This document shows positions 1 to 64,000 of a stretch of DNA of 64,000 bases, one piece after another. Source of the DNA: a virus (taxonomy: Duplodnaviria > Caudoviricetes); the IMG/VR virus record IMGVR_UViG_3300028197_000002, one strand, 5' to 3'. Every line of letters starts with the position of its first letter. The stretch's first letter is position 1. The notes under the pieces are model-generated. The model was not told the DNA's origin. It worked only from the letters and a program-made list of their open reading frames with translations, and did no database searches. Made by a program: the position numbers and the translations under genes.

Positions 1-765
1 CGTTTCTTAAATGAATTTGAAAAAACTTCTGCATCATCAGATCCAGAGATTATAGATAATATAAATTTTATTATATTTCATAAAAATATTAAAGAAATTG
101 AAAAAAAAGATTTCTCTGTAATTAAGAGTAAATTTAAAAATTTTTCTCTTGTTGAGATGAAAATTCCAAGTGAATATGATTTTTATTTAAGAGAAAATAG
201 TATATCTAAAGTTGAAAATATTAATTTGTATAATATAAAGTATGGCCTTAAATCTGGCGCTAATTATTCTTTTTTCAAAGCTATAGATTTTTTTAAAAAT
301 TTTAATACAACTCTTTTTCTAGAATGCGATTGTTTTTTTGGAGAAAATTGGCTAGAGAAGATTTATAATTTCACAAAACATTCTGGTGGTTTTTGGATAG
401 CAGGAAGCGTCTATGATAATGAAAAAACAAGTCTAAGTAGTCAGGTGGCGAATACTCATTTGAATGGCGGAGTAGCTTTATATGCTACTTCGAATGGCGA
501 TTTTCTAAATTTCATGGAAGAGTCTTTAAGAAATTTTTTTCGATATGTATTAGCAAAGCCTAACATTCCTTATGATTATTTTATTAAGCTTCATATAGAT
601 GATTGTTTCGATACTGATATCGGAAATAGATACTATTGGAACTTTGTGAAAAGACAATATGTAAAATGTAATTTAATATTCAATTACAGTCCAAATAGAG
701 ATCAACATTTAGATGTGGATTACTTAAGAAAAAGACATAATTTTTCTATTTTGCATAAAAAATAA
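1..765 (+). CDS. putative glycosyltransferase-like protein (5' truncated by window edge)
   Basis: Frame of ORF 157..765 is open back to base 1; DxD-like FLECDC followed by W..GS and HLNGGVALY, typical of GT-A-like phage proteins. Confidence 0.5.
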   Translation, partial: RFLNEFEKTSASSDPEIIDNINFIIFHKNIKEIEKKDFSVIKSKFKNFSLVEMKIPSEYDFYLRENSISKVENINLYNIKYGLKSGANYSFFKAIDFFKNFNTTLFLECDCFFGENWLEKIYNFTKHSGGFWIAGSVYDNEKTSLSSQVANTHLNGGVALYATSNGDFLNFMEESLRNFFRYVLAKPNIPYDYFIKLHIDDCFDTDIGNRYYWNFVKRQYVKCNLIFNYSPNRDQHLDVDYLRKRHNFSILHKK

Positions 766-829
766 TCAATATTGATTTTATTGATTGAATGTTATAGACT
801 CTAGCGACTAGATTGTTCTTATCCTAGAA

Positions 830-1219
830 TTGGTCTGCAATATGGAATCAGATGTTATTTTTTTAGACGACAATACTCCTTGTGAGAATAAAATTGAGCC
901 AGAAGTTAAACTCAGTAGCATAAAATTTCTTACAAAAAGTTTTACTAAAAAAGGATTCTCTTATTCTATTAAAAATGGAATTCTTTATAAAGAAAATGAA
1001 CTTTTTGACTTCACTGGCTTGGTAGATTTTGAAGGAACTTTTCAATTCAGTGAAATTCGCTATCAGCTATTTTATTCTGCTCAATTTTTAGAGGGGAAGC
1101 TTCGTGATCAAATAGAGTTGATGAATTTTTTAATTGTTTTTAATAAAGAATCTTCCATGCAAAATTTCTTTAATTTGTTAATATTGAAAATTAAAAAATG
1201 GATGATTTGGAAAAAGTAA
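830..1219 (+). CDS. hypothetical protein
   Basis: ORF track; overlaps start of next gene; no motif. Confidence 0.55.
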   Translation: MVCNMESDVIFLDDNTPCENKIEPEVKLSSIKFLTKSFTKKGFSYSIKNGILYKENELFDFTGLVDFEGTFQFSEIRYQLFYSAQFLEGKLRDQIELMNFLIVFNKESSMQNFFNLLILKIKKWMIWKK

Positions 1220-1950
1220 AAGAAGAATTTGAAAATATTGATCTGGCGAACAATGTGCAAAAAGACATATTGGTTGTTGTTCATAATCAGTTCAATTATG
1301 TTAAAAATTGCTTGAAATCAATATTCGAAAACACAAAAAATTTTAATTTACATATTTGGGACAATGCTTCCGATAAAAAAACAAAAAATTATTTAAATAA
1401 AATTTATCAAAAAAAAGAAAATGTTTTTTTATATAGATCTGAAGAAAATCTAGGTTTTATTGTTCCAAATAACCGAATGGCTCAAGGGTGCAATTCCGAG
1501 TACATTATTCTTCTGAATTCAGATACTCAAGTTCTTAATCACTGGGATAAAGTTTTAATTGGTTTTTTAAAAAAAAATGAAGATGTTTCTTTAGTTGGTT
1601 ATGAAGGGGGAATGCTAAATGCAAAGGGAAAAGGAGTTGATGTTTGTTCTGGGTATTCCGCTGATTACATATGTGGATACTGCATGTGTTTTTCTAAAAA
1701 AACGTACGAGGAATTTGGTCTTTTTGATGACAAGAATCTTAGATTTGCTTACTGTGAGGACTCGGATTTTTCATTAAGAATAAAAGATAAAAATAAAAAA
1801 ATATACGCCTGCTATGCAAAGGATCTTGTTTTTCATTTTGGAGGAAAAACTTCCAATTCGATTATTGATGAAAAAATGGCAAAAGTTATTGAAGCTAATA
1901 TGGAGCACATGCAGAAAAAATGGGCTACTTATTTAAAAGAAAAAGAATAG
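1198..1950 (+). CDS. glycosyltransferase family 2
   Basis: ILVVVHN, IWDNASD, NLGF..PNN, ILLNSDT (DxD), YCEDSDFSLR motifs. Confidence 0.9.
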   Translation: MDDLEKVKEEFENIDLANNVQKDILVVVHNQFNYVKNCLKSIFENTKNFNLHIWDNASDKKTKNYLNKIYQKKENVFLYRSEENLGFIVPNNRMAQGCNSEYIILLNSDTQVLNHWDKVLIGFLKKNEDVSLVGYEGGMLNAKGKGVDVCSGYSADYICGYCMCFSKKTYEEFGLFDDKNLRFAYCEDSDFSLRIKDKNKKIYACYAKDLVFHFGGKTSNSIIDEKMAKVIEANMEHMQKKWATYLKEKE

Positions 1951-2046
1951 GAATTACGATAACGCTAGCACTTTGAAACTCTTCTTTTACTTTCGCAGAT
2001 TTTCAGCTATAATATTTTCTTCTTGTTTGAAAATTTGTGGAGGAAA

Positions 2047-3291
2047 ATGATGTCTAAGTGTAACTTTTGCGACATGCCAGCCGAAGATTGTGGGCCTTTA
2101 ATTGAAGGTGGTTCAGAAGAGAATAAAGCGTATATTTGTTTTAATTGTATTGAACAAGGACGAAAAATGCGTCCTGAAAAGTTTGTTCGAAGCAAAAGAA
2201 AACGCAAGGATGTTAATTTACCTAATCCTAAAGAAATTGTTAGTAAATTAGATCAATATATTTGTGGTCAAGAAGTGGCAAAAAGAGATTTGGCAGTTAG
2301 TGTTTACAATCACTATGTTCGTTTATTTGATTATGATTTAAAAGACACTATAAAAGGCAGTGAACTAGAAGACACTGTAATTGATAAAAACAATGTGTTG
2401 ATGGTAGGGCCAACAGGCTCAGGAAAAACTCTGTTAGCTTCCACATTGGCATCTATCATTGATGTTCCTTTTGCAATCGGAGATGCCACAACAGTCACCG
2501 AAGCCGGATACGTAGGTGAAGACGTTGAGAATTTACTATTAAAATTGATAAGAGCAGCAGATATGGATATTGAGTCTGCTGAACATGGAATACTTTATAT
2601 TGATGAAATAGACAAAATAGGAAGAACTTCTGGGAACAGATCAATTACGAGAGATGTTTCAGGTGAAGGAGTTCAACAGTCTTTACTAAAGCTATTGGAA
2701 GGAACTGTTGCAAATGTGCCTCCCGCAGGAGGACGAAAACATCCTGAACAAGAGTTTTTACAGGTTGATACTTCTAATATTCTTTTTATTTGCGGAGGAA
2801 CTTTCACAGGTCTGGGGGATATAGTTAAGAAAAGAATTTGTTCTGAAAAAAATAAAATTGGTTTTGGAAGTTCTGTAGGGTCTGTTGATGACAAAGATTA
2901 TTCAATAGATTATCAAGCTGAAGATTTGTTTGAATATGGCTTAATACCAGAGTTTGTTGGTAGATTGCCTAGTCAAACATTTTTAGAGGAATTATCGGAA
3001 GAAAAGTTAATTCATGTTTTAACTGAACCTAAAAATTCACTTTTAAAACAATATCAAAAACAATTTTTATACAGTGGAATAAATTTAAAGTTCACTAAAA
3101 AAGCAGTAGCAGAAATTGCCAAGATTGCACATGAGCAAAAAACTGGAGCTAGGGCTTTAAGAACTATTGTCTCAGGTATTATGAATCCTATTGTTTATGA
3201 CATTTTTGATATTAAAAGAAAAGAATTGACAATTGATGATAAAATTGTAAGGGGTGAAAAGAAAGTCGTTACAAAAGTTAAAGCTGCTTGA
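2047..3291 (+). CDS. clpX: ATP-dependent Clp protease ATP-binding subunit ClpX
   Basis: C4 zinc finger, Walker A GPTGSGKT, GYVG pore loop, Walker B IDEIDK, RKH loop (GGRKHP), IGF loop, GARALR; ATG 2047 after GAGG. Confidence 0.97.
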   Translation: MMSKCNFCDMPAEDCGPLIEGGSEENKAYICFNCIEQGRKMRPEKFVRSKRKRKDVNLPNPKEIVSKLDQYICGQEVAKRDLAVSVYNHYVRLFDYDLKDTIKGSELEDTVIDKNNVLMVGPTGSGKTLLASTLASIIDVPFAIGDATTVTEAGYVGEDVENLLLKLIRAADMDIESAEHGILYIDEIDKIGRTSGNRSITRDVSGEGVQQSLLKLLEGTVANVPPAGGRKHPEQEFLQVDTSNILFICGGTFTGLGDIVKKRICSEKNKIGFGSSVGSVDDKDYSIDYQAEDLFEYGLIPEFVGRLPSQTFLEELSEEKLIHVLTEPKNSLLKQYQKQFLYSGINLKFTKKAVAEIAKIAHEQKTGARALRTIVSGIMNPIVYDIFDIKRKELTIDDKIVRGEKKVVTKVKAA

Positions 3292-3328
3292 TTAAATTAC
3301 ATTTTTTGTTAAAGTGTAAGATGAATGG

Positions 3329-3400
3329 TCTTCGGTAGCACAATGGTAGTGCGGCAAACTGTTAATTTGTAGGTTGTAGGTTCGAGTCCTACCCGAAGAG
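3329..3400 (+). tRNA. trnN: tRNA-Asn(GTT), no encoded CCA
   Basis: Acceptor TCTTCGG/CCGAAGA, anticodon arm GCAAA-CTGTTAA-TTTGT, T-loop TTCGAGT. Confidence 0.95.
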
Positions 3401-3431
3401 CTTGATAAATTTGCAAAAAAGGAGTCTTGTA

Positions 3432-3686
3432 ATGTTGCCGAGCATATCAGAAAAATCTCTAGACGCTTTGAGAATTGGAGTAAGTGAACATCATCACATT
3501 TCTCATTTGAGTGAATTAGGCGTTAGTCAAAAAGTAATTAACATATTGGATTCTGAAGGAGTTTTTAGCTTGGAAAGTCTTTTGAAGAAAACAAAAGAAG
3601 AACTGCTTTCTATTCCAAATTTTGGAGAAAAACAACTTTCCGTTTTATTTAAAGCTTTGGGTAATTACGAAAATTTAGGGCAATAA
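3432..3686 (+). CDS. stand-alone RNA polymerase alpha subunit C-terminal domain protein
   Basis: LSELGVSQKVINILDSEGVFSLESLLKKTKEELLSIPNFGEKQL matches the alpha-CTD pattern including NFG..S/QL; no alpha-NTD. Confidence 0.8.
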   Translation: MLPSISEKSLDALRIGVSEHHHISHLSELGVSQKVINILDSEGVFSLESLLKKTKEELLSIPNFGEKQLSVLFKALGNYENLGQ

Positions 3687-3701
3687 TCATAAATATAAAC
3701 T

Positions 3702-4433
3702 ATGATTGTTTCACATAGTAAAAAATTTATTTTTATACATATTCCAAAATGTGCAGGAACATCAATTAGAAGATCAATAGAGGATTATTTCTGCGAAAAT
3801 AACATGGAAAGAGACTTGATTTCTTTTAGGGATCACCACTGGGGCAAAAATAATGATCGCAATGTAGACTTAGCATGGAAGATAAAGCACAAAAAACTTA
3901 CAGAAAAGCAGATTGTTTTTTATAAAAAATTTAATCAACATTCGCCCTACAAGCGCATTGAGTCTGCATTTAAAAAAGAAAACATTAATTTAGATGATTA
4001 TTTTAAGTTTTCATTTTTTAGGAATCCTTGGGAAAGAAGGGTATCTCAATATTTTTTTGGAAAACAACAAGCTAAAAAAAATCGTTCTTTCTTTTTAAGA
4101 AATAAATACTACCAAGAGAGTTTTAAAAATTTTGCACTTTCACCACCGCCGTCACATCAATACGAATTTATTGTAAACTCTAGAGGCAAAATCGGCGTAG
4201 ATTTTATTGGTAGATTTGACAATCTGCAAGAAGACTTTGATTACGTTTGCGAAAGAATTGAAATTCCAAAAATGGAACTTTCTCATCGAAACAAAACAGA
4301 TCATGAACATTACATGGAATATTATGATGATGAACTTATGAATTCTTTTGCTTTAGAGTACGCAGATGATATCGAAGTGTTTAACAGGTTGCCAATCAAA
4401 CGGAGAGAAAATCCGGCGTGTGGAAGTCAATGA
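3702..4433 (+). CDS. sulfotransferase family 2 protein
   Basis: FIFIHIPKCAGTS (5'-PSB), FSFFRNPWER..S (3'-PB), DFIGRFDNLQEDF. Confidence 0.88.
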   Translation: MIVSHSKKFIFIHIPKCAGTSIRRSIEDYFCENNMERDLISFRDHHWGKNNDRNVDLAWKIKHKKLTEKQIVFYKKFNQHSPYKRIESAFKKENINLDDYFKFSFFRNPWERRVSQYFFGKQQAKKNRSFFLRNKYYQESFKNFALSPPPSHQYEFIVNSRGKIGVDFIGRFDNLQEDFDYVCERIEIPKMELSHRNKTDHEHYMEYYDDELMNSFALEYADDIEVFNRLPIKRRENPACGSQ

Positions 4434-4539
4434 TAACGTCACACCTAGATTCCGTTAGCAGAAAGTGTGAAAAGACTAACATCAAAACCTTATTGCAACC
4501 GTCATCAACCTGACACACTTCATCTTCGGTTGACTTCCT
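4387..4539 (-). ncRNA. candidate structured (pseudoknotted) ncRNA
   Basis: 9-bp closing stem 4422-4430/4530-4538, 8-bp stem needing a G.U pair on the minus strand, loop-loop pairings, TAGATA promoter-like element 5 nt upstream. Confidence 0.5.
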
Positions 4540-4587
4540 AAATTATCTATGATACTTTAATTTTGTTTTTTTAAAAAAAAGATTGGG

Positions 4588-4616
4588 TTTACATTTTGCT
4601 GAGTAAAAGATATAAT
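4588..4616 (+). promoter_or_regulatory. host sigma-70-type promoter
   Basis: TTTACA-N17-TATAAT upstream of 4688. Confidence 0.7.
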
Positions 4617-4687
4617 GGTTAAGGTGCAAGGTTAAAAAGTTCAGAAAGTCAAAAGCACCAATTTGATTTTCACCGAAGGAGCGACTT

Positions 4688-5107
4688 ATGAGATTTGTTT
4701 TCCTTTCTGCCTTAGCTGTGTTCTTTCTGATCCCTCAGACAGACGCAGAGGCTCGAAGATGGAGAAGAAGCAGCAGTAATAATTATTATTATAATACATC
4801 TAGCAACACATCTAGTGTTGACAATGTTACTGCTCAAGGTGTGGCAAACACTATGGCATCACGGAATCGTGTTGCTCATTTTGGAGGACATGCTGGACTT
4901 TATGAAGGTTGCGGAAGCGGCTGGAGTCAAGACCAAGCCTATAGGAACTGTTGCTACTCCTCATCAGGAATGCCTACAGTAGACGTAGGATATGCACAGT
5001 CTCCAAGTGGAATGTGGTATTGTTGTAGAAGGTATAGCAAATACGGCAATTCTATGGCAAATTCTTCAACTGTAGTACACACTCCGGTAGTCATTATTGA
5101 AGAATAA
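4688..5107 (+). CDS. secreted Cys-containing protein, CAP/SCP-like minimal domain
   Basis: Signal peptide; AH.GG...YEGCG...CCY...VDVGYAQ...WYCCRRY pattern resembles reduced CAP-like proteins. Confidence 0.55.
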   Translation: MRFVFLSALAVFFLIPQTDAEARRWRRSSSNNYYYNTSSNTSSVDNVTAQGVANTMASRNRVAHFGGHAGLYEGCGSGWSQDQAYRNCCYSSSGMPTVDVGYAQSPSGMWYCCRRYSKYGNSMANSSTVVHTPVVIIEE

Positions 5108-5120
5108 TAATTAAATTTAT

Positions 5121-5171
5121 AATTAAGCGACCAATGGTTTGTGGGTCTGCCATTGGTCGCTTAATTTTTTT
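5121..5171 (+). terminator. intrinsic terminator
   Basis: 17-bp perfect stem AATTAAGCGACCAATGG/CCATTGGTCGCTTAATT followed by a T-run. Confidence 0.85.
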
Positions 5172-5183
5172 GGAGCTTATGTT

Positions 5184-6077
5184 ATGGAAAACATTAATTT
5201 TAAAGATTTCTTTGTAGATGACTCTTTTTATACAAAAAAAGGTCAAGCAGAGATACTTAAAAACAATTTGGATTTAGAAGTTCAAAAAAAAATTCTTTCT
5301 AGTAATAACGATCTTTACCGTTGTAATTGTGGCGTTCTTCTAACAAGAGAACAAGAGTTTAGTTTATTTAGAAGGTTTAATTATTTTAAATATAGAATTT
5401 CTGAAATTGAAAAATGGAAAACATCTAATTCTAATAAAGAAAGAGAACGAAATAAAAAAATTAAATCTATTTTAGACATTAGAGAAATAATTATAAAATG
5501 CAATACAAGATTAATGATAAACCCAGCTAAAAAATTCTCTAATTCTCAAGACTTGGATTCTGTTGAGTGTTCTGAATATATTTCAAATGGATATGTGCAT
5601 TTGTTTAAAGCTATAGATAAATTTGATTACAATAGAGGCTTTAAATTTTCTACTTATTTTTGTAATGTATTGTTTAGAAATTTATCAAGAGACAAACAAG
5701 TTCAAATAAATAAAACTATGAATCACCATGAGCTTGATGAAAAAACTATTTCGGTTGCTGCGGAAGATGAGACTCATCAAGAGCGAATTGCAAGTTATAA
5801 TGAAGTGTTCTTGAAGAATTTGATTGCCAAATTAGAAATAGAAGATAATGCTAATAGATTAAAAAAAAGATTTAGACGATGCGACAGTCGCCACATTTCG
5901 AGATCTGTTGTTTTGAAAAGAACTTATGGAATTTGTGGTGAAAGAAAGCATACTTTGAGAGAAGTGAGTAAAGATTTAGGGGTTTCTCATGAAAGAATAA
6001 GGCAAATAAGAATACAAGCAGAAGAATTTATAAAAAGTAATTTTAATACTTTCGAACTTTACGACCCAATGTTTTAA
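5184..6077 (+). CDS. sigma-70 family RNA polymerase sigma factor (Planctomycete-type)
   Basis: LLTREQE..LFRRFNYFKYR; region 2 LFKAIDKFDYNRGFKFSTY; region 4 HTLREVSKDLGVSHERIRQI. Confidence 0.9.
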   Translation: MENINFKDFFVDDSFYTKKGQAEILKNNLDLEVQKKILSSNNDLYRCNCGVLLTREQEFSLFRRFNYFKYRISEIEKWKTSNSNKERERNKKIKSILDIREIIIKCNTRLMINPAKKFSNSQDLDSVECSEYISNGYVHLFKAIDKFDYNRGFKFSTYFCNVLFRNLSRDKQVQINKTMNHHELDEKTISVAAEDETHQERIASYNEVFLKNLIAKLEIEDNANRLKKRFRRCDSRHISRSVVLKRTYGICGERKHTLREVSKDLGVSHERIRQIRIQAEEFIKSNFNTFELYDPMF

Positions 6078-6089
6078 AGAGATATTTAA

Positions 6090-6752
6090 ATGAATATTAA
6101 CATCCCACCTTTTTATGCTTATATTCGTAGAGAGCATATGTTTGCCTACGAGAGTAATTTTGGAGAGTTTGAATATTGTTATGTTTTTGGAGCTAGAAGC
6201 CCTGCTGGAAGGGCTACGATGTTTCATTGCATGACAGAAGGAGGCGCACAAAGAGCAAACGTTCCTATTTCCGCCTTAGTCCACAATACAGATGATGAGG
6301 GTGGCTGGCAAGATCCTGAAGATTTAAGTTTAGAAGAGTTGCAACTTTGGGATTCATTTGGCAATAACATGAATGTTGTAGTTTTTGATTATTTGGCCTT
6401 TAAAAGGTGTCGAGTTGTATTTAGAGATAAAAGAGAAATTTGGGGAACTTATTTGATGACGTTTGATTGGGAAGACAACCCATATACAGATGCTCCTCAA
6501 GACTATAAGAATGCTCATCTTATAAAGTTAGATAATGGTTGCTTTGCTCTTCAACCCAATAATAGAATACTTTGGAGAGATAGTAATTTCATTACAAATC
6601 CATTAGATATTGATAATCTACCTAAATATAAAGTAGATAAAAAAGAGTTTGTTTGTGAAGTCTCAGATAGATGGACAGCGGAAGATACTGATTGTTTTTA
6701 TTATGATATTATAAATCATAATGACAAGGAAAATAGTGAAATCGACTCATGA
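6090..6752 (+). CDS. conserved phage hypothetical protein
   Basis: NIPPFY.YIRRE...HLIKLDNG.FALQPNNRI pattern recalled from phage proteins of unknown function. Confidence 0.65.
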   Translation: MNINIPPFYAYIRREHMFAYESNFGEFEYCYVFGARSPAGRATMFHCMTEGGAQRANVPISALVHNTDDEGGWQDPEDLSLEELQLWDSFGNNMNVVVFDYLAFKRCRVVFRDKREIWGTYLMTFDWEDNPYTDAPQDYKNAHLIKLDNGCFALQPNNRILWRDSNFITNPLDIDNLPKYKVDKKEFVCEVSDRWTAEDTDCFYYDIINHNDKENSEIDS

Positions 6753-6942
6753 TTATGTAGTGGGACTCATAAGACCCACTACTAATTCTATTATTAAAGA
6801 TGTAAGAATTCCACGAAAAGTTTTTAAAGGCGTTGATTGTGGTGATTTTCTTACCATGAGTCAGGTGATTGATGAATGGCTTTTAAAGGATGGATTTGAA
6901 GGCTTTGCTGTTTGGAGCATGAAAATGGTTCCGAGAAATTAG
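6721..6942 (+). CDS. hypothetical protein
   Basis: ORF track, packed in operon. Confidence 0.5.
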   Translation: MTRKIVKSTHDYVVGLIRPTTNSIIKDVRIPRKVFKGVDCGDFLTMSQVIDEWLLKDGFEGFAVWSMKMVPRN

Positions 6943-6995
6943 CTTTACTTCTTTTTTTTTTAAGATAGAATATGTTGGAATAAAATATCATTATT

Positions 6996-7355
6996 TTGAG
7001 GGAATTTGCCATGAGTAAGTTAATTGATGGCGGATTTCCAATTTACATTCTTGATGACGACTCTATAGAATATTTGCAAGAAGATTGCGATCACTCAAGA
7101 TTTTGGAGTGAAACGGTCAGTAAAAAAGTTTCTCAAAACACAGGCATACCCTTGAGAATTTTAATTGATATGCCGTATTGTCAAAGAAGAGCTAGAGTTG
7201 TTGGAAGTAGGCTTTATTACGGCGAAAAGATGTCTGCTTCTCTTTTTAATAAAATAAAGAATATTTTAGAAATGGATTTGGTTTTGGTTCATGATGAACA
7301 TGAATCAAGATGTAAAATTAGCTTGATGCAATTCAATGGAATGAAAAGAATTTAA
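6996..7355 (+). CDS. hypothetical protein
   Basis: ORF track; probable ATG at 7011 after GAGGG. Confidence 0.6.
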   Translation: MREFAMSKLIDGGFPIYILDDDSIEYLQEDCDHSRFWSETVSKKVSQNTGIPLRILIDMPYCQRRARVVGSRLYYGEKMSASLFNKIKNILEMDLVLVHDEHESRCKISLMQFNGMKRI

Positions 7356-7356
7356 A

Positions 7357-8655
7357 ATGAAAAAAACAAAGGAGCAAAAAAGAAGAACTAAAAATAAAAA
7401 TAAATTAAAAAGAAAAGCAAATAAGAAGAAACTTTTAAATGCTGCTTTTTTCAGAGCCATAGATTTTCTTGATGTCAAGAAATATTTCATGTCTTTGCCT
7501 AATGAAGTACGCAGGACTTTTTTAAAAGAAAGTTCTTGGCCTAGCTACAAAATTATTTTTCATTCTGGATGTAGAATGAAACAGTATAAACTTCACAGTC
7601 AACTTAAAGAAAGTCTTTTATTGACGATTGATAAAACACTTGAAAAAGTAGAATTAGAAGTTCAAAATAGAAAAATAAAATTTAATGACGTTCCTTTTCT
7701 TTTGACCGTTTATGGACTTTTTAATTTTTCATCTAAATTAGAAATAAAAAATGATAGTCATGAATTGAAAAAGATAAAATCTGTGTCCTTAAAAGCTATT
7801 GAAAAAATTCGTCCTCTTTTGCAAGATGCTAGGAAGTCTTATTTGGATGAATTTGTTAATTGTGCAATGCCTGTTGCTTTGATGCTTTTTGATTATGAAG
7901 GAGGGCATTATCCTGATTTTAAGATTCATAAAGACTCAAAAAATCGTGCATTTCCTGTAATATGCATTACTCCTTTGATTTTGAAAAAAGAAAAACTAAC
8001 CACTAAAGATGGTGGCGATAGGTTTGGGTTTCCTTGTGTTAATTTTGAAACGGATGGACTAAAAGTAAACCCTGTATTCTTCCCTTCAGGGACAATTGAA
8101 AACGAAGATATATTACACGTATACATTCAAGAACATGCAATAAGTAGACTAAAAGAAAGACTTGATCTTCCTATTGGGAAAAAACACTTGATGGAATTTT
8201 TAGGTAGGTCATTAGCAAACCCTGTTGTTGTGGGAAAAGATGGAGATTCTTTTTTAATTGAATATAAATTAGTTGGATATAAATTAGGCTATCTGATTGT
8301 TTCAAACGAAGGAAAGTACGCTTTAGTTAGAAGTTTCAAATTTATAACAATGACTGGAACTCCTGAGTTTAAGATGATAACGAAAAAACTTCGAGCATCT
8401 AAACATGACATGACCCATCTGAAACTTGATCAATTAGATTCGATGTTGTCTTCTGATTTATTCGAAGACCAGTTTATAAAAGATGTCCTTGTTGATTGTG
8501 ATTTGGGGCATCTTAATGAATTAGCGGAGTTAATGAAATCTCAAAGTGATTCTGATTTTGATTTTGATTTTAGCGAGCCATTAAAAATAGCAGATGATGT
8601 TAAAAAGTTACTTAAATTGGATGATTATCAAAATCCCAAATCAACAATAACATAA
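7357..8655 (+). CDS. hypothetical protein with basic N-terminus
   Basis: 432-aa ORF; VYIQEHAISRLKERL segment; no confident family. Confidence 0.7.
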   Translation: MKKTKEQKRRTKNKNKLKRKANKKKLLNAAFFRAIDFLDVKKYFMSLPNEVRRTFLKESSWPSYKIIFHSGCRMKQYKLHSQLKESLLLTIDKTLEKVELEVQNRKIKFNDVPFLLTVYGLFNFSSKLEIKNDSHELKKIKSVSLKAIEKIRPLLQDARKSYLDEFVNCAMPVALMLFDYEGGHYPDFKIHKDSKNRAFPVICITPLILKKEKLTTKDGGDRFGFPCVNFETDGLKVNPVFFPSGTIENEDILHVYIQEHAISRLKERLDLPIGKKHLMEFLGRSLANPVVVGKDGDSFLIEYKLVGYKLGYLIVSNEGKYALVRSFKFITMTGTPEFKMITKKLRASKHDMTHLKLDQLDSMLSSDLFEDQFIKDVLVDCDLGHLNELAELMKSQSDSDFDFDFSEPLKIADDVKKLLKLDDYQNPKSTIT

Positions 8656-9248
8656 TGATTTCCGTTGTCTATAATATTATCTTCAAAATCCATTAGGTCA
8701 ATTCCGTATTTGTCTAGCTCGTTTATAGTTCTGAATAGTTCGCTTAATCTTTCATGCTCTTCAGGAGTATTTATGTTGTACATGTCTAGAACCTTTGCTT
8801 GCTTTTCTGTTGGTTCGTAGTCAAGCCAATCCGCCGCCTTGTCGAAATCTCCCATTAAAGCTAGCTCTAAAAAGTGGTCGCTTCTGTATTTCATTGAGTT
8901 TCCAGCGAGTTTTTCAACTATTATCGCAGAGGAATTTAATTCAGGAACTCTTTTTATTTTTTTCCCCTTTACCCAATCGAAAACCTTAACTATATTCTTA
9001 CTGTTAAGTCTTTGTGCTTTGACAACATTATCTACGTCTTCTTGATGAGATGTTATTTTTATTAATTTATTGGAGCTTTTGGGGTGTTGGTATAAAGTGG
9101 CAAACGAGCCTTCAGCTACCTTTTTCAGTGTCTTGCTGAAGCCTAGAATTTTTGATACATTTGATTTCTGGGTCTTTTCTTTTTGTAGAAATGGCGCGTC
9201 CCATAGTTGATCAAGTTTATTTTCGTTTAGCCAATCTTTAAATTCCAT
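8628..9248 (-). CDS. minimal protein kinase-like protein with capsid-targeting-like N-terminus
   Basis: Gly loop AEGSFATLY, LIKIT (VAIK lysine), catalytic-loop-like MDFEDNII, DLGF (DFG); N-term MEFKDWLNE. Confidence 0.75.
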   Translation of the reverse strand: MEFKDWLNENKLDQLWDAPFLQKEKTQKSNVSKILGFSKTLKKVAEGSFATLYQHPKSSNKLIKITSHQEDVDNVVKAQRLNSKNIVKVFDWVKGKKIKRVPELNSSAIIVEKLAGNSMKYRSDHFLELALMGDFDKAADWLDYEPTEKQAKVLDMYNINTPEEHERLSELFRTINELDKYGIDLMDFEDNIIDNGNHYVIVDLGF

Positions 9249-9259
9249 GTAGGTTATTT

Positions 9260-9565
9260 ATGCAGCATGAAATTAAATACAAATATAAAAAAATAGTAAG
9301 TTATTATTTCACTGCTGAATATAGTGACTATTCAATACCGTATTTGATTGACAAGGTTAAGGTTTTAGTGCCTGATGATGAGGACGTTTTTGAAACTAGA
9401 ATAGAAGAGTTGCAGGATTCTGAACTTTTAAAGATGCGAATGAAGTGGAGAAAAAAAATAAATAAAATTTGCGAATCTTACAGGAAAGCAGATAAGCCTC
9501 CATCAGATGCGGCCAGAAAAATATCTAGTGTGTTGAAGTCTTTTACAGGAGTTGATTTCATATAA
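9260..9565 (+). CDS. hypothetical protein
   Basis: ORF track. Confidence 0.55.
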   Translation: MQHEIKYKYKKIVSYYFTAEYSDYSIPYLIDKVKVLVPDDEDVFETRIEELQDSELLKMRMKWRKKINKICESYRKADKPPSDAARKISSVLKSFTGVDFI

Positions 9566-9582
9566 AGAAAGCGAGAGCTGAC

Positions 9583-9903
9583 ATGTCGAAAGATTTAGAT
9601 TCAATTTTTGCAGATTGGTTTGCAAAGAAATCTGAGAAAAAAGTCAATAAAATTGAAAAAAAATGGATTAAGGGCAATGAGCCTAATGATCCCGATGAAG
9701 ATTGCGGTGGCGATCATTGGCATGTTAATGAAATGATGCATTGTGGAGAGGCGTATGATATGACTTGGGACAATGCTAAAGAAGCATTTTTAGCTGGGGC
9801 TAATGGAGAAGAATGGGAGATGAGTATGAGCAACTCTCTGTTTTGTGATTTAGATGAAGTTATTTCAGATGCTTATGAACAAGGTAAAAAGGAGAATGAA
9901 TAA
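9583..9903 (+). CDS. hypothetical protein
   Basis: ORF track, stop-start coupling with next gene. Confidence 0.6.
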   Translation: MSKDLDSIFADWFAKKSEKKVNKIEKKWIKGNEPNDPDEDCGGDHWHVNEMMHCGEAYDMTWDNAKEAFLAGANGEEWEMSMSNSLFCDLDEVISDAYEQGKKENE

Positions 9904-10406
9904 TGGGTTGGGAAGTTAAAAATAATCAGTTTTTTTGTAACACAAGCGATACTTTTTTCGGCCCTTATTTAGATGAGTCAATTTGGCCCGACATGGATTG
10001 GGGATGGGATCAACCTAAGACTAGACTTTTTTATGATTGTTTTTGTGATTTTCTTGAAACGAAACCCGTAAAAGGTTTAACAGGAGATGATCCGAGGAGC
10101 TTTTCCAAAAAACAGTTGGAAAAAGTAGTTGGTCTATGGGAAGAACTTTGGATGCGACTAGAAATTGCAGTTGCAGATTTGCCATCTACTGCAAAAGAAA
10201 TGGGACTAAACCTTTCGGATAACATTAGTTCTTCTGAGAATTTATTTCGTTATATTTACGATTCTCATCAAAAAGCCTTGAAGAAAGTTGCTAAAAAGAA
10301 AGTTGCTAAAAAGAAAGTTGCTAAAAAGAAAGTTGCTAAAAAGAAAGTTGTTAAAAAGAAAGTTGTTAAAAAGAAAGTAAAGAAAAAGACTGTTAGGAAA
10401 GGTTAG
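9903..10406 (+). CDS. hypothetical protein with histone H1-like KKVAK tail
   Basis: C-terminal (KKVAK)n repeats. Confidence 0.65.
   Translation: MGWEVKNNQFFCNTSDTFFGPYLDESIWPDMDWGWDQPKTRLFYDCFCDFLETKPVKGLTGDDPRSFSKKQLEKVVGLWEELWMRLEIAVADLPSTAKEMGLNLSDNISSSENLFRYIYDSHQKALKKVAKKKVAKKKVAKKKVAKKKVVKKKVVKKKVKKKTVRKG
10281..10379 (+). repeat. 15-bp coding tandem repeat (AAGAAAGTTGCTAAA) x~6.5
   Basis: Units at 10281, 10296, 10311, 10326, 10341, 10356 and partial 10371. Confidence 0.95.
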
Positions 10407-10409
10407 ATA

Positions 10410-10733
10410 ATGTATAGTTTTTTAAATTTTGTAAATCGAAAATGGAATCAAATTGTTTTTTGGTTTCATGATTTTAGCGTTAGACTTGATGTTAGTTGGA
10501 TGGTCCGAGCTTCAGTGTGGGCGTATGATAAAATGTATTGGGAGTTACCAGAGAAATATCAGACTATAAATGGTGTCTCTCTAAGAGAATGTAAGTTGGA
10601 ACGAGAACTTGAGGTTGCAAGGCATCAAATGCAATATTATGCCAATTATGCAAATGATCTTCAGTGGCAGCTTATAAATATGATGCCAGAGGTGGTAGAA
10701 GAAAAAGAAGAAAAAGAATTGATAGAAATGTAG
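10410..10733 (+). CDS. hypothetical protein
   Basis: ORF track. Confidence 0.6.
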   Translation: MYSFLNFVNRKWNQIVFWFHDFSVRLDVSWMVRASVWAYDKMYWELPEKYQTINGVSLRECKLERELEVARHQMQYYANYANDLQWQLINMMPEVVEEKEEKELIEM

Positions 10734-10738
10734 ATTTA

Positions 10739-12466
10739 TTAAAAAAATGACAGATAGTCTATTGTTTTATTTGTTGTTATGTGAGGATTAACAAAATTTT
10801 CTTCAAAATACTTCTTGTTCTTATTAGTTTTTTGAAGACTTGTGTTCAAATCAAATTCTTTGAATTGTCTAATTATTTCTTGGCTGTTGTTTTTATGGTT
10901 TTTTATAACTAAAAAGTTTTCTAGACTATAGGCAGGATGCTCATATCTTATGTTTTTTTCACATACTATAACTTTGTGATTCATGTATAGGCTCTCTAGA
11001 ACCACAATTGGACAAGGGTCATATTTACTAGTTAAAAATAAATAGTCACATTCTTCTAGAATTGAGTGTGGATTTTTTAAAACATCTATAAACTTGAGGT
11101 TTGGTGCATTTGTTTCTATTTGACCACCAATCCATACAAAGTCATACTCTGGACAGGCTTTAGCTGTTTCAATAAATAGTTTGAAATTTTTTCTAGGAAT
11201 GGGAGTTCCACACATCCCAATTTTTACACGTTCGTTTTGTTTTTTTCTATTTTCATTTTCATCAATTTTCATAAGTCTATTTTTATGAATAAATTCTGGC
11301 ACAACAAAAGTTTTTCTTTTTATTTCTGAAGAAAAATTAAAATGATTTTGTATCTTATTTCTGATTATTTGTGCTACAAAAAATGTTGCTTTAGAGTTGG
11401 TGATTAAACTAAACAATCCTTGATCTGGTTCTTGCCAAAATTTCCTAAAATCTTTCATTATGCTTTCATAGGTTTCATGAAAATGATATATTGTCTTGTT
11501 TGCAAGATGTGAAAATGCACTGTCTCGAATCATAGGGCTGAGAGAATTGCTGTAGATGAGTTTAGGTTTATTTTTATTTAAAATATCTAATAAGTTGTTG
11601 GCATTGTAATAGAATGCATGTGTAATTTTTTTATTTAGGACAAAGCAATCACTGGGGTTAGGATTTAAGAACACTACATTTTCATGACCTTGATCCACCA
11701 GATAGTTGGCTAAGTCTTGAGCGAAGAATGGTGCTCCTGTCACTGTAGAAGAATGGTTCACAATGACTATAGCTTCTTTTGGCAACTTTATTATATTAGG
11801 TTTTTTTAACTCTTTAATTCTGAACCCAGCATCTCGGATAATTTGCCCCAATAACCTTTCTGCTAAATGTGTAAAAGAACCACCACTCACATACCCGTTT
11901 GGCATTTTATCATACCATTCATCTATAATTTCATTTGTTAAGATTTTTATTATAACTTTAAAATCAACCATGAACATTGTGCAAGATACAAATTCTAGGC
12001 TTTGAAGTTTGTTTTCATACCAACGTTTTTGCTTCAAAACCTGATATCCACACATTTTGTAATCACTTTGAATAAGTGTAGAGATATTTTTCTTTATAGT
12101 ATCATCTGATGAAATTAGAGAGTCTACTAATAAATTTCTTCTTTTAAAAAGCTGTTCTTCACTTTTTTTTCGATGGACGTTTTTAGTGTGTAATTTTATT
12201 AAATAACCATAATTTTTTTTTCGAATCTTTTTTAATGTTTTTAAGAATGGTCCAATGTCCATGCCTTTATTTGGATATTTGTCAATTTTTGCGTTTGGAA
12301 ATGATTTTAATATTTCATTAGAAATATCTTTATTTTCATCACATAAAGTGATGTAAAGATCAAATTTTGCTTTTAGCTTTTTGAGTTTTTCTTCAAAGTA
12401 CCACCAGTGGTCTGTGTAGTAGACATGTAGAACTATTGCTATTTTTGTGTTGGCATATTTTATCAT
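10739..12466 (-). CDS. rhamnan synthesis F (RgpF)-like domain fused to GT-B (GT4-like) glycosyltransferase
   Basis: IAIVLHVYY, FDLYIT, NKGMDIGPFL, LIKLHTK (RgpF-like); PRKNFKLF..A and FLTSKYDPCPIVVLES (GT4-like). Confidence 0.8.
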   Translation of the reverse strand: MIKYANTKIAIVLHVYYTDHWWYFEEKLKKLKAKFDLYITLCDENKDISNEILKSFPNAKIDKYPNKGMDIGPFLKTLKKIRKKNYGYLIKLHTKNVHRKKSEEQLFKRRNLLVDSLISSDDTIKKNISTLIQSDYKMCGYQVLKQKRWYENKLQSLEFVSCTMFMVDFKVIIKILTNEIIDEWYDKMPNGYVSGGSFTHLAERLLGQIIRDAGFRIKELKKPNIIKLPKEAIVIVNHSSTVTGAPFFAQDLANYLVDQGHENVVFLNPNPSDCFVLNKKITHAFYYNANNLLDILNKNKPKLIYSNSLSPMIRDSAFSHLANKTIYHFHETYESIMKDFRKFWQEPDQGLFSLITNSKATFFVAQIIRNKIQNHFNFSSEIKRKTFVVPEFIHKNRLMKIDENENRKKQNERVKIGMCGTPIPRKNFKLFIETAKACPEYDFVWIGGQIETNAPNLKFIDVLKNPHSILEECDYLFLTSKYDPCPIVVLESLYMNHKVIVCEKNIRYEHPAYSLENFLVIKNHKNNSQEIIRQFKEFDLNTSLQKTNKNKKYFEENFVNPHITTNKTIDYLSFF

Positions 12467-12472
12467 TTATTT

Positions 12473-12479
12473 CTATATA
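12473..12479. promoter_or_regulatory. putative late promoter (TAnATA) shared by divergent genes
   Basis: Palindromic TATATA in the 19-nt gap between the divergent ATGs at 12466 (-) and 12486 (+). Confidence 0.45.
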
Positions 12480-12485
12480 TCTTTT

Positions 12486-13214
12486 ATGGAAAGTTTTAAC
12501 AATTGGCTTATAAGAGAGCAAAGTAGCAAAAAAACAGTTTTATCTGTATTTGACTTCGATGGAACAATAGCAAATGTCCCAGAAAAACCTAGTTCAGATG
12601 ATAAGAAGCATCATTGGGATGGAAAAGATTGGTGGGGTTCGTCTGCTTCTTTAGAGCCTCCTTTCTATGATGGTTGGGTCAATGATGAAGTTGTGAGTGC
12701 TTTTAAAAAAGCCAAATCTGATCCTGAAACACATGCTATTCTTCTCACTGGAAGAAGAGGTGTTAATTCTCATGCTGTAAGGACTGTTCTTCGCAATCAA
12801 GGTCTTCATGGCAGAAGGATTATTCCTGATTCTAATCAAAAAGAAAAAAATAAGTACAAAGATCTTATAGATCAAAAAAAAGATATTCCTCATAAAATGA
12901 ATCATGATTCTCATGATGAGTATTTTAGTGGAGATCATAGAACCGAGCCTAAGTATCCTATTGATCCTAATAGTAAAAAAGGCAAACCAGCAGGTGATAC
13001 AATGAGTCACAAGACTTATGTAGTTAAAAATTTAATGCATGATGGGATCAGAGAAGTTCACTTTTGGGATGATAGAGATGATCATGTTGACAATTGGATC
13101 AAGTTGGCAAAAGAACTAAAAGAAAAATATTCTAATTTAAAAATAATTTTACATAAAGTAAATCCTCCTAGTTCTTCAAAACAGAAAGCCAAGATTGATC
13201 ATATTAATATTTAA
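12486..13214 (+). CDS. Swiss-army-knife RNA-repair HAD phosphatase (HAD_SAK-like)
   Basis: VFDFDGTI (DxD), WW....L, ILLTGR, FWDDR; N-term MESFNNWLIRE. Confidence 0.8.
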   Translation: MESFNNWLIREQSSKKTVLSVFDFDGTIANVPEKPSSDDKKHHWDGKDWWGSSASLEPPFYDGWVNDEVVSAFKKAKSDPETHAILLTGRRGVNSHAVRTVLRNQGLHGRRIIPDSNQKEKNKYKDLIDQKKDIPHKMNHDSHDEYFSGDHRTEPKYPIDPNSKKGKPAGDTMSHKTYVVKNLMHDGIREVHFWDDRDDHVDNWIKLAKELKEKYSNLKIILHKVNPPSSSKQKAKIDHINI

Positions 13215-13225
13215 AGGATATAACA

Positions 13226-13597
13226 ATGAGTTACACAGCACTTGTTTTAGACAAAGATTCTAGAGATAAGTTGATTTCTAGATTCAAAGATGACATCCCA
13301 GAAGGATGGAAAGTTATTGCACATCACATGACAATAAATATGGGAGATGCAGAAGGCGGTCCTGCTGAAAATATGGTTGGGGATGAAGCGCCTTTAACTG
13401 TAAAGACATTTGCTAAAGATGATTTAGTTATGGCGGTTGGAGTTGTTTCGCCTGTTCCAAGTAAAAATGATATAAAACACATCACTTTAGCCGTCAATAG
13501 AAAAGAAGGAGGGAAGCCTTTTTTTAGCAACAAGTTGAAAGATTGGAATTCAGTTGCCCCTCTGGTTTTAAAAGGTCTTGTCAAGGTTGTTAATTAG
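13226..13597 (+). CDS. 2H phosphoesterase (tRNA-ligase cyclic phosphodiesterase-like)
   Basis: Two HxT motifs HHMTI and HITL; Y.ALVLD...L; KP..SNKL..W. Confidence 0.8.
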   Translation: MSYTALVLDKDSRDKLISRFKDDIPEGWKVIAHHMTINMGDAEGGPAENMVGDEAPLTVKTFAKDDLVMAVGVVSPVPSKNDIKHITLAVNRKEGGKPFFSNKLKDWNSVAPLVLKGLVKVVN

Positions 13598-13651
13598 CCA
13601 ACTAATCTTTTATGAAATTTGCATTTGACAATGATGCCAATTGAAATTTGT

Positions 13652-14536
13652 TTAAGTATCGCATTGCCCAAGGATTTTTTTATCGGCGTGAGTTGAGTTT
13701 TGTTGGTTATATTTAAAATTGTTTAAAATCATTAAAGTTTCTTTTATCCAATCTTGTTTCGAATTTGTTTTTTTCATAACTAATGAACGAAATCCTTCTG
13801 GAGGATGTTCATCATTATCAGAAAACCACAACAACTCTGGATTTACCAACAAATTAACAAGATTATTTTTTTTATAATAATCATAAAATTCTGGAACTTT
13901 AAAAGGATGATTTTCTTCGTAAGCAACACCAAGAAGCATAGGCCAAGCTATTTCTAAAGTCATAGAAAATTGATAATAATTATCGTTATAAGAAAGAACG
14001 TTGAAAATATGTTGCCAAAAACTTTTTGGGAATCTTTTAATAGTCTCGCTTTTCACTATGCATTGTGAAGATGGAGGAAAACAAACAAATGATGGTGGTG
14101 TCATTACTATATTTAAATTCATGTAATTCCACATTTCTTTAAACTGATATAGGTAGTTGTTTCTTTTTTCAAAATTATAAATGGCAGTAGTTTTTGAATT
14201 CCAATGATTCTCTATATCTCCATTCAAATTATAAAAATGATCCTTCAATTTAATTTTTTTTAATTTTTCAAAATTATGTGACATTGAAAATTGTTGATGG
14301 AATGAATTTTCGTGACCATGTATAAATCCTACATATTCAGGCATTTCATTCCAACGAGTCAAAATATAATGAATATAAGATCTAAATTCCTCCGCCCCCA
14401 CATTTTCAATTTTTTCAAAATTCTTTATTGGCAAGTTCTTTTTAGATTTGGAAACTACCAAATAATCAATCCCAGATTTTTCTATCCAAGAGATTTCTTC
14501 ATTATAATGAGATGAAACTATTATCAAGTCGTTCAT
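13652..14536 (-). CDS. DUF3431 family protein (GT-A-like)
   Basis: IVSSHYNEEISWI, N.G.E..SYIHYI..RW..MP....FIHGH...HQ. Confidence 0.8.
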   Translation of the reverse strand: MNDLIIVSSHYNEEISWIEKSGIDYLVVSKSKKNLPIKNFEKIENVGAEEFRSYIHYILTRWNEMPEYVGFIHGHENSFHQQFSMSHNFEKLKKIKLKDHFYNLNGDIENHWNSKTTAIYNFEKRNNYLYQFKEMWNYMNLNIVMTPPSFVCFPPSSQCIVKSETIKRFPKSFWQHIFNVLSYNDNYYQFSMTLEIAWPMLLGVAYEENHPFKVPEFYDYYKKNNLVNLLVNPELLWFSDNDEHPPEGFRSLVMKKTNSKQDWIKETLMILNNFKYNQQNSTHADKKILGQCDT

Positions 14537-14590
14537 AAATTTATTATAGTATAAAAATCTTTTTGTTTACTTGTGGGATGAAAAAAGGTC

Positions 14591-14649
14591 TTAATATTAA
14601 AAACAAAAGTGATTTAAGTTTTTGACTTTAGAAGTATTAATTATTATTT
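14591..14649 (+). repeat. polar repeat copy C1
   Basis: 14599-14649 identical (51 bp) to 15874-15924; 14591-14630 matches 15062-15101 with 1 mismatch. Confidence 0.95.
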
Positions 14650-15021
14650 GGCGGCTTTGAGTTCTGCCAAATTCTGCGCCGTTTCGACGAGGCGATCCCA
14701 ATTTTCCTCTATGTACGCCGGAGGCCCACCCATATCGGCCTGTGCCACTGCTATCTCTTCAGTAGGAACCATCTCGATAGCATCCCAAGGACAAACTTTA
14801 ACATCATACATTTTACCCTTATTACCGGGAACATGAATGCATTGTTCACAACCTATACAAGTAGATAGATCAATCTCGCACCATTGAGTTACTCCCTGTT
14901 TTATCTGGAATATACAATCGACAGGGCATACTTCTAAACAAGCCTCACAACCGGTGCAATTATCTGCCTGAATGATTGCTAATTCTTTTGGAATCTTTTT
15001 TCTCACTGCTTTTTTTGCCAT
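14644..15021 (-). CDS. 2x[4Fe-4S] ferredoxin (host-derived)
   Basis: CTGCEACLEVCP and CIGCEQC...VCPWDAI; GC about 50% in 14641-14760 by hand count. Confidence 0.93.
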   Translation of the reverse strand: MAKKAVRKKIPKELAIIQADNCTGCEACLEVCPVDCIFQIKQGVTQWCEIDLSTCIGCEQCIHVPGNKGKMYDVKVCPWDAIEMVPTEEIAVAQADMGGPPAYIEENWDRLVETAQNLAELKAAK

Positions 15022-15035
15022 AAATCAACCCCGTC

Positions 15036-15101
15036 TGCACAAATCTATCTGTAATTAGATATTAATATTAAAAATAAAAGTGATTTAAGTTTTTGACTTT
15101 A
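15036..15101 (+). repeat. polar bipartite repeat copy C2
   Basis: TGCACAAAT (15036)-N36-TGATTTAAGTTTT (15081). Confidence 0.9.
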
Positions 15102-15161
15102 TAATGAAAAAATTTTTTTTAATGGTACAATAGAATCTTAACTTTGGGATAATTTCAATCA

Positions 15162-15833
15162 ATGTATGACGCAATTGTGATTAGTGACATTCATTTAGGA
15201 AGTAGCGTTTGTGAAGTCAAACAGCTTTATGCTTTTTTGAACAGTGTGGCATGTGATACTAAAAAAATTATTATTAATGGTGACTTTTTTGACAATTTAA
15301 ACTTTAGTCGTTTGAAAAAAAGTCATTGGGATGTTTTGTCATCTCTCAGAAGGATGAGTAAAGATGTTGATATTATTTGGATTAGAGGAAATCATGATGG
15401 AGAGGCCGAAATAATTTCGCATTTAATAGGTTTGGATTTTAAAGACGAGTATTCATTTTTTAGCGGCAGAAAAAATATTCTTTGTCTCCATGGTGATAAA
15501 TTTGATGATTTTATTTTCAAATATCCAAAAACTACTAAAGTCGCAGATTTTATTTACAGAACTATTCAAAGATTTGATAAAAATTTTCTTCCCAGATTAA
15601 TTAAACACAGATCAAAAATGTACCTTAGATGCAATGAAAACATGATTTTGAATTCTGTGAGATATGCGAAACAAAAAGGAGCAGATATAGTTTGTCTTGG
15701 CCATACCCATCATGCTGTTATTGACAAAAAAGATAAGGATGTGTGGTATTACAATTCTGGATGTTGGACTGAAAAACAATGCTCTTATCTGTCTATTAAA
15801 GATGGTGTAGTTGAGTTGAATTATTTTTCGTAA
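15162..15833 (+). CDS. calcineurin-like metallophosphoesterase (UDP-2,3-diacylglucosamine diphosphatase-like)
   Basis: SDIHLG, NGDFFD, RGNHD, LHGD.FD, GHTH, NSGCW. Confidence 0.88.
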   Translation: MYDAIVISDIHLGSSVCEVKQLYAFLNSVACDTKKIIINGDFFDNLNFSRLKKSHWDVLSSLRRMSKDVDIIWIRGNHDGEAEIISHLIGLDFKDEYSFFSGRKNILCLHGDKFDDFIFKYPKTTKVADFIYRTIQRFDKNFLPRLIKHRSKMYLRCNENMILNSVRYAKQKGADIVCLGHTHHAVIDKKDKDVWYYNSGCWTEKQCSYLSIKDGVVELNYFS

Positions 15834-15839
15834 TTATGT

Positions 15840-15924
15840 TGCACAAATATTTTTTATTTCTTTTTGATTGTGAAAAAACAAAAGTGATTTAAGTTTTTGA
15901 CTTTAGAAGTATTAATTATTATTT
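15840..15924 (+). repeat. polar bipartite repeat copy C3
   Basis: TGCACAAAT (15840)-N36-TGATTTAAGTTTT (15885). Confidence 0.9.
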
Positions 15925-16012
15925 AATCCTGTTTTTTTGGTATTTTGGGCAATTTGAAAAATATTGATAGCAAGATTATGTCGATTGTCATTCATTTGAA
16001 TGGCATTTTTGC

Positions 16013-16040
16013 TTGACCAAATTGTGAAAATCGGTACAAT
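16013..16040 (+). promoter_or_regulatory. host sigma-70-type promoter
   Basis: TTGACC-N16-TACAAT. Confidence 0.6.
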
Positions 16041-16112
16041 GGTCACTTCGCAACGGAGTGCGAATTTTCTAAAATTCGGAACTCTTTTCCTATTTGCCTA
16101 ACGGAGTGCAAA

Positions 16113-16334
16113 ATGCTTTTCTATGTTTCTTGTTCTAAAAAACAAACAATGATTCAATCAAAAACCCATAAAGATGCTGCTTTAAAATATATTTCTGACA
16201 ATAAAGATTATGGGAACATTATTTGCGTTTCACATCAAGAGATAAACCGTGACAATAGCGATTCTCAAGTTTTTTTCCTAGCAGATGCTTTAAAACCTGA
16301 AAAGAGCATTGAAAATTTTAGAGTTGTTTACTAA
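16113..16334 (+). CDS. hypothetical protein
   Basis: ORF track; GGAG RBS. Confidence 0.6.
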   Translation: MLFYVSCSKKQTMIQSKTHKDAALKYISDNKDYGNIICVSHQEINRDNSDSQVFFLADALKPEKSIENFRVVY

Positions 16335-16451
16335 ACAAATAGGTTGCAATTAAATAAAAAAAATATTTGTTTACTTTACTTTTAATAAAAATTTAACTAA
16401 AATATTATTACTTTCGCCAACTGACTATAAACTCAACAAAAAAAATACATC

Positions 16452-16463
16452 TAGTTTATGGTT
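16452..16463 (+). promoter_or_regulatory. phage promoter motif (TAGTTTATGGTT)
   Basis: Member of the TAGTTTNNGGTA family, upstream A-tract. Confidence 0.65.
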
Positions 16464-16594
16464 TAGTTGCTAAAGAGAGATATGGCACGATCAAATAAAA
16501 GTGCTGTGTCTTTTTTTGCCTTAAAACATCTACTTTACTTTTTGAAAATTTTAACCTAAAATATTTTTGATTTGACAATTAAAAAAAATCTAGC

Positions 16595-16606
16595 TAGTTT
16601 ATGGTT
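16595..16606 (+). promoter_or_regulatory. phage promoter motif (TAGTTTATGGTT)
   Basis: Family member; TTGACA at 16572 with 17-nt spacer. Confidence 0.7.
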
Positions 16607-16650
16607 TAGTTGTTAGGTCAAATTACTTGTTGTTCTTGAAAGGAACTCTA

Positions 16651-17646
16651 ATGCCTGCTACTAAGAAGAAGTCTGAGTCTGCTAAAGAAGTTAGTGTGCC
16701 TATGGCAGAAAGAAAGCCAAGGTCTAAGCTGATTGGTGTATTTGCAGGAAAAATGAAACCTGCTCCAAAATCCATCAAGAAAAATGAACGTCCTGTAATT
16801 GATTTGCCTAGAGAAATTCAAGAACAATTTGTTCGTTTTGCTGCAACTAAAAATCTGTTTGATGTTTTTGAAGATAGAAAGAAAGAGCAAACTGGTCTTC
16901 TTTATTCATCTATTTTTGAAAAGTTTGTTGACCAATTATGGGCAACGAAGAAACAGCCTCAGAATCCATCTATTGTGGTAGAAACTAATGGCAAAGTTGA
17001 TGCCAAGGGTCAATTTATTGTTCAGGTGGGCAGTAAAGTTAAGATCAACATGCCTCCTGTTGATGAAGATGATGATTCCCCTGATGAAGTGATGATTGCC
17101 GCATTGGAAAACATGGGCGTTAAAAGAGAGAATGCTGAATCTTTGATTGAAAAAGAAGTTTCTTTTGTTCCTCAATGGTCGTTGAATTTTACCGAAATGC
17201 TTCATGGTGCTACTGTTGCAGGCAAGTTCCGAGAAGCTACTGATGGTCAAATCTCTGCTAGTGAAGCATTGTTTTCTTCTATTAAAGGCATGGATGAAAA
17301 TGGGGAAAGTCTTGATGCAAAAGGAAGACTTGCTTTGCTTAAAAAGTTTTCTGTAGAAGATTGGCAACTGCTTGCTAAGAATATTGATAGTCATACCTCC
17401 TACTATCCTCAATTACTTTCGGGTGGAGATTTTCTTGATCGAGTTTGCGATTATGCAGATTTCCGAGAAGAATTAGATGCTATTTTGACTATGTTCCGAC
17501 CTGTTCATTTTTGCCAGCGGGTAAAGTTCGCTGTAGACGCAACAGGTGAGGATCGTCAAAATAAATTGGTTGCCGAAGCAATTTCTGCAATCACTGGCGA
17601 AGAAAACAATCATGATATTCAATTATCATACATGGGTCGTTCATAA
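16651..17646 (+). CDS. hypothetical protein
   Basis: Long ORF, AAGGA RBS before ATG 16651. Confidence 0.75.
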   Translation: MPATKKKSESAKEVSVPMAERKPRSKLIGVFAGKMKPAPKSIKKNERPVIDLPREIQEQFVRFAATKNLFDVFEDRKKEQTGLLYSSIFEKFVDQLWATKKQPQNPSIVVETNGKVDAKGQFIVQVGSKVKINMPPVDEDDDSPDEVMIAALENMGVKRENAESLIEKEVSFVPQWSLNFTEMLHGATVAGKFREATDGQISASEALFSSIKGMDENGESLDAKGRLALLKKFSVEDWQLLAKNIDSHTSYYPQLLSGGDFLDRVCDYADFREELDAILTMFRPVHFCQRVKFAVDATGEDRQNKLVAEAISAITGEENNHDIQLSYMGRS

Positions 17647-17706
17647 AATTTAGAAGTGGTTTCTAAGTTTTGTTGTTTGTGTGTTTTTCCTTGAAAGGGA
17701 ATGTAA

Positions 17707-18063
17707 ATGTCGAAGACTGCTGAAAAGATTAACAAGAGTAAGATGGTTCGTGATTATCTTGCCGCCAATAATGATGCTGATACAAATAGTGTTGTAGAGC
17801 ATTTTAAGAGTGAAGGGATTGAGATTAACAAGCAATTTGTTTATCAAACCCGAACTCATATCAAGAACCCAAAGAAGCGTTCTTCTACCAATCCGAAAGC
17901 GAAGTCTTTCGCTAAGGCTAAGGCTAAAGCTAAAACTTCTTCTAAGCCAAAGATGGATCATTATGATTCTTTGGTTGCTGCCAAGAGGTTGCTTGAGTCT
18001 GTTGGGGGTGATTTGGGTCAAGCAAAAAAGAGTCTAGACACTCTTACCAAACTCATTTCGTAA
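17707..18063 (+). CDS. small basic DNA-binding protein (NKS..IR.YL family)
   Basis: INKSKMVRDYLAANNDA...V...GIEIN..FVY, Lys-rich linker; paralog of 50868. Confidence 0.65.
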   Translation: MSKTAEKINKSKMVRDYLAANNDADTNSVVEHFKSEGIEINKQFVYQTRTHIKNPKKRSSTNPKAKSFAKAKAKAKTSSKPKMDHYDSLVAAKRLLESVGGDLGQAKKSLDTLTKLIS

Positions 18064-18150
18064 GATGGTCTGGAACACTCAAAACACTCATTTCGTTGCT
18101 GAGAGGGGAAATAAGCCTCCAACTCAAAGCAACGAAATGAGTTTGTTTTG

Positions 18151-18840
18151 TTATATGTATTTTGAACTTCTGGAAATTTTACATGTATCATCAAACATAA
18201 TTAAACTGTCTATTGCTGAGATTAAGGCATCAGAAGTTAGGTTTAACATTTGTTTGTCTGATCTTAATTCGTGAACTATTTCTAATTGCAAAGAATTTAC
18301 GAATTGGTTTGGATACCACTTTTTGAAAAGTTGATTTAAATTATTTTTTGCCCTTCCTGCATATCTTTTTTTACCTTCATAAACACCAAATCCTTCATCT
18401 TCTAAAAAACTTACAAAGGCACTTTTTATTTTTGGAGAGCAAGTGTGGGAATATGAACTTGGGCCATGTCCGTACCCAACAATTATGTCAAGTTCTGGAT
18501 CATCTACATATTTTCTTACGCTGTCTCCACATCCATGAATATTTATTATAAAAACTCTTTCATCTAATGTTCTTTGTATTCTTGCAACATTTCTCAATAT
18601 TGGCTCTAAAAATTCTTCTCTTACAACGTCTTCTTGAATGTGAGATATGTTATTGCAGTCTGCCCTGTCATTTAGATGATCGACAGAATATCCTTTTTTC
18701 CACCCTCTATTAATAACAGAAAAAAGATTCATTTCTGATGCAACTAACTCTACAAGATAATCTGTATTTAAGTCATCTGGCCCATGTGGTGCAACTAATA
18801 CTACTGGCAAATCGCCTTTTGATACGCTAACTCTTTCCAT
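18151..18840 (-). CDS. N-formylglutamate amidohydrolase-like zinc hydrolase
   Basis: VVLVAPHG, D..TD, INIHG, DI.VG.G, SLQLEI. Confidence 0.55.
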   Translation of the reverse strand: MERVSVSKGDLPVVLVAPHGPDDLNTDYLVELVASEMNLFSVINRGWKKGYSVDHLNDRADCNNISHIQEDVVREEFLEPILRNVARIQRTLDERVFIINIHGCGDSVRKYVDDPELDIIVGYGHGPSSYSHTCSPKIKSAFVSFLEDEGFGVYEGKKRYAGRAKNNLNQLFKKWYPNQFVNSLQLEIVHELRSDKQMLNLTSDALISAIDSLIMFDDTCKISRSSKYI

Positions 18841-18889
18841 TTTGACCTTTAAAATTAATATTATTTGTATCGAACATAAAAAAATAAAG

Positions 18890-18901
18890 TAGTTTACGGT
18901 A
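18890..18901 (+). promoter_or_regulatory. phage promoter motif (TAGTTTACGGTA)
   Basis: Family member, A-tract upstream, precedes sigma-like gene. Confidence 0.8.
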
Positions 18902-18913
18902 CTAATTCGCAGA

Positions 18914-19930
18914 ATGATTATTTCTTTCGAAAGGAAACCTATGAATAATTTAGTTATTTCCCATAATAAATTATCAAAATCTGATGTTTTTGAAATCTCT
19001 CAAGAATTATCTGCTGTAAATTTAATTCTTAAAAAATATCATCAGAAGATGGCGACCAGAAAAGGCAGAAAAGGTTATCGAGACAGTGAGGGGAATAGTT
19101 TTACCGTTATTGATCTATTAAACTTAATTTATAAAAATAGAAAAGAAGATTGTATTAAAGTAAAAGGAATTTTAATTGATTGTGAAGATGTAGAGAAACT
19201 ATGCAATATTAAAGAAAAAGAATATTTACTTTTAAGCAACTATTCTCGTATGTTTTACGCTTTGTCTAAAAAACATTTTCTTTCTACTTCCATGTATGAC
19301 ATGGAAGATTTACAGAACGAATGTATAACTGCTTGTTTAAAGGCAATGTATGGATATGATGCTGAAACAGCAGGCAGGCAGCAAGTCGCTTCTCTTTTCA
19401 CATTTCTCTATAGGTCTGTGAATAATCATTTAATTAAGCTGAGTCGGACTATGCTTTCATCTCTAGACCGCAAAGCAGTAAAAATCAAATGTAAATTTAT
19501 GGACTTGAAAAATGAAAATCCCAATCTTACTTTTGATGATTTGGTTTCTAAATTAAGTTTATCTCCAAAAGAATTGAAAATATTAACCTGTGCTTTATCT
19601 TCAACCGTTTATCGAGAATCAGATTGCAATGGGGAAGATAAATCCTTGATTATTAATCAAGTTGTTGCAGAAAAAGAAAAAGAGTTGGAATTAGTAGAAT
19701 CTACTGTTATGAAAAACATGGGAGAAATTATTTTTACTTTATCTGAATTGGAGAAAGAAGTTTTACGGGGGTATTTGAATGAGAAATACCCTAGTGGAAA
19801 AAAGTCAAATCGAGGAATTGGCAAATTTGCAAAAAATTTAATTAATCCAAAAACTAAAAAACCATACAGTAGAATGGCTATAAGTTATGCTTGGAAGCGG
19901 GTTCAGGAAAAAATTAAAAAGGCTGCGTAA
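18914..19930 (+). CDS. divergent sigma-70-like factor
   Basis: Region-2-like EDLQNECITACLKAMYGYD...LFTFLYRSVNNHL; region-4-like LSELEKEVL...SRMAISYAWKRVQEKI; ends KAA. Confidence 0.7.
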   Translation: MIISFERKPMNNLVISHNKLSKSDVFEISQELSAVNLILKKYHQKMATRKGRKGYRDSEGNSFTVIDLLNLIYKNRKEDCIKVKGILIDCEDVEKLCNIKEKEYLLLSNYSRMFYALSKKHFLSTSMYDMEDLQNECITACLKAMYGYDAETAGRQQVASLFTFLYRSVNNHLIKLSRTMLSSLDRKAVKIKCKFMDLKNENPNLTFDDLVSKLSLSPKELKILTCALSSTVYRESDCNGEDKSLIINQVVAEKEKELELVESTVMKNMGEIIFTLSELEKEVLRGYLNEKYPSGKKSNRGIGKFAKNLINPKTKKPYSRMAISYAWKRVQEKIKKAA

Positions 19931-19943
19931 AAAAAAATAAAAG

Positions 19944-19955
19944 TAGTTTGCGGTA
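19944..19955 (+). promoter_or_regulatory. phage promoter motif (TAGTTTGCGGTA)
   Basis: Family member. Confidence 0.8.
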
Positions 19956-19980
19956 TTTTTACCCTGAAGGAGAAAAACTA

Positions 19981-21120
19981 ATGCTTGAAAATTCATCCCA
20001 AGTCCAAAATGAGTTACTATTTAGAAAATTGACTGTTGAAGAAAGAAAATGGAAAATCTCCAGAAAGAATCCCGAATGCCCATTAAATAAATTCATTGGC
20101 AATCCCAAGGCTATCAGAAGGCTCGCTAGGGCTGCTTTTTCTGCTATGGGCAATAGGAATAGAGATTGTTCTGATTACTCTCTAGCTGTTTGTGGGCCTC
20201 CATCAACGGGTAAGACTTATTTGACGAAATTATTTGCTAAAACTATAGGTTTGCCATTAGTTGTAATCGAGCCTCAAACAGTAAAAAGAGTACAAAATAT
20301 TTTTGATGAAATTGCTTTGACTTGTCGTGAATTTTCTTGTGATGACATAGTTCAAGCTGGAGAATTGACGCTTAAGGCGGATGATAAAGGAAAGTTCTCG
20401 TTACCTCCAGTAATTGTTTTTATAGATGAAGTTCATAATCTTAAGTCAAATGTGGTTCAAGGTCTTTTGAAAGCAACAGAACCTAATGATAGGATTATGA
20501 TTACGGAAGAAGGTCAGCAAATTGCTACAAATAAAGTTTGTTGGATGATTGCTACAACAGATCGTGGAGATTTGTTTGATGCTTTCGACACTAGGTTTCA
20601 AAAAGTTAATCTTAGACTATATTCTAAAGACGAAATGGCTAAGATTGTCCAAATGAATAATTCTGATTGGGATATGGATGTTTGTAGGTTAGTTGCGACA
20701 TATAACCCTATTGTCCCAAGAGAAGCGATTGCTTTTGCTAAAGACATGCGCGTTGAACATGAAATGAATCCATCTGAGTGGCTGAATGTTGCCAAAAGAA
20801 CAGCGGAGGATCATGGAATAGATGAATTTGGAATGACCTATGCCAGATTGAATGTTCTTAAAGCATTAGGGCGATCAACGATGTCAGCATCACAGATGCC
20901 ATTTGTTGTTCATGTTAAAGAAGATGAATTGAAAAAGTATATTATGCCTCCTCTACTTGCAAGGACTCCTGACCAACAAGTTCCTTTTGTAACTGTTTGT
21001 AGCAGAGGATATTCTATAACAAAGGCTGGACTTGCAGAGTTAGACAAGAGAGGGATTTCTCATAGGGGACTTAAAGCAATGCCGGAGTCGGTCGCAGAAA
21101 TGTTTACGGATGCTGCATAA
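19981..21120 (+). CDS. RuvB-like AAA+ ATPase
   Basis: FIGN, GPPSTGKT, FIDEVH, ATT..G.L.DAF.TRF, LRLYS..E...IV, PREA, GIDE.G. Confidence 0.8.
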   Translation: MLENSSQVQNELLFRKLTVEERKWKISRKNPECPLNKFIGNPKAIRRLARAAFSAMGNRNRDCSDYSLAVCGPPSTGKTYLTKLFAKTIGLPLVVIEPQTVKRVQNIFDEIALTCREFSCDDIVQAGELTLKADDKGKFSLPPVIVFIDEVHNLKSNVVQGLLKATEPNDRIMITEEGQQIATNKVCWMIATTDRGDLFDAFDTRFQKVNLRLYSKDEMAKIVQMNNSDWDMDVCRLVATYNPIVPREAIAFAKDMRVEHEMNPSEWLNVAKRTAEDHGIDEFGMTYARLNVLKALGRSTMSASQMPFVVHVKEDELKKYIMPPLLARTPDQQVPFVTVCSRGYSITKAGLAELDKRGISHRGLKAMPESVAEMFTDAA

Positions 21121-21131
21121 AAAAACAATAT

Positions 21132-21143
21132 TAGTTTGTGGTA
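21132..21143 (+). promoter_or_regulatory. phage promoter motif (TAGTTTGTGGTA)
   Basis: Family member. Confidence 0.75.
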
Positions 21144-21181
21144 ACTGAAGAAAGAAACACTTACTTAAAAAGGAGATTATT

Positions 21182-21346
21182 ATGCCCAATTGGTTGAAAG
21201 CTACGCTTGCATGTGGATTGGTTTGCTTGTTCATTCCACCTTTAATTGGTCTTTTTCTTGGCGGTGGTATTGTATTCATCGCATTTATAGTAGTGTGTCA
21301 TTTGGCGAGTGCAGCGGGAATACCCACTAAGTTTCTTGATGATTAA
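21182..21346 (+). CDS. small membrane protein (54 aa, not in ORF track)
   Basis: AAGGAG RBS; MPNWLKATLACGLVCLFIPPLIGLFLGGGIVFIAFIVVCHLASAAGIPTKFLDD. Confidence 0.7.
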   Translation: MPNWLKATLACGLVCLFIPPLIGLFLGGGIVFIAFIVVCHLASAAGIPTKFLDD

Positions 21347-21357
21347 GGATTGTAAGG

Positions 21358-21555
21358 ATGCAAGAAAAATATAAAGAAGCATTTAATATTTTAGAAGATT
21401 TAAAATTAATTCCAGAAGTAAATGATGAAGATTTAAATAAAATAAGTCATGTTCTTCGCTTCCAAAGAGAACTTATGTCTGTCTATTCAAGTGCTGTTAA
21501 TACTTTAGTTTCTGAAAAAATTAAACTTCAAGAGGAATTAGATGCAAATAATTAA
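21358..21555 (+). CDS. hypothetical protein
   Basis: ORF track, AAGG RBS. Confidence 0.6.
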   Translation: MQEKYKEAFNILEDLKLIPEVNDEDLNKISHVLRFQRELMSVYSSAVNTLVSEKIKLQEELDANN

Positions 21556-21781
21556 AACAAAATCACTTGTTGATTACATGAAAAAAAGATCAACCCTAGA
21601 GGGTAGAAATTGGAACATTCCTGATTCTTATCTGGAAGAAATGTTTGTTCAAAAAGGGACTAGAATTTTTTTTGGTGTGGTTTTAGATGATTTAGGAAAT
21701 ATGTTAGAAGATAAAAAGAATAAAGATTTTTTCTTGTGTTGGCAACGAATGGAAGCAGAGCGTACTTTTGATGCAAGGTAA
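21542..21781 (+). CDS. hypothetical protein
   Basis: ORF track, overlapping operon. Confidence 0.55.
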   Translation: MQIIKTKSLVDYMKKRSTLEGRNWNIPDSYLEEMFVQKGTRIFFGVVLDDLGNMLEDKKNKDFFLCWQRMEAERTFDAR

Positions 21782-21965
21782 AAAAGTATATTTTAATACG
21801 AAGTCTCAATATGGAGTGGAAACCGTAGATGAATTAAGCAAGAAAGATTTTATTGATTTCGCAGCGTTTAATGCCGAAGTCAAAAGATTGTCTAAAGAAT
21901 ATACTCTTGCTGGTATGTCGGTTTATGTTAGTCAAAGATCATGTAAAGAATGGGGTCGGCAATGA
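21768..21965 (+). CDS. hypothetical protein
   Basis: ORF track, overlapping operon. Confidence 0.6.
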   Translation: MMQGKKVYFNTKSQYGVETVDELSKKDFIDFAAFNAEVKRLSKEYTLAGMSVYVSQRSCKEWGRQ

Positions 21966-23245
21966 GTTTTAAAGAATTAGAGAAATTTGTAGAAAAACTT
22001 AAATCCACAACAAGTACGCTTGATAAAGTAGAAATAATTAAAAATTGCAATTCTGATTTTATAAAAAATATTATTTTATATACATACCATCCTTTCAAGC
22101 AGTATCATGTTACTAGCAAAAATTTAAAGAAACGAAATGATTTGTTGGGTGTGCAAATGTGCCATTCTGATTTTTTTTCTTTACTAGATGGTCTTTCAAG
22201 TAGAGAAATTACTGGTCACGATGCAATTAAATCTGTAAATGCTTTTGTTTCAAACAATTCTGAGTATGAAGAACTTATTCATTGCGTAATTGATAAAGAT
22301 TTAAAAACTAGAACTGCTGCGAAGTTGATTAACAAGGCTTTGCCTAATTTCATTCCTGAATTTAGTGTTGCTCTTGCTGATGTCTATGCACCTAAATTAG
22401 TAAGCTGGAAAGATGAATGGTATGTCTCTAGAAAGCTAGATGGAGTTAGGTGTATCGCTGTTATAGACGATTTAGGAAACCCTACGCTCTATTCCAGAAC
22501 AGGAAAAGAATTTCATACCCTTGATGTTGTTGCTTCTGATGTTCGCAAACTAAAACTTAGAAATCAAGTTTTAGATGGAGAACTATGTCTGGTGGATGAA
22601 GATGGGAATGAAGACTTTCAAGGAATAATGAAACAGTTAAAGAAAAAAGATCATACGATTGCCAATCCATCCTATAAGGTATTTGATTTTTTAAATTTAG
22701 ATGAATTTAATTCAAAGGTTGGAGAGAGAAATCTTTCTCAAAGATTGAAATGTTTGTCAGAGACATTCCCAGAGGATTCAAATTCAACATTGTCTGTCTT
22801 GGAGCAAGAGATTGTTCAAGATGATGGTCATTTTGAAAATTGGATTTCAAAATCAAAGGAAAATGGTTGGGAAGGTTGTATGCTTAGAAAAAATACGGCA
22901 TACAAAGGAAAACGAAGCAAGGATTTGCTCAAATGCAAGTCGTTTTATGATAACGAATATGAAGTTCTGTCAACAGAGACAGGCCAATTTAGATATGTAA
23001 AAGATGGTTCTGAAACTGAAGAAGAAATGCTTTCTGCTGTCATTATTAAGCATAAAGGCCATGAAGTTCGTGTAGGGAGTGGTTGGAGTGTTGAGCAAAG
23101 ACAAGAGTATTTTAAGAACCCAGAAGGAATTATTGGAAAATTAATCTGTGTTCAATACTTTGAAGAAACTAAAAATCAATCTGGCGGGATTAGTTTGAGA
23201 TTTCCTACTATTAAGCATGTTTACGGAAATTCAAGAGATTTATAA
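21950..23245 (+). CDS. lig: ATP-dependent DNA ligase
   Basis: SRKLDGVR (motif I), LDGEL, VFD, EGCMLRK, LLKCK, OB-fold VRVGSG and SLRFPT. Confidence 0.95.
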   Translation: MGSAMSFKELEKFVEKLKSTTSTLDKVEIIKNCNSDFIKNIILYTYHPFKQYHVTSKNLKKRNDLLGVQMCHSDFFSLLDGLSSREITGHDAIKSVNAFVSNNSEYEELIHCVIDKDLKTRTAAKLINKALPNFIPEFSVALADVYAPKLVSWKDEWYVSRKLDGVRCIAVIDDLGNPTLYSRTGKEFHTLDVVASDVRKLKLRNQVLDGELCLVDEDGNEDFQGIMKQLKKKDHTIANPSYKVFDFLNLDEFNSKVGERNLSQRLKCLSETFPEDSNSTLSVLEQEIVQDDGHFENWISKSKENGWEGCMLRKNTAYKGKRSKDLLKCKSFYDNEYEVLSTETGQFRYVKDGSETEEEMLSAVIIKHKGHEVRVGSGWSVEQRQEYFKNPEGIIGKLICVQYFEETKNQSGGISLRFPTIKHVYGNSRDL

Positions 23246-23289
23246 TAAAAATAGCAAAAAGATGCTCTTTTCTCATCTACATAACTTAC

Positions 23290-23697
23290 ATGAAGATGCC
23301 AGAGGTGTTATTATCTAATCTTAGGGATATGGTTTTTGAAAGAAATATAGAAAAAGTAAAATCTATATTAGAACTTTCCCCTGACGAAAAATTAATTCCA
23401 GAGGAATTTGTTACTTTGGATGAAGTTAATTTAATTGTTTTGGAAAGTTTGGAAGAAGAAGATGTCAAACATATTGAAGAAAGTGAAAATATTTTATATT
23501 CAATATCTCTTTCTGCAAGCACTTTAAAAAGCATTTTTTACAAGATTAAAACTAGAATTTTCACTAATTATATGTCAAAATTAGTTTCACGGGGCTTTTT
23601 TGAATGTGCTTTTTCAGAAGAAGATAATGATTTCATTTTTTCTGTATCTGAAAAAGGCAAGAAACACGGAATTGAAAAAATTCCTGAATGGTTATAA
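23290..23697 (+). CDS. hypothetical protein
   Basis: ORF track. Confidence 0.6.
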   Translation: MKMPEVLLSNLRDMVFERNIEKVKSILELSPDEKLIPEEFVTLDEVNLIVLESLEEEDVKHIEESENILYSISLSASTLKSIFYKIKTRIFTNYMSKLVSRGFFECAFSEEDNDFIFSVSEKGKKHGIEKIPEWL

Positions 23698-23707
23698 AGG
23701 ATTCTAA

Positions 23708-23902
23708 ATGCAAAACGAAACTCATTCTGAGTATTGTTCTCTTTCAAATTTTGATTGGCAAAGATTTAATAAAAAAGTCGAAAATTTGTTGAGTAAAATA
23801 AAATCAAAAAAAGAAGCAGAGAATACTATTTTAATTTTGAATTTAATTAAAACAAAAGACGCTCAACTAATTAATTTGGAGAGCGAAAATGAAGAATGTT
23901 AG
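23708..23902 (+). CDS. hypothetical protein
   Basis: ORF track. Confidence 0.5.
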   Translation: MQNETHSEYCSLSNFDWQRFNKKVENLLSKIKSKKEAENTILILNLIKTKDAQLINLESENEEC

Positions 23903-24078
23903 CAACTTTACTTACAGCCATTATTATACTAGGATTATATTATTTATTTTGGGGCGACTCAAATGATGATAATAATAATAATGATGATGATAATGAACTG
24001 AAAGAAATAGACGATGACGTAATCGCCTATGCAATAGTTAATGATATGTTTGATAATGATGGAGTTGAAATTGATTAA
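23896..24078 (+). CDS. small membrane protein with acidic tail
   Basis: N-terminal hydrophobic helix followed by N/D-rich run. Confidence 0.55.
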   Translation: MLATLLTAIIILGLYYLFWGDSNDDNNNNDDDNELKEIDDDVIAYAIVNDMFDNDGVEID

Positions 24079-24433
24079 AAAAGTTTTTCTCGTATTGGGA
24101 TTGTTTGTTTGTGGCTGTAGTTCTATTTCTTTTAGAGCAAATGCGGATGAGTTTTTCATTCAGCCTCATATAGCACCTGCGGTTAAAGTAGAACAGTATC
24201 CGAGTTATTGGTATCAGGAATATCCAAGATACTTTGTTCCTCCAAGAGTTTATCCAACAAATCCTTATCACCTTCCTCCAACTTATATCATCCCTTCTTC
24301 TCCAACTCCTTATTACTATCTCCCAGCCCCAATATATCCATCTTATCCATCTTATGTAAATGTTCCTGTTTTAGTTGAAAGAGGATTTTTTTGCAAAAGA
24401 TATCATTGGACATATCAGCGACGATATTGGTGA
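24071..24433 (+). CDS. Pro/Tyr-rich putative lipoprotein
   Basis: KKVFLVLGLFVCGC lipobox-like signal; PxY-rich body. Confidence 0.55.
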   Translation: MIKKVFLVLGLFVCGCSSISFRANADEFFIQPHIAPAVKVEQYPSYWYQEYPRYFVPPRVYPTNPYHLPPTYIIPSSPTPYYYLPAPIYPSYPSYVNVPVLVERGFFCKRYHWTYQRRYW

Positions 24434-24675
24434 TTTTCCAGATAAGATGATGGAGATGTCAAATCAAAATTCTTTATGGACTCTCGGAGTTCAGACTTTT
24501 TAAATTTTTTAACTAAGATGACAAATAATTTTTCTCCTGCATCTTTAAATAAGCAGGGGATTATGCCGTTGATAATTAATTGAAAGCCATGTTTTAATAT
24601 TATAAATCCATATTTGGACGCAAATAAGAAATGAGCTAGATATTCCATTTCTTTTTCTTTTGAATGTTTGCTCAT
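24415..24675 (-). CDS. hypothetical protein
   Basis: ORF track; stop-start coupled with 24675..24896. Confidence 0.55.
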   Translation of the reverse strand: MSKHSKEKEMEYLAHFLFASKYGFIILKHGFQLIINGIIPCLFKDAGEKLFVILVKKFKKSELRESIKNFDLTSPSSYLENHQYRR

Positions 24676-24896
24676 TATTCTTTTGTTTTATCGAAATTTT
24701 TGTATTTAAATTTCTTTACATCAATATTTTTTTCGTCTGCTTTTGGCCCAAGTTTTTGTATTGCATCTGCCGCGATTGAAGTGAAATAAAGAGCCGGATT
24801 TTCGCCTCTAATGTATCCGTCAGGATACGCCCAATGAGCAAGCCCTGTTCGACTTTGCTTTTCGTTCAATAATACAAATTCTTTAAAACTAATCAT
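24675..24896 (-). CDS. putative internal head protein (capsid-targeting-like N-terminus)
   Basis: N-term MISFKEFVLLNE; CTAAATA 9 nt upstream on minus strand. Confidence 0.6.
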   Translation of the reverse strand: MISFKEFVLLNEKQSRTGLAHWAYPDGYIRGENPALYFTSIAADAIQKLGPKADEKNIDVKKFKYKNFDKTKE

Positions 24897-24948
24897 AATA
24901 AATAATATTTAGTTGCTGGGAAGCCAAAATGTGAAAAATATTTGAGAT

Positions 24949-24960
24949 TAGTTTGCGGTA
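24949..24960 (+). promoter_or_regulatory. phage promoter motif (TAGTTTGCGGTA)
   Basis: Family member. Confidence 0.8.
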
Positions 24961-24992
24961 TAAGCATACACATTTATAGAGGATGAGCTTAT

Positions 24993-25346
24993 ATGATAGA
25001 CGAACCGGAAGAATATTGTTTTGATAGTCTTTCTTCAACTTTGAATATTTTAAATTCAAAGAATTTAGTTGAAATAGCCAAAGAAAAAGGCAGATTGTCT
25101 CAAGAACAAGAAAAAAGATTATTAAATTATGCAATTAAATCAGATAAATGCTCTGTTTTGATTGAATATGCCTACGCAATGCACTCAAAACTACCAGAAG
25201 AAATGCACAATTTTGTTGTTATGAACTCTGGGAGAGTTTCATTAAGTTACTTTAAATTACTGAATACTTTGAAGTCTAGCCTTAAAAGTATGGCATCAGT
25301 TGTTGGTGATAATTCAACTTTGAAACAAGTTATTGAAGAAATGTAA
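24993..25346 (+). CDS. LPxxxHN-family protein
   Basis: EYAYAMHSKLPEEMHNFVVM plus D.STLKQVI tail. Confidence 0.65.
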   Translation: MIDEPEEYCFDSLSSTLNILNSKNLVEIAKEKGRLSQEQEKRLLNYAIKSDKCSVLIEYAYAMHSKLPEEMHNFVVMNSGRVSLSYFKLLNTLKSSLKSMASVVGDNSTLKQVIEEM

Positions 25347-26109
25347 AATGAATAAATCTGTTAAGAGTAGAATTATAGAACAATTTCAAAATGTGATTCT
25401 GTCAGAATCAAAAGTTACATTTTACAAAGACTATGACCGAAACAATGTTTTTATTGAAAAAGGTTCTACTGGTTACATAAAGAATTTCAAAGAACTTTGT
25501 GGAACTATAAGTCTTTTGAAATTTGAATTTTTTGAAACAAACGATGGCAGAGAATTTCCATATCGTGAAGTTAAACTTTTTCTTTTTGAAGCAGAAAAAC
25601 TTTTATGTGATTCCAGTTTGTTTCCATTTTTTTTCATACAAGGCAGTCAATTAGAAAACGGCATTCGAATTTCTAACTATGAATATTTAGAATACGTTTT
25701 TAATCATTCTTCCCATAGAGGAATATCAGATAGTAAAAAATTTGCTATGATCGCTGTAAAACATAAAACAAGACTTCCCAAAAAGATTGAGGAAGTAATT
25801 CTTGGCAACTATAAATTATCTAATCATTACTCAAGTGCTTTTGACATTAACTTGACTGAATTTCAACAAAAAGAATTTTTAAAAGATAAAACAGGAAGTT
25901 TTGCTGCAAAATATTCGATGGACTTGATAGATCGTCGAATAGAGGTTCCTGATTTCTTGCATAATTACTTGCTTTCTTTGAAGGCATTTGGGAATTTGTC
26001 TTCAATTGTAGAAATAAAGGGAAATGGCGAATTTGTTCCATCTTTAAATTATTTTGTTGAAATGTATATTAAAAAATCTGAAAATGAACATAAAAAAAAT
26101 TCAGAGTAG
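25333..26109 (+). CDS. LPxxxHN-family protein
   Basis: RIEVPDFLHNYLL; stop codon is the TAG of the next promoter motif. Confidence 0.65.
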   Translation: MKKCKMNKSVKSRIIEQFQNVILSESKVTFYKDYDRNNVFIEKGSTGYIKNFKELCGTISLLKFEFFETNDGREFPYREVKLFLFEAEKLLCDSSLFPFFFIQGSQLENGIRISNYEYLEYVFNHSSHRGISDSKKFAMIAVKHKTRLPKKIEEVILGNYKLSNHYSSAFDINLTEFQQKEFLKDKTGSFAAKYSMDLIDRRIEVPDFLHNYLLSLKAFGNLSSIVEIKGNGEFVPSLNYFVEMYIKKSENEHKKNSE

Positions 26110-26118
26110 TTTGCGGTA
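26107..26118 (+). promoter_or_regulatory. phage promoter motif (TAGTTTGCGGTA)
   Basis: Family member. Confidence 0.8.
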
Positions 26119-26132
26119 GAGTTATAGAATGA

Positions 26133-26348
26133 ATGATACTTGTAACTAAGGAGAATCAAATGAGAATACCTGAACCCGGACATGACAAAGGTTGGGGCGT
26201 GACTTTCGTAGCGTCACTAGCTTGGGCTTTTATTGGTATAGTTGCTCTTATGCTTTTGGGATTAAGTGTTCCAATTCTTATTCCAATCGCAATTTTTGGA
26301 CTTGGTACTTATACTTACGGACTGTTTTGTAAAAACATTGATGACTGA
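26133..26348 (+). CDS. small membrane protein
   Basis: Two hydrophobic helices; probable ATG 26160 after AAGGAG. Confidence 0.65.
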   Translation: MILVTKENQMRIPEPGHDKGWGVTFVASLAWAFIGIVALMLLGLSVPILIPIAIFGLGTYTYGLFCKNIDD

Positions 26349-26398
26349 AATCATTTGTTGGGTGCAAGAATTGCAGAAAGAATGGAAAGGTTGATAAT

Positions 26399-27493
26399 AT
26401 GTCTGTTGTAGAATCTAAAGTTGTTGAGTCTATTAGTCTTTATTTCAATGCTGGTAGTAGCGATAAAGTTTACAATGCTTCTATTGAAGAATTTGATGGC
26501 AAGTATGTCGTCAACTTTGAATACGGACGCAGAGGTAGTGCTTTGAAATCAGGAAGTAAGACTTCTAGCCCTGTTTTGTTACAGGATGCTAAGATTGCTT
26601 ATGAAAAATTGATTAAAGAAAAGACTAAAAAAGGTTATCAAAAATTAGAAGGTGCGTATGATAAGCAGATTCTAGTTTCTGATTTGCCTGAAACTCAAGT
26701 TGTTGATTCTAAATGCGTATTGTTAAACCCAATTACAGGAGATGAAGTTAATGTTTATTGTGACAATCCTGATTGGATTGTTCAAGAAAAAATGGATGGA
26801 GTTAGATTTATGCTCCATAGGCAAGGTGGAAAGGTAACGTCTTATAATAGACGAGGGGTTTACGCTAACATTCCGGTAGACATTTACAATTTGACAAAAG
26901 ACTTGAAAGAAGATTTTTTCATTGATGGAGAACTTGTTGGAGAAGTCATGTATGTTTTTGACATGCTAGAATATAAAGGTAAAGACTATAGGGAAAGTTC
27001 GTTTTCCGAAAGGTTTAAGCAACTAAGAAGTTTTGTGAAAAGTTTGCCTAATCAAGATTGTATTGTTTTGACCAAGACCGCAAATAAAAACAAAATTAAA
27101 TTTGTAAATGAACTTGAGGAAAACAATAAAGAAGGAGCCGTATTCAAGAATAAAAACGCATCTTATTATGTAGGACGACCTGCTAGTGGAGGTGATTACG
27201 TCAAATTTAAGTTTTACAGCACTTGTAGTTGCGTTGTAAAAGAACTCAATGGAACTAAAAGAAGTGTTTTTCTTGAATTATTCAAAAACAAGAAAGCTGT
27301 AAAAGCAGGAAAGGTTACTATCCCTGCAAACTTTGATATTCCAGAAGTAGGACAAGTAGTAGAAGTTCGATACTTATATGCTTATAAGCAGTCAGGTGCA
27401 TTGTATCAGCCTGTTTACTTGGGCGTGAGAGATGATATTGTTCCAAGTGAATGCCAGCAGGCTCAATTAAAATATAAGTCGGAAGAAGATTAA
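26399..27493 (+). CDS. WGR-domain ATP-dependent ligase
   Basis: N-term SDKVY...V..EYGRRG...A......EK.KKGY (WGR); QEKMDGVR, IDGEL, YVFDML, EGAVFK, VKFK; C-term OB-like fold. Confidence 0.85.
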   Translation: MSVVESKVVESISLYFNAGSSDKVYNASIEEFDGKYVVNFEYGRRGSALKSGSKTSSPVLLQDAKIAYEKLIKEKTKKGYQKLEGAYDKQILVSDLPETQVVDSKCVLLNPITGDEVNVYCDNPDWIVQEKMDGVRFMLHRQGGKVTSYNRRGVYANIPVDIYNLTKDLKEDFFIDGELVGEVMYVFDMLEYKGKDYRESSFSERFKQLRSFVKSLPNQDCIVLTKTANKNKIKFVNELEENNKEGAVFKNKNASYYVGRPASGGDYVKFKFYSTCSCVVKELNGTKRSVFLELFKNKKAVKAGKVTIPANFDIPEVGQVVEVRYLYAYKQSGALYQPVYLGVRDDIVPSECQQAQLKYKSEED

Positions 27494-27618
27494 TTTTAAT
27501 TGCTTCATTCATTGCGTTGTTAATTGGTTGTAAAGGTTTGTTTATTTTTACTTTTTTTGTAGTTTAATGATTGTTCTTTCTAAATATTATTTTATAATTT
27601 GAAAGCGTAAGGAACTTT

Positions 27619-27855
27619 ATGAGCAAATCTTGGTTAGGTGATTTTAATGTCATTGATAAAACTAAAGATCATCATAAAAGTGAATTACAAAAAAATAAAG
27701 AGAGGCAGTGTCGTCTAGAGATTAAAATCGTTTGTAATTCACTTCAAAGTGTTTTTAATTTAATAGATAATAAAATAGGAATTGATTTATTGGGGATTAT
27801 TGCTGTCCTTACAGGCTACGCAATATTCAACATATATTGTTCTTATTATTCTTAA
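27619..27855 (+). CDS. hypothetical membrane protein
   Basis: AAGGA RBS; C-terminal hydrophobic helix. Confidence 0.55.
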   Translation: MSKSWLGDFNVIDKTKDHHKSELQKNKERQCRLEIKIVCNSLQSVFNLIDNKIGIDLLGIIAVLTGYAIFNIYCSYYS

Positions 27856-27872
27856 TCAGTTAGTGGCGTTTA

Positions 27873-28148
27873 GTGGAGTACCTGCGGATGAAGATTCAAG
27901 AGACAGAAAAGAAATTTGGACAAAAACTCATAGTAGTCCAAAAATCAATTGAGTTAGCGTATATTTCTGGTAGCTTTCCTTCTTACCAGTTGGCATGTAA
28001 GAGGGTTGGATATGCTAGAGTAAATAGAAATAAGTTTCATGTAGGCGTGATTTATGATGAAACAGATTCTCTGGAAATTGGCGATGTAGAAGCTCTTGCC
28101 AAAGAAAGTGGATTAAAAATTATTTTAAATGAGAAGTGGAAGTCATAA
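27873..28148 (+). CDS. hypothetical protein
   Basis: ORF track. Confidence 0.55.
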   Translation: MEYLRMKIQETEKKFGQKLIVVQKSIELAYISGSFPSYQLACKRVGYARVNRNKFHVGVIYDETDSLEIGDVEALAKESGLKIILNEKWKS

Positions 28149-28615
28149 TGACTGATGTGCTTTCTGATCGCCCGATGAAAATAAGATACCATTTACAGAA
28201 TGGTATTCATAAAAATCATTGGCAAATTAAAAATATTTTTAATAATTCTATAATTTATCTTGATCCCAAAGATCAGGTTATTCGGCTAACTGATAGTGTT
28301 CTCAAGAACAAACGATCAACAGCCGATAAGATTTATTGTGGAAAAACTAAAACTGTATGTAGTTGGGTACAGTTTAGGGATAGCAAACAGTTAAAAAAAG
28401 ATTATCGACCAAAGAAGCAACTTGTTAAAATAAATTACAACCCTAAAAAAACACCATACTGGAACGCTCAAGATGACCTGAAACGCCGTTACGATCTAGA
28501 CGAGTGTTGGTTTAGCTATTTGTATCTAGGTGCGTTACAAGGCCAGCTAGGAGTTTATGCTTGTAAGGATGAACTATTATCAAAATTCAACACGTTGAAT
28601 TTTGTTTGTTTCTAA
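28136..28615 (+). CDS. hypothetical protein
   Basis: ORF track. Confidence 0.6.
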   Translation: MEVIMTDVLSDRPMKIRYHLQNGIHKNHWQIKNIFNNSIIYLDPKDQVIRLTDSVLKNKRSTADKIYCGKTKTVCSWVQFRDSKQLKKDYRPKKQLVKINYNPKKTPYWNAQDDLKRRYDLDECWFSYLYLGALQGQLGVYACKDELLSKFNTLNFVCF

Positions 28616-28650
28616 GGGCTATTTAAAAATGTATATATTAATATTTAATA

Positions 28651-28658
28651 TATAAATA
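28651..28658 (+). promoter_or_regulatory. T4-type late promoter TATAAATA
   Basis: Exact T4 late consensus 5 nt before ATG 28664. Confidence 0.55.
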
Positions 28659-28663
28659 ATTGC

Positions 28664-29464
28664 ATGATAATTAAAGATAAAAAATTTCTTTGGACTCATC
28701 CGCTAAAAATGGGTGGAACAAGTTTCAGAACAGTTTTAGTAACTCTGTTTAGTGATGGCAACACTCATGCAAGTCAAGGTGGTGGCAAGATAACTCTTAA
28801 TGATGGTCATAGATCATTAAAAAGTCTGTTGAGCATAGACCCCAAATACAAAAAATTTTACAAGGTTAGTTTATGTAGAAATCCGTGGGACAGAGTAGTT
28901 AGTTTCTGGTATCACAATAAGCGTCATATGGTATTGAATCGTGATACTTCTAAAGACTTAATAAATTCAAAATGCCAAGGATTTGCTCCGAGAAATATAG
29001 ATCAAATATTTTGGCAAAGTTGCACTTTTGAAGAATATTTGCAAAGCAAATACATAAATGATCTTTGTCCAAAAAAGTTTTATGTTTTTAATAACATTGA
29101 AGTAGATGAATATATTCGATACGAGCATTTTGAACTTGACATAGCGAATGTATTAAAAAAATTAGGTGTAAAAAGTAGCGAATATAAGCTACAGAACTTT
29201 AGTCACGATACTGCTCGAAAATGGGGAGTAGATGATTATCGAACGTACTACAATGACGACCAAGCTGAATTTATAGGCGAAAAATTTAAATATGAAATTA
29301 AAAAATTTAATTATTTGTTTGACAATGGCTGTAGAAAAAACTCTGAATCATATAAAAATGAATTAAAATCACGCATACGCCAAAACAAAGAAAAAATACA
29401 AAAACTGCAAAAACAAGTAGCTGTTGATGAATCTAAATTAAACAAGGAATACAAAGCAATATGA
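28664..29464 (+). CDS. sulfotransferase family 2 protein
   Basis: FLWTHPLKMGGTS, LCRNPWDRVVSFWY, IRYEHF. Confidence 0.82.
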   Translation: MIIKDKKFLWTHPLKMGGTSFRTVLVTLFSDGNTHASQGGGKITLNDGHRSLKSLLSIDPKYKKFYKVSLCRNPWDRVVSFWYHNKRHMVLNRDTSKDLINSKCQGFAPRNIDQIFWQSCTFEEYLQSKYINDLCPKKFYVFNNIEVDEYIRYEHFELDIANVLKKLGVKSSEYKLQNFSHDTARKWGVDDYRTYYNDDQAEFIGEKFKYEIKKFNYLFDNGCRKNSESYKNELKSRIRQNKEKIQKLQKQVAVDESKLNKEYKAI

Positions 29465-29558
29465 AAAAGTACGAAAAGAAAATTTTATTTTTTTGGTTGT
29501 TTTTTCATTTGTTATTTAATGGGTTGTTTCTTTTTAACGTAACCTTTAAAATAAACCC

Positions 29559-29987
29559 ATGAATCCTTTATTAGAAAAAAAATTAAATCGAAACTTTCCT
29601 GATTTGATACGTAATGATTTGTTTATTGAGTGTCTTGATGGTTGGTATCAAATAATACATGATATGTGTTATTTAATTGAGCAACAAGAGCCACACACTG
29701 TTCCAGTAGGTTATTATTCAACCAATCTTGATTCATCTAATGATATTGAAGTAGAAATAAATCAAATAAAAGAAAAGTTTGGTGGATTAAGAGTTTATTA
29801 TCATGGTGGTAATGATATTGTTGCTGGAATCGTAAAAATGGCAGAAAAACATAGTTTCTCAACATGCGAAAATTGTGGGAATCCAGCAAAGTGTAAAACA
29901 GTAGGTCATTTAACAAAAACAATTTGCAATAATTGTCGAAAATTTATGCAAGCTAAAAGCCTCAATAAGAAAAAATTGAAGCAATGA
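29559..29987 (+). CDS. conserved phage protein with C-terminal Zn ribbon
   Basis: DGWYQII...QIKEKFGGLRVY...CENCG...CNNC. Confidence 0.7.
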   Translation: MNPLLEKKLNRNFPDLIRNDLFIECLDGWYQIIHDMCYLIEQQEPHTVPVGYYSTNLDSSNDIEVEINQIKEKFGGLRVYYHGGNDIVAGIVKMAEKHSFSTCENCGNPAKCKTVGHLTKTICNNCRKFMQAKSLNKKKLKQ

Positions 29988-30199
29988 GCCAACAGCAATT
30001 TGAAGAACGAACAAAGTGGGTCTATGACGAACAGAAATTTCCAGTCTGGAATAAGTCTTTTGATAAAGATGAGCGTGACGAAATGATCCGAGAAGATATA
30101 TGGGTTGGTCGTAGCATCTCATTTTTATTAGCCGCTTTGGTCGGAATTGGTCTGATTCTGGCAAGTCTTACCATTAATTTTATAACCAAATGGCAATAG
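29984..30199 (+). CDS. small membrane protein
   Basis: C-terminal TM helix. Confidence 0.6.
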   Translation: MSQQQFEERTKWVYDEQKFPVWNKSFDKDERDEMIREDIWVGRSISFLLAALVGIGLILASLTINFITKWQ

Positions 30200-30299
30200 C
30201 GATGACTATTTCATAATCCGTCTTAACATTAAACTAATATTAATCTGACATTTGAAATTTCTTAATAGAGAAACACTCTTTATTAAGGAATTTTTCATT

Positions 30300-30695
30300 A
30301 TGAGAACAGCATTTATTTTATTATTTTTAGCATTGTTTCTTGGTTGTGGCAAAAGTTTGCCAGAAATTGAAAGCGTTTCAAATGTTGATGGCAAAATTTT
30401 AATGCCAAATGGTCGAGTTTTAAAACATGGAAGGTTGTTGTTTATTCCAACAGAGCATTATGATGTTGCTAGAAGTTTATCAGTAGACATAAAAGATGAT
30501 GGAAGTTTTAAATCAGAAGATAATTTATATGAAATAAATTATAAAATTATGGTTCTTACTGGAAGTGGAAAAGAACGCAGGTATATTAAAAAGTATGTTC
30601 CTGAAAAATATTATGATCGAGAAGAAGAAGACTCTGATTTATTTATAAATCCTGAAGTTCAAGCAGATAATTTGGTTTTAAAAATGACCAAATAA
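30300..30695 (+). CDS. Planctomycete-type lipoprotein (transthyretin/carboxypeptidase-regulatory-like fold)
   Basis: Lipobox LFLGC; G...L.FIP...I..DGSF...YKIMV...VPEKY. Confidence 0.65.
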   Translation: MRTAFILLFLALFLGCGKSLPEIESVSNVDGKILMPNGRVLKHGRLLFIPTEHYDVARSLSVDIKDDGSFKSEDNLYEINYKIMVLTGSGKERRYIKKYVPEKYYDREEEDSDLFINPEVQADNLVLKMTK

Positions 30696-30764
30696 AATGA
30701 TTTTACTTATTAGAAAGATTATGCTAAAATCATTCTTAGATTTTTTAAAAATGGAGGTTTAAGA

Positions 30765-30989
30765 ATGCCAAGGGGGAAGAAAAGCAGTTGGACTCATGCA
30801 ATTTATTGCGATTATGGGAAGGCAGATGCAAGAATAATTAGACTTAGCTACAGTTCTGTTTCTGCTAAAAATGCTTGGGAAAAAATTTATAAATCTTATA
30901 GTCATAATAACTGGCGATGTTGGCAAGTAACAAAGCGTGGCAAAGTTATAAGAGATAGCAATAAGATTAAAGAAAAGGTACTAAATTAA
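30765..30989 (+). CDS. hypothetical protein
   Basis: GGAGG RBS; preceded by TTTACT-N17-TAAAAT. Confidence 0.65.
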   Translation: MPRGKKSSWTHAIYCDYGKADARIIRLSYSSVSAKNAWEKIYKSYSHNNWRCWQVTKRGKVIRDSNKIKEKVLN

Positions 30990-31346
30990 ATGATGCCAGT
31001 TCCCTACACCGAATGTATTACTTATCCTGATGAATATTACGGACATGATAAAATATTAAGGATAGAGCAATCGTATTATTTAACAGAATACATAGAGGAA
31101 AAAGCTCATAAATTAATAAATTTAGGTGGTAGATTTTTAATTAAGCGTGAAGAAGTTGCAAAGAACAAGTCTGCGAAGAAAACTCCACCGACTTATGGTT
31201 TAAATACTCTTATTTTTTCTACAGATTTAAGTGAGATGTTGTTGCCAGATCATACTAAAATCATATTGAGTAGCGAGAAAGAAACTCGCAAGAATTTTAT
31301 AGTTTTAATTAATTCTTCTTACCACAATATTTTTAAAAATGTATAA
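30990..31346 (+). CDS. hypothetical protein
   Basis: ORF track. Confidence 0.55.
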   Translation: MMPVPYTECITYPDEYYGHDKILRIEQSYYLTEYIEEKAHKLINLGGRFLIKREEVAKNKSAKKTPPTYGLNTLIFSTDLSEMLLPDHTKIILSSEKETRKNFIVLINSSYHNIFKNV

Positions 31347-31545
31347 ATGGACAGAAATTAAAAAGTGGGCTAAAGAAAACAACCTTAGTATTTCTAAGAC
31401 TCCCAAAATAGATGAATTTATCTGGGGAGACAAGAAATATAGCAATTTAAATAAATTAGTCGCTGACTTGTATAATGAACTAACTAATAATGTTCATTTA
31501 GAGCATCAAAAAAACTATAAAAAAAACAATAGTAGTTCATGGTAG
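31339..31545 (+). CDS. hypothetical protein
   Basis: ORF track. Confidence 0.55.
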   Translation: MYKWTEIKKWAKENNLSISKTPKIDEFIWGDKKYSNLNKLVADLYNELTNNVHLEHQKNYKKNNSSSW

Positions 31546-31583
31546 GTTTATAGAAACAACTATTTTCGCTATCGGAGTTTTTG

Positions 31584-32486
31584 ATGAGATATGGTCTTTG
31601 TTGTATTGCTTTAGGTTTAGAGCCAAAGAAATTCAGAAAAATGACATACAAGCGATTTAGTAGTTTAGATCGTGATGAGGCGTTATCTATTTTAGGAGAA
31701 CGCATTCTCAACAATATGGAGGTGACAAATGCTAGTATTAGCTACTGTTCAAAACATGATTACTGTTACCGTATTAGTAGTGACCTATTTCCTCTTGTTA
31801 CCTATCGTGCTGCTAATCTCAGTCTTTCTGATCTACCTCAACATGAGCGAATACTACAAGAAATAGAAAGCATAGGCGACAACATAGAGGAAACAAGAGT
31901 CAGAGTTAGTTGTCATCCAAGTGAGTTTAACGTATTGGCTTCTACAAATGAAGATGCTGTAAATCGTACCATTAGAGAGTTAAATTTCTACAGTGATTTT
32001 CTTGATATGCTAGGTTGTCCTGCGGATTATAATTCGCCTATGAACTTGCATATCAACAATCGAGAAGGCAGCAACAATGAAGTTGTAGCCAGATTCAAAA
32101 AGAACTTTGCTAGGCTTGATGAAAATTGTCAAAAAAGAATTGTTATTGAGAATGATGATAAACTTAATTGTTGGAGCGTAAAACAATTAATTGAGGACTT
32201 TCACCCAGAAACCAAAATTCCTATTACCTTTGATTATTTACATCATGCTTGTCATCCTGACGGTTGGACTGAGCAACAAGCTATTAGATTTTGCCATTTA
32301 ACATGGCCTACGAAACCTTTGTTTCATTATAGCGAGTCTGCTGTAGGTAACAATCCAAGAAAACATGCAGAATTTGCGATGCAAGAATTTAACTCTTATG
32401 ATTTAGATTTTGATTTAGACATGGAATTAAAAATGAAAGATGTAGCTATAGATTATTATTTGACAGAAGTTGTAAAAAAAACATGA
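31584..32486 (+). CDS. uvsE: UV damage endonuclease UvsE (UvdE)
   Basis: GLCCI, YRISSDLFP, RVSCHP, NLHI, VIENDDK, FDYLHH, PLFHYSES. Confidence 0.93.
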   Translation: MRYGLCCIALGLEPKKFRKMTYKRFSSLDRDEALSILGERILNNMEVTNASISYCSKHDYCYRISSDLFPLVTYRAANLSLSDLPQHERILQEIESIGDNIEETRVRVSCHPSEFNVLASTNEDAVNRTIRELNFYSDFLDMLGCPADYNSPMNLHINNREGSNNEVVARFKKNFARLDENCQKRIVIENDDKLNCWSVKQLIEDFHPETKIPITFDYLHHACHPDGWTEQQAIRFCHLTWPTKPLFHYSESAVGNNPRKHAEFAMQEFNSYDLDFDLDMELKMKDVAIDYYLTEVVKKT

Positions 32487-32488
32487 AG

Positions 32489-32500
32489 TAGTTTGCGGTA
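32489..32500 (+). promoter_or_regulatory. phage promoter motif (TAGTTTGCGGTA)
   Basis: Family member. Confidence 0.8.
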
Positions 32501-32533
32501 TGGATATGCTTTGACTTTCGAAGGAAATACATA

Positions 32534-32812
32534 GTGAAAAAAATAGTAAAATCTTTTTTAAAAAAATCTAAAGGCAAGCCATCAGAATTGTCTGAGCATG
32601 ATAGAATGCTTTACGATTATGGCAATAAAGTTAAATGGGTAGATGTTAAACTTCATCTTACGCATAGTGAAGTTGAAGAATTTTTTGGTGAAAGATGCAA
32701 TAGTTATGAGCCTTCGTGTTCAATTTGTAAAAATTGGATTCAATGGGACGAAAAAGGAACAGCTACAATTTCTTTGCTAAGAAATGAAGTGATTGAATTG
32801 CTTAGGCAGTAA
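32534..32812 (+). CDS. hypothetical protein
   Basis: AAGGA RBS, GTG start. Confidence 0.6.
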   Translation: MKKIVKSFLKKSKGKPSELSEHDRMLYDYGNKVKWVDVKLHLTHSEVEEFFGERCNSYEPSCSICKNWIQWDEKGTATISLLRNEVIELLRQ

Positions 32813-32814
32813 AA

Positions 32815-33333
32815 ATGATAAATATAACTTTTACAACAGAACAAGTAGTCGATTTAATCACTCTTTTGAAGAAAGAGTTGATTGCTACGGTTCCTTTGAC
32901 TGAAAAAAATGATAGTGATTCTCCCAATCTTGCAATTCAGAATTATAACGAACAATTTCTACTGCTTCAAAAATTACAAAAAACAATTTCCAAGGCAATG
33001 AATGAGGATGGTCATTGGTACGTTGTGAATAAAGTTGGCAATATTTCAAAAACATTCGCAGCTACAAAGGCTTTAAAGAAAATTTTTAAAGAACATAATA
33101 AATGTAGTGATAAATTAGGGCGTGATGAGTTTAGTTTAAGTAATATTAAGAAGTTTCTTGAAGTAAATCAGTCTTATAGGCATGGCGTTACACCATGTTT
33201 AGATTATAATGTGGCATTGGAAGTTTATTTGGAATTAACTAATTTTGGCTGTATTTGCGAATTAGTAAGAGTTGAAGAAATTGAATTTAATGATAATTAT
33301 GCTCCTTGGCCTTCGTCTGAACCACCATTTTAA
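32815..33333 (+). CDS. hypothetical protein
   Basis: ORF track. Confidence 0.6.
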   Translation: MINITFTTEQVVDLITLLKKELIATVPLTEKNDSDSPNLAIQNYNEQFLLLQKLQKTISKAMNEDGHWYVVNKVGNISKTFAATKALKKIFKEHNKCSDKLGRDEFSLSNIKKFLEVNQSYRHGVTPCLDYNVALEVYLELTNFGCICELVRVEEIEFNDNYAPWPSSEPPF

Positions 33334-33343
33334 AAAACAAAAT

Positions 33344-33355
33344 TAGTTTGCGGTA
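33344..33355 (+). promoter_or_regulatory. phage promoter motif (TAGTTTGCGGTA)
   Basis: Family member. Confidence 0.8.
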
Positions 33356-33424
33356 GATATGGAAACTCAAATTAAAAAAACCAAAAATACCTGTGACGAC
33401 TTCTTAATTGATGGAATTGAATAA

Positions 33425-33694
33425 ATGTTAAGTGATTATGACAAAGCAAACGTAGCCCAGATTTTGTCTGGACATGGCGATTGGTTTACAGCAAAACTCA
33501 TGCGGCTAATTGCTGGCTCTGATTCTTTGAATCGAGAAAAACTATTTCAAGTTTTTCCAGAAGTAGTTGTTTGCGTTAGTGATTTTCAAAGAATCTCGAT
33601 TCAATATAGTAGAAGAAAGTTTTCAAACCCTTCATATGGAATGAACAACAATCTTTCATTAGAAGAATGGAAAGATTTATCTAACAAAAATTAA
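33425..33694 (+). CDS. hypothetical protein
   Basis: ORF track. Confidence 0.6.
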   Translation: MLSDYDKANVAQILSGHGDWFTAKLMRLIAGSDSLNREKLFQVFPEVVVCVSDFQRISIQYSRRKFSNPSYGMNNNLSLEEWKDLSNKN

Positions 33695-33727
33695 CGCAAT
33701 GCAAAAATTTAGAAAAAGAAGTTTAAT

Positions 33728-34243
33728 ATGATTCTTTATGAAAAAGCAAAAAAGGTTGCAAAAGACGCTCATCAAAGCATTGGTCAAGTAAGAAAGTACA
33801 ACGGAAAGCCTTACTATCATCATCCTTTAGCTGTTGCAGAGTTGGTTTCTTTAGTTACTGATGATGAGAACGTGCTTGCTGCTGCTGCTTTGCATGATGT
33901 TCTTGAAGATGTAACGCCTTTTAATAAAAAATACAACAAGGATTTTATAGAAAAAGAATTTGGGTATGAGGTTTTAAATTTAGTTATTGAATTAACTAAT
34001 CAGTACGAAAAGTCAGCGTATCCTAATTTGAACAGAAAAAGTAGAAAGTTTCTAGAATCTCAAAGAATCAGTAAAATTAGCGAGAAGGCAAAAATAGTTA
34101 AAAGAGCAGATTTGCACCATAACAGTCAAGAAATGCCTTCGGACAACAAATTTTGCAAACTTTGGATTGAAGAAAAAAAAGAAATTGAAAAATTAATCGG
34201 ATCATGGTCTGATTTTTTAAAACAATGCGTCGATATTGAGTAG
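33728..34243 (+). CDS. HD-domain (p)ppGpp hydrolase-like protein (RelA/SpoT HD, Mesh1/SAH-like)
   Basis: RKY.G.PY..HP..VA, AAALHDVLED, V.ELT, VKRAD..HN. Confidence 0.85.
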   Translation: MILYEKAKKVAKDAHQSIGQVRKYNGKPYYHHPLAVAELVSLVTDDENVLAAAALHDVLEDVTPFNKKYNKDFIEKEFGYEVLNLVIELTNQYEKSAYPNLNRKSRKFLESQRISKISEKAKIVKRADLHHNSQEMPSDNKFCKLWIEEKKEIEKLIGSWSDFLKQCVDIE

Positions 34244-34314
34244 TTTTGATTAATGTTTACTTTTGAGAAAAATAAACTAAAATTATTTAGACAATTTTTC
34301 CAAACAAGAAAGGG

Positions 34315-34821
34315 TTGATTATTATGGGAATGGACGTTTCTTCTGATTCAGGAGTAGTTTTTGAAATTTCTGATGTTGTACCAAACATTTTAGAATCCTT
34401 GACAGATGCTCAAGTGAAAAGTTCTGTTACTAGATTGAAAAAGAAGTATCAAGATAATTGGCCTACAAAAAAAGAAGAGTTAGATAAAATTTCATCTAGC
34501 GAAGATTTATCTAACTGGTTTCTAGAAGCGATTGTTGTCACTCCCGATGACGATAACGACGAAGGATTTGATACCTATGGCATATCAGCTATTTGGGATC
34601 ATATTATGGCTGCTTCAAAGTGCAAACTGCCAGATGCAAATTTTCATTATTGGACAAGTTCAAGACTGTCTGATTACGAAGTTCCTATAGAAACTCCATG
34701 TATTGTTTTTGAGGAATACGGTCTTTTTGCGACTAAAATGACCGCTAAGGGCAAAAAACTTGCCGCTACATTAGGTGTTAGTGAAATCAACACTAGCACA
34801 TGGACTACTTTGAGTTATTAA
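34315..34821 (+). CDS. hypothetical protein, paralog of 35009
   Basis: Shared MG.D...S start and GK.LA.TLG..E....TWT..SY end. Confidence 0.7.
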   Translation: MIIMGMDVSSDSGVVFEISDVVPNILESLTDAQVKSSVTRLKKKYQDNWPTKKEELDKISSSEDLSNWFLEAIVVTPDDDNDEGFDTYGISAIWDHIMAASKCKLPDANFHYWTSSRLSDYEVPIETPCIVFEEYGLFATKMTAKGKKLAATLGVSEINTSTWTTLSY

Positions 34822-34836
34822 GAAAAAAATAGAAAG

Positions 34837-34848
34837 TAGTTTATGGTA
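34837..34848 (+). promoter_or_regulatory. phage promoter motif (TAGTTTATGGTA)
   Basis: Family member. Confidence 0.8.
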
Positions 34849-34875
34849 TAATAAGAAGACACAGGTAAACCTGTT

Positions 34876-34991
34876 TATTGAAGTGGGTGGCGAGACTACA
34901 ATTTCGGTGTAGTCCAAAACCATAACCGAGCGACATGATATATCATCCCTTTGTGGAGTTTGCGTAAGTTGGAAAGCCATTTGCTTCAATA
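34876..34991 (+). ncRNA. candidate structured RNA (leader or sRNA)
   Basis: 16-bp closing stem with four G.U pairs on + strand; inner hairpin GACTACA/TGTAGTC. Confidence 0.45.
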
Positions 34992-35008
34992 GCTAGAAAG
35001 AAAGAAAA

Positions 35009-35518
35009 ATGGGAAGTGATATTTATACCGAATCTGCTATAGCAGTTCGTTTTGAAGATTTTTTAAATCGAAAAGAAATTAGTCTAAAGAAAAATAGACG
35101 AAAAATAGTCGATGAACTTGTTGAAAAACAACTTATAGATGCTCAAAAAGCATCTGAAAAAGAATCTGAAATGATTGAAACAAAAAACGGTTTTATATCC
35201 CACCTTTTATCAGAAATTTCATTTGAAGATTCATCTGGATGGGAAAATGAAGAAGAAGCGTATAGACATTCTGATATTATAAAAGTTTTTTGCTCCAACA
35301 CTGGAATAGACTACAACAAGAAACTTGTGGATTTTAATTTCAGAAAGTTCCAAAATTCCAGAGAGTCAGGACGCGATGTAGAAATTAACACTATCTATAT
35401 CATGTTTGATTCAAACGGAATGTTTGAAACAAAACCAACTAAAGAAGGAAAAGAATTGGCTAAAACCCTTGGCATTAAAGAATTAAGTGAAACTACTTGG
35501 ACTGTCCATAGTTATTAG
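35009..35518 (+). CDS. hypothetical protein, paralog of 34315
   Basis: See 34315. Confidence 0.7.
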   Translation: MGSDIYTESAIAVRFEDFLNRKEISLKKNRRKIVDELVEKQLIDAQKASEKESEMIETKNGFISHLLSEISFEDSSGWENEEEAYRHSDIIKVFCSNTGIDYNKKLVDFNFRKFQNSRESGRDVEINTIYIMFDSNGMFETKPTKEGKELAKTLGIKELSETTWTVHSY

Positions 35519-35527
35519 GGAGAATGA

Positions 35528-35764
35528 TTGGAAATGGATTTCATAGAGAAGCGTAAAAAAATATCAATCATAAGATTGTTAGAAGAAAATATAAACAAAA
35601 AAGTAAATTTAGTTTTAAAGAAAAAAGAATGCGACAATTCCTTTGTAAGAAAAGTTACCATTGTAGCTGTAGGTTCGAGATTTGTTGTTTGCAAAGGTTT
35701 AAGTGGAATGGAATGGTCTTATCCAATAGATGATAGTGAAATGGAAATATTAAGAGTAGAATAA
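35528..35764 (+). CDS. hypothetical protein
   Basis: ORF track. Confidence 0.55.
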   Translation: MEMDFIEKRKKISIIRLLEENINKKVNLVLKKKECDNSFVRKVTIVAVGSRFVVCKGLSGMEWSYPIDDSEMEILRVE

Positions 35765-36412
35765 ATGACAAGAATCAAGCCAAAAAGAAAAAGTTCTTAT
35801 CAAAAATGGACTAAGTTTATTTTTGACGAAGAAGCTACAAGGTCTTATAGAGATCGAATAATTGGAACTAATTCCAATGAAGTCACCTACGCAGAAATTT
35901 TTACTAACAAGTCTCATTCTGTTATCGTGACTCCCATGAGTATTGAGCATGAAATGAAGGGATGGATTTCTCTTTCTATAAAAAGACACGATAGAAAAGC
36001 GGAATGCGATTGGAGAATATTTCAAAGAATCAAAAATGATTTGGTAGGAGAAAAAAGAGAAGCGGTACAGTTGTTCCCTTCTATGGATCGAGTGTTAGAT
36101 ACAGCGAATCAATACTTCTTATGGGTCGCTCCTGAAAAGCATATCTTTGGGATTGGACAAGTAGAACAAGAAGTGTCTGATGAGGTTTATGCAAACAAAG
36201 TAGGAAGCGTACAGCGTCCTTTTGCTGACTCTGATCCACTAGGGAAATTAGTAGATAATGGAGAAAGAAGTAAAACGGTAGGATCATTTCCTCTGCCTGT
36301 CTTCCCAGAAGGTTATATGGACTTGATGAAAGTGTATTTCCAAGCCCAAAAACAATCTCAAGAAAAAGGAATGGAATCTAATGGGAGCTTTAACGAAGAA
36401 AAGAATGATTAG
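35765..36412 (+). CDS. conserved phage protein
   Basis: LSIKRHDR....DWR.FQRIKNDLVG...EAVQLFPS..R..D.ANQY.LW pattern widespread in phages. Confidence 0.7.
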   Translation: MTRIKPKRKSSYQKWTKFIFDEEATRSYRDRIIGTNSNEVTYAEIFTNKSHSVIVTPMSIEHEMKGWISLSIKRHDRKAECDWRIFQRIKNDLVGEKREAVQLFPSMDRVLDTANQYFLWVAPEKHIFGIGQVEQEVSDEVYANKVGSVQRPFADSDPLGKLVDNGERSKTVGSFPLPVFPEGYMDLMKVYFQAQKQSQEKGMESNGSFNEEKND

Positions 36413-36635
36413 GTTTGTTGATCTTCAAAAGTATGCTGGAGAAAATTCTTATACTGTAAAAAAGATCAAAAGTAGATGTTTTATGTGGAAAAAAAATAAT
36501 ACTAAAGCATTTAGAATTGCAAAATCAGTAAAGGAAACTTTTGAAGAAATATCTGCTGAAATTGAATACAGAAAATCTGAAGTTGAATACAGAAAAGTAT
36601 GTAAAACATTTAGACTTTTAAGCGAAGGTTTTTGA
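36381..36635 (+). CDS. hypothetical protein
   Basis: ORF track. Confidence 0.5.
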   Translation: MGALTKKRMIRFVDLQKYAGENSYTVKKIKSRCFMWKKNNTKAFRIAKSVKETFEEISAEIEYRKSEVEYRKVCKTFRLLSEGF

Positions 36636-37267
36636 TGAAAGACAAAAAATTTAGTATACAAAATTTGGCTTTAGAAGAAAATCAAAAATTTCATATTTTT
36701 CAATATCAATATTTATTAGACATGAAAGACAAGATATTTCATGCTCTTGGAGATGATGAATTAAGAAAAGAAATACTTCAAAAAGTAAATTCTTGTTTTC
36801 AAAAAGATTACAATGATAGTTTGGCGGGAGAGATTGCTTTAGAGCATTTATTGACGAATGATGAATTGTCTGTGAAGATAAGAAAATTTTTAAGTTCAAG
36901 AGTGGGCTATAGTATGAAAGGGCAAGTTAGAGATGTGGAGATAAAACCAAAGAACGCAATCCACAATGACATTTGGCTAAACAGAATGGAGGCTAATGAG
37001 TATAACCCTGCTCATGTTCATGGAGGTTTTTTAAGTTGGATTTGGTACATCGACATACCAGAAGAAATCAGAAAAGAATCAAACAACAATAAATCAATGG
37101 GCTTAGTAGAATTTAAATCATGTAGGTCAAATGAACTTATGAGATTTAATCCTAGTTCAAACGATTTTTTAATGTTCAATGCTGACCACATGCACACTGT
37201 TTATCCGTTTCGGTCAAATGTAACTAGAATATCTCTCGCAGGAAATATCCATGAAGTAATTTATTGA
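36632..37267 (+). CDS. putative 2OG-Fe(II) oxygenase
   Basis: WLN.M...EYNP.HxH, S..WY..IP, H.VYPF, RISLAGN. Confidence 0.85.
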   Translation: MMKDKKFSIQNLALEENQKFHIFQYQYLLDMKDKIFHALGDDELRKEILQKVNSCFQKDYNDSLAGEIALEHLLTNDELSVKIRKFLSSRVGYSMKGQVRDVEIKPKNAIHNDIWLNRMEANEYNPAHVHGGFLSWIWYIDIPEEIRKESNNNKSMGLVEFKSCRSNELMRFNPSSNDFLMFNADHMHTVYPFRSNVTRISLAGNIHEVIY

Positions 37268-37281
37268 GAAAAAATACGTTT

Positions 37282-37293
37282 TAGTTTATGGTA
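37282..37293 (+). promoter_or_regulatory. phage promoter motif (TAGTTTATGGTA)
   Basis: Family member. Confidence 0.75.
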
Positions 37294-37312
37294 AAGTAAA
37301 GGAACAAATAAG

Positions 37313-37594
37313 ATGCTTGGAAAGATTGAAAAAATGAACAAACAGCTACAAGAAGAATACAATAGCGAGGAATGTGAAATTGAAAGTTTTTCTTTTGGAT
37401 CATATGATCCAAATTTTAAAAAGAATAATTCAGTTGTTCCTGAGCAAATTGCTGACATGATTGAAACTGCTTTCATTAAAGCAAAGTGGACTAGACATGA
37501 AAGTTCTACAGAAGAAGAGTGTGAAAGATTTTTTAATGATAGTCTAATGACTTTACGATCAGTTGTTGTTTTAATGGAAACGCAGAAAGGTTGA
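37313..37594 (+). CDS. hypothetical protein
   Basis: AAGGA RBS. Confidence 0.6.
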   Translation: MLGKIEKMNKQLQEEYNSEECEIESFSFGSYDPNFKKNNSVVPEQIADMIETAFIKAKWTRHESSTEEECERFFNDSLMTLRSVVVLMETQKG

Positions 37595-37600
37595 GTCGTT

Positions 37601-37891
37601 ATGAGTAACGATAGCGAAAAAAATAGTGGACTTGGAGTTGTTTTTCTTTTATTTATAGGGTTTTGCCTTGTAATTGGAAGTTGTAATGGCGGTGGTGGTA
37701 GTAGCGATGCGAAAATTGATAAAATAATTAAAGCCAAAGCTATAGTAAAAGGAATGGTGAACTATCCTGACACTTTAAGTTTTCATAATATGTCTACAAG
37801 TGTTAGTGGAAATAATGTTACATTAAAGTTCACTGCAAAGAACGCATTTGGAGTGCCTTCAACTCATACAAAAACAATAACAGTAAACTAA
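37601..37891 (+). CDS. membrane-anchored protein
   Basis: TM helix; YPDTLSF...FTAKNAFG pattern. Confidence 0.65.
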   Translation: MSNDSEKNSGLGVVFLLFIGFCLVIGSCNGGGGSSDAKIDKIIKAKAIVKGMVNYPDTLSFHNMSTSVSGNNVTLKFTAKNAFGVPSTHTKTITVN

Positions 37892-39199
37892 ATGTATGAT
37901 TTAATTTTATGTGTCTTAGCGACAACAAAAAACAATCGCTTAGAACAATTTCAAAAAATAGGCTATAAGCCTACTTCTAAATATAAAACAAAAATAGTCT
38001 TTCTTCAACATAATGAAGAAAGACCTTCTTTCATTAATGAAGATCAAGAATGGCATGATTGTAAAAACGAACATTTCCAAAATAGATTCATAGAATATTT
38101 AAAATATACGAAAGAAGAATTTAGATGGATGATGCAGGTAGATGACGATTCTTGTACTGATTTAGAAGAAACAATCGAATTGCTAGATCACTACTATGAT
38201 TACCAAGACAATATGATGCTAACTGCTTCATGCAGTTTTAAAATAGACGACATTGCTTATTTGAATAGAGACAAAAACGAATTAAAACTTGATACTTTTA
38301 AACTAGACCCTAAACTTCAAAATATCCTTAAAAGTTTTGATGATAAATGTTTTAAGAAAATAGAGGATTCAAATTATTTTGATGTGACACCGCATGTAAC
38401 TACTGGATGGGAGCATTGCGTTTTATCCAAAACAGCGGTTGATAAAATCAAATGGTATGAAAGATTCAATGATTACTTAGAAATCTGTGAAAAAGTTCTA
38501 CCTGAATTTAGCGACCAAGTTCCTTTCGTTTTAGCTAGACTTGCTAAAGTTCCAATTTCCAACTGTCATTTCTTCTCTCCCTTGCCAACGCTTGAGGAAT
38601 ACAGCGTAATTAATAAAAAAGGAAGATTCTCGCATATTCATCATGTAGCAGAATACTTAGATCAAAAAGATGCTTTTGAAAAAGCTATTGAAGAAAAAAT
38701 TGTTTTTAAAGATACGAAACAAACAAAAGAATATCTTGAGTCCGATTTTGAAAACACTTTCTGGATGTTCTATGCGATTAGTCGAGCAAGTGACTCATTT
38801 ATAATTGATGACCCAAGAAATAAAATTGTTTCAAGATGCGCTTTGAAATTTAGAAAAGATCATAGAATTGAATTGCTAAATTATCCAGTGATGAATATAA
38901 ATAGCGAATTTATAGAAGAACAAAATAAATTTTGGGAAATACAACCTTCTTTGGAAAGCCAAGAAAATGAGGAGACAAAGAAGCTCTACGGTGTGAATGG
39001 TCTTAATGATAAAATATTATTTAAAGATGTGAACAACTCTGATAATTTTATTGTTTTCAAGAAAGAGAAAAATGGAACATATTTAAACGAACAAAACAAA
39101 AGTTTTTATGTTCTTTCTAGAATAGACAAATACGACTTGATGTATTTTGCTCATAATAAATTAAACAATCCAAATAGATTAAGTTGGCCCTTAATATAG
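37892..39199 (+). CDS. putative GT-A glycosyltransferase-like protein
   Basis: FRWMMQVDDDS (DxD-type) in the N-terminal half. Confidence 0.5.
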   Translation: MYDLILCVLATTKNNRLEQFQKIGYKPTSKYKTKIVFLQHNEERPSFINEDQEWHDCKNEHFQNRFIEYLKYTKEEFRWMMQVDDDSCTDLEETIELLDHYYDYQDNMMLTASCSFKIDDIAYLNRDKNELKLDTFKLDPKLQNILKSFDDKCFKKIEDSNYFDVTPHVTTGWEHCVLSKTAVDKIKWYERFNDYLEICEKVLPEFSDQVPFVLARLAKVPISNCHFFSPLPTLEEYSVINKKGRFSHIHHVAEYLDQKDAFEKAIEEKIVFKDTKQTKEYLESDFENTFWMFYAISRASDSFIIDDPRNKIVSRCALKFRKDHRIELLNYPVMNINSEFIEEQNKFWEIQPSLESQENEETKKLYGVNGLNDKILFKDVNNSDNFIVFKKEKNGTYLNEQNKSFYVLSRIDKYDLMYFAHNKLNNPNRLSWPLI

Positions 39200-39209
39200 T
39201 TTCCGAGTA
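39197..39209 (+). promoter_or_regulatory. phage promoter motif variant (TAGTTTCCGAGTA)
   Basis: One-base longer variant; TAG is the upstream stop codon. Confidence 0.45.
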
Positions 39210-39212
39210 ACA

Positions 39213-39647
39213 ATGAATACTTCTTATTTTTTTAAAGCCTGTTTTGAAGATGGTACAAATAAAATCATAGAACTCAATGAAAATGAATTGCTTGATCTTT
39301 TAAGACCAGACATTGAGGACTACGCAGAAGACTACATGCTAACATATGAAGAAGCTAATTATGGAAACGTAACAGATATATGGGTAGATACACATGGTTA
39401 CGCTTTAAACATGGACGATTTTTTTAAAAACTACAGACTTAATTCAAAAATTATTGAAGAAAAATGTCCTGAACATAAAAATGAAGATATCTTTTTAGAA
39501 ACTTTAAAAGAAGGTACTTATGAACACACTGTTTGCCACTTAAAATCAAAAGAAGTTCCGTTTAAAATTAATTACGAAGTTGAGATAATTTACACTGAAA
39601 AAAGGATTGCGGCTTACGATCCATATTCAACATGGGATGGTGATTGA
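39213..39647 (+). CDS. hypothetical protein
   Basis: ORF track. Confidence 0.6.
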   Translation: MNTSYFFKACFEDGTNKIIELNENELLDLLRPDIEDYAEDYMLTYEEANYGNVTDIWVDTHGYALNMDDFFKNYRLNSKIIEEKCPEHKNEDIFLETLKEGTYEHTVCHLKSKEVPFKINYEVEIIYTEKRIAAYDPYSTWDGD

Positions 39648-39740
39648 TGCTGCACAACAAAAAGCAAATGAAATCTGCATAAATAAAATTCTATTAGATT
39701 TAACTTTTTTAAATATTATTTAATTTAAAAAAACCAGAAG

Positions 39741-39752
39741 CAGTTTACAGTA
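39741..39752 (+). promoter_or_regulatory. phage promoter motif variant (CAGTTTACAGTA)
   Basis: Family variant with A-tract. Confidence 0.55.
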
Positions 39753-39763
39753 TAAATAGCCAT

Positions 39764-39792
39764 TTGACGATTAATTTGAAATATGAGATAAT
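39764..39792 (+). promoter_or_regulatory. host sigma-70-type promoter
   Basis: TTGACG-N17-GATAAT with extended TG. Confidence 0.6.
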
Positions 39793-39819
39793 GAAACAAA
39801 TCAAGAAAGGATTTTAAAA

Positions 39820-39966
39820 ATGGAAATACTCGGAACTTTATTTGCTCTCTATATCATTTACTTGATATTCTTCGCAAAACCAGACACTTCCTCTACGTCT
39901 TACAGGTTAGGTAAAGGTCTTGGAAGTAAAACTAAAAAATTAGGTAAATGGATGATGGATGATTGA
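39820..39966 (+). CDS. small membrane protein (48 aa, not in ORF track)
   Basis: AAGGA RBS; MEILGTLFALYIIYLIFFAKPDTSSTSYRLGKGLGSKTKKLGKWMMDD. Confidence 0.65.
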   Translation: MEILGTLFALYIIYLIFFAKPDTSSTSYRLGKGLGSKTKKLGKWMMDD

Positions 39967-39983
39967 TTAAAAAATTTCTCAAG

Positions 39984-39995
39984 TAGTTTGCGTTA
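39984..39995 (+). promoter_or_regulatory. phage promoter motif (TAGTTTGCGTTA)
   Basis: Family member, precedes a 29-aa hydrophobic ORF at 40016. Confidence 0.7.
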
Positions 39996-40104
39996 AAGGA
40001 AGAACAAGAACAATAATGACCGTTTTGACTATAAATTTAGTTGTTTTATTTGTCATGGGTTTGGTTACAGTGACTTTTTTAAACATCACAGGAAAAGACT
40101 GGTA

Positions 40105-40410
40105 ATGGAAAAAAAATATTCACAAATATTGCATAGACTTAGCGATACAGACCAGTTTATTGTAAAAGCGGCTTTAAGTTATGCACTTTCTAATTGCATG
40201 GATATGAACTCCGCATTGAGCGTGTGTCCTTATTGTAGTGGAGACTGTCTATTGTATCCTGATGACGGAGAAAGCGGCTGTGACGGGTATCTAGGCGATA
40301 CTGACGGGCTATTGTCAGACCGAAAACCAGATGATCGTATTGAAGTACAAGGAAATTACGGAAATTCGATTTCAGAAGAAGAAATTGAAAGAATTTTAGA
40401 AAAAATTTAA
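40105..40410 (+). CDS. hypothetical protein with Cys motif
   Basis: CPYC.GDC...GCDG. Confidence 0.6.
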   Translation: MEKKYSQILHRLSDTDQFIVKAALSYALSNCMDMNSALSVCPYCSGDCLLYPDDGESGCDGYLGDTDGLLSDRKPDDRIEVQGNYGNSISEEEIERILEKI

Positions 40411-40413
40411 TAT

Positions 40414-40425
40414 TAGTTCATGGTA
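40414..40425 (+). promoter_or_regulatory. phage promoter motif (TAGTTCATGGTA)
   Basis: Family member. Confidence 0.7.
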
Positions 40426-40443
40426 ATAATTGAGGCATTAAAA

Positions 40444-40557
40444 ATGAATACGACTACAGCACCAACTACTACACCTACTAAAACTCCTACTGAAAAACCT
40501 AAGCAAAAACCTTTTAATCCTAAAAAGCCTGAAAAACTTCCTGAACCGAAAAACTAA
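40444..40557 (+). CDS. Thr/Pro/Lys-rich micropeptide (37 aa, not in ORF track)
   Basis: GAGG RBS; MNTTTAPTTTPTKTPTEKPKQKPFNPKKPEKLPEPKN. Confidence 0.6.
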   Translation: MNTTTAPTTTPTKTPTEKPKQKPFNPKKPEKLPEPKN

Positions 40558-40559
40558 TT

Positions 40560-41600
40560 ATGTACGACAACTCTCTACACGTTAATCCATCTATTCGCAA
40601 TTTCTGGAAAAATATTAAAAAGAACAATGGTGATTCTCACCCATTTAAAAAGAATAGAAATTTAGTTTTCTTTGGTGATTCTTTATCGAGAAAATCTTTT
40701 GAATATATCAATCAAAGAATGGAAAAACTTGGAGTAATATATAATATCGGACATATCCAAGAATCATTCTTTAAGGTAATGTCTACTGAATCTGGCAAGA
40801 CGGAAGAATTGAGGAATCTTGCTGTCGAAACAGTATCTTGTATCTTTCCTGATATTCCCGAAGATATTTTTAATCCTAGTTTGAATGAAGATTCAAATAT
40901 TGAATTAAATCAGACAGAAGAAAAAAATGATGGTGACTACGATTATGATTTGTTAAATCAAGATTTGAAAGATAAGATCAACAAAAGAATCTTATTGAAT
41001 TGTCTTGTTCAAGGTGCAAGTATTCATTCTTATTATACTTTGCATCATCTAGCTAAAGAAAAGATAGACAGTATTAGTCCAGAACTAATGAGTCTTTATG
41101 ACGATTTTGCTGTAAACTCTGTCCGATCATATTTCAGTATTGATTATTCCGCTATGCTTGAAGATGCTGCTATGGCTCAATCAGGTGCTTTGGGTAGTTC
41201 AAAAGTAGAATTTGATGAGAATAATGATCCGCAAATTACTGCTAGTGCAAAATCTTTTCCTATTTTATGTCAAGAGTTAGTAAAAGGTGCTATGGAACTA
41301 ATTACCATGCACTCGTTAGAAGATGAAAGCGAAGAAGATTTAAAAGTTATCTATTACTTTGCAGACAAGAGAGTAGATGAACCAAGGTATATTCAAATTG
41401 GAAGTGAAGTTTGGAGGAGCATTTTAAATTTAAATAAGACAACTAAAATGCAACTTCCAGAATTAGTTATGAAAATCAGTCTTTTGGATTCTGAGAAAAC
41501 AGAAATGTTTTTTGAAAGTTTATTTGAAGGCAACATTGAAGATGCCTCTAGTTTTTTAGCCGAAGAAGAAAATGAAGAAGAATTAAATTATTTTGATTAA
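40560..41600 (+). CDS. conserved large-phage protein
   Basis: KRILLNCLVQGAS...FPILCQELVKG..E pattern. Confidence 0.7.
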   Translation: MYDNSLHVNPSIRNFWKNIKKNNGDSHPFKKNRNLVFFGDSLSRKSFEYINQRMEKLGVIYNIGHIQESFFKVMSTESGKTEELRNLAVETVSCIFPDIPEDIFNPSLNEDSNIELNQTEEKNDGDYDYDLLNQDLKDKINKRILLNCLVQGASIHSYYTLHHLAKEKIDSISPELMSLYDDFAVNSVRSYFSIDYSAMLEDAAMAQSGALGSSKVEFDENNDPQITASAKSFPILCQELVKGAMELITMHSLEDESEEDLKVIYYFADKRVDEPRYIQIGSEVWRSILNLNKTTKMQLPELVMKISLLDSEKTEMFFESLFEGNIEDASSFLAEEENEEELNYFD

Positions 41601-41612
41601 AAAAAATCAAAG

Positions 41613-41624
41613 TAGTTTCTGGTA
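41613..41624 (+). promoter_or_regulatory. phage promoter motif (TAGTTTCTGGTA)
   Basis: Family member. Confidence 0.8.
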
Positions 41625-41667
41625 GAAGCAGAGGAACAGCGACCAACAATTTTTCTAAGGTGTAAAA

Positions 41668-43857
41668 ATGAAGATTAACGAAATCAAAAACAGTATTCAA
41701 ACTAATTCTGATAGTCAAGAATCTCACGAATTTACTATTGGCGATGTAAGTACGATCATTGAAATTCTTCGTAATCGTCTTTATTCTAAGCCAATTCAAA
41801 CTCTTACTCAAGAGTATATGTGTAATGCTAGGGATGCTCATAGAGAAGCAGAGAGAGATGGTGTAGAAGGTGCTTCTAAGCGTCCTGTTCAAGTTACTCT
41901 GCCTACTGAACTTGAAAGCGTAATCAAGTTTCGTGATTTTGGTCTTGGTCTTAGCAAACAAAGAGTAGCAGAAGTTTTCGTTAAGTACGGAGTTTCTACA
42001 AAAAGATCAGACAATCTCGAAACAGGTGGTTTTGGTCTTGGTGCTAAAAGTGCATGGGCATATACCGATAGCTTTGTAGTTGTTAGTTACCATAAAGGGA
42101 CTTGCTCTACTTATGTTGCTCATACTGGCAAAAATAAAAATGGAACTTTTGAACTTGTAAGCGAAGAACCAACTTCCGAGCCAAATGGCATCGAAGTTCA
42201 AGTTCCCGTAAAGTCATCTGACATTTACAAGTTTAAGAATGCTGTCTATCGAACCGCTATGTTCTGGGAAGTTAAGCCAGAACTAAAAGGCATTGCCCCG
42301 ATTGAAATTCCAACGGAATTTTCAAAAAATGATTCTATCAAGTTTCAAAAAGATGGAATCATCATTACAGATCAAACTGATTTTATTAAAAATATTTACA
42401 ACTGTGGATACTCTGACAAACTTTTTGTTTTGATTGATGACATTCCATACAATGTTTCAAAATTTGTTTATGAAATTGATGAAGTTCGTTCTATCCATGA
42501 CGTTGTTCGTAATGGCTTCACGTTCATTCACATTGACAATGGTGCTGTAGATGTTGCTGCCTCAAGAGAAGAAATCAGCAATGATGATAACAATAAAGAA
42601 AAAGTCCGAGCGTTTTGTAAAAATGCTATGGGTAAATTCAGAGAGATTTCCGAAAGAGAATTGAAGAAAGAACATAATCGTCTTTCAGACTTTGAAGAAT
42701 CTTGCAACAAACTAAGCGACACTTTTACTTTGTCTAGTATTGAAGGTCTTGATTTAACATACTCTAAAAATGGGTTGTCTTTTCACTTCAACTATGCTGG
42801 ACGGTACAAGTGTGATAGTCTGACTAGCATTAGAAAAATCGAAGAAGAACATCAAAGAGGCAGAACTTGCGTTACCATTAAAGAGTGTAGTGAAATCAGT
42901 TACCATGAAAGTAATGGTTCATACGCAATTCTTCTTGAAGATAAAGAATTTAGTAAAATTCTTCAAAAAAGAAAAGCCAAAAAGTTATTTAGTCAAGGAT
43001 ACAAACGAGTGTATCTGGCAGATTGTCCTAGTGAGCATGAGACTGCTTTACAAGAAATTGCAAACGCTAAGTTTATCTCTACTATCCAACATGATAAGAT
43101 TGGTGGTAGTAGTGGACAACTAAAAGGCAAGGATGAAATAATCCTTCGTTTCTTAACTTCCGATGGTAGCAGATCATACAATCATAAGGTATCTTCTAGC
43201 CATAACGAAACAAAAAAGATTGATTCGTTTGAAGATGACGAACAGATGTATGTCGCTGTTCCTTTTGGTTCCAGCCTAGACTCTGAAAGTCGTGAATACA
43301 ATTACCTTGTCCGATTCATTTCAGGAAAAGATAATTGGAACATCATTAGACTTAGTAAAAAAGATTATGCAAAAGCATTAATGCTCGACCAATTCATTAG
43401 TTATGAGGATATGCTTTCTAACTTTGAAGAACATTTCCCTGTTTCAAATGAAGAAATTGAAAAGTTTGTTTATGCAAGATCAAACATGAACTTAATTAAA
43501 CTCAGAGGACTGAAAACTCGAATTGATTGTCCGATGGTTAATGGTTTGATTGGCATGTATCCTAAATTTGATTCTGATTCTTTGAATAGAAGAAATGCAA
43601 GATGTGATAGAACCAGACATCTTTACGAAAAGTTTTACTCTCACTACAAAACTGCAAACAAAAAGATGGAGGAGATTACAGCGAAAGAAGAAGAAGTTTG
43701 TGAATCCTATCCTTTGCTGAGTGGTTTTATGAATGGATATGACGAACAGCTAGAAGAATATGTTTACTATATCAATGAAAAAAGCAAAGTCATTCGTGGG
43801 TTAAAGTCTGCTGATGGAAAACTCAAGATCAGGATACGAAAGAATGCGAAGCAATAA
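41668..43857 (+). CDS. rIIA: rIIA-like GHKL ATPase
   Basis: LYS.PI.....EY.CNARDAH, FRDFGLGLS, GGFGLGAKS..AYTDSF, NGIEV.VP. Confidence 0.88.
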   Translation: MKINEIKNSIQTNSDSQESHEFTIGDVSTIIEILRNRLYSKPIQTLTQEYMCNARDAHREAERDGVEGASKRPVQVTLPTELESVIKFRDFGLGLSKQRVAEVFVKYGVSTKRSDNLETGGFGLGAKSAWAYTDSFVVVSYHKGTCSTYVAHTGKNKNGTFELVSEEPTSEPNGIEVQVPVKSSDIYKFKNAVYRTAMFWEVKPELKGIAPIEIPTEFSKNDSIKFQKDGIIITDQTDFIKNIYNCGYSDKLFVLIDDIPYNVSKFVYEIDEVRSIHDVVRNGFTFIHIDNGAVDVAASREEISNDDNNKEKVRAFCKNAMGKFREISERELKKEHNRLSDFEESCNKLSDTFTLSSIEGLDLTYSKNGLSFHFNYAGRYKCDSLTSIRKIEEEHQRGRTCVTIKECSEISYHESNGSYAILLEDKEFSKILQKRKAKKLFSQGYKRVYLADCPSEHETALQEIANAKFISTIQHDKIGGSSGQLKGKDEIILRFLTSDGSRSYNHKVSSSHNETKKIDSFEDDEQMYVAVPFGSSLDSESREYNYLVRFISGKDNWNIIRLSKKDYAKALMLDQFISYEDMLSNFEEHFPVSNEEIEKFVYARSNMNLIKLRGLKTRIDCPMVNGLIGMYPKFDSDSLNRRNARCDRTRHLYEKFYSHYKTANKKMEEITAKEEEVCESYPLLSGFMNGYDEQLEEYVYYINEKSKVIRGLKSADGKLKIRIRKNAKQ

Positions 43858-44098
43858 AATAGCTTATTTTTCTCCCGTTTTGATTGATCTGTGTAAATTT
43901 CAAGATGATATAAAATGTCCAGAAATGAAAAGACTTCTTTGGTTTTATGAAAAATTTAAATCTCTCGAAGAACTTCAAGAAAAAACATTTGAAAAATATC
44001 CTCTTTTGAAATCTTATTCAGGCGATCATGTTGAAGAATACATTTATTACATAAATGAAAAATCCAAACTAGATTCAGTAGAAAAAAATTCAGAGTAG
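43844..44098 (+). CDS. stand-alone paralog of the rIIA C-terminal segment
   Basis: YPLL..Y....VEEYIYYINEKSK matches rIIA YPLL...LEEYVYYINEKSK. Confidence 0.65.
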   Translation: MRSNKIAYFSPVLIDLCKFQDDIKCPEMKRLLWFYEKFKSLEELQEKTFEKYPLLKSYSGDHVEEYIYYINEKSKLDSVEKNSE

Positions 44099-44107
44099 TT
44101 TATGGTA
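44096..44107 (+). promoter_or_regulatory. phage promoter motif (TAGTTTATGGTA)
   Basis: Family member. Confidence 0.8.
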
Positions 44108-44143
44108 ATCTTGTAAGACAACAACCAACAGCAGGTCAAGATC

Positions 44144-45466
44144 ATGAAATACTTTCTTCTTTCTAATAGCGTGGTAATCACCATTGCTGACAAAACATAC
44201 ACTGTAAGCGTCGATGATTATCGTTTTGAAAAAATTAAGAGTTGTATTGAACTTGATGATCTTGATTCTGTTCAAGAGATTGTTGAGCCAAATAATCATC
44301 TGAATAAGAAAGGTCTTGCTGTTGAGGATGGGCTAGTCATGTTCAAGGGCGAAGCTATTCCGAGTATTCTTGGAGATAAATTTAAGAATTGTGAACAAGA
44401 TAGCTTTGATTTCAAAAGCAGTTTCAACTTTTGGTTCAATATGAAAACAAGAGTTAATGAAGAAATTGCTTCTAAACTTATCAATGAGTTAATTAGCAAA
44501 AAAGCATATGCCTTGACCGAAGATGGTTTCTATTTTGTTTATGATGATTCAAGCGTTGACCAAACTCAAAATAAATTAAATAAAAAACATAATTCATCAA
44601 ATGAATTTTTTCATTTTTATAATTTCTCTAATTGCCCTACAAACTATCATGGTCTTTTTGCTTCAAAAAGAAATATCGACAATATAATTGAAGAAGTTTT
44701 TGGATTTAATACCAAAAAATTAAAAAGTTTTGTTTTAGATAATCTTTTTAAACAACAAGATAATTTCATTAATTATAAATTTTTGTTTTATGGTCAAGCG
44801 TTCATAAACGTCCTGAACAATGACAATCTTTTTTATGCTATTGAAAACGATCTGCTTGATGTGACTATTGGCGATGTAGACTCATATAGCAATCTCAACA
44901 CGTTTTTGGTAGATTACTCTAAAGAAAAAAGTGGGAGTCTGAATCAGCAAAAGGTTCTTAACTTTATCAAGAGTTGTGAAGATCACATGCAACTGTCTGA
45001 AATTGGAACTTTTTATGTTGCTGTAAAAGATGCTTTCTCAATCGACATGCGAAATGTTGGGTTGTCAAACAACTGTGAAGAAATTTACAAATATTTAAAA
45101 ACAGAATATGAAAAAATTTCAGACCCATTGTTTCCTTTGAATAATGATCCTCTTATTGAAAGATTAGAAGATAAGGAAATCGGAAAGTATTTCAGAATTA
45201 TGGTTCCAACAACGAATTATGATTTAAAAGAGTGGAGCAATATTTTGCAAAATTGCATCCATTCATATTCCCAACAAATTAAAGAGAAAAAGTGTCAGAT
45301 TATTGCTGTCATAGATCAGAAAACAAATGAAATGCTCTATCATGTTGAAATTAGACGCAAGCAAATTCATCAGTTTAGAGGTCGAGGAAATGAATCGCCA
45401 GAAGGTAATGATGAACGGATTGTGGGCGATTTTCTTAAAAAAGAAGGAATAATTTACAATGAGTGA
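44144..45466 (+). CDS. rIIB-like N-terminal domain fused to PcfJ-like C-terminal domain
   Basis: Follows rIIA; GLVMFKGEAIP..L...NFW...ALTEDG (rIIB N-term); P.T..DL..W...LQNCI.SY...VEI....I.QFRG.GN (PcfJ-like). Confidence 0.7.
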   Translation: MKYFLLSNSVVITIADKTYTVSVDDYRFEKIKSCIELDDLDSVQEIVEPNNHLNKKGLAVEDGLVMFKGEAIPSILGDKFKNCEQDSFDFKSSFNFWFNMKTRVNEEIASKLINELISKKAYALTEDGFYFVYDDSSVDQTQNKLNKKHNSSNEFFHFYNFSNCPTNYHGLFASKRNIDNIIEEVFGFNTKKLKSFVLDNLFKQQDNFINYKFLFYGQAFINVLNNDNLFYAIENDLLDVTIGDVDSYSNLNTFLVDYSKEKSGSLNQQKVLNFIKSCEDHMQLSEIGTFYVAVKDAFSIDMRNVGLSNNCEEIYKYLKTEYEKISDPLFPLNNDPLIERLEDKEIGKYFRIMVPTTNYDLKEWSNILQNCIHSYSQQIKEKKCQIIAVIDQKTNEMLYHVEIRRKQIHQFRGRGNESPEGNDERIVGDFLKKEGIIYNE

Positions 45467-45716
45467 GTTCTATTGCAGTAGTCAATCAAATATAAAACTC
45501 GTCGCTACAACAAAAAATTTACTTTTTCTTGTAACAGCATACGGAATAGTTAAATTAATAAAAAATAAAGACAGAAAAAAAGACAAAAGAATAGAAAAAG
45601 TCTTTCTTGAGCTAGAAAAGTTAAAAGAAAGCAAACAATTAAAAGTCTTTGAAAATGAAGATGAAATTCTACTTTTGGCAAATGATAAAGTCATAAAACA
45701 TAGTTTTATTTTATAA
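45459..45716 (+). CDS. hypothetical protein
   Basis: ORF track. Confidence 0.5.
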   Translation: MSEFYCSSQSNIKLVATTKNLLFLVTAYGIVKLIKNKDRKKDKRIEKVFLELEKLKESKQLKVFENEDEILLLANDKVIKHSFIL

Positions 45717-45727
45717 AATTTACCAAG

Positions 45728-45739
45728 TAGTTTCTGGTA
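45728..45739 (+). promoter_or_regulatory. phage promoter motif (TAGTTTCTGGTA)
   Basis: Family member. Confidence 0.8.
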
Positions 45740-45827
45740 AACATATGAAACAAGTCAAAGTAAAAATAAAAACCGAGCAAGACAAGGAATTGCTCAACAA
45801 AATTATAAAAGCAATAAAGGGAAATTC

Positions 45828-46112
45828 ATGTACCCAGACTCAAACGTAGATTTTATAAGAAATCATTATCCTGATTCAACACTTGCTGTAGGATTCGATA
45901 AAGCGATTGTTGGTTATGATGCTTCCAGCGGAACCGTTATTTATCACTATGATATTTGCGTTAGTATCTTGGAGCAAGAAGGAATGGTAAGAGATGAAGC
46001 ACTAGAACATATGGAATATAATGTGGTAGGATCAAAATACGGCGATCTAACTCCAATTTTCATGCACACACTTCCTTTTGAACTGAAACATGACCGAGCC
46101 GGAAAAACCTAA
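45828..46112 (+). CDS. conserved phage protein
   Basis: GFDKAIVG...VIY.YD..V.IL...EA.E.MEYNV.G....TPIF. Confidence 0.7.
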   Translation: MYPDSNVDFIRNHYPDSTLAVGFDKAIVGYDASSGTVIYHYDICVSILEQEGMVRDEALEHMEYNVVGSKYGDLTPIFMHTLPFELKHDRAGKT

Positions 46113-46302
46113 AGACAAGTATACTCTTACTGTTGTAAAAGCAGAATATAGCTATGTTGAAATAGACGTAGAAAGCGACAATATTGAAGATGCCCATAAT
46201 CAAGCCATGAAAAAAGCAGAAGAAGTAAGTTTCCCTGAAAGTCTTGAAAAAGATTACAGCGTTAGAACAATAATTAAAAACGGCAGACCATTAATTTACT
46301 AA
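46090..46302 (+). CDS. hypothetical protein
   Basis: ORF track. Confidence 0.6.
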   Translation: MTEPEKPKDKYTLTVVKAEYSYVEIDVESDNIEDAHNQAMKKAEEVSFPESLEKDYSVRTIIKNGRPLIY

Positions 46303-46315
46303 AAGGAAATACGAA

Positions 46316-46672
46316 ATGAATGCTCATAGAACATTTTTTGCTTTGGCTATTTTTAGTATTTTTATTTCTCCCTGTTTCAGTGCCGAAAAGCTATTCCTTG
46401 AAGGAGCCAAACATAAAGCTATCACTGACGGTGGTGGCGAAACCGACAAGCGATGGATGATGGGTTTCTTTACTGGTTATATAAATGGTGTTTTAGACTC
46501 TAAAGCTATTCCAGAACCAAAGACACTAAATCGTGGGCAGATATGTTCAATGACTGCAACTTTTATTCAACAAAATCCCCAACAGCATCATAAAAGTGAA
46601 ATTGATCTTGTACGTGCTGCGATACAGAAGATGGAACCAGCACCCCAACCCCAACCGTCAAGTATTAGGTGA
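46316..46672 (+). CDS. secreted Rap1a immunity-like protein
   Basis: Signal peptide; GYINGVLD....P.....GQI......FI.QNP......LV..A pattern. Confidence 0.5.
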   Translation: MNAHRTFFALAIFSIFISPCFSAEKLFLEGAKHKAITDGGGETDKRWMMGFFTGYINGVLDSKAIPEPKTLNRGQICSMTATFIQQNPQQHHKSEIDLVRAAIQKMEPAPQPQPSSIR

Positions 46673-46690
46673 AATAAAAATATTTAATAG

Positions 46691-46702
46691 TAGTCTCTGG
46701 TA
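46691..46702 (+). promoter_or_regulatory. phage promoter motif (TAGTCTCTGGTA)
   Basis: Family member. Confidence 0.7.
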
Positions 46703-46738
46703 ATAATAAGAAAGCAAATTACCTAAAGGAAAACGCAA

Positions 46739-47470
46739 ATGGGAATGTTTAGCTGGTGTTGTAACGGATGTGGGCATGAACTTCATATGGATGAACTTGT
46801 TCGTATGAATGGTTGCGTAGGTGTTTATGATGGATACGGCAGAGCAGGAAATTTTGATTATCAAAATGGCGATCCTCCAGTTTGCTGGCATGAATATTGT
46901 TACCAAGATGCAGTAAAAGATTTTGGAGAACCAGATAATTCTCCAAGCAAACATGCAGAAAATCAAGGTTTCGGATTCAGTATTTTAAAATATATGCGAA
47001 GTGAAGATTGTGAACTTCCTATCAAAATGAATGTGAGAATTGACTGTTCATGGTTTGATGGTGAAAACATACAAGAACAAAATCATATAATTATTAAAAA
47101 TGAAGGTGAATATCAACTTTTTGATAAAAGAAATCTTAGAGATTGTTTTCTGAAAGATGAAGTTGATAGTGAACTTGTAGACAAACTTGAAAAACAATCT
47201 GCCAAAGAAGCCAGTTTTGATGATCTGGATACAGCATTAAAAGTCGCTGAAAGTCTAATGAAAAATCTTCCAAATCCTGAACGTGGTTATGAACTTTCTG
47301 TGTTAGGAAAGCAAGATGGTGAGCATGGAATGATTTATCAATTTAATAAAACTGCTAAAACAAACAAAGTGCCAATCGAAGGAAAATTTTATCCCAACGG
47401 AAATCAGAGATGTAATTATGTTCCAAATGGTGAATTTGAAGAAGATTTATTTTATTCAATAGAGCAATAA
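46739..47470 (+). CDS. conserved phage protein with Cys/His motif
   Basis: MGMFSW.C..C...YDGYGR...CWH..C. Confidence 0.65.
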   Translation: MGMFSWCCNGCGHELHMDELVRMNGCVGVYDGYGRAGNFDYQNGDPPVCWHEYCYQDAVKDFGEPDNSPSKHAENQGFGFSILKYMRSEDCELPIKMNVRIDCSWFDGENIQEQNHIIIKNEGEYQLFDKRNLRDCFLKDEVDSELVDKLEKQSAKEASFDDLDTALKVAESLMKNLPNPERGYELSVLGKQDGEHGMIYQFNKTAKTNKVPIEGKFYPNGNQRCNYVPNGEFEEDLFYSIEQ

Positions 47471-47482
47471 AAATACCAAAGT

Positions 47483-47494
47483 TAGTTTCTGGTA
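47483..47494 (+). promoter_or_regulatory. phage promoter motif (TAGTTTCTGGTA)
   Basis: Family member. Confidence 0.8.
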
Positions 47495-47511
47495 AATGTA
47501 AGGAGACAAAA

Positions 47512-47844
47512 ATGAAAATAGTAAAAGCATTAGTACATGGAAAAAAATATCGTGAATTTCCACTGGATATGTTACGATATGACCGTTGTAGCACATACAG
47601 AGAAGCTGACTCAAGTTTTTTAAAATGTATTGTTAGCTACGAACAGCTACAAGAAAATGCCAAAAATGGTGCTAGACACTGGCAAATAGTAATCTGCAAA
47701 CGAGTAGAAGCTAACGAAAAACAACCTTTTACAACAAAACGATGGGAAAGTTTCGGAGTAAATATAAGAATATTAGAAGAAATTGACCAAATACCAAATA
47801 GCGAATTTCTTTATCCTCATCAAATTAAAAGAGAACTTGTTTAA
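47512..47844 (+). CDS. hypothetical protein
   Basis: AAGGAG RBS. Confidence 0.65.
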   Translation: MKIVKALVHGKKYREFPLDMLRYDRCSTYREADSSFLKCIVSYEQLQENAKNGARHWQIVICKRVEANEKQPFTTKRWESFGVNIRILEEIDQIPNSEFLYPHQIKRELV

Positions 47845-48155
47845 TGGATATTAATAATCATTGCATGAGTAAATTAAATAAAATTCTTGGTGCTAACAAG
47901 GATTTAGGCGTAAAACTCATTAAAGCAGTTAATAATGATCCAACAGATGAAACTATCAACCAACGCAATCAAGTAAACCAAACAATACAACAATCATACG
48001 AAATGCTGTTGGCAATACAAACCTTGAACCAAATATATCAAGAATATCTTGAAAAGAAAAATGAATTAAAAGAAGAAATAGACGAAATGATTGTGTCGGA
48101 TGACCAGTTTTCAGGATATGGACGATCATCAGATGTAAGGTTGCGAATAAAGTAA
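47844..48155 (+). CDS. hypothetical coiled-coil protein
   Basis: ORF track. Confidence 0.6.
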   Translation: MDINNHCMSKLNKILGANKDLGVKLIKAVNNDPTDETINQRNQVNQTIQQSYEMLLAIQTLNQIYQEYLEKKNELKEEIDEMIVSDDQFSGYGRSSDVRLRIK

Positions 48156-48173
48156 AACTATAAAGAATGAAAA

Positions 48174-48848
48174 ATGTTCGATCTAGCTGAATTTAAACAT
48201 AGTCCTAACGGAAATAACCTGAAAAGATTAAACTTTAGATACGAAAACATAATAGAAAAAAATAAGCATCTAATAAAAAATAAAACTGTTATTGATGTCG
48301 GTTGCCACGATTGTAGATGGAGTTATGCTGCTGAACAGGCTGGTGCAACTCAAGTACAAGCATTTGATATAAACAACCTGTATGAAATTAGCGGTGTAAG
48401 TAAATTATTAAAAAATACAACATATCAAAGAGCAGACTTCCATCAAGCATGGGAAAACATAAAACCTGCTGATACTACACTTTGTTTAGGATTTCTTTAT
48501 CACCAATACGATATAAAGGAAATATTAAAAAAAATAAGCGACAAAAGCAACAACTTGATTCTAGACACATATGTAAGTCTTGATGAAAGTAGGCCACTGT
48601 TAGAGTTAAAACCAGAAGGTGCTAAGGAAAGAGGATTTAAGCTATTACAGAATACACTAAGTGAGTATAACCTAGTGCCAAACTTGAGTGCATTAAAAAT
48701 TTTATTAAAATGTGCTGACTACAAAAAAGTCAAAGTGCTAGAACCAAACGAAAACAGTAAATACTTTCAACCAGACTATATCAAAAATAGATCGGGAAAA
48801 AGAAAAAGAATCACTCTGGTAGCGATAAAAAATATAAAAGTAGTTTAA
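48174..48848 (+). CDS. class I SAM-dependent methyltransferase
   Basis: KTVIDVGCHDC (motif I), V.AFD, LCLGFLYH, LILDT. Confidence 0.85.
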   Translation: MFDLAEFKHSPNGNNLKRLNFRYENIIEKNKHLIKNKTVIDVGCHDCRWSYAAEQAGATQVQAFDINNLYEISGVSKLLKNTTYQRADFHQAWENIKPADTTLCLGFLYHQYDIKEILKKISDKSNNLILDTYVSLDESRPLLELKPEGAKERGFKLLQNTLSEYNLVPNLSALKILLKCADYKKVKVLEPNENSKYFQPDYIKNRSGKRKRITLVAIKNIKVV

Positions 48849-48852
48849 GGTA
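48841..48852 (+). promoter_or_regulatory. phage promoter motif (TAGTTTAAGGTA)
   Basis: Family member overlapping the end of the MTase gene. Confidence 0.7.
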
Positions 48853-48857
48853 AGGAT

Positions 48858-49100
48858 ATGAAAGAACTCGCAAACAAAATACGAGAAAACGGAATAGAAG
48901 TAAGTAAAGGTGTATTCGTACAAGATCAAAAGATCACTGTACTGGATAAACAAGGAATCGTTAAAACATGGGACTTTACACACGTTGATATGGACGTAAG
49001 CGAATGTGTGGTTATGTGCATTATCGCTACCCAAAAAGGAAGTGATAAATTAAGAGAAACTATCCACATAGCAAATAAATTAAAACAAGCAAACAAATAG
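48858..49100 (+). CDS. hypothetical protein
   Basis: ORF track. Confidence 0.6.
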   Translation: MKELANKIRENGIEVSKGVFVQDQKITVLDKQGIVKTWDFTHVDMDVSECVVMCIIATQKGSDKLRETIHIANKLKQANK

Positions 49101-49141
49101 AGTTTAGTGTATCCAGCCTAAATAAACTAGGAGGATACCTA

Positions 49142-49336
49142 ATGGATACTAAATTCTCGTTAAGACAAAATCCACAAAATCACCTAGTTAAATTAGAACT
49201 ATGGAGAAAGTACGGAGAGAAAAGTGATGAATGGCTAAGTGACGAAAAGTTCACTGACATGACAATAAAAGAATTAGAACAGTTAGCTGAGTTTATAACA
49301 AATAAAATAAATAAAGCTAAAAATAAAAAAAAGTAA
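49142..49336 (+). CDS. hypothetical protein
   Basis: GGAGG RBS. Confidence 0.6.
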   Translation: MDTKFSLRQNPQNHLVKLELWRKYGEKSDEWLSDEKFTDMTIKELEQLAEFITNKINKAKNKKK

Positions 49337-49660
49337 ATTATAATTAGTTGTTTATTTAATAACAAATAAGAAAAGATCAGTTTTGTGGAAAATTATCCCA
49401 GCCAGATAGTTTAAACTATGTATGGTGTGGGAAATTTGCCATAAAGTTGCTAAAAATGGATCGGTTTATAAAATACCATATAAACTGTTGATAAATTTCA
49501 TGTATAAAGAATATAAAATAAAAAAGTGATAAATTAAAAAATAATTAGTGTATAGTCTGTCTTTACAACAGAGCTTTTTTTTAATATATTCAGAATATAT
49601 TTTTAATTAACTGCCGCCATCGTTAAAATTCCATAAAAAATAAATAAAAAAATAGTAGAT

Positions 49661-49672
49661 TAGTTCATGGTA
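49661..49672 (+). promoter_or_regulatory. phage promoter motif (TAGTTCATGGTA)
   Basis: Family member. Confidence 0.7.
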
Positions 49673-49966
49673 GGAAAAGACATTCTTTTTTTCTCAGGTG
49701 AAGAAAACATGCGAAATATAATTGAATTACAAGACCGAGAGGAATTGAAAAATTATTTTTTAAATGGTGGAGTATCAACACGGATGGCTGTTGCTATGAA
49801 TGTACTATGTGATCCAAATTGGTTACTTGGAGATATTGATTTGATGTATTTTTATTACATTCACTGTGGCAAGCGTCGATTGCCAGATGGATTACATAAC
49901 AATATGATGATGCTTTGCGTTGAAGGTGATGAGAAAAGTAACAAATACATGGATGAGCATGGTTAA
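49667..49966 (+). CDS. LPxxxHN-family protein
   Basis: RRLPDGLHNNMMM; true start probably the downstream ATG (MRNII). Confidence 0.6.
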   Translation: MVGKDILFFSGEENMRNIIELQDREELKNYFLNGGVSTRMAVAMNVLCDPNWLLGDIDLMYFYYIHCGKRRLPDGLHNNMMMLCVEGDEKSNKYMDEHG

Positions 49967-49968
49967 AG

Positions 49969-50739
49969 ATGCAATTTTTATTTAAATGCCTATTTTGTAG
50001 TCCTGTTTTTGTGATTATATTTAATTTAATTAAATATAAGAGCAATGTATTAGAAAAATTATCTACAAGTTACGCATCTGCTAGAGATTTTAGTCCAACA
50101 TTGCCATCACTAGGCAGTGAGAGTTTGTTTTACATTTTGATTTCAATGTTTAGCGTTGGGTTTTTGCTACTTATTTTTAATTTTTGGAAACTTTTAGGTA
50201 TTTTTAGTTTAATTTTTTCTTTAATTTTTTATTATTTGGTTTTAGACGCTGATTTTTTTGTATTTGGTATGATTGGTGGTTTATTTTTGATGTTTTTTGA
50301 AAATACTTCGGTAAAATCGGTACAAATCGCAAAAAATGTCGAAAAAAATGATAAAAAATTAAAAAAAAGCGTTAAAAAAAATAAAAATGGGTCAAAAGTG
50401 ATAAAAAATCAAAAAGTAGTTGATGGTAAAGGTGTTGAGCGACCGATTCCGGCTGTTCCCGTGAAGGAGATAGCAGACAAGCGACCGATTCCGGCTGTAG
50501 CTGCTCATCCAGTGAATGAGATGGCAGAAAGGTGGAAGAAATACGATGAGAAGACATCACCGGCTAGGAAAAAGGTAGAGATTTTTTTCACAGACCGAGT
50601 GATTGAATTTAAAAATAAATTTTTTTCATCTGGGCGGAGGAAAACGAATGTATTTCGTGAATTGGTGACGATAACGATAGTGATATGTGGTTGTGTAGGG
50701 AGTTTGGTTGTAGTGCTTTTGTTTCAGAGTCTAAATTAG
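49969..50739 (+). CDS. multi-pass membrane protein
   Basis: Several hydrophobic helices; duplicated RPIPAV segment. Confidence 0.6.
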   Translation: MQFLFKCLFCSPVFVIIFNLIKYKSNVLEKLSTSYASARDFSPTLPSLGSESLFYILISMFSVGFLLLIFNFWKLLGIFSLIFSLIFYYLVLDADFFVFGMIGGLFLMFFENTSVKSVQIAKNVEKNDKKLKKSVKKNKNGSKVIKNQKVVDGKGVERPIPAVPVKEIADKRPIPAVAAHPVNEMAERWKKYDEKTSPARKKVEIFFTDRVIEFKNKFFSSGRRKTNVFRELVTITIVICGCVGSLVVVLLFQSLN

Positions 50740-50762
50740 ATAAAAATACTATAAATTAATGC

Positions 50763-50791
50763 TTTACACTTTCAAAAAGTTTTGCTAAAAT
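50763..50791 (+). promoter_or_regulatory. host sigma-70-type promoter
   Basis: TTTACA-N17-TAAAAT. Confidence 0.6.
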
Positions 50792-50867
50792 GTTTTCTTA
50801 GTGTTTTGGGGAAAAACAATCCTAAAAACTTTCTTTAATTTGGTTACATAAACAACGGAGTAGTAAT

Positions 50868-51356
50868 ATGGCAGGTCCGGGTCGTCCAAAGGGTAGTAGT
50901 GGAGTCAACAAGTCCGCTAAAATCCGCGAATATCTGGAACAGAATCCAGATTCCACAACAACGGAAGTTATTGAAGTTCTTGCTCAAGACGGAGTTGATG
51001 TAAGTCAACCTTTAGTAGTAGGTGTTCGAAGCCGAGCTTTTGGAGTTAAAAAGAAGCGTGGTGAGATTACCATTAATGAACTAGAAAAGTTAAATAATAA
51101 TATTGACAGTGTATTTGATGACCGTGAAATGGTTGGTCAGGTCATGGATCAATTTTCTACATGGGCAGATGAGCTTGGTGGGTGGGAACGGTTTACCACT
51201 GCTATGAAAACAGCGTTGGCTAACGAGAGTTTCACCGCTAATCCAAAAGCTGCTGAAGAGTGTGAAACTGAATCTGAGTGTGAATCTGAGTGCGAATCTG
51301 AGTGCGAATCATCTGATGAAGAAACAGATGAGTACGAAGATGATGAAGAAGAATAA
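50868..51356 (+). CDS. DNA-binding protein (AT-hook-like + NKS..IR.YL family) with acidic tail
   Basis: GRPKG, VNKSAKIREYLEQNP...V...L...GV.VS; (ESEC)n 12-bp repeat. Confidence 0.7.
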   Translation: MAGPGRPKGSSGVNKSAKIREYLEQNPDSTTTEVIEVLAQDGVDVSQPLVVGVRSRAFGVKKKRGEITINELEKLNNNIDSVFDDREMVGQVMDQFSTWADELGGWERFTTAMKTALANESFTANPKAAEECETESECESECESECESSDEETDEYEDDEEE

Positions 51357-51408
51357 AATTATAATTTAATAAAGTTTGTCCTTGTTGGACGCCCCTAGCT
51401 TTATTAAT

Positions 51409-51488
51409 CAGCGGTTTGATCCAGCAAGCGGATTGGTTTATTATTATTATCGAACCATAATGCCAGCCAGATCAAACCGCTGTTTTTT
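51409..51488 (+). terminator. long hairpin with T-tract (terminator or small RNA)
   Basis: 13-bp CAGCGGTTTGATC/GATCAAACCGCTG, inner TGGTT/AACCA stem, T-run. Confidence 0.6.
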
Positions 51489-51520
51489 TAATAATAAATA
51501 TTATTTAAAGCGAGAACCGG

Positions 51521-51826
51521 ATGCTCGAACATTTAAATGTAATAAGCAAATTTCAAAATTTAAAAAAGAATGAGACTTTAAAAGGTAGTGTAATTGAAAG
51601 GTACAAAGCTGCTCGTGTTGAACGATTGCGCGAACTATACTCAATTCATGAACCACTCTTAGAGAAGCGATGTATTTATGAGCATCCAAATGATGCGCGA
51701 TATAATTGCTATGCTATGTTCCCATTGAATGAGAATGAGATGAACAGTCCTTTTGATTTACCAGACTTTGAGAGTCACATGCCAGACCTAGATAATTTTT
51801 TGATAGATTCTGGGTTGCACAAATAA
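51521..51826 (+). CDS. hypothetical protein
   Basis: ORF track. Confidence 0.5.
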   Translation: MLEHLNVISKFQNLKKNETLKGSVIERYKAARVERLRELYSIHEPLLEKRCIYEHPNDARYNCYAMFPLNENEMNSPFDLPDFESHMPDLDNFLIDSGLHK

Positions 51827-51931
51827 CAAAACAAGTCTCCACCTTCTAAAAGTGAAAAGACATGTTAAGTACCGTGCTTTTATTTTTTATTAATTAATGG
51901 GTCATCTGCTAGTTATTAATAAAAAAACTGT

Positions 51932-52208
51932 TGCACAAATGAAACAACTTTCTGGATAGATCCTTTTTAGAAAAGTGATTTAAGTTTTTCGACTTGCAAT
52001 TAATTATAAATAATGCCTTATTTGATATTTAATAACTTTTGACCTTTATCCAGATTGCTTGCACAAATCCGGGGATATAAAAAAACAAACAAACCAGGCC
52101 TGGATGATTTAAGTTTTCCTCATAGCAATTAATTATAAATAAAGCATTAATTATAATTTAATAATCTTGACCTTTATCCGAGCGAAAGAAAAGGTTTGAC
52201 CTTTATCC
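51932..52208 (+). repeat. tandem ~128-bp degenerate repeat carrying bipartite elements C4 and C5 and three TTGACCTTTATCC 13-mers
   Basis: TGCACAAAT at 51932 and 52060; TGATTTAAGTTTT at 51976 and 52105; 13-mers at 52039, 52167, 52196. Confidence 0.85.
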
Positions 52209-52271
52209 TGATTCTTCTTTTTGGAGCTAATCTTATTCTTCATGGGGATAAATTAATAAATTAATAAAGAG

Positions 52272-52283
52272 TAGTTTACTGAA
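52272..52283 (+). promoter_or_regulatory. phage promoter motif variant (TAGTTTACTGAA)
   Basis: AAAGAG-TAGTTT context and CAACAAC leader. Confidence 0.5.
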
Positions 52284-52317
52284 AGAGTATCAATCAACAA
52301 CTTTCGAGGATACGAAG

Positions 52318-53097
52318 ATGCTTTTGAACTATCATTCAGATGTAGACCAGAGCAAGGTCAATCATTACGATGCGGACAATTTCTCAGATGGGATTCCAAA
52401 GTTCCGTAGTTTTAATCGGATGTGGAATTGGTACAATCGCAAGAGTCGTTCTACTCGTAAGCGTACTAATCTTGGCAAGCGTCTGGACAGTAAAACAGAG
52501 CGTTGGATTTTAGAGGGTAGCGTACAGCATATTATTAAATATGCTCATGCTTGCGAAACTCGTTTGCCGATTGAATTTGAAGATGTCATTTTCAATGAAG
52601 AAAACATAGAGAATTATGGCATTTCATATTTAAAAAACAGAATTTATCTCGAAGATGGTGGAGAGCGTAGAGGCATTCCTGCATACGAAGAACGATTTAG
52701 GTCTAATCCCAGATTGTTATTGAACTACGCAAAATATCTTCAGGTTCGTTTACCAGAAGATTGGGAATCTAGTTTTATTGGTGATCCAAGAGTTTGTTGT
52801 GAGTATGCTCATGGTTTCTTGAATGGTCGTTTGCCTGAGCAATTACATAATTATATGTATATGGCTCAACTGTCGGACGATAAGGACAGGCGGCTGATGT
52901 ATCAGGATCGTGGCAGAACGATTCAAGTTCAGGAAGTTTTTGAATTTAATTGTTCTGGTTCAAAAACTTATTTTGATTTTATTAAATTTCAACGAGAAAA
53001 TTTAAAAGAAAAAATTTCTCATTATGTAAAAAGTTACGAAATGGACAAGAACGCATCTATTGCAGAATTTTTGCATGAATTAGAATTTGGCAAATAA
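52318..53097 (+). CDS. LPxxxHN-family protein with helical YA...RLP repeats
   Basis: KYAHACETRLP, NYAKYLQVRLP, EYAHGFLNGRLPEQLHNYM. Confidence 0.75.
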   Translation: MLLNYHSDVDQSKVNHYDADNFSDGIPKFRSFNRMWNWYNRKSRSTRKRTNLGKRLDSKTERWILEGSVQHIIKYAHACETRLPIEFEDVIFNEENIENYGISYLKNRIYLEDGGERRGIPAYEERFRSNPRLLLNYAKYLQVRLPEDWESSFIGDPRVCCEYAHGFLNGRLPEQLHNYMYMAQLSDDKDRRLMYQDRGRTIQVQEVFEFNCSGSKTYFDFIKFQRENLKEKISHYVKSYEMDKNASIAEFLHELEFGK

Positions 53098-53109
53098 AAT
53101 TTTAAAAAG

Positions 53110-53121
53110 TAGTTTTTGGTA
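53110..53121 (+). promoter_or_regulatory. phage promoter motif (TAGTTTTTGGTA)
   Basis: Family member. Confidence 0.8.
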
Positions 53122-53147
53122 CAATCAGTTCTCAACAACAATCAACA

Positions 53148-54422
53148 ATGGGTTTTCTAATGATTAGCCAAGATCAAATCGCAAGGTTTCGTGACGATTT
53201 AGAAACAGTGATGTGTAAGTATTCGATTGAATTTCCTTTCTGGGGAGTTTTGTCGGAGCGAATCAAGTTTAGTCTTGTAACGGAAGGCGTTCCTACTGCT
53301 GGCATGACTCCTGATGGTCATTGCATGTTCAATGTCAATTTTATTGAAGAATTGCGAACTAAGCATAAGGATAAATTTCATAAGAAACTTTTGTTTTTGA
53401 CTGCCCATGAGATAAGTCATTTTGTTTTTGAGCATGGTGATCGTCAAGGTGATCGTGACAAGATGATGTTCAATGTTGCTGCTGACTATGCGATCAATCT
53501 TTTGCTTCATTATCAATTTGGTAAAAACAAAGATTATTTCATCGAAAGTGGAATGTTAGACGAACAGTATCAGGGCATGACTGCTGAAAGTATTTATGAA
53601 AAACTGATGCAAGACCCTGAGAACAAGAATAGTCGCAAAAACAAAAAGGTTATGATTGACATTCTTGGTGAGGGCGAAGGTGAAGGTGAAGGCGAAGGTG
53701 AAGGGAATAGCGAGGTCATTCGTGATCGTAGAGTTCCTATGCCTAAGTCTGATGGCAAAAGTTCTAATCAAGCCAAGAGCGAAATGTCAGATCATATTGT
53801 TCGTGCTTTGAGTGAAGCATTTGCCGTTGCCAAGAGTCAAGGCAAGTTGCCTGCTGATTTTGAACGTGCTATTAGCAAGATTCTAAAGCCTAAAGTAGAT
53901 TGGCTTAGAGCGTTGCGTAGCAAGATGCGTTTTGGAATGAGTAGGTTAGAAAAGCGTGATGCTGATTGGCTGAATCCTAATCGACGTTTTCTAGGCAGAG
54001 ATTATATTCTTCCTAGTCAGTGTGGTGCTAACGCTCCTAAGATTGCCTATGCTGTTGATACTTCTGGTAGCATGAGTCAACGTGACCTAGAGCAAGCTAT
54101 GAGTGAACTAGAAGAAATCCGCAAGCGTTTTAATGCAAAGGTTTACGTTTTAGATTGTGATGCTGATGTTCATGGTTCTGGGTGGATTCAACCGCAACAA
54201 CCACTACCTGTTTTGAATGGTGGTGGCGGGACAGACTTTGTTCCAGTGTTTGAACACCTTAGCGAAATGCGTATGAAACCAGACTACTGTATCTTCTTCA
54301 CAGACGGGTACGGAAGGTTTGGTGACAATGCACCCAACTATCCTGTTCTTTGGGTAATGACTAGCGATGTAAAGCCTCCGTTTGGCGATACGATTCAAGT
54401 CAATGTTCCTTATGAAGAATAA
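53148..54422 (+). CDS. metallopeptidase-like + VWA domain protein (DUF2201-type)
   Basis: AHEISH (HExxH), NVAADYAIN, AVDTSGSMS (MIDAS), GGGGTDF, FTDGYG. Confidence 0.92.
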   Translation: MGFLMISQDQIARFRDDLETVMCKYSIEFPFWGVLSERIKFSLVTEGVPTAGMTPDGHCMFNVNFIEELRTKHKDKFHKKLLFLTAHEISHFVFEHGDRQGDRDKMMFNVAADYAINLLLHYQFGKNKDYFIESGMLDEQYQGMTAESIYEKLMQDPENKNSRKNKKVMIDILGEGEGEGEGEGEGNSEVIRDRRVPMPKSDGKSSNQAKSEMSDHIVRALSEAFAVAKSQGKLPADFERAISKILKPKVDWLRALRSKMRFGMSRLEKRDADWLNPNRRFLGRDYILPSQCGANAPKIAYAVDTSGSMSQRDLEQAMSELEEIRKRFNAKVYVLDCDADVHGSGWIQPQQPLPVLNGGGGTDFVPVFEHLSEMRMKPDYCIFFTDGYGRFGDNAPNYPVLWVMTSDVKPPFGDTIQVNVPYEE

Positions 54423-54753
54423 TAGGATAACAAAACCTATGTTCCTTAATGACGGCCAGATAGTAGATGATAATTTCTTACCCATAGATTCCCCTGAAAG
54501 AGTCTACCTTTGGGCAAAGTATGTTGTGAAAGGCAAAATATCTTTAGAGAAGGAACAAATTTTATATGATTCTCCAAGACTGATTTATTTTTATAGCAAA
54601 CTTTTAATTGAATTAGGAATCTCTATTCCAGATCATCTTCATAATTTTATGCTGATGGAATCAATGAACAGAGTTGATGATGACCAAAAAGAATATGACC
54701 AAAAAGAATTTATTTTAAATTTTTTAAAATTGATTAAAAAAATTCCAGAGTAG
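54382..54753 (+). CDS. LPxxxHN-family protein
   Basis: WAKYVVKGKI, SIPDHLHNFMLM. Confidence 0.6.
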   Translation: MAIRFKSMFLMKNNRITKPMFLNDGQIVDDNFLPIDSPERVYLWAKYVVKGKISLEKEQILYDSPRLIYFYSKLLIELGISIPDHLHNFMLMESMNRVDDDQKEYDQKEFILNFLKLIKKIPE

Positions 54754-54762
54754 TTTCTGGTA
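54751..54762 (+). promoter_or_regulatory. phage promoter motif (TAGTTTCTGGTA)
   Basis: Family member. Confidence 0.8.
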
Positions 54763-54809
54763 AAGATAGTTCTCAACAACACTCTCAACAACAAACAAGG
54801 AAACGTCTT

Positions 54810-55916
54810 ATGTCAGACAAGATCATCAACACCTCAAACGTAATTACTGGTTCTCTTAGTGAGAAGATTCGTCGTTGTCGTGCAGTCAAGACAAACAAGG
54901 GCGATGGGCTTCCCATGATGATTTATGGAAGTCCGGGGGTTGGTAAATCGGAACAAGTTGCCGAAGCACTTGGCGAAGATGAACTAATGATCGACCTTCG
55001 ATTGAATAGTCTTGATAGCATTGACCTTCGTGGATTGCCTATCATCTGTAAAGACAAAGATCGTCGTCCTACGGAAGTCAAGTGGGTACGTCCAGAGTTT
55101 ATTCCTGATGATGGGGGCGTAGTGGTTGACGGAAAGAAATACACTGGTGGTATTATCTTTTTGGATGAGATCAATACTGCTGCACCTAGCGTTCAGAATC
55201 CAGCGTTGCAGTTGGTACTAGACCGCAAGGTAGGTTCTCATCATCTTGGCAAGAACTGGTACATTTGTGCTGCTGGTAACAAGCAAGATGACAAGGCTCA
55301 TGTTTATCCTTTAAGTGCTGCTTTACGTCAACGGTTTGCGGTCTACCATTACGAACCAGACCACAATACTTGGACTAATTGGGCTGTAAAGAATGACGTT
55401 CATCCTCATGTCATTGGGTTTATTTCATTCAAACCAGATTTGTTGATTCAGCCAAGTGTGGACGAAGAATCTAACAATCCTTCTCCTAGAAGTTGGTATT
55501 ATGTTTCGCAGAGACTTCATGCAGACCAGAACGAACTAGAGGACATTCGCAGCATCGTTGGTTCTGCCGCAACAGAGTTCATGGCATACCAAGCGGTTTG
55601 CGAGAATCTTCCTAGCATCAAAGATATGTTGGAAGGCAAGGTTGAATGGAAAGAGGATTCGTCAAACGTCACGATCAGTTATGCTGTAAGTAACGCTCTT
55701 GCCACTCACATGCTTCGATCTGACAATGTGAAAGATCATATCGAAAATGCCTTTGAAGCGTTGTTGAATATGTCTGGTGAACCTAGCATCTTGTTCATGC
55801 GACGAGTTATGCACTCTGATAATGACAAGTTGAAGCAAGCATTGTTTACAAGCGACAATGGTAAAAAGTGGTTCAAGAAACATGGTGATCGTATGACTAA
55901 AGCTATTCAAATGTAA
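54810..55916 (+). CDS. MoxR-like AAA+ ATPase
   Basis: GSPGVGKS, DLRGLP, IIFLDEIN, AAGN, AL.QRF, PSPRSW. Confidence 0.92.
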   Translation: MSDKIINTSNVITGSLSEKIRRCRAVKTNKGDGLPMMIYGSPGVGKSEQVAEALGEDELMIDLRLNSLDSIDLRGLPIICKDKDRRPTEVKWVRPEFIPDDGGVVVDGKKYTGGIIFLDEINTAAPSVQNPALQLVLDRKVGSHHLGKNWYICAAGNKQDDKAHVYPLSAALRQRFAVYHYEPDHNTWTNWAVKNDVHPHVIGFISFKPDLLIQPSVDEESNNPSPRSWYYVSQRLHADQNELEDIRSIVGSAATEFMAYQAVCENLPSIKDMLEGKVEWKEDSSNVTISYAVSNALATHMLRSDNVKDHIENAFEALLNMSGEPSILFMRRVMHSDNDKLKQALFTSDNGKKWFKKHGDRMTKAIQM

Positions 55917-55937
55917 AAAGAATTTGTTGTTGAGAAG

Positions 55938-55971
55938 TCCCTCCTGCCCCGAAAGGGGTGGGGGGATTTTT
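55938..55971 (+). terminator. intrinsic terminator
   Basis: TCCCTCCTGCCCC-GAAA-GGGGTGGGGGGA + TTTTT. Confidence 0.85.
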
Positions 55972-56030
55972 AATATATATTTTAAAGTAATTTTTAAATA
56001 CAATAACAATATTGTTAAAAAAATAGAAAG

Positions 56031-56042
56031 TAGTTTGCGGTA
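56031..56042 (+). promoter_or_regulatory. phage promoter motif (TAGTTTGCGGTA)
   Basis: Family member. Confidence 0.8.
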
Positions 56043-56047
56043 AAAGT

Positions 56048-56308
56048 ATGGGACAAGAAAAAGACTTTGAAGACCTGAAAAAAGAAGCTATGGAAAACGA
56101 AGTAAATCAAAAGATTTTTGATTTGGTAGAAAAGCCTAAAGACTTTATGTTCGTTAAATCATCGAACGTCTACTATGACCGCTATCGTGTGAACGTATAC
56201 AGTGCGTATCAAGATGGTGGAACATTAACTGGCTATACAAGCCAACGAATCTCTCATTCATATTTTTGTAAATACGATGGAGAAGATTTAACAATTATTT
56301 CTGCTTAG
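56048..56308 (+). CDS. hypothetical protein
   Basis: YYDRYRVNVY...ISHSYF. Confidence 0.65.
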   Translation: MGQEKDFEDLKKEAMENEVNQKIFDLVEKPKDFMFVKSSNVYYDRYRVNVYSAYQDGGTLTGYTSQRISHSYFCKYDGEDLTIISA

Positions 56309-56317
56309 TTTATAGTA
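56306..56317 (+). promoter_or_regulatory. phage promoter motif (TAGTTTATAGTA)
   Basis: Family member; TAG is the upstream stop. Confidence 0.6.
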
Positions 56318-56369
56318 ATATGGTGAAGCGGTTTAAATCCAACCAACTAACCAACTAATTTAAATTAAA

Positions 56370-56585
56370 ATGAAAATTAAAAAAGGCGACCGATTAAAAT
56401 TAACTGGTCCAATTAAAAATTCTGATTCTACTTGGATGCCTATTGAGAAAGACATGCCAGTGGGATTAGAAGGGTCTGTAACAGATGTTTCTAATGGGCA
56501 TGGTCATCTTTACATTGCAATGCAATGGGACAATGGTAGAACATTGTCGTTAATTGATTCTGATAAATGTTATGAATTAGTTTAA
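56370..56585 (+). CDS. small SH3-like hypothetical protein
   Basis: K.GDR.KL...GLEG.V....WDNG.TLSL. Confidence 0.6.
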   Translation: MKIKKGDRLKLTGPIKNSDSTWMPIEKDMPVGLEGSVTDVSNGHGHLYIAMQWDNGRTLSLIDSDKCYELV

Positions 56586-56590
56586 AATTA

Positions 56591-56664
56591 GCCCCTATAG
56601 CTTAATTGGTTAAAGCAACGGTCTTTTAAACCGTCGAGTGTAAGTTCGAGTCTTACTGGGGGTA
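56591..56664 (+). tRNA. trnK: tRNA-Lys(TTT)
   Basis: Anticodon arm ACGGT-CTTTTAA-ACCGT; T-loop TTCGAGT; no CCA. Confidence 0.93.
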
Positions 56665-56678
56665 CATGTAAATTTAAA

Positions 56679-56706
56679 TTGACAGTTGAGTTATAATTAT
56701 TATAAT
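56679..56706 (+). promoter_or_regulatory. consensus sigma-70 promoter
   Basis: TTGACA-N16-TATAAT. Confidence 0.7.
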
Positions 56707-56773
56707 TAAAGCTCTCCCGAACAGGAAGCGTCCTTTCCCCTACACATTGATTGTGACCTTTCTGTTTAATAAA

Positions 56774-56816
56774 CCAGCCCTTTGGATAATGCTAGTCTAA
56801 AGGGCTGGTATTTTTT
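56774..56816 (+). terminator. intrinsic terminator
   Basis: CCAGCCCTTTGGA/TCTAAAGGGCTGG stem + T-run. Confidence 0.8.
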
Positions 56817-56818
56817 AA

Positions 56819-56889
56819 TACGGGGTGGTGTAATGGTAGCACAAGAGTTTTTGGTACTCTTTGTCGGGGTTCGAGTCCCTGCTCCGTAG
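56819..56889 (+). tRNA. trnQ: tRNA-Gln(TTG)
   Basis: Acceptor TACGGGG/CTCCGTA; anticodon arm AGAGT-TTTTGGT-ACTCT; no CCA. Confidence 0.9.
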
Positions 56890-56948
56890 CTTAAAAAAAT
56901 ATTTTATTTGAAAAAAAACAAGACTTAGTTTATTATAAATATATGAAA

Positions 56949-57303
56949 GGGGTCGTTCTGGTATCGACTGGATAAAAAGATACATGCTCGCAAGTAGTGG
57001 TTAATCGACAGGCCACTTAAAAAGTCGATTAAAACGCTTTAACTGGCGAAACTCAGTTAGCACTCGCCGCTTAGTATAGTGGTGACAGTTTTAGGAAGCG
57101 ATGAAGGGAGCGTCCAAAAAACTGCTGTAAAATCCTTCGGCTGTTAAGTTCGGTCAACGGGGACTTAACCTGAGATACGGTTGATCGGAAAGACGAATGT
57201 TGTTTGTTCTTTAGTCCTTTCTTAAAAATTATGAACAAAATAAACTTGTAGAAAGTGTGTGGAAAGTTATCTCAGGACAGGGGTTCGACTCCCCTCGACT
57301 CCA
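56949..57303 (+). ncRNA. ssrA: tmRNA; tag (A)GETQLALAA at 57045-57074
   Basis: Ala-type acceptor GGGGTCG/CGACTCC with G3.U70, T-arm GGGG-TTCGACT-CCCC, tag ORF ending ALAA-TAG; TATAAATA at 56934. Confidence 0.93.
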
Positions 57304-57334
57304 CTTTTTTTTAATTTAATATCTATATAATTTT

Positions 57335-57466
57335 ATGGATATTAACATGATAATAAATATAGCTCTTGGTGTAGTTTTAGGAAGATTTCTAGGCTGGTTT
57401 TTATTAATAATTTGGAATGGCTTTTTGGGCTGTATCCGAGATACTAAAAGAAAATTTAAAAAATAA
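57335..57466 (+). CDS. small membrane protein (43 aa, not in ORF track)
   Basis: CTATATA upstream; hydrophobic helix + basic tail. Confidence 0.5.
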   Translation: MDINMIINIALGVVLGRFLGWFLLIIWNGFLGCIRDTKRKFKK

Positions 57467-57473
57467 TCAAAAG

Positions 57474-57485
57474 CAGTTTGCGGTA
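57474..57485 (+). promoter_or_regulatory. phage promoter motif (CAGTTTGCGGTA)
   Basis: Family member. Confidence 0.75.
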
Positions 57486-57524
57486 ATTTTAGTCAACCCG
57501 ATCTAAACCTTACAGGGAATTTCT

Positions 57525-58220
57525 ATGCCCAGAACTAAAAATCCAAAAATTAGTCCTGATGAACAGACTTGGCTTTCTGCAATCGACACTTCGTTATCCC
57601 AATCCGGCTCATATCGAATGGACTGGGAAGAACGCAACATTTTGAACAATAAGTTTCTTGCTATAAAAACGCACGTTCAAAAGGGCGGTGACTTTTCTAT
57701 TGGTTGGGATGCTTTCTTTGATAAGATATTTTCTTCTATTGATCGTGAATTTTTAAATCAAAAGTGTGGTATTTGTTATGCTTATGCCCGAAAGCAAGGG
57801 CGATTAAAATTAAATCAAGAGAAGATTTTTTTAAAAGAGGCATCAAATGGATGGAGAAGTGCCAGTAACGTTTACAAGTATGCTCGTTATGTAATGCGTG
57901 GACGACTCCATGCTGATGTAGAGGCAGTAATAGACTTTGGCAAATGCTATAAATATCCAGAATGGCTCAACAAGATGGATTTGCCTTATGAAGACGTATT
58001 GATGAAGAATACTACTGCTGCTTATCATTTTTATTGTTCAAACTTTTATCTTCCAGATAATATTCACAACATGATGATTGCAAGCAAACTTGGTGGCGAT
58101 AATTATGCTGCGGCTTACTTTAAAGAAAAAGAAAAGGTTGAAACTTATTTGTTGACAGCATTAAACAATGTAGACAAGACTATGACTGTTGGAGATTTTG
58201 TTAAAAAAATTATGAAGTAG
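57525..58220 (+). CDS. LPxxxHN-family protein
   Basis: YKYARYVMRGRL, YLPDNIHNMMI, D.TMTVGDFV tail. Confidence 0.75.
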   Translation: MPRTKNPKISPDEQTWLSAIDTSLSQSGSYRMDWEERNILNNKFLAIKTHVQKGGDFSIGWDAFFDKIFSSIDREFLNQKCGICYAYARKQGRLKLNQEKIFLKEASNGWRSASNVYKYARYVMRGRLHADVEAVIDFGKCYKYPEWLNKMDLPYEDVLMKNTTAAYHFYCSNFYLPDNIHNMMIASKLGGDNYAAAYFKEKEKVETYLLTALNNVDKTMTVGDFVKKIMK

Positions 58221-58229
58221 TTTTTTGTA
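58218..58229 (+). promoter_or_regulatory. phage promoter motif variant (TAGTTTTTTGTA)
   Basis: Family variant; TAG is the upstream stop. Confidence 0.55.
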
Positions 58230-58258
58230 TAAATATCTCCAACATTAAGGAAACCAAA

Positions 58259-58486
58259 ATGGAACAATTACAAAGATACATCGAACTGATACAGGCTTAC
58301 ATTGGTCTTGAATACGATCTTTCAGAACAAGACAAGCTAGATATTAGTGGAATGAATGGTTTAATTGACGAAATAATTGCTCCAGCCTATTTTGAAGGCG
58401 AACCAGTTTGTAATTTAGCTGGTATACTGGTTGCTAATCTGCGAAGGATGAAGGCTGGCTTTCCATCGACGTTCACCGACGATTAA
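58259..58486 (+). CDS. hypothetical protein
   Basis: AAGGA RBS. Confidence 0.65.
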   Translation: MEQLQRYIELIQAYIGLEYDLSEQDKLDISGMNGLIDEIIAPAYFEGEPVCNLAGILVANLRRMKAGFPSTFTDD

Positions 58487-58524
58487 AAGATGAGGGTCAA
58501 GTTTAATTTAAATTAAATTGATGT

Positions 58525-58609
58525 GCCGAAGTGGCGGAATTGGCAGACGCAACGGACTTAAAATCCGTTGTCCGTAATGGACGTGCGGGTTCAAGTCCCG
58601 CCTTCGGTA
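58525..58609 (+). tRNA. trnL: tRNA-Leu(TAA)
   Basis: Long variable arm; ACGGA-CTTAAAA-TCCGT; no CCA. Confidence 0.95.
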
Positions 58610-58622
58610 CTTTTACAGACAT

Positions 58623-58691
<69 letters not shown>

Positions 58692-58696
<5 letters not shown>

Positions 58697-58910
58697 CTTT
58701 AATTTAATCTTTATTTATGGAAATAGAAAGATGAAATCTGATGACTATTGGAAAAGCATAAAAGAGGATTGGAAAAAACATACGATTGAATTAAAAGATA
58801 ACAAGTGGATTTTAAAATTTAAAAATGATAAATTAAAAGATCATACTTTCACCAGCAAAACAAAATTAGAAGAATATTTAGATTGGTTGGAAAACGCTAC
58901 TTATGTCTGA
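58692..58910 (+). CDS. hypothetical protein
   Basis: ORF track; true start probably ATG 58731. Confidence 0.5.
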
Positions 58911-59391
58911 CAAAGGTCTGCTGGATGAAATACGTTTGTCGGAAGCGGGTTGTTCTCAACCCAAACTCAGCTACATATTTAAAACTTTAAAAGCAAATAA
59001 TATAACCGAACTCGAAGTTAATTTTGATGGTCATAGTGATGACGGACACATGCGGTTTACTAATGCAGTAGGTGATCCAAGCAAAGTAAAGGAAATTACA
59101 CTTTACAACGAAGTTAGTCCAAATACATTCTTGGATGAACCAACACCTTTTGCATCCCAAAGTTCAGGAGCAACATATCCGGATGCATCAGCAACCTTAT
59201 GTGATATTATTTGGGAATCTGTGTATTCGATTTTCGATTACAAGGATATTAGCTGGTGCGGAGGTCGTGGGAATAAAGGTTATTTAAAATTTAATTCTTT
59301 TAAAAATAAAGTTGAAATAAAATATTTAAAATATGTAGAAAGCTATGATGAGATCACTTTCAACCAAATTTCAGGAAACATTATAAATTAA
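58903..59391 (+). CDS. DUF6878-like protein
   Basis: I..LEV.FDG..DDG...W....G..G.L.F; adjacent to DUF6915-like gene. Confidence 0.5.
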   Translation: MSDKGLLDEIRLSEAGCSQPKLSYIFKTLKANNITELEVNFDGHSDDGHMRFTNAVGDPSKVKEITLYNEVSPNTFLDEPTPFASQSSGATYPDASATLCDIIWESVYSIFDYKDISWCGGRGNKGYLKFNSFKNKVEIKYLKYVESYDEITFNQISGNIIN

Positions 59392-59408
59392 AAATAAATA
59401 AATTGGAT

Positions 59409-59420
59409 TAGTTTGCTGTA
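59409..59420 (+). promoter_or_regulatory. phage promoter motif (TAGTTTGCTGTA)
   Basis: Family member. Confidence 0.65.
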
Positions 59421-59451
59421 TTGTTATCAGCAACAACATTTGGGAGAAAGT

Positions 59452-59922
59452 ATGGCTAATCCATATCATCATGCGGTATCGAGTGCAAAGAAGTGGGGCG
59501 GAGAGCCAGAGGATTATCAATCAATCCACGATTGGTTTGACTGTTCTAAGGAAATGTGGGCTGATTTTCGCCATCGTGCTTTGAGGCATCATTCTCAGGG
59601 CATTTTTGAAGCAGAGCGTATATTTGGTCATACTATTAGAATTAGCGGGAAACGTAAACTTCGTTGGTTTGAGAAGGTAGTTTCTTTTATTACCGGCAAA
59701 GAAATAAAAACTGGTCGGAAAGTGCCTGTACGCTGGATTGGCGAACAGCATGTGAAAGAGGATTGCGGATTTATCCCTTCGATCCAGGATTGGTTTAGGC
59801 ACATAAAGCCTCAAAGATGGATGGGACAACCACCTGTTCGATTAGAAAAGGCTTTAGAAAAGGTAAATTCTACCGAAGATTGGCAGAATCATGTGGGTGA
59901 GAAAATTGATGTAGCAATATGA
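59452..59922 (+). CDS. DUF6915-like His-rich protein
   Basis: MANPYHHAVSSAKKWGG..EDY..IHDWFD.SK...AD.RHRALRHH..GIF..E..FG...VPVR.IGEQHV.ED.G.IP. Confidence 0.75.
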   Translation: MANPYHHAVSSAKKWGGEPEDYQSIHDWFDCSKEMWADFRHRALRHHSQGIFEAERIFGHTIRISGKRKLRWFEKVVSFITGKEIKTGRKVPVRWIGEQHVKEDCGFIPSIQDWFRHIKPQRWMGQPPVRLEKALEKVNSTEDWQNHVGEKIDVAI

Positions 59923-60014
59923 AAAATTTAAATAGTTTACTCTTTTGAAAGATACAGATATAATAAATCCCCCTTGGACATTCCGTTCAAGATAATTTTT
60001 TTAAGGAGAATTAA

Positions 60015-60413
60015 ATGAAGTTAGTTTTAACAGCCGCCCTTTGCCTTGTTCCTGCTCTTGCTTTTGCTGGTGAAAAGCCAACAAGTGAGGAACCAACAGT
60101 TACTGCAACAGCCGCAGTAGATCAGGAAGTGGTTGAGGAAGTTGAAAGTGGCTGCTCGGACGGTGATTGCAACCTACGCACTCGTCGTGTATGGCCCCTT
60201 AGAGTAGTAGAAGTATTCGACTGCAAAGACGGATGCTGCAACTCTAGGATGCGTGTCGTTACGCCTAGATGCAGAACCACTTGTTGCGAAGAAGAAGCAT
60301 GTTGCGAAAGTGCATGTGAATGTGAAGACTCATGTGATGATGCAACTCGTTGTCGCCCTCGCCTTCGCCTTTTCAGAAGGTGGAGAACAACAAAAACAAG
60401 TTGCTGTAACTGA
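60015..60413 (+). CDS. secreted Cys-rich protein (Planctomycete-like)
   Basis: Signal peptide, CC-rich, RLFRRW. Confidence 0.65.
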   Translation: MKLVLTAALCLVPALAFAGEKPTSEEPTVTATAAVDQEVVEEVESGCSDGDCNLRTRRVWPLRVVEVFDCKDGCCNSRMRVVTPRCRTTCCEEEACCESACECEDSCDDATRCRPRLRLFRRWRTTKTSCCN

Positions 60414-60451
60414 ATTATATTATATTAAAATAAATTATTATAATTAATTTT

Positions 60452-60492
60452 AAAGAAGATGCGTTCTTTCTAGTTCGCATCTTCTTTTTTTT
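60452..60492 (+). terminator. intrinsic terminator
   Basis: AAAGAAGATGCG/CGCATCTTCTTT + T-run. Confidence 0.8.
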
Positions 60493-60507
60493 TAAATTTT
60501 TCTAAAG

Positions 60508-60519
60508 TAGTTTGCGGTA
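60508..60519 (+). promoter_or_regulatory. phage promoter motif (TAGTTTGCGGTA)
   Basis: Family member. Confidence 0.8.
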
Positions 60520-60582
60520 CTAATGTGGGAATAGATGTTCTAGCCCCGTTGTAAAAAGTTTTTAAAAAGGTAAAAGTATTTA

Positions 60583-60948
60583 ATGAAATTAAATGCAAGG
60601 CAATTAGCTGAAAATTTAGGAATTTCATACGTGGTTTCATCAGGCTTGATTAAACTGCTTTTGGAAATGAAACAAATTGAATTAGCTGAAAAGGTTTTCC
60701 ATAGTAGTGGAAAAGGAAAGCCAACAAAAATTTATAATTTTCCAGAAGAAGTATCCATTGCTATCAAAGAAGTTGTTCAGGCAGAGCCTGTGGTTGACGC
60801 CCTAGACTTCACTATGGTTGAGGAACCAGTTGCAGAACCAGTTGCAGAAGAAGTTGTAGACAACCGAAAAATGGTTACAGCAAATGCCGGTGAAAGTTGG
60901 TATTACGAAGACGAAGATGATGACGACGACTACGTTGATGTTGATTAA
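60583..60948 (+). CDS. winged helix-turn-helix protein with acidic tail
   Basis: ARQLAENLGISY...GKGKPTKIY. Confidence 0.7.
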   Translation: MKLNARQLAENLGISYVVSSGLIKLLLEMKQIELAEKVFHSSGKGKPTKIYNFPEEVSIAIKEVVQAEPVVDALDFTMVEEPVAEPVAEEVVDNRKMVTANAGESWYYEDEDDDDDYVDVD

Positions 60949-60965
60949 ATATAAAATATCAAAAT

Positions 60966-60977
60966 TAGTTTACAGTA
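60966..60977 (+). promoter_or_regulatory. phage promoter motif (TAGTTTACAGTA)
   Basis: Family member. Confidence 0.7.
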
Positions 60978-61065
60978 TTGTCAGGTGACGATCTGACCGT
61001 TCGAGTCTACCTTGCGGTGCGGGCGAAGAACGATAAAAGGATAACCGCTTTTTAATTTAACCTAA

Positions 61066-61710
61066 TTGCTGATTTTTGATGAAATGAAAGAATATATTTA
61101 TCAATTAAAAATAAATGGCTACACGTTTCCAGCCGTTGCTTTGTGGAATAGCCTCGGTTTTTATTGTGGATACTTAGGCATTGATGAAACCAATGGTTTA
61201 CACGTATCTGAAGAAGATAGACCTGACAACGGCCCTCGTAGCTCAGTTCGTTCCGGCCACGGTTATGTTGATATCAACGTACATGGAGGGGTTACTTTTT
61301 CTGGTTATTTCTCAATTTTGGATAAAGCTTACCATGGATGCTTAGGCCATTTTGTTGAACCCGTTTGTAATAGTCATGAAGAAATTAAAGTTAGTTCAAT
61401 GCTGGTGTCGGATCATCGAGAGTTTGCAGAAGATGCTTGTCAAAGCTTTACTTGGCTGGGTTTTGATTGCGGACATCATAATGACAGAACTAGCCTGAAT
61501 CCTGATGGCAAGGAAAGAAACATAGATTTTGTTTTAAATAATATTAAAATATTAGCAAAAGAAGCTGCTGGATCTAGTCATGAAATATTTCAGCGTCACA
61601 CGCATTTAATGAAAATAACTGAACAAGAACATAACATGATGATGGCTTTAGCTGTGACAGGGGAATGTTGGGCAGAAAAATACATTCGGGATTTAAAAGT
61701 TAGTAACTAA
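61066..61710 (+). CDS. conserved phage protein with C-terminal HNMM motif
   Basis: CGYLGI, INVHGGVTF, WLGFDCGH; tail EQEHNMMMA. Confidence 0.7.
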   Translation: MLIFDEMKEYIYQLKINGYTFPAVALWNSLGFYCGYLGIDETNGLHVSEEDRPDNGPRSSVRSGHGYVDINVHGGVTFSGYFSILDKAYHGCLGHFVEPVCNSHEEIKVSSMLVSDHREFAEDACQSFTWLGFDCGHHNDRTSLNPDGKERNIDFVLNNIKILAKEAAGSSHEIFQRHTHLMKITEQEHNMMMALAVTGECWAEKYIRDLKVSN

Positions 61711-61722
61711 TTTAGATTAAAT

Positions 61723-61794
61723 GGCCCTATCGTCTAGTGGTTAGGACACGGGATTTTCATTCCCGTAACCGGAGTTCGACTCTCCGTAGGGTCA
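61723..61794 (+). tRNA. trnE: tRNA-Glu(TTC)
   Basis: CGGGA-TTTTCAT-TCCCG; no CCA. Confidence 0.95.
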
Positions 61795-61798
61795 CTTT

Positions 61799-61871
61799 GC
61801 TGCTGTAACTCAGTTGGTAGAGTAGCTGATTTGTAATCAGCCTGTCGTCAGTTCGAATCTGACCAGCAGCT
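61799..61871 (+). tRNA. trnT: tRNA-Thr(TGT)
   Basis: GCTGA-TTTGTAA-TCAGC; acceptor GCTGCTG/CAGCAGC; no CCA. Confidence 0.95.
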
Positions 61872-61915
61872 TTCAATTAGGTATATGCTGATCCAAAATT
61901 AATTTATTTTAAACT

Positions 61916-61927
61916 TAGTTTCTGGTA
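61916..61927 (+). promoter_or_regulatory. phage promoter motif (TAGTTTCTGGTA)
   Basis: Family member. Confidence 0.8.
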
Positions 61928-61948
61928 TAATAATAAACACGGAGGTGT

Positions 61949-62203
61949 TTGATGTTTAAAAAGCTTTTGTTTTGGATTTATGGCATGAAGGAGTATGACA
62001 TGAATTGGGTTTTTATTTGTTCGAAAAACGATGCGGTTGATTACGTAAAGATTTTTAATGATTACTTTGATGGCGCAGATTATGCTGATGAGTATATAAA
62101 ACAATACGATAGCGATGCAGAATTACCGAACTATAGAATGAATGAGTTCTATAGAACTGAAAATTTAACAGTTTCTTTAATAAGAGAAACAATAAATACA
62201 TAG
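61949..62203 (+). CDS. hypothetical protein
   Basis: GGAGG RBS. Confidence 0.6.
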   Translation: MMFKKLLFWIYGMKEYDMNWVFICSKNDAVDYVKIFNDYFDGADYADEYIKQYDSDAELPNYRMNEFYRTENLTVSLIRETINT

Positions 62204-62207
62204 AAAG

Positions 62208-62219
62208 TAGTTTACGGTT
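62208..62219 (+). promoter_or_regulatory. phage promoter motif (TAGTTTACGGTT)
   Basis: Family member. Confidence 0.75.
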
Positions 62220-62224
62220 TCAAG

Positions 62225-64000
62225 ATGAACAAGCCTATTCGGACAAAGTATTCTGGTCCCTGTTGCAAATGTGATGAACATGTTCCTGCTGAAGGTAAGT
62301 CTAGAGGCTATGCCCTGAATGAAAATGGGAAATGGAATCGTTATTGCAAGACTTGTTTGCCTGTTAAGGTTGAAGAAGAAAAACGTGAGCTAACCATTGA
62401 TGGTAAAATTCTGATGCCATTTGAAAGGTCCTCTTTGAACTTGCTGAGGAGCATTCCCGGAGCTTGGTTTGATAGGAGTGATGTTTGTTGGAGAGTTTCT
62501 CTCAAAGAAGAAGATAGATTTCGTCTTCTTGAAGTTGCTGATCAGCTCCAACTTACTGTGCCTGAAGATCTAAGAATTGCTAGCGAACAAAAGTTAGTCG
62601 CTGAAGATAGTGGCTTATACAACTTTCAGGTTGAAGGCGTCGAGTGGTTGTCTAGAGGAAAGTATCGGCTTTTGGCAGATGAGATGGGACTTGGAAAAAC
62701 CGTGCAGACTCTGATGGCACTTCCTAAGAATGCAAAATGTTTGGTAATAGCTCCAGCAGCAGTAAAATTCAATTGGAAAGAAGAAGTTCAAAAATGGAGA
62801 TCAGATTTAAATCCTTTTGTTATCTCCGGGTCTGATAATTTTCGTTTTCCTGCTGAGGGAGAAGTTGTAATTGTAAATTATGAAATTCTTCCGAAATACT
62901 TAGAGCCAAAGAAGAAGACTGCTACAAGCAAGTCTTGGGATGTACAGGTTTTCTGGCCCAACAAAGAACTTGAAAAGTCAGCTTCAGAATCATATTTAAT
63001 TATCGATGAAGCTCAAAGAGTTAAAAATTACAAGACTCAAAGAAGCAAGCGAGTTCGAGGACTCTGCATGACATCAAAGTTCGTGTGGGCCTTAACAGGA
63101 ACTCCTTTGGAGAATAAACCTCAAGATCTATACGGAATTCTTGACGCTCTTCAGATGCAGATGCAAGTGTTTGGTGGTTGGAAGCGATTTGTTAAATTAA
63201 TGAATGGATATCAAGATAGCTGGGGCGGATATGTTTGGGGAGAACCAAATGCTTTAGTTCCAGATCTGCTCAGAAGAGTAATGCTTAGAAGAAAACGATA
63301 TGATGTTCTCCCGGATCTTCCACATAAAACTTATTCTGATGTGAAAGTTGATCTTCCTAGTAGCTTAAGAAACTACATGGATGAACTTTGGGATGAATGG
63401 GGCAATGTAATTAAAGATAACAAGCTTCCTCCTTTTGAAAGATTCTCTGAGATCCGCAACAAGTTGGCCATTAGCCGAATTGGAGCAATGATTGACTTGG
63501 TCGAAGATCATGAAGAAGAAGATGTGCCTTTGGTTGTTTTCTCTGCTCATCTCAAACCTTTAGACAAATTAGCTGAACGAGATGGTTGGGAAAAAATAAC
63601 TGGAGCCACATCCGCTGAGAGACGTCAACAAATCGTAAATGAATTTCAAGAAGGAAATTTAAAAGGTGTCGCGGTTAGTATTAAAGCAGGCGGAGTTGGT
63701 TTGACTTTAACACGAGCGTGGAAAGCTATCTTTGTAGATTTAGATTGGGTTCCGGGAGCTAATCAACAAGCTGAAGACCGCATATGCAGAATTGGACAAG
63801 AGTCTCAAAAAGTGGAAATTGTACGTATGGTTTCTAACCATGTGATGGATCTTCATGTTCTTGAGCTTATTCATCTCAAAAATTACATAATTGAAAAAAG
63901 TGTTGAGCAAGCAACTGAGATTCAAGTTAAAAAACCTGAAGCAATTACAGAAACTGATGAAGAATTTGAGATAAGAATGGCCAAGGCTGCTCTAAAAAGC
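62225..64000 (+). CDS. SNF2-family (SMARCAL1/HARP-like) helicase, 3' truncated; not in ORF track
   Basis: Translated by hand from ATG 62225: N-terminal CxxC...CxxC, LLADEMGLGKT, IIDEAQ, LTGTP, GVGLTLT, QAEDRICRIGQ. Confidence 0.92.
   Translation, partial: MNKPIRTKYSGPCCKCDEHVPAEGKSRGYALNENGKWNRYCKTCLPVKVEEEKRELTIDGKILMPFERSSLNLLRSIPGAWFDRSDVCWRVSLKEEDRFRLLEVADQLQLTVPEDLRIASEQKLVAEDSGLYNFQVEGVEWLSRGKYRLLADEMGLGKTVQTLMALPKNAKCLVIAPAAVKFNWKEEVQKWRSDLNPFVISGSDNFRFPAEGEVVIVNYEILPKYLEPKKKTATSKSWDVQVFWPNKELEKSASESYLIIDEAQRVKNYKTQRSKRVRGLCMTSKFVWALTGTPLENKPQDLYGILDALQMQMQVFGGWKRFVKLMNGYQDSWGGYVWGEPNALVPDLLRRVMLRRKRYDVLPDLPHKTYSDVKVDLPSSLRNYMDELWDEWGNVIKDNKLPPFERFSEIRNKLAISRIGAMIDLVEDHEEEDVPLVVFSAHLKPLDKLAERDGWEKITGATSAERRQQIVNEFQEGNLKGVAVSIKAGGVGLTLTRAWKAIFVDLDWVPGANQQAEDRICRIGQESQKVEIVRMVSNHVMDLHVLELIHLKNYIIEKSVEQATEIQVKKPEAITETDEEFEIRMAKAALKS

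Follow-up and report, generated by a model that had tools for sequence, protein, structure and literature searches.

Conserved polar intergenic modules at the edges of a variable ferredoxin–phosphoesterase block in a very large marine phage and their likeness to PeSL cassettes

The closest described counterparts of the locus studied here are the promoter-early stem-loop (PeSL) cassettes of T4-type phages (Arbiol et al. 2010, PMC2839356; Comeau et al. 2014, PMC4122927). PeSLs are intergenic repeats of about 100 bp located in the hyperplastic accessory-gene parts of large T4-like genomes. Each begins at the stop codon that ends the preceding gene and features a strong sigma-70 promoter (−35 box, 17 nt, −10 box) with an AT-rich upstream region and a stable stem-loop that serves as terminator or attenuator. 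Exchange between neighboring PeSLs also gives rise to mini-circles. The ORFs that they flank are inserted, deleted and replaced among close relatives. Recombination between two PeSLs has been predicted to delete the intervening DNA and to leave a single chimera (Arbiol et al. 2010, PMC2839356). A second described system, the integron with its attC and attI sites, also combines polar repeated sites between genes with a variable content and an empty site. How huge marine phages gain and exchange host-like auxiliary genes is poorly documented for uncultured lineages. An initial annotation of the phage DNA described here proposed that polar repeats bracketing two single host-like genes are an integron-like platform for gene capture, and the present analysis compares the locus with both systems.

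The analysed stretch of DNA (64,000 nucleotides, hereafter the window) belongs to a very large phage. It is AT-rich (33% GC) and its genes include those for RIIA, an ATP-dependent DNA ligase, a ClpX-like ATPase and an SNF2 helicase; seven tRNAs and a tmRNA are also encoded. A 302,863-bp ENA contig, k141_471647 of ERZ27249049, matches the window exactly at every overlap checked, and the sequence was extended to window coordinate 80,382 using two loci of this contig. Searches of the phage database gave no match, either for the region 13600–16400 with blastn or for the ferredoxin with tblastn. No matches were obtained in IMG/VR with the A-B and A-C box patterns defined below, no relatives were found there by single-protein scans with the two flanking proteins, and Rfam contributed no family at the ferredoxin locus or the 52-kb locus. 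The search for the bipartite motif thus gave nothing in IMG/VR, and relatives came from metagenomes. One metagenome pattern scan and exact-protein look-ups produced a population set of about 40 contigs covering the ferredoxin locus, and a wider set of about 60 assembled contigs was inspected for recombination junctions. Two metagenome matches, L001 and L003, were set aside as chance: both are GC-rich and unrelated to the window, and the L003 match lies inside an ORF. Four GTDB matches (Bordetella and Alcaligenaceae MAGs, a Eubacteriales MAG and Helicobacter), also unrelated to the window, were likewise treated as chance.

The locus has the layout that was originally described, namely C1, ferredoxin (−), C2, metallophosphoesterase (+) and C3, and Pfam identifies both genes. 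The repeat copies contain two short conserved boxes, box A (TGCACAAAT) and box B (TGATTTAAGTTTT). The window has five exact copies of box A (15036, 15840, 51816, 51932 and 52060) and five of box B (14610, 15081, 15885, 51976 and 52105), all on the plus strand. The number expected by chance in simulated sequence was 1.46 for box A, with both strands combined, and 0.07 for box B. The boxes form four A-B pairs, with distances from start to start of 45, 45, 44 and 45 bp, in C2, C3 and two copies 36 kb away; the simulated sequence gave no such pairs, and the fixed-spacing motif noticed at the outset is therefore upheld.

C1 (14579..14649, plus strand) is a module copy without box A. Its box B lies at 14610–14622, and its right end provides the stop codon of the ferredoxin gene. 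C2 (15035..15120, plus strand) comprises box A (15036–15044), a 36-bp spacer, box B (15081–15093) and the sequence TTGACTTTA, with no hairpin; it occupies the divergent gap between the ferredoxin and phosphoesterase genes. C3 (15839..15924, plus strand) comprises box A (15840–15848), a 36-bp spacer that is hypervariable in sequence and fixed in length, box B (15885–15897) and the same right arm as C1. In all three copies box B directly abuts TTGACTTTA, which is a shortened form of a third box, box C, described below. The 51-bp identity reported between C1 and C3 is exact (14599–14649 = 15874–15924) and stops at TTATTT, i.e., at the stop codon and last Lys codon of the ferredoxin gene.

The repeats were examined for transcription signals and for folding. 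A sigma-70 consensus scan gave no promoter-like hit within the shared core, either in C1 or in C3. The sole promoter-like site near C2 (15104–15131, score 9/12) is mostly outside the repeat. The TTGACT found in the repeat is followed 17 nt on by TATTTA or TTTTTA. A sigma-70 promoter inside the repeat core was ruled out by the consensus scan and by manual spacing checks on both strands. The next gene has a sigma-70-like promoter of its own (TTGACC-16 nt-TACAAT, 16013..16040, plus strand), which is separate from C3 and conserved in 3/3 haplotypes. Boxes A and B are not mutually complementary. Folding of the segments from A to B revealed no significant structure in C2, C3, C4, C5 or the 66-kb copy (z from −0.2 to +1.1), and no attC-type fold of single-stranded DNA was found in C2–C5 on either strand (z from −1.5 to +0.8). 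A candidate small ORF running from box A to a TAA in box B was dropped as a conserved feature, the frame being open in C3 only.

The gene between C1 and C2 (14644..15021, minus strand) encodes a 4Fe-4S dicluster ferredoxin of 125 aa according to Pfam and is inverted relative to the modules. It is compositionally foreign: its GC-content is 43% and its GC3 is 0.36, compared with 0.21–0.29 in its neighbors. The portion of about 50% GC noted earlier corresponds to the 3′ third, at 53%. The named cellular relatives of the ferredoxin belong to Planctomycetota (62–69% identity). A 90%-identical ferredoxin stands in another AT-rich, virus-like context, in the order DUF1501 gene, ferredoxin, DUF5824 gene and Ogg-HhH gene, with no repeats; nucleotide similarity to this second context (84%) is limited to the ORF.

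The gene between C2 and C3 (15162..15833, plus strand) encodes an LpxH-like metallophosphoesterase (Metallophos) of 223 aa, as indicated by Pfam, tblastn against phages and its homologues. Its GC-content of 31% is typical of the phage. Homologues with 65–77% identity occur in many marine contigs, and in one distant relative the phosphoesterase gene ends a compact glycan-gene cluster and overlaps its upstream neighbor, with no ferredoxin and no module. The named cellular relatives are again Planctomycetota (Gemmataceae), at about 50% identity. Taken together, composition and the contexts in relatives indicate that the phosphoesterase is an old resident of a glycan-gene island, at the edge of which the ferredoxin locus stands, and that the ferredoxin is a newcomer. 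The occurrence of the genes without repeats, which the initial annotation named as evidence against its proposal, is seen in part: more distant relatives carry each of the two genes repeat-free. Within the phage lineage, the ferredoxin and phosphoesterase genes are found together in every contig with either of them, the exceptions being short contigs that end inside the locus. This does not agree with the proposal that genes are captured one at a time.

Comparison across the relatives confirmed that gene content at the locus varies. Three haplotypes were found in independent metagenomes, of which H1 is that of the window; samples containing them include JGI 3300025120, 3300001460 and 3300017708 and ENA ERZ23498598 and ERZ27249049. 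The variable left neighbor of the block in H1 is a DUF3431 gene (Pfam PF11913; 13652..14536, minus strand). In H2 this gene is replaced by a sulfotransferase gene (minus strand, 219 or 228 aa), a further module designated X, a 14-bp VNTR and a signal-peptide ORF of 117 aa (plus strand) that terminates inside C1. H3, present in at least four samples, has a sulfotransferase gene of 239 aa (minus strand), module X and then C3 directly, with neither ferredoxin nor phosphoesterase. The DUF3431 gene shows no similarity to the sulfotransferases of the other haplotypes. A 3′ remnant of the 117-aa ORF, which is intact in H2, persists in H1 at 14549..14583 (plus strand), where the H1/H2 alignment contains 4 mismatches and then a 47-bp deletion. 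It is within this remnant, and not at a repeat, that the DUF3431 replacement has its left edge. H3 is a genuine empty two-module site at the ferredoxin locus; since it retains two whole modules and no chimera, it is not the product of a simple crossover between X and C3.

Only 4 SNPs separate H1 from H2 across 14584–15848 (99.7% identity). The left flanks of this shared block are unrelated, and the right flanks are 71–95% identical. Divergence starts at 15849, the first base past box A of C3. Here 11 of 23 spacer positions differ with no change in length, after which identity resumes for 55 bp, comprising box B and the right arm. Through X, and rightwards from box A of C3, H2 is nearly identical to H3. 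The identity pattern of H1 and H2 means that the block from C1 to the phosphoesterase stop codon was recently moved or homogenized between diverged lineages, with its right edge at box A. One metagenome assembly is broken at the locus: a 259-kb contig ends just past a 2H phosphoesterase gene (13226–13597), and a 64.5-kb contig begins within the 5′ end of the ferredoxin gene, a little upstream of C2. One part of the original proposal stands, in that the repeats form edges of a gene block that close relatives may have, lack or exchange; a dedicated integron-like site is not supported.

The repeats, including the copies 36 kb away, belong to a larger family of modules. The region at 51.8–52.2 kb holds three tandem units and not the pair first described, the extra box A at 51816 overlapping a stop codon and being followed by a degenerate box B. 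The first unit (51815..51875, plus strand) consists of this box A, overlapping the stop of the ORF 51521–51826, a variable segment and the degenerate box B. C4 (51931..52051, plus strand) has box A at 51932, box B at 51976 and box C at 52039–52051. C5 (52059..52208, plus strand) has box A at 52060, box B at 52105, box C at 52167–52179 and a second box C at 52196–52208. Box C, TTGACCTTTATCC, is thus present here in three copies. A T4 late-type element, TATAAATA, seen within C4 and C5 was dropped, since it is not conserved in the relatives.

Further modules occur downstream, and the boxes are spread over at least 65 kb. Type 1 modules (51931, 52059 and 65975), the last of which was added by the extended sequence, consist of box A, 35–36 nt, box B, 43–63 nt and box C. 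In type 2 modules (74775, 76285 and 77595), box A leads into a hairpin and a T-rich tail, and box C follows box A at a distance of exactly 101 nt. These hairpins are strong, with energies of −20 to −27 kcal/mol (z from −6 to −8), and the T-rich tail sits where type 1 has box B, with one tail closely resembling box B. Exact box C is found in 13 copies at 52–79 kb, on the plus strand, all of them between genes and upstream of a phage promoter motif. Box A follows stop codons: it lies 7 nt past that of the phosphoesterase gene and 7–8 nt past those of two array genes, and it overlaps the stop at 51824–51826. In three relatives with 84–88% overall identity, boxes A, B and C are nearly invariant, and the segment from A to B varies in sequence and not in length.

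The tandem set at 51.8–52.2 kb had been read as an empty site. The same three relatives (3/3) keep the tandem units without inserted genes, and the set therefore looks more like intergenic DNA with a function than like a vacant docking site. The initial annotation also offered a replication or packaging element as an alternative, in which the tandem units and the three box C copies would be iterons of a replication origin, or a pac site, and the copies at 14.6–15.9 kb would be secondary. The tandem direct repeats and AT-rich stretches at 52 kb, conserved in relatives, fit such an element. However, cumulative GC skew is monotonic, with no change of sign or slope in the window, and the at least 13 occurrences of box C on one strand over 27 kb, intergenic and upstream of the promoter motif, fit a transcription signal better. 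This alternative gains no support from the comparison, and hardly any weight can be given to it.

The copies at the ferredoxin locus are mosaic. C1, C2 and X share one left part (TTAATATTAAAA...), and that of C3 differs. Among the right arms, that of C1 equals that of C3, and that of C2 equals that of X, the latter ending with the tail of the C1/C3 arm. In every combination, the left and right parts join at box B, which is invariant. Such reassorted sub-parts would be expected if the copies had repeatedly undergone exchange or gene conversion with one another.

A direct trace of recombination was found in the downstream array. The relative L035 lacks 1.3 kb, containing two genes, between two type 2 modules of the window's genome. 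Its single remaining module is chimeric, with the left flank and box A derived from the first module and the rest from the second, which places the crossover inside box A. This deletion is a module-by-module crossover. Three junctions were mapped, namely those of the H2/H3 indel, of the L035 deletion and of the point where the H1/H2 identity block ends, and each of them falls within the 10-bp box A or on its border. Two of the three involve the same box A and may represent one historical event. Box A offers only 10–12 bp of identity, and the same modules contain longer identical tracts, of 16 bp at box C and of 55 bp at box B with the right arm.

These positions bear on the possibility that boxes A and B, spaced by 35–36 bp, are a true recombination or cleavage signal recognized by a putative phage enzyme, so that the locus would be a platform with defined cut points. 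Such a signal would account for every mapped junction lying at box A in the presence of longer identical tracts, for the A-B start spacing being held at 44–45 bp as the spacer sequence turns over, for the single polarity of all copies and for the existence of gene-free tandem modules. However, the junctions sharing one box A may go back to a single event, and C1 bounds the block without box A. The ferredoxin gene is inverted, and the two genes are never apart within the phage lineage. Pfam found no integrase, resolvase, other recombinase, transposase or homing-nuclease domains in the approximately 55 ORFs of the window, and the repeats have no attC-like fold. No circle junction or reciprocal C1/C3 product was seen among the roughly 60 assembled contigs, in which rare forms would not show. 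In addition, a stop codon always precedes box A, and the surviving junctions could owe their position to nothing more than selection for intact genes. A dedicated signal of this kind is considered quite improbable. Against its integron-like version, as first suggested, speak the missing attC fold, the lack of a recombinase domain in these ORFs, the absence of box A from C1 and the position of the left edge of the DUF3431 replacement away from a repeat.

It was also considered whether the repeats are purely regulatory, as promoters, operators or terminators. Junctions would then lie near them since only intergenic DNA tolerates junctions, and the identity of C1 and C3 would be a local duplication made when the ferredoxin was inserted. 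Conservation of the boxes in relatives, well above the local background, agrees with this, as do the other indels within the same 5 kb that have no modules at their edges. So does the arrangement of C1, C2 and X, each of which lies 60–74 nt upstream of a minus-strand gene start and has the common left part; this shared part and position hint at a leftward regulatory function. On the other hand, the chimeric module of L035 requires recombination between two modules, sub-parts of the copies have been reassorted, and the 99.7% identical block ends, to the base, at a module box. An explanation by regulation alone is therefore rather unlikely.

The reading that we favor, with moderate confidence, is that the modules are gene-boundary cassettes with a primarily regulatory role, whose conserved boxes also act as portable homology for general recombination in the manner of PeSLs. 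Comparison of the genomes demonstrates that the modules are conserved, polar and modular, and that the gene blocks of the strains differ with their edges at the modules. A full module begins with box A (here TTGCACAAAT) right after a stop codon, followed by the segment of about 35 nt, fixed in length and variable in sequence, which in some copies is a strong terminator hairpin. The T-rich tail, equivalent to the box B site, an AT-rich stretch and box C complete the module, and the promoter of the next gene comes after it. The proposed function is predicted from this structure. Box A with the hairpin or tail may close one transcription unit, and box C may prepare the next, probably as the site of a DNA-binding factor upstream of the phage promoter motif. 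The ferredoxin-locus copies are shortened variants without the hairpin, in which TTGACTTTA abuts box B.

Since the conserved boxes recur between unrelated accessory genes, short patches of identity are available at many gene boundaries. T4-type homologous or short-homology recombination, presumably the machinery concerned, could cross over at the boxes, within one genome or between co-infecting strains, and as a side effect would insert, delete and exchange the genes lying between modules. The stretch C1-ferredoxin-C2-phosphoesterase would then be one exchanged block, and the 51-bp identity of C1 and C3 would be duplicated homology at its ends.

Some observations fit the cassette reading less well. 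The weakest step of the mechanism is the putative regulatory role of the ferredoxin-locus copies, whose core has neither a sigma-70 promoter nor a hairpin and next to which the following gene has a conserved promoter of its own; this counts against such a role there. Plain homologous recombination would not be expected to place junctions at the short box A in preference to longer tracts. Nearby gene differences also exist without module edges: at about 13214 a 105-aa gene is present or absent with no module beside it, and on its left side the DUF3431 replacement ends away from any module.

The locus offers a natural before-and-after series, in which an empty two-module site can be set against a block-filled site in two diverged lineages. 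It extends shuffling of the PeSL type from coliphages and vibriophages to an uncultured marine phage of about 300 kb, whose modules share no sequence features with PeSLs. The contributions of the comparison are a hairpin-less, box B-containing module subtype, a series of three haplotypes that includes an empty site, a block end defined to the base and separate histories for the two enclosed genes. That junctions recur at a single 10-bp box gives a concrete, testable hint of a process that may be more specific than homology.

Compared with iteron-type origins, the window has no unique locus with a skew switch, and the boxes are dispersed over at least 65 kb. The likeness to integron attC and attI sites concerns the polar repeated sites between genes, the variable content and the empty site. 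No IntI-type tyrosine recombinase was found among the approximately 55 ORFs of the 64-kb window. Unlike attC, the sites lack the form of an imperfect palindrome and show no single-strand folding. The block consists of two divergent genes with an internal site, instead of a single co-oriented, promoterless ORF moving alone, and one boundary copy, C1, lacks half of the bipartite motif.

Unlike PeSLs, the ferredoxin-locus copies lack both the strong sigma-70 promoter with its AT-rich upstream region and the stable stem-loop, whereas the sister modules at 74–77 kb have hairpins; with these two defining features missing, the copies are not classed as PeSLs. What is conserved instead is a set of three boxes (A, B and C) that are specific to the phage and keep fixed spacings. 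Crossovers map to a 10-bp box and not, as in PeSLs, in the AT-rich region, and one enclosed gene is inverted. As with PeSLs, the repeats are intergenic and about 100 bp long, begin at the stop codon of the gene before them and are situated among accessory genes, in hyperplastic parts of a large T4-like genome, and the ORFs that they flank are inserted, deleted or replaced among close relatives. The ORFs next to the repeats differ between such relatives, as reflected in the three haplotypes and the assembly break at the locus. The deletion in L035 corresponds to the conversion of two elements into one chimera; the empty haplotype of the ferredoxin locus, in which two modules are kept, fits this only partly. 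On the features tested, the module system works not in an integron-like way but like PeSL cassettes.

The sulfotransferases of haplotypes H2 and H3 (compared at L004 593–1279 and L005 2453–3172, respectively, on metagenome contigs of relatives) are 60% identical overall, while both termini are nearly identical. The gene is an internal mosaic, and this pattern suggests that its central part was swapped by recombination. Haplotype H2 contains an additional gene of 105 aa that separates the HAD gene from the 2H gene (at about position 13214 of the window), and neither edge of this additional gene bears a copy of the intergenic module. The upstream HAD gene is about 100% identical between H2 and H1, the haplotype of the window, whereas the downstream 2H gene is 95% identical. 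This position is a further edge of recombination at which no repeat occurs.

On the + strand of the window, between 18873 and 62225, an A-tract that precedes AGTAGTTT(G/A)CGGTA recurs at least 25 times (e.g., 19941–19955, 26104–26118 and 56028–56042), with start codons located 10–30 nt downstream. The first 18.8 kb of the window contain no copies of this A-tract and motif combination. The motif probably serves as the promoter for a transcription class specific to the phage. In the downstream array, box C, one of the conserved parts of the modules, usually lies 30–50 nt 5′ of the motif. The extension past the window (L031) carries two paralogous 176-aa genes with 74% nucleotide identity, at 6597–7332 and 16485–17230 (about 66.5–67.3 kb and 76.4–77.2 kb in window coordinates). 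Their similarity begins at the upstream promoter motif and extends downstream through box C to the following promoter motif, which suggests that gene and module were duplicated as a whole unit.

In haplotype H2, module X is directly followed by a VNTR with the 14-bp unit TTTATATGTAAACC, the copy number of which varies by sample from 3.3 to 7.3 (L004 1375–1500, L037 2421–2466, L039 2365–2466 and L013 2791–2878). After the VNTR, the same word recurs as a perfect palindrome of 13 bp. The core ACCTTTAT is common to this word and box C, and hence one DNA-binding protein may recognise both. Another tandem array, of at least seven 15-bp units AAGAAAGTTGCTAAA, occupies 10266–10409 within ORF 9903–10406 and encodes a KKVAK repeat tail. 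In H1, the stretch between module copy C3 and the promoter at 16013 holds a hairpin and T run resembling a terminator (15986–16012); this feature lacks conservation in H2 and H3.

The phage carries a tmRNA (56949–57304) with the tag peptide GETQLALAA amid six tRNA genes (56591–61871). The tmRNA region is among the few stretches that the distant relative L053 shares with the window.

For the two genes at 14644–15833, the closest named cellular homologues of the ferredoxin belong to Planctomycetota (Pirellulales, Anatilimnocola; 62–69% identity), and those of the LpxH-like phosphoesterase to Gemmataceae of the same phylum (about 50% identity). In another virus-like contig, a 90%-identical ferredoxin adjoins a DUF1501 gene. 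Based on these homologues and on this gene neighbourhood, the phage may infect a planctomycete host, despite its GC-content of 33%.
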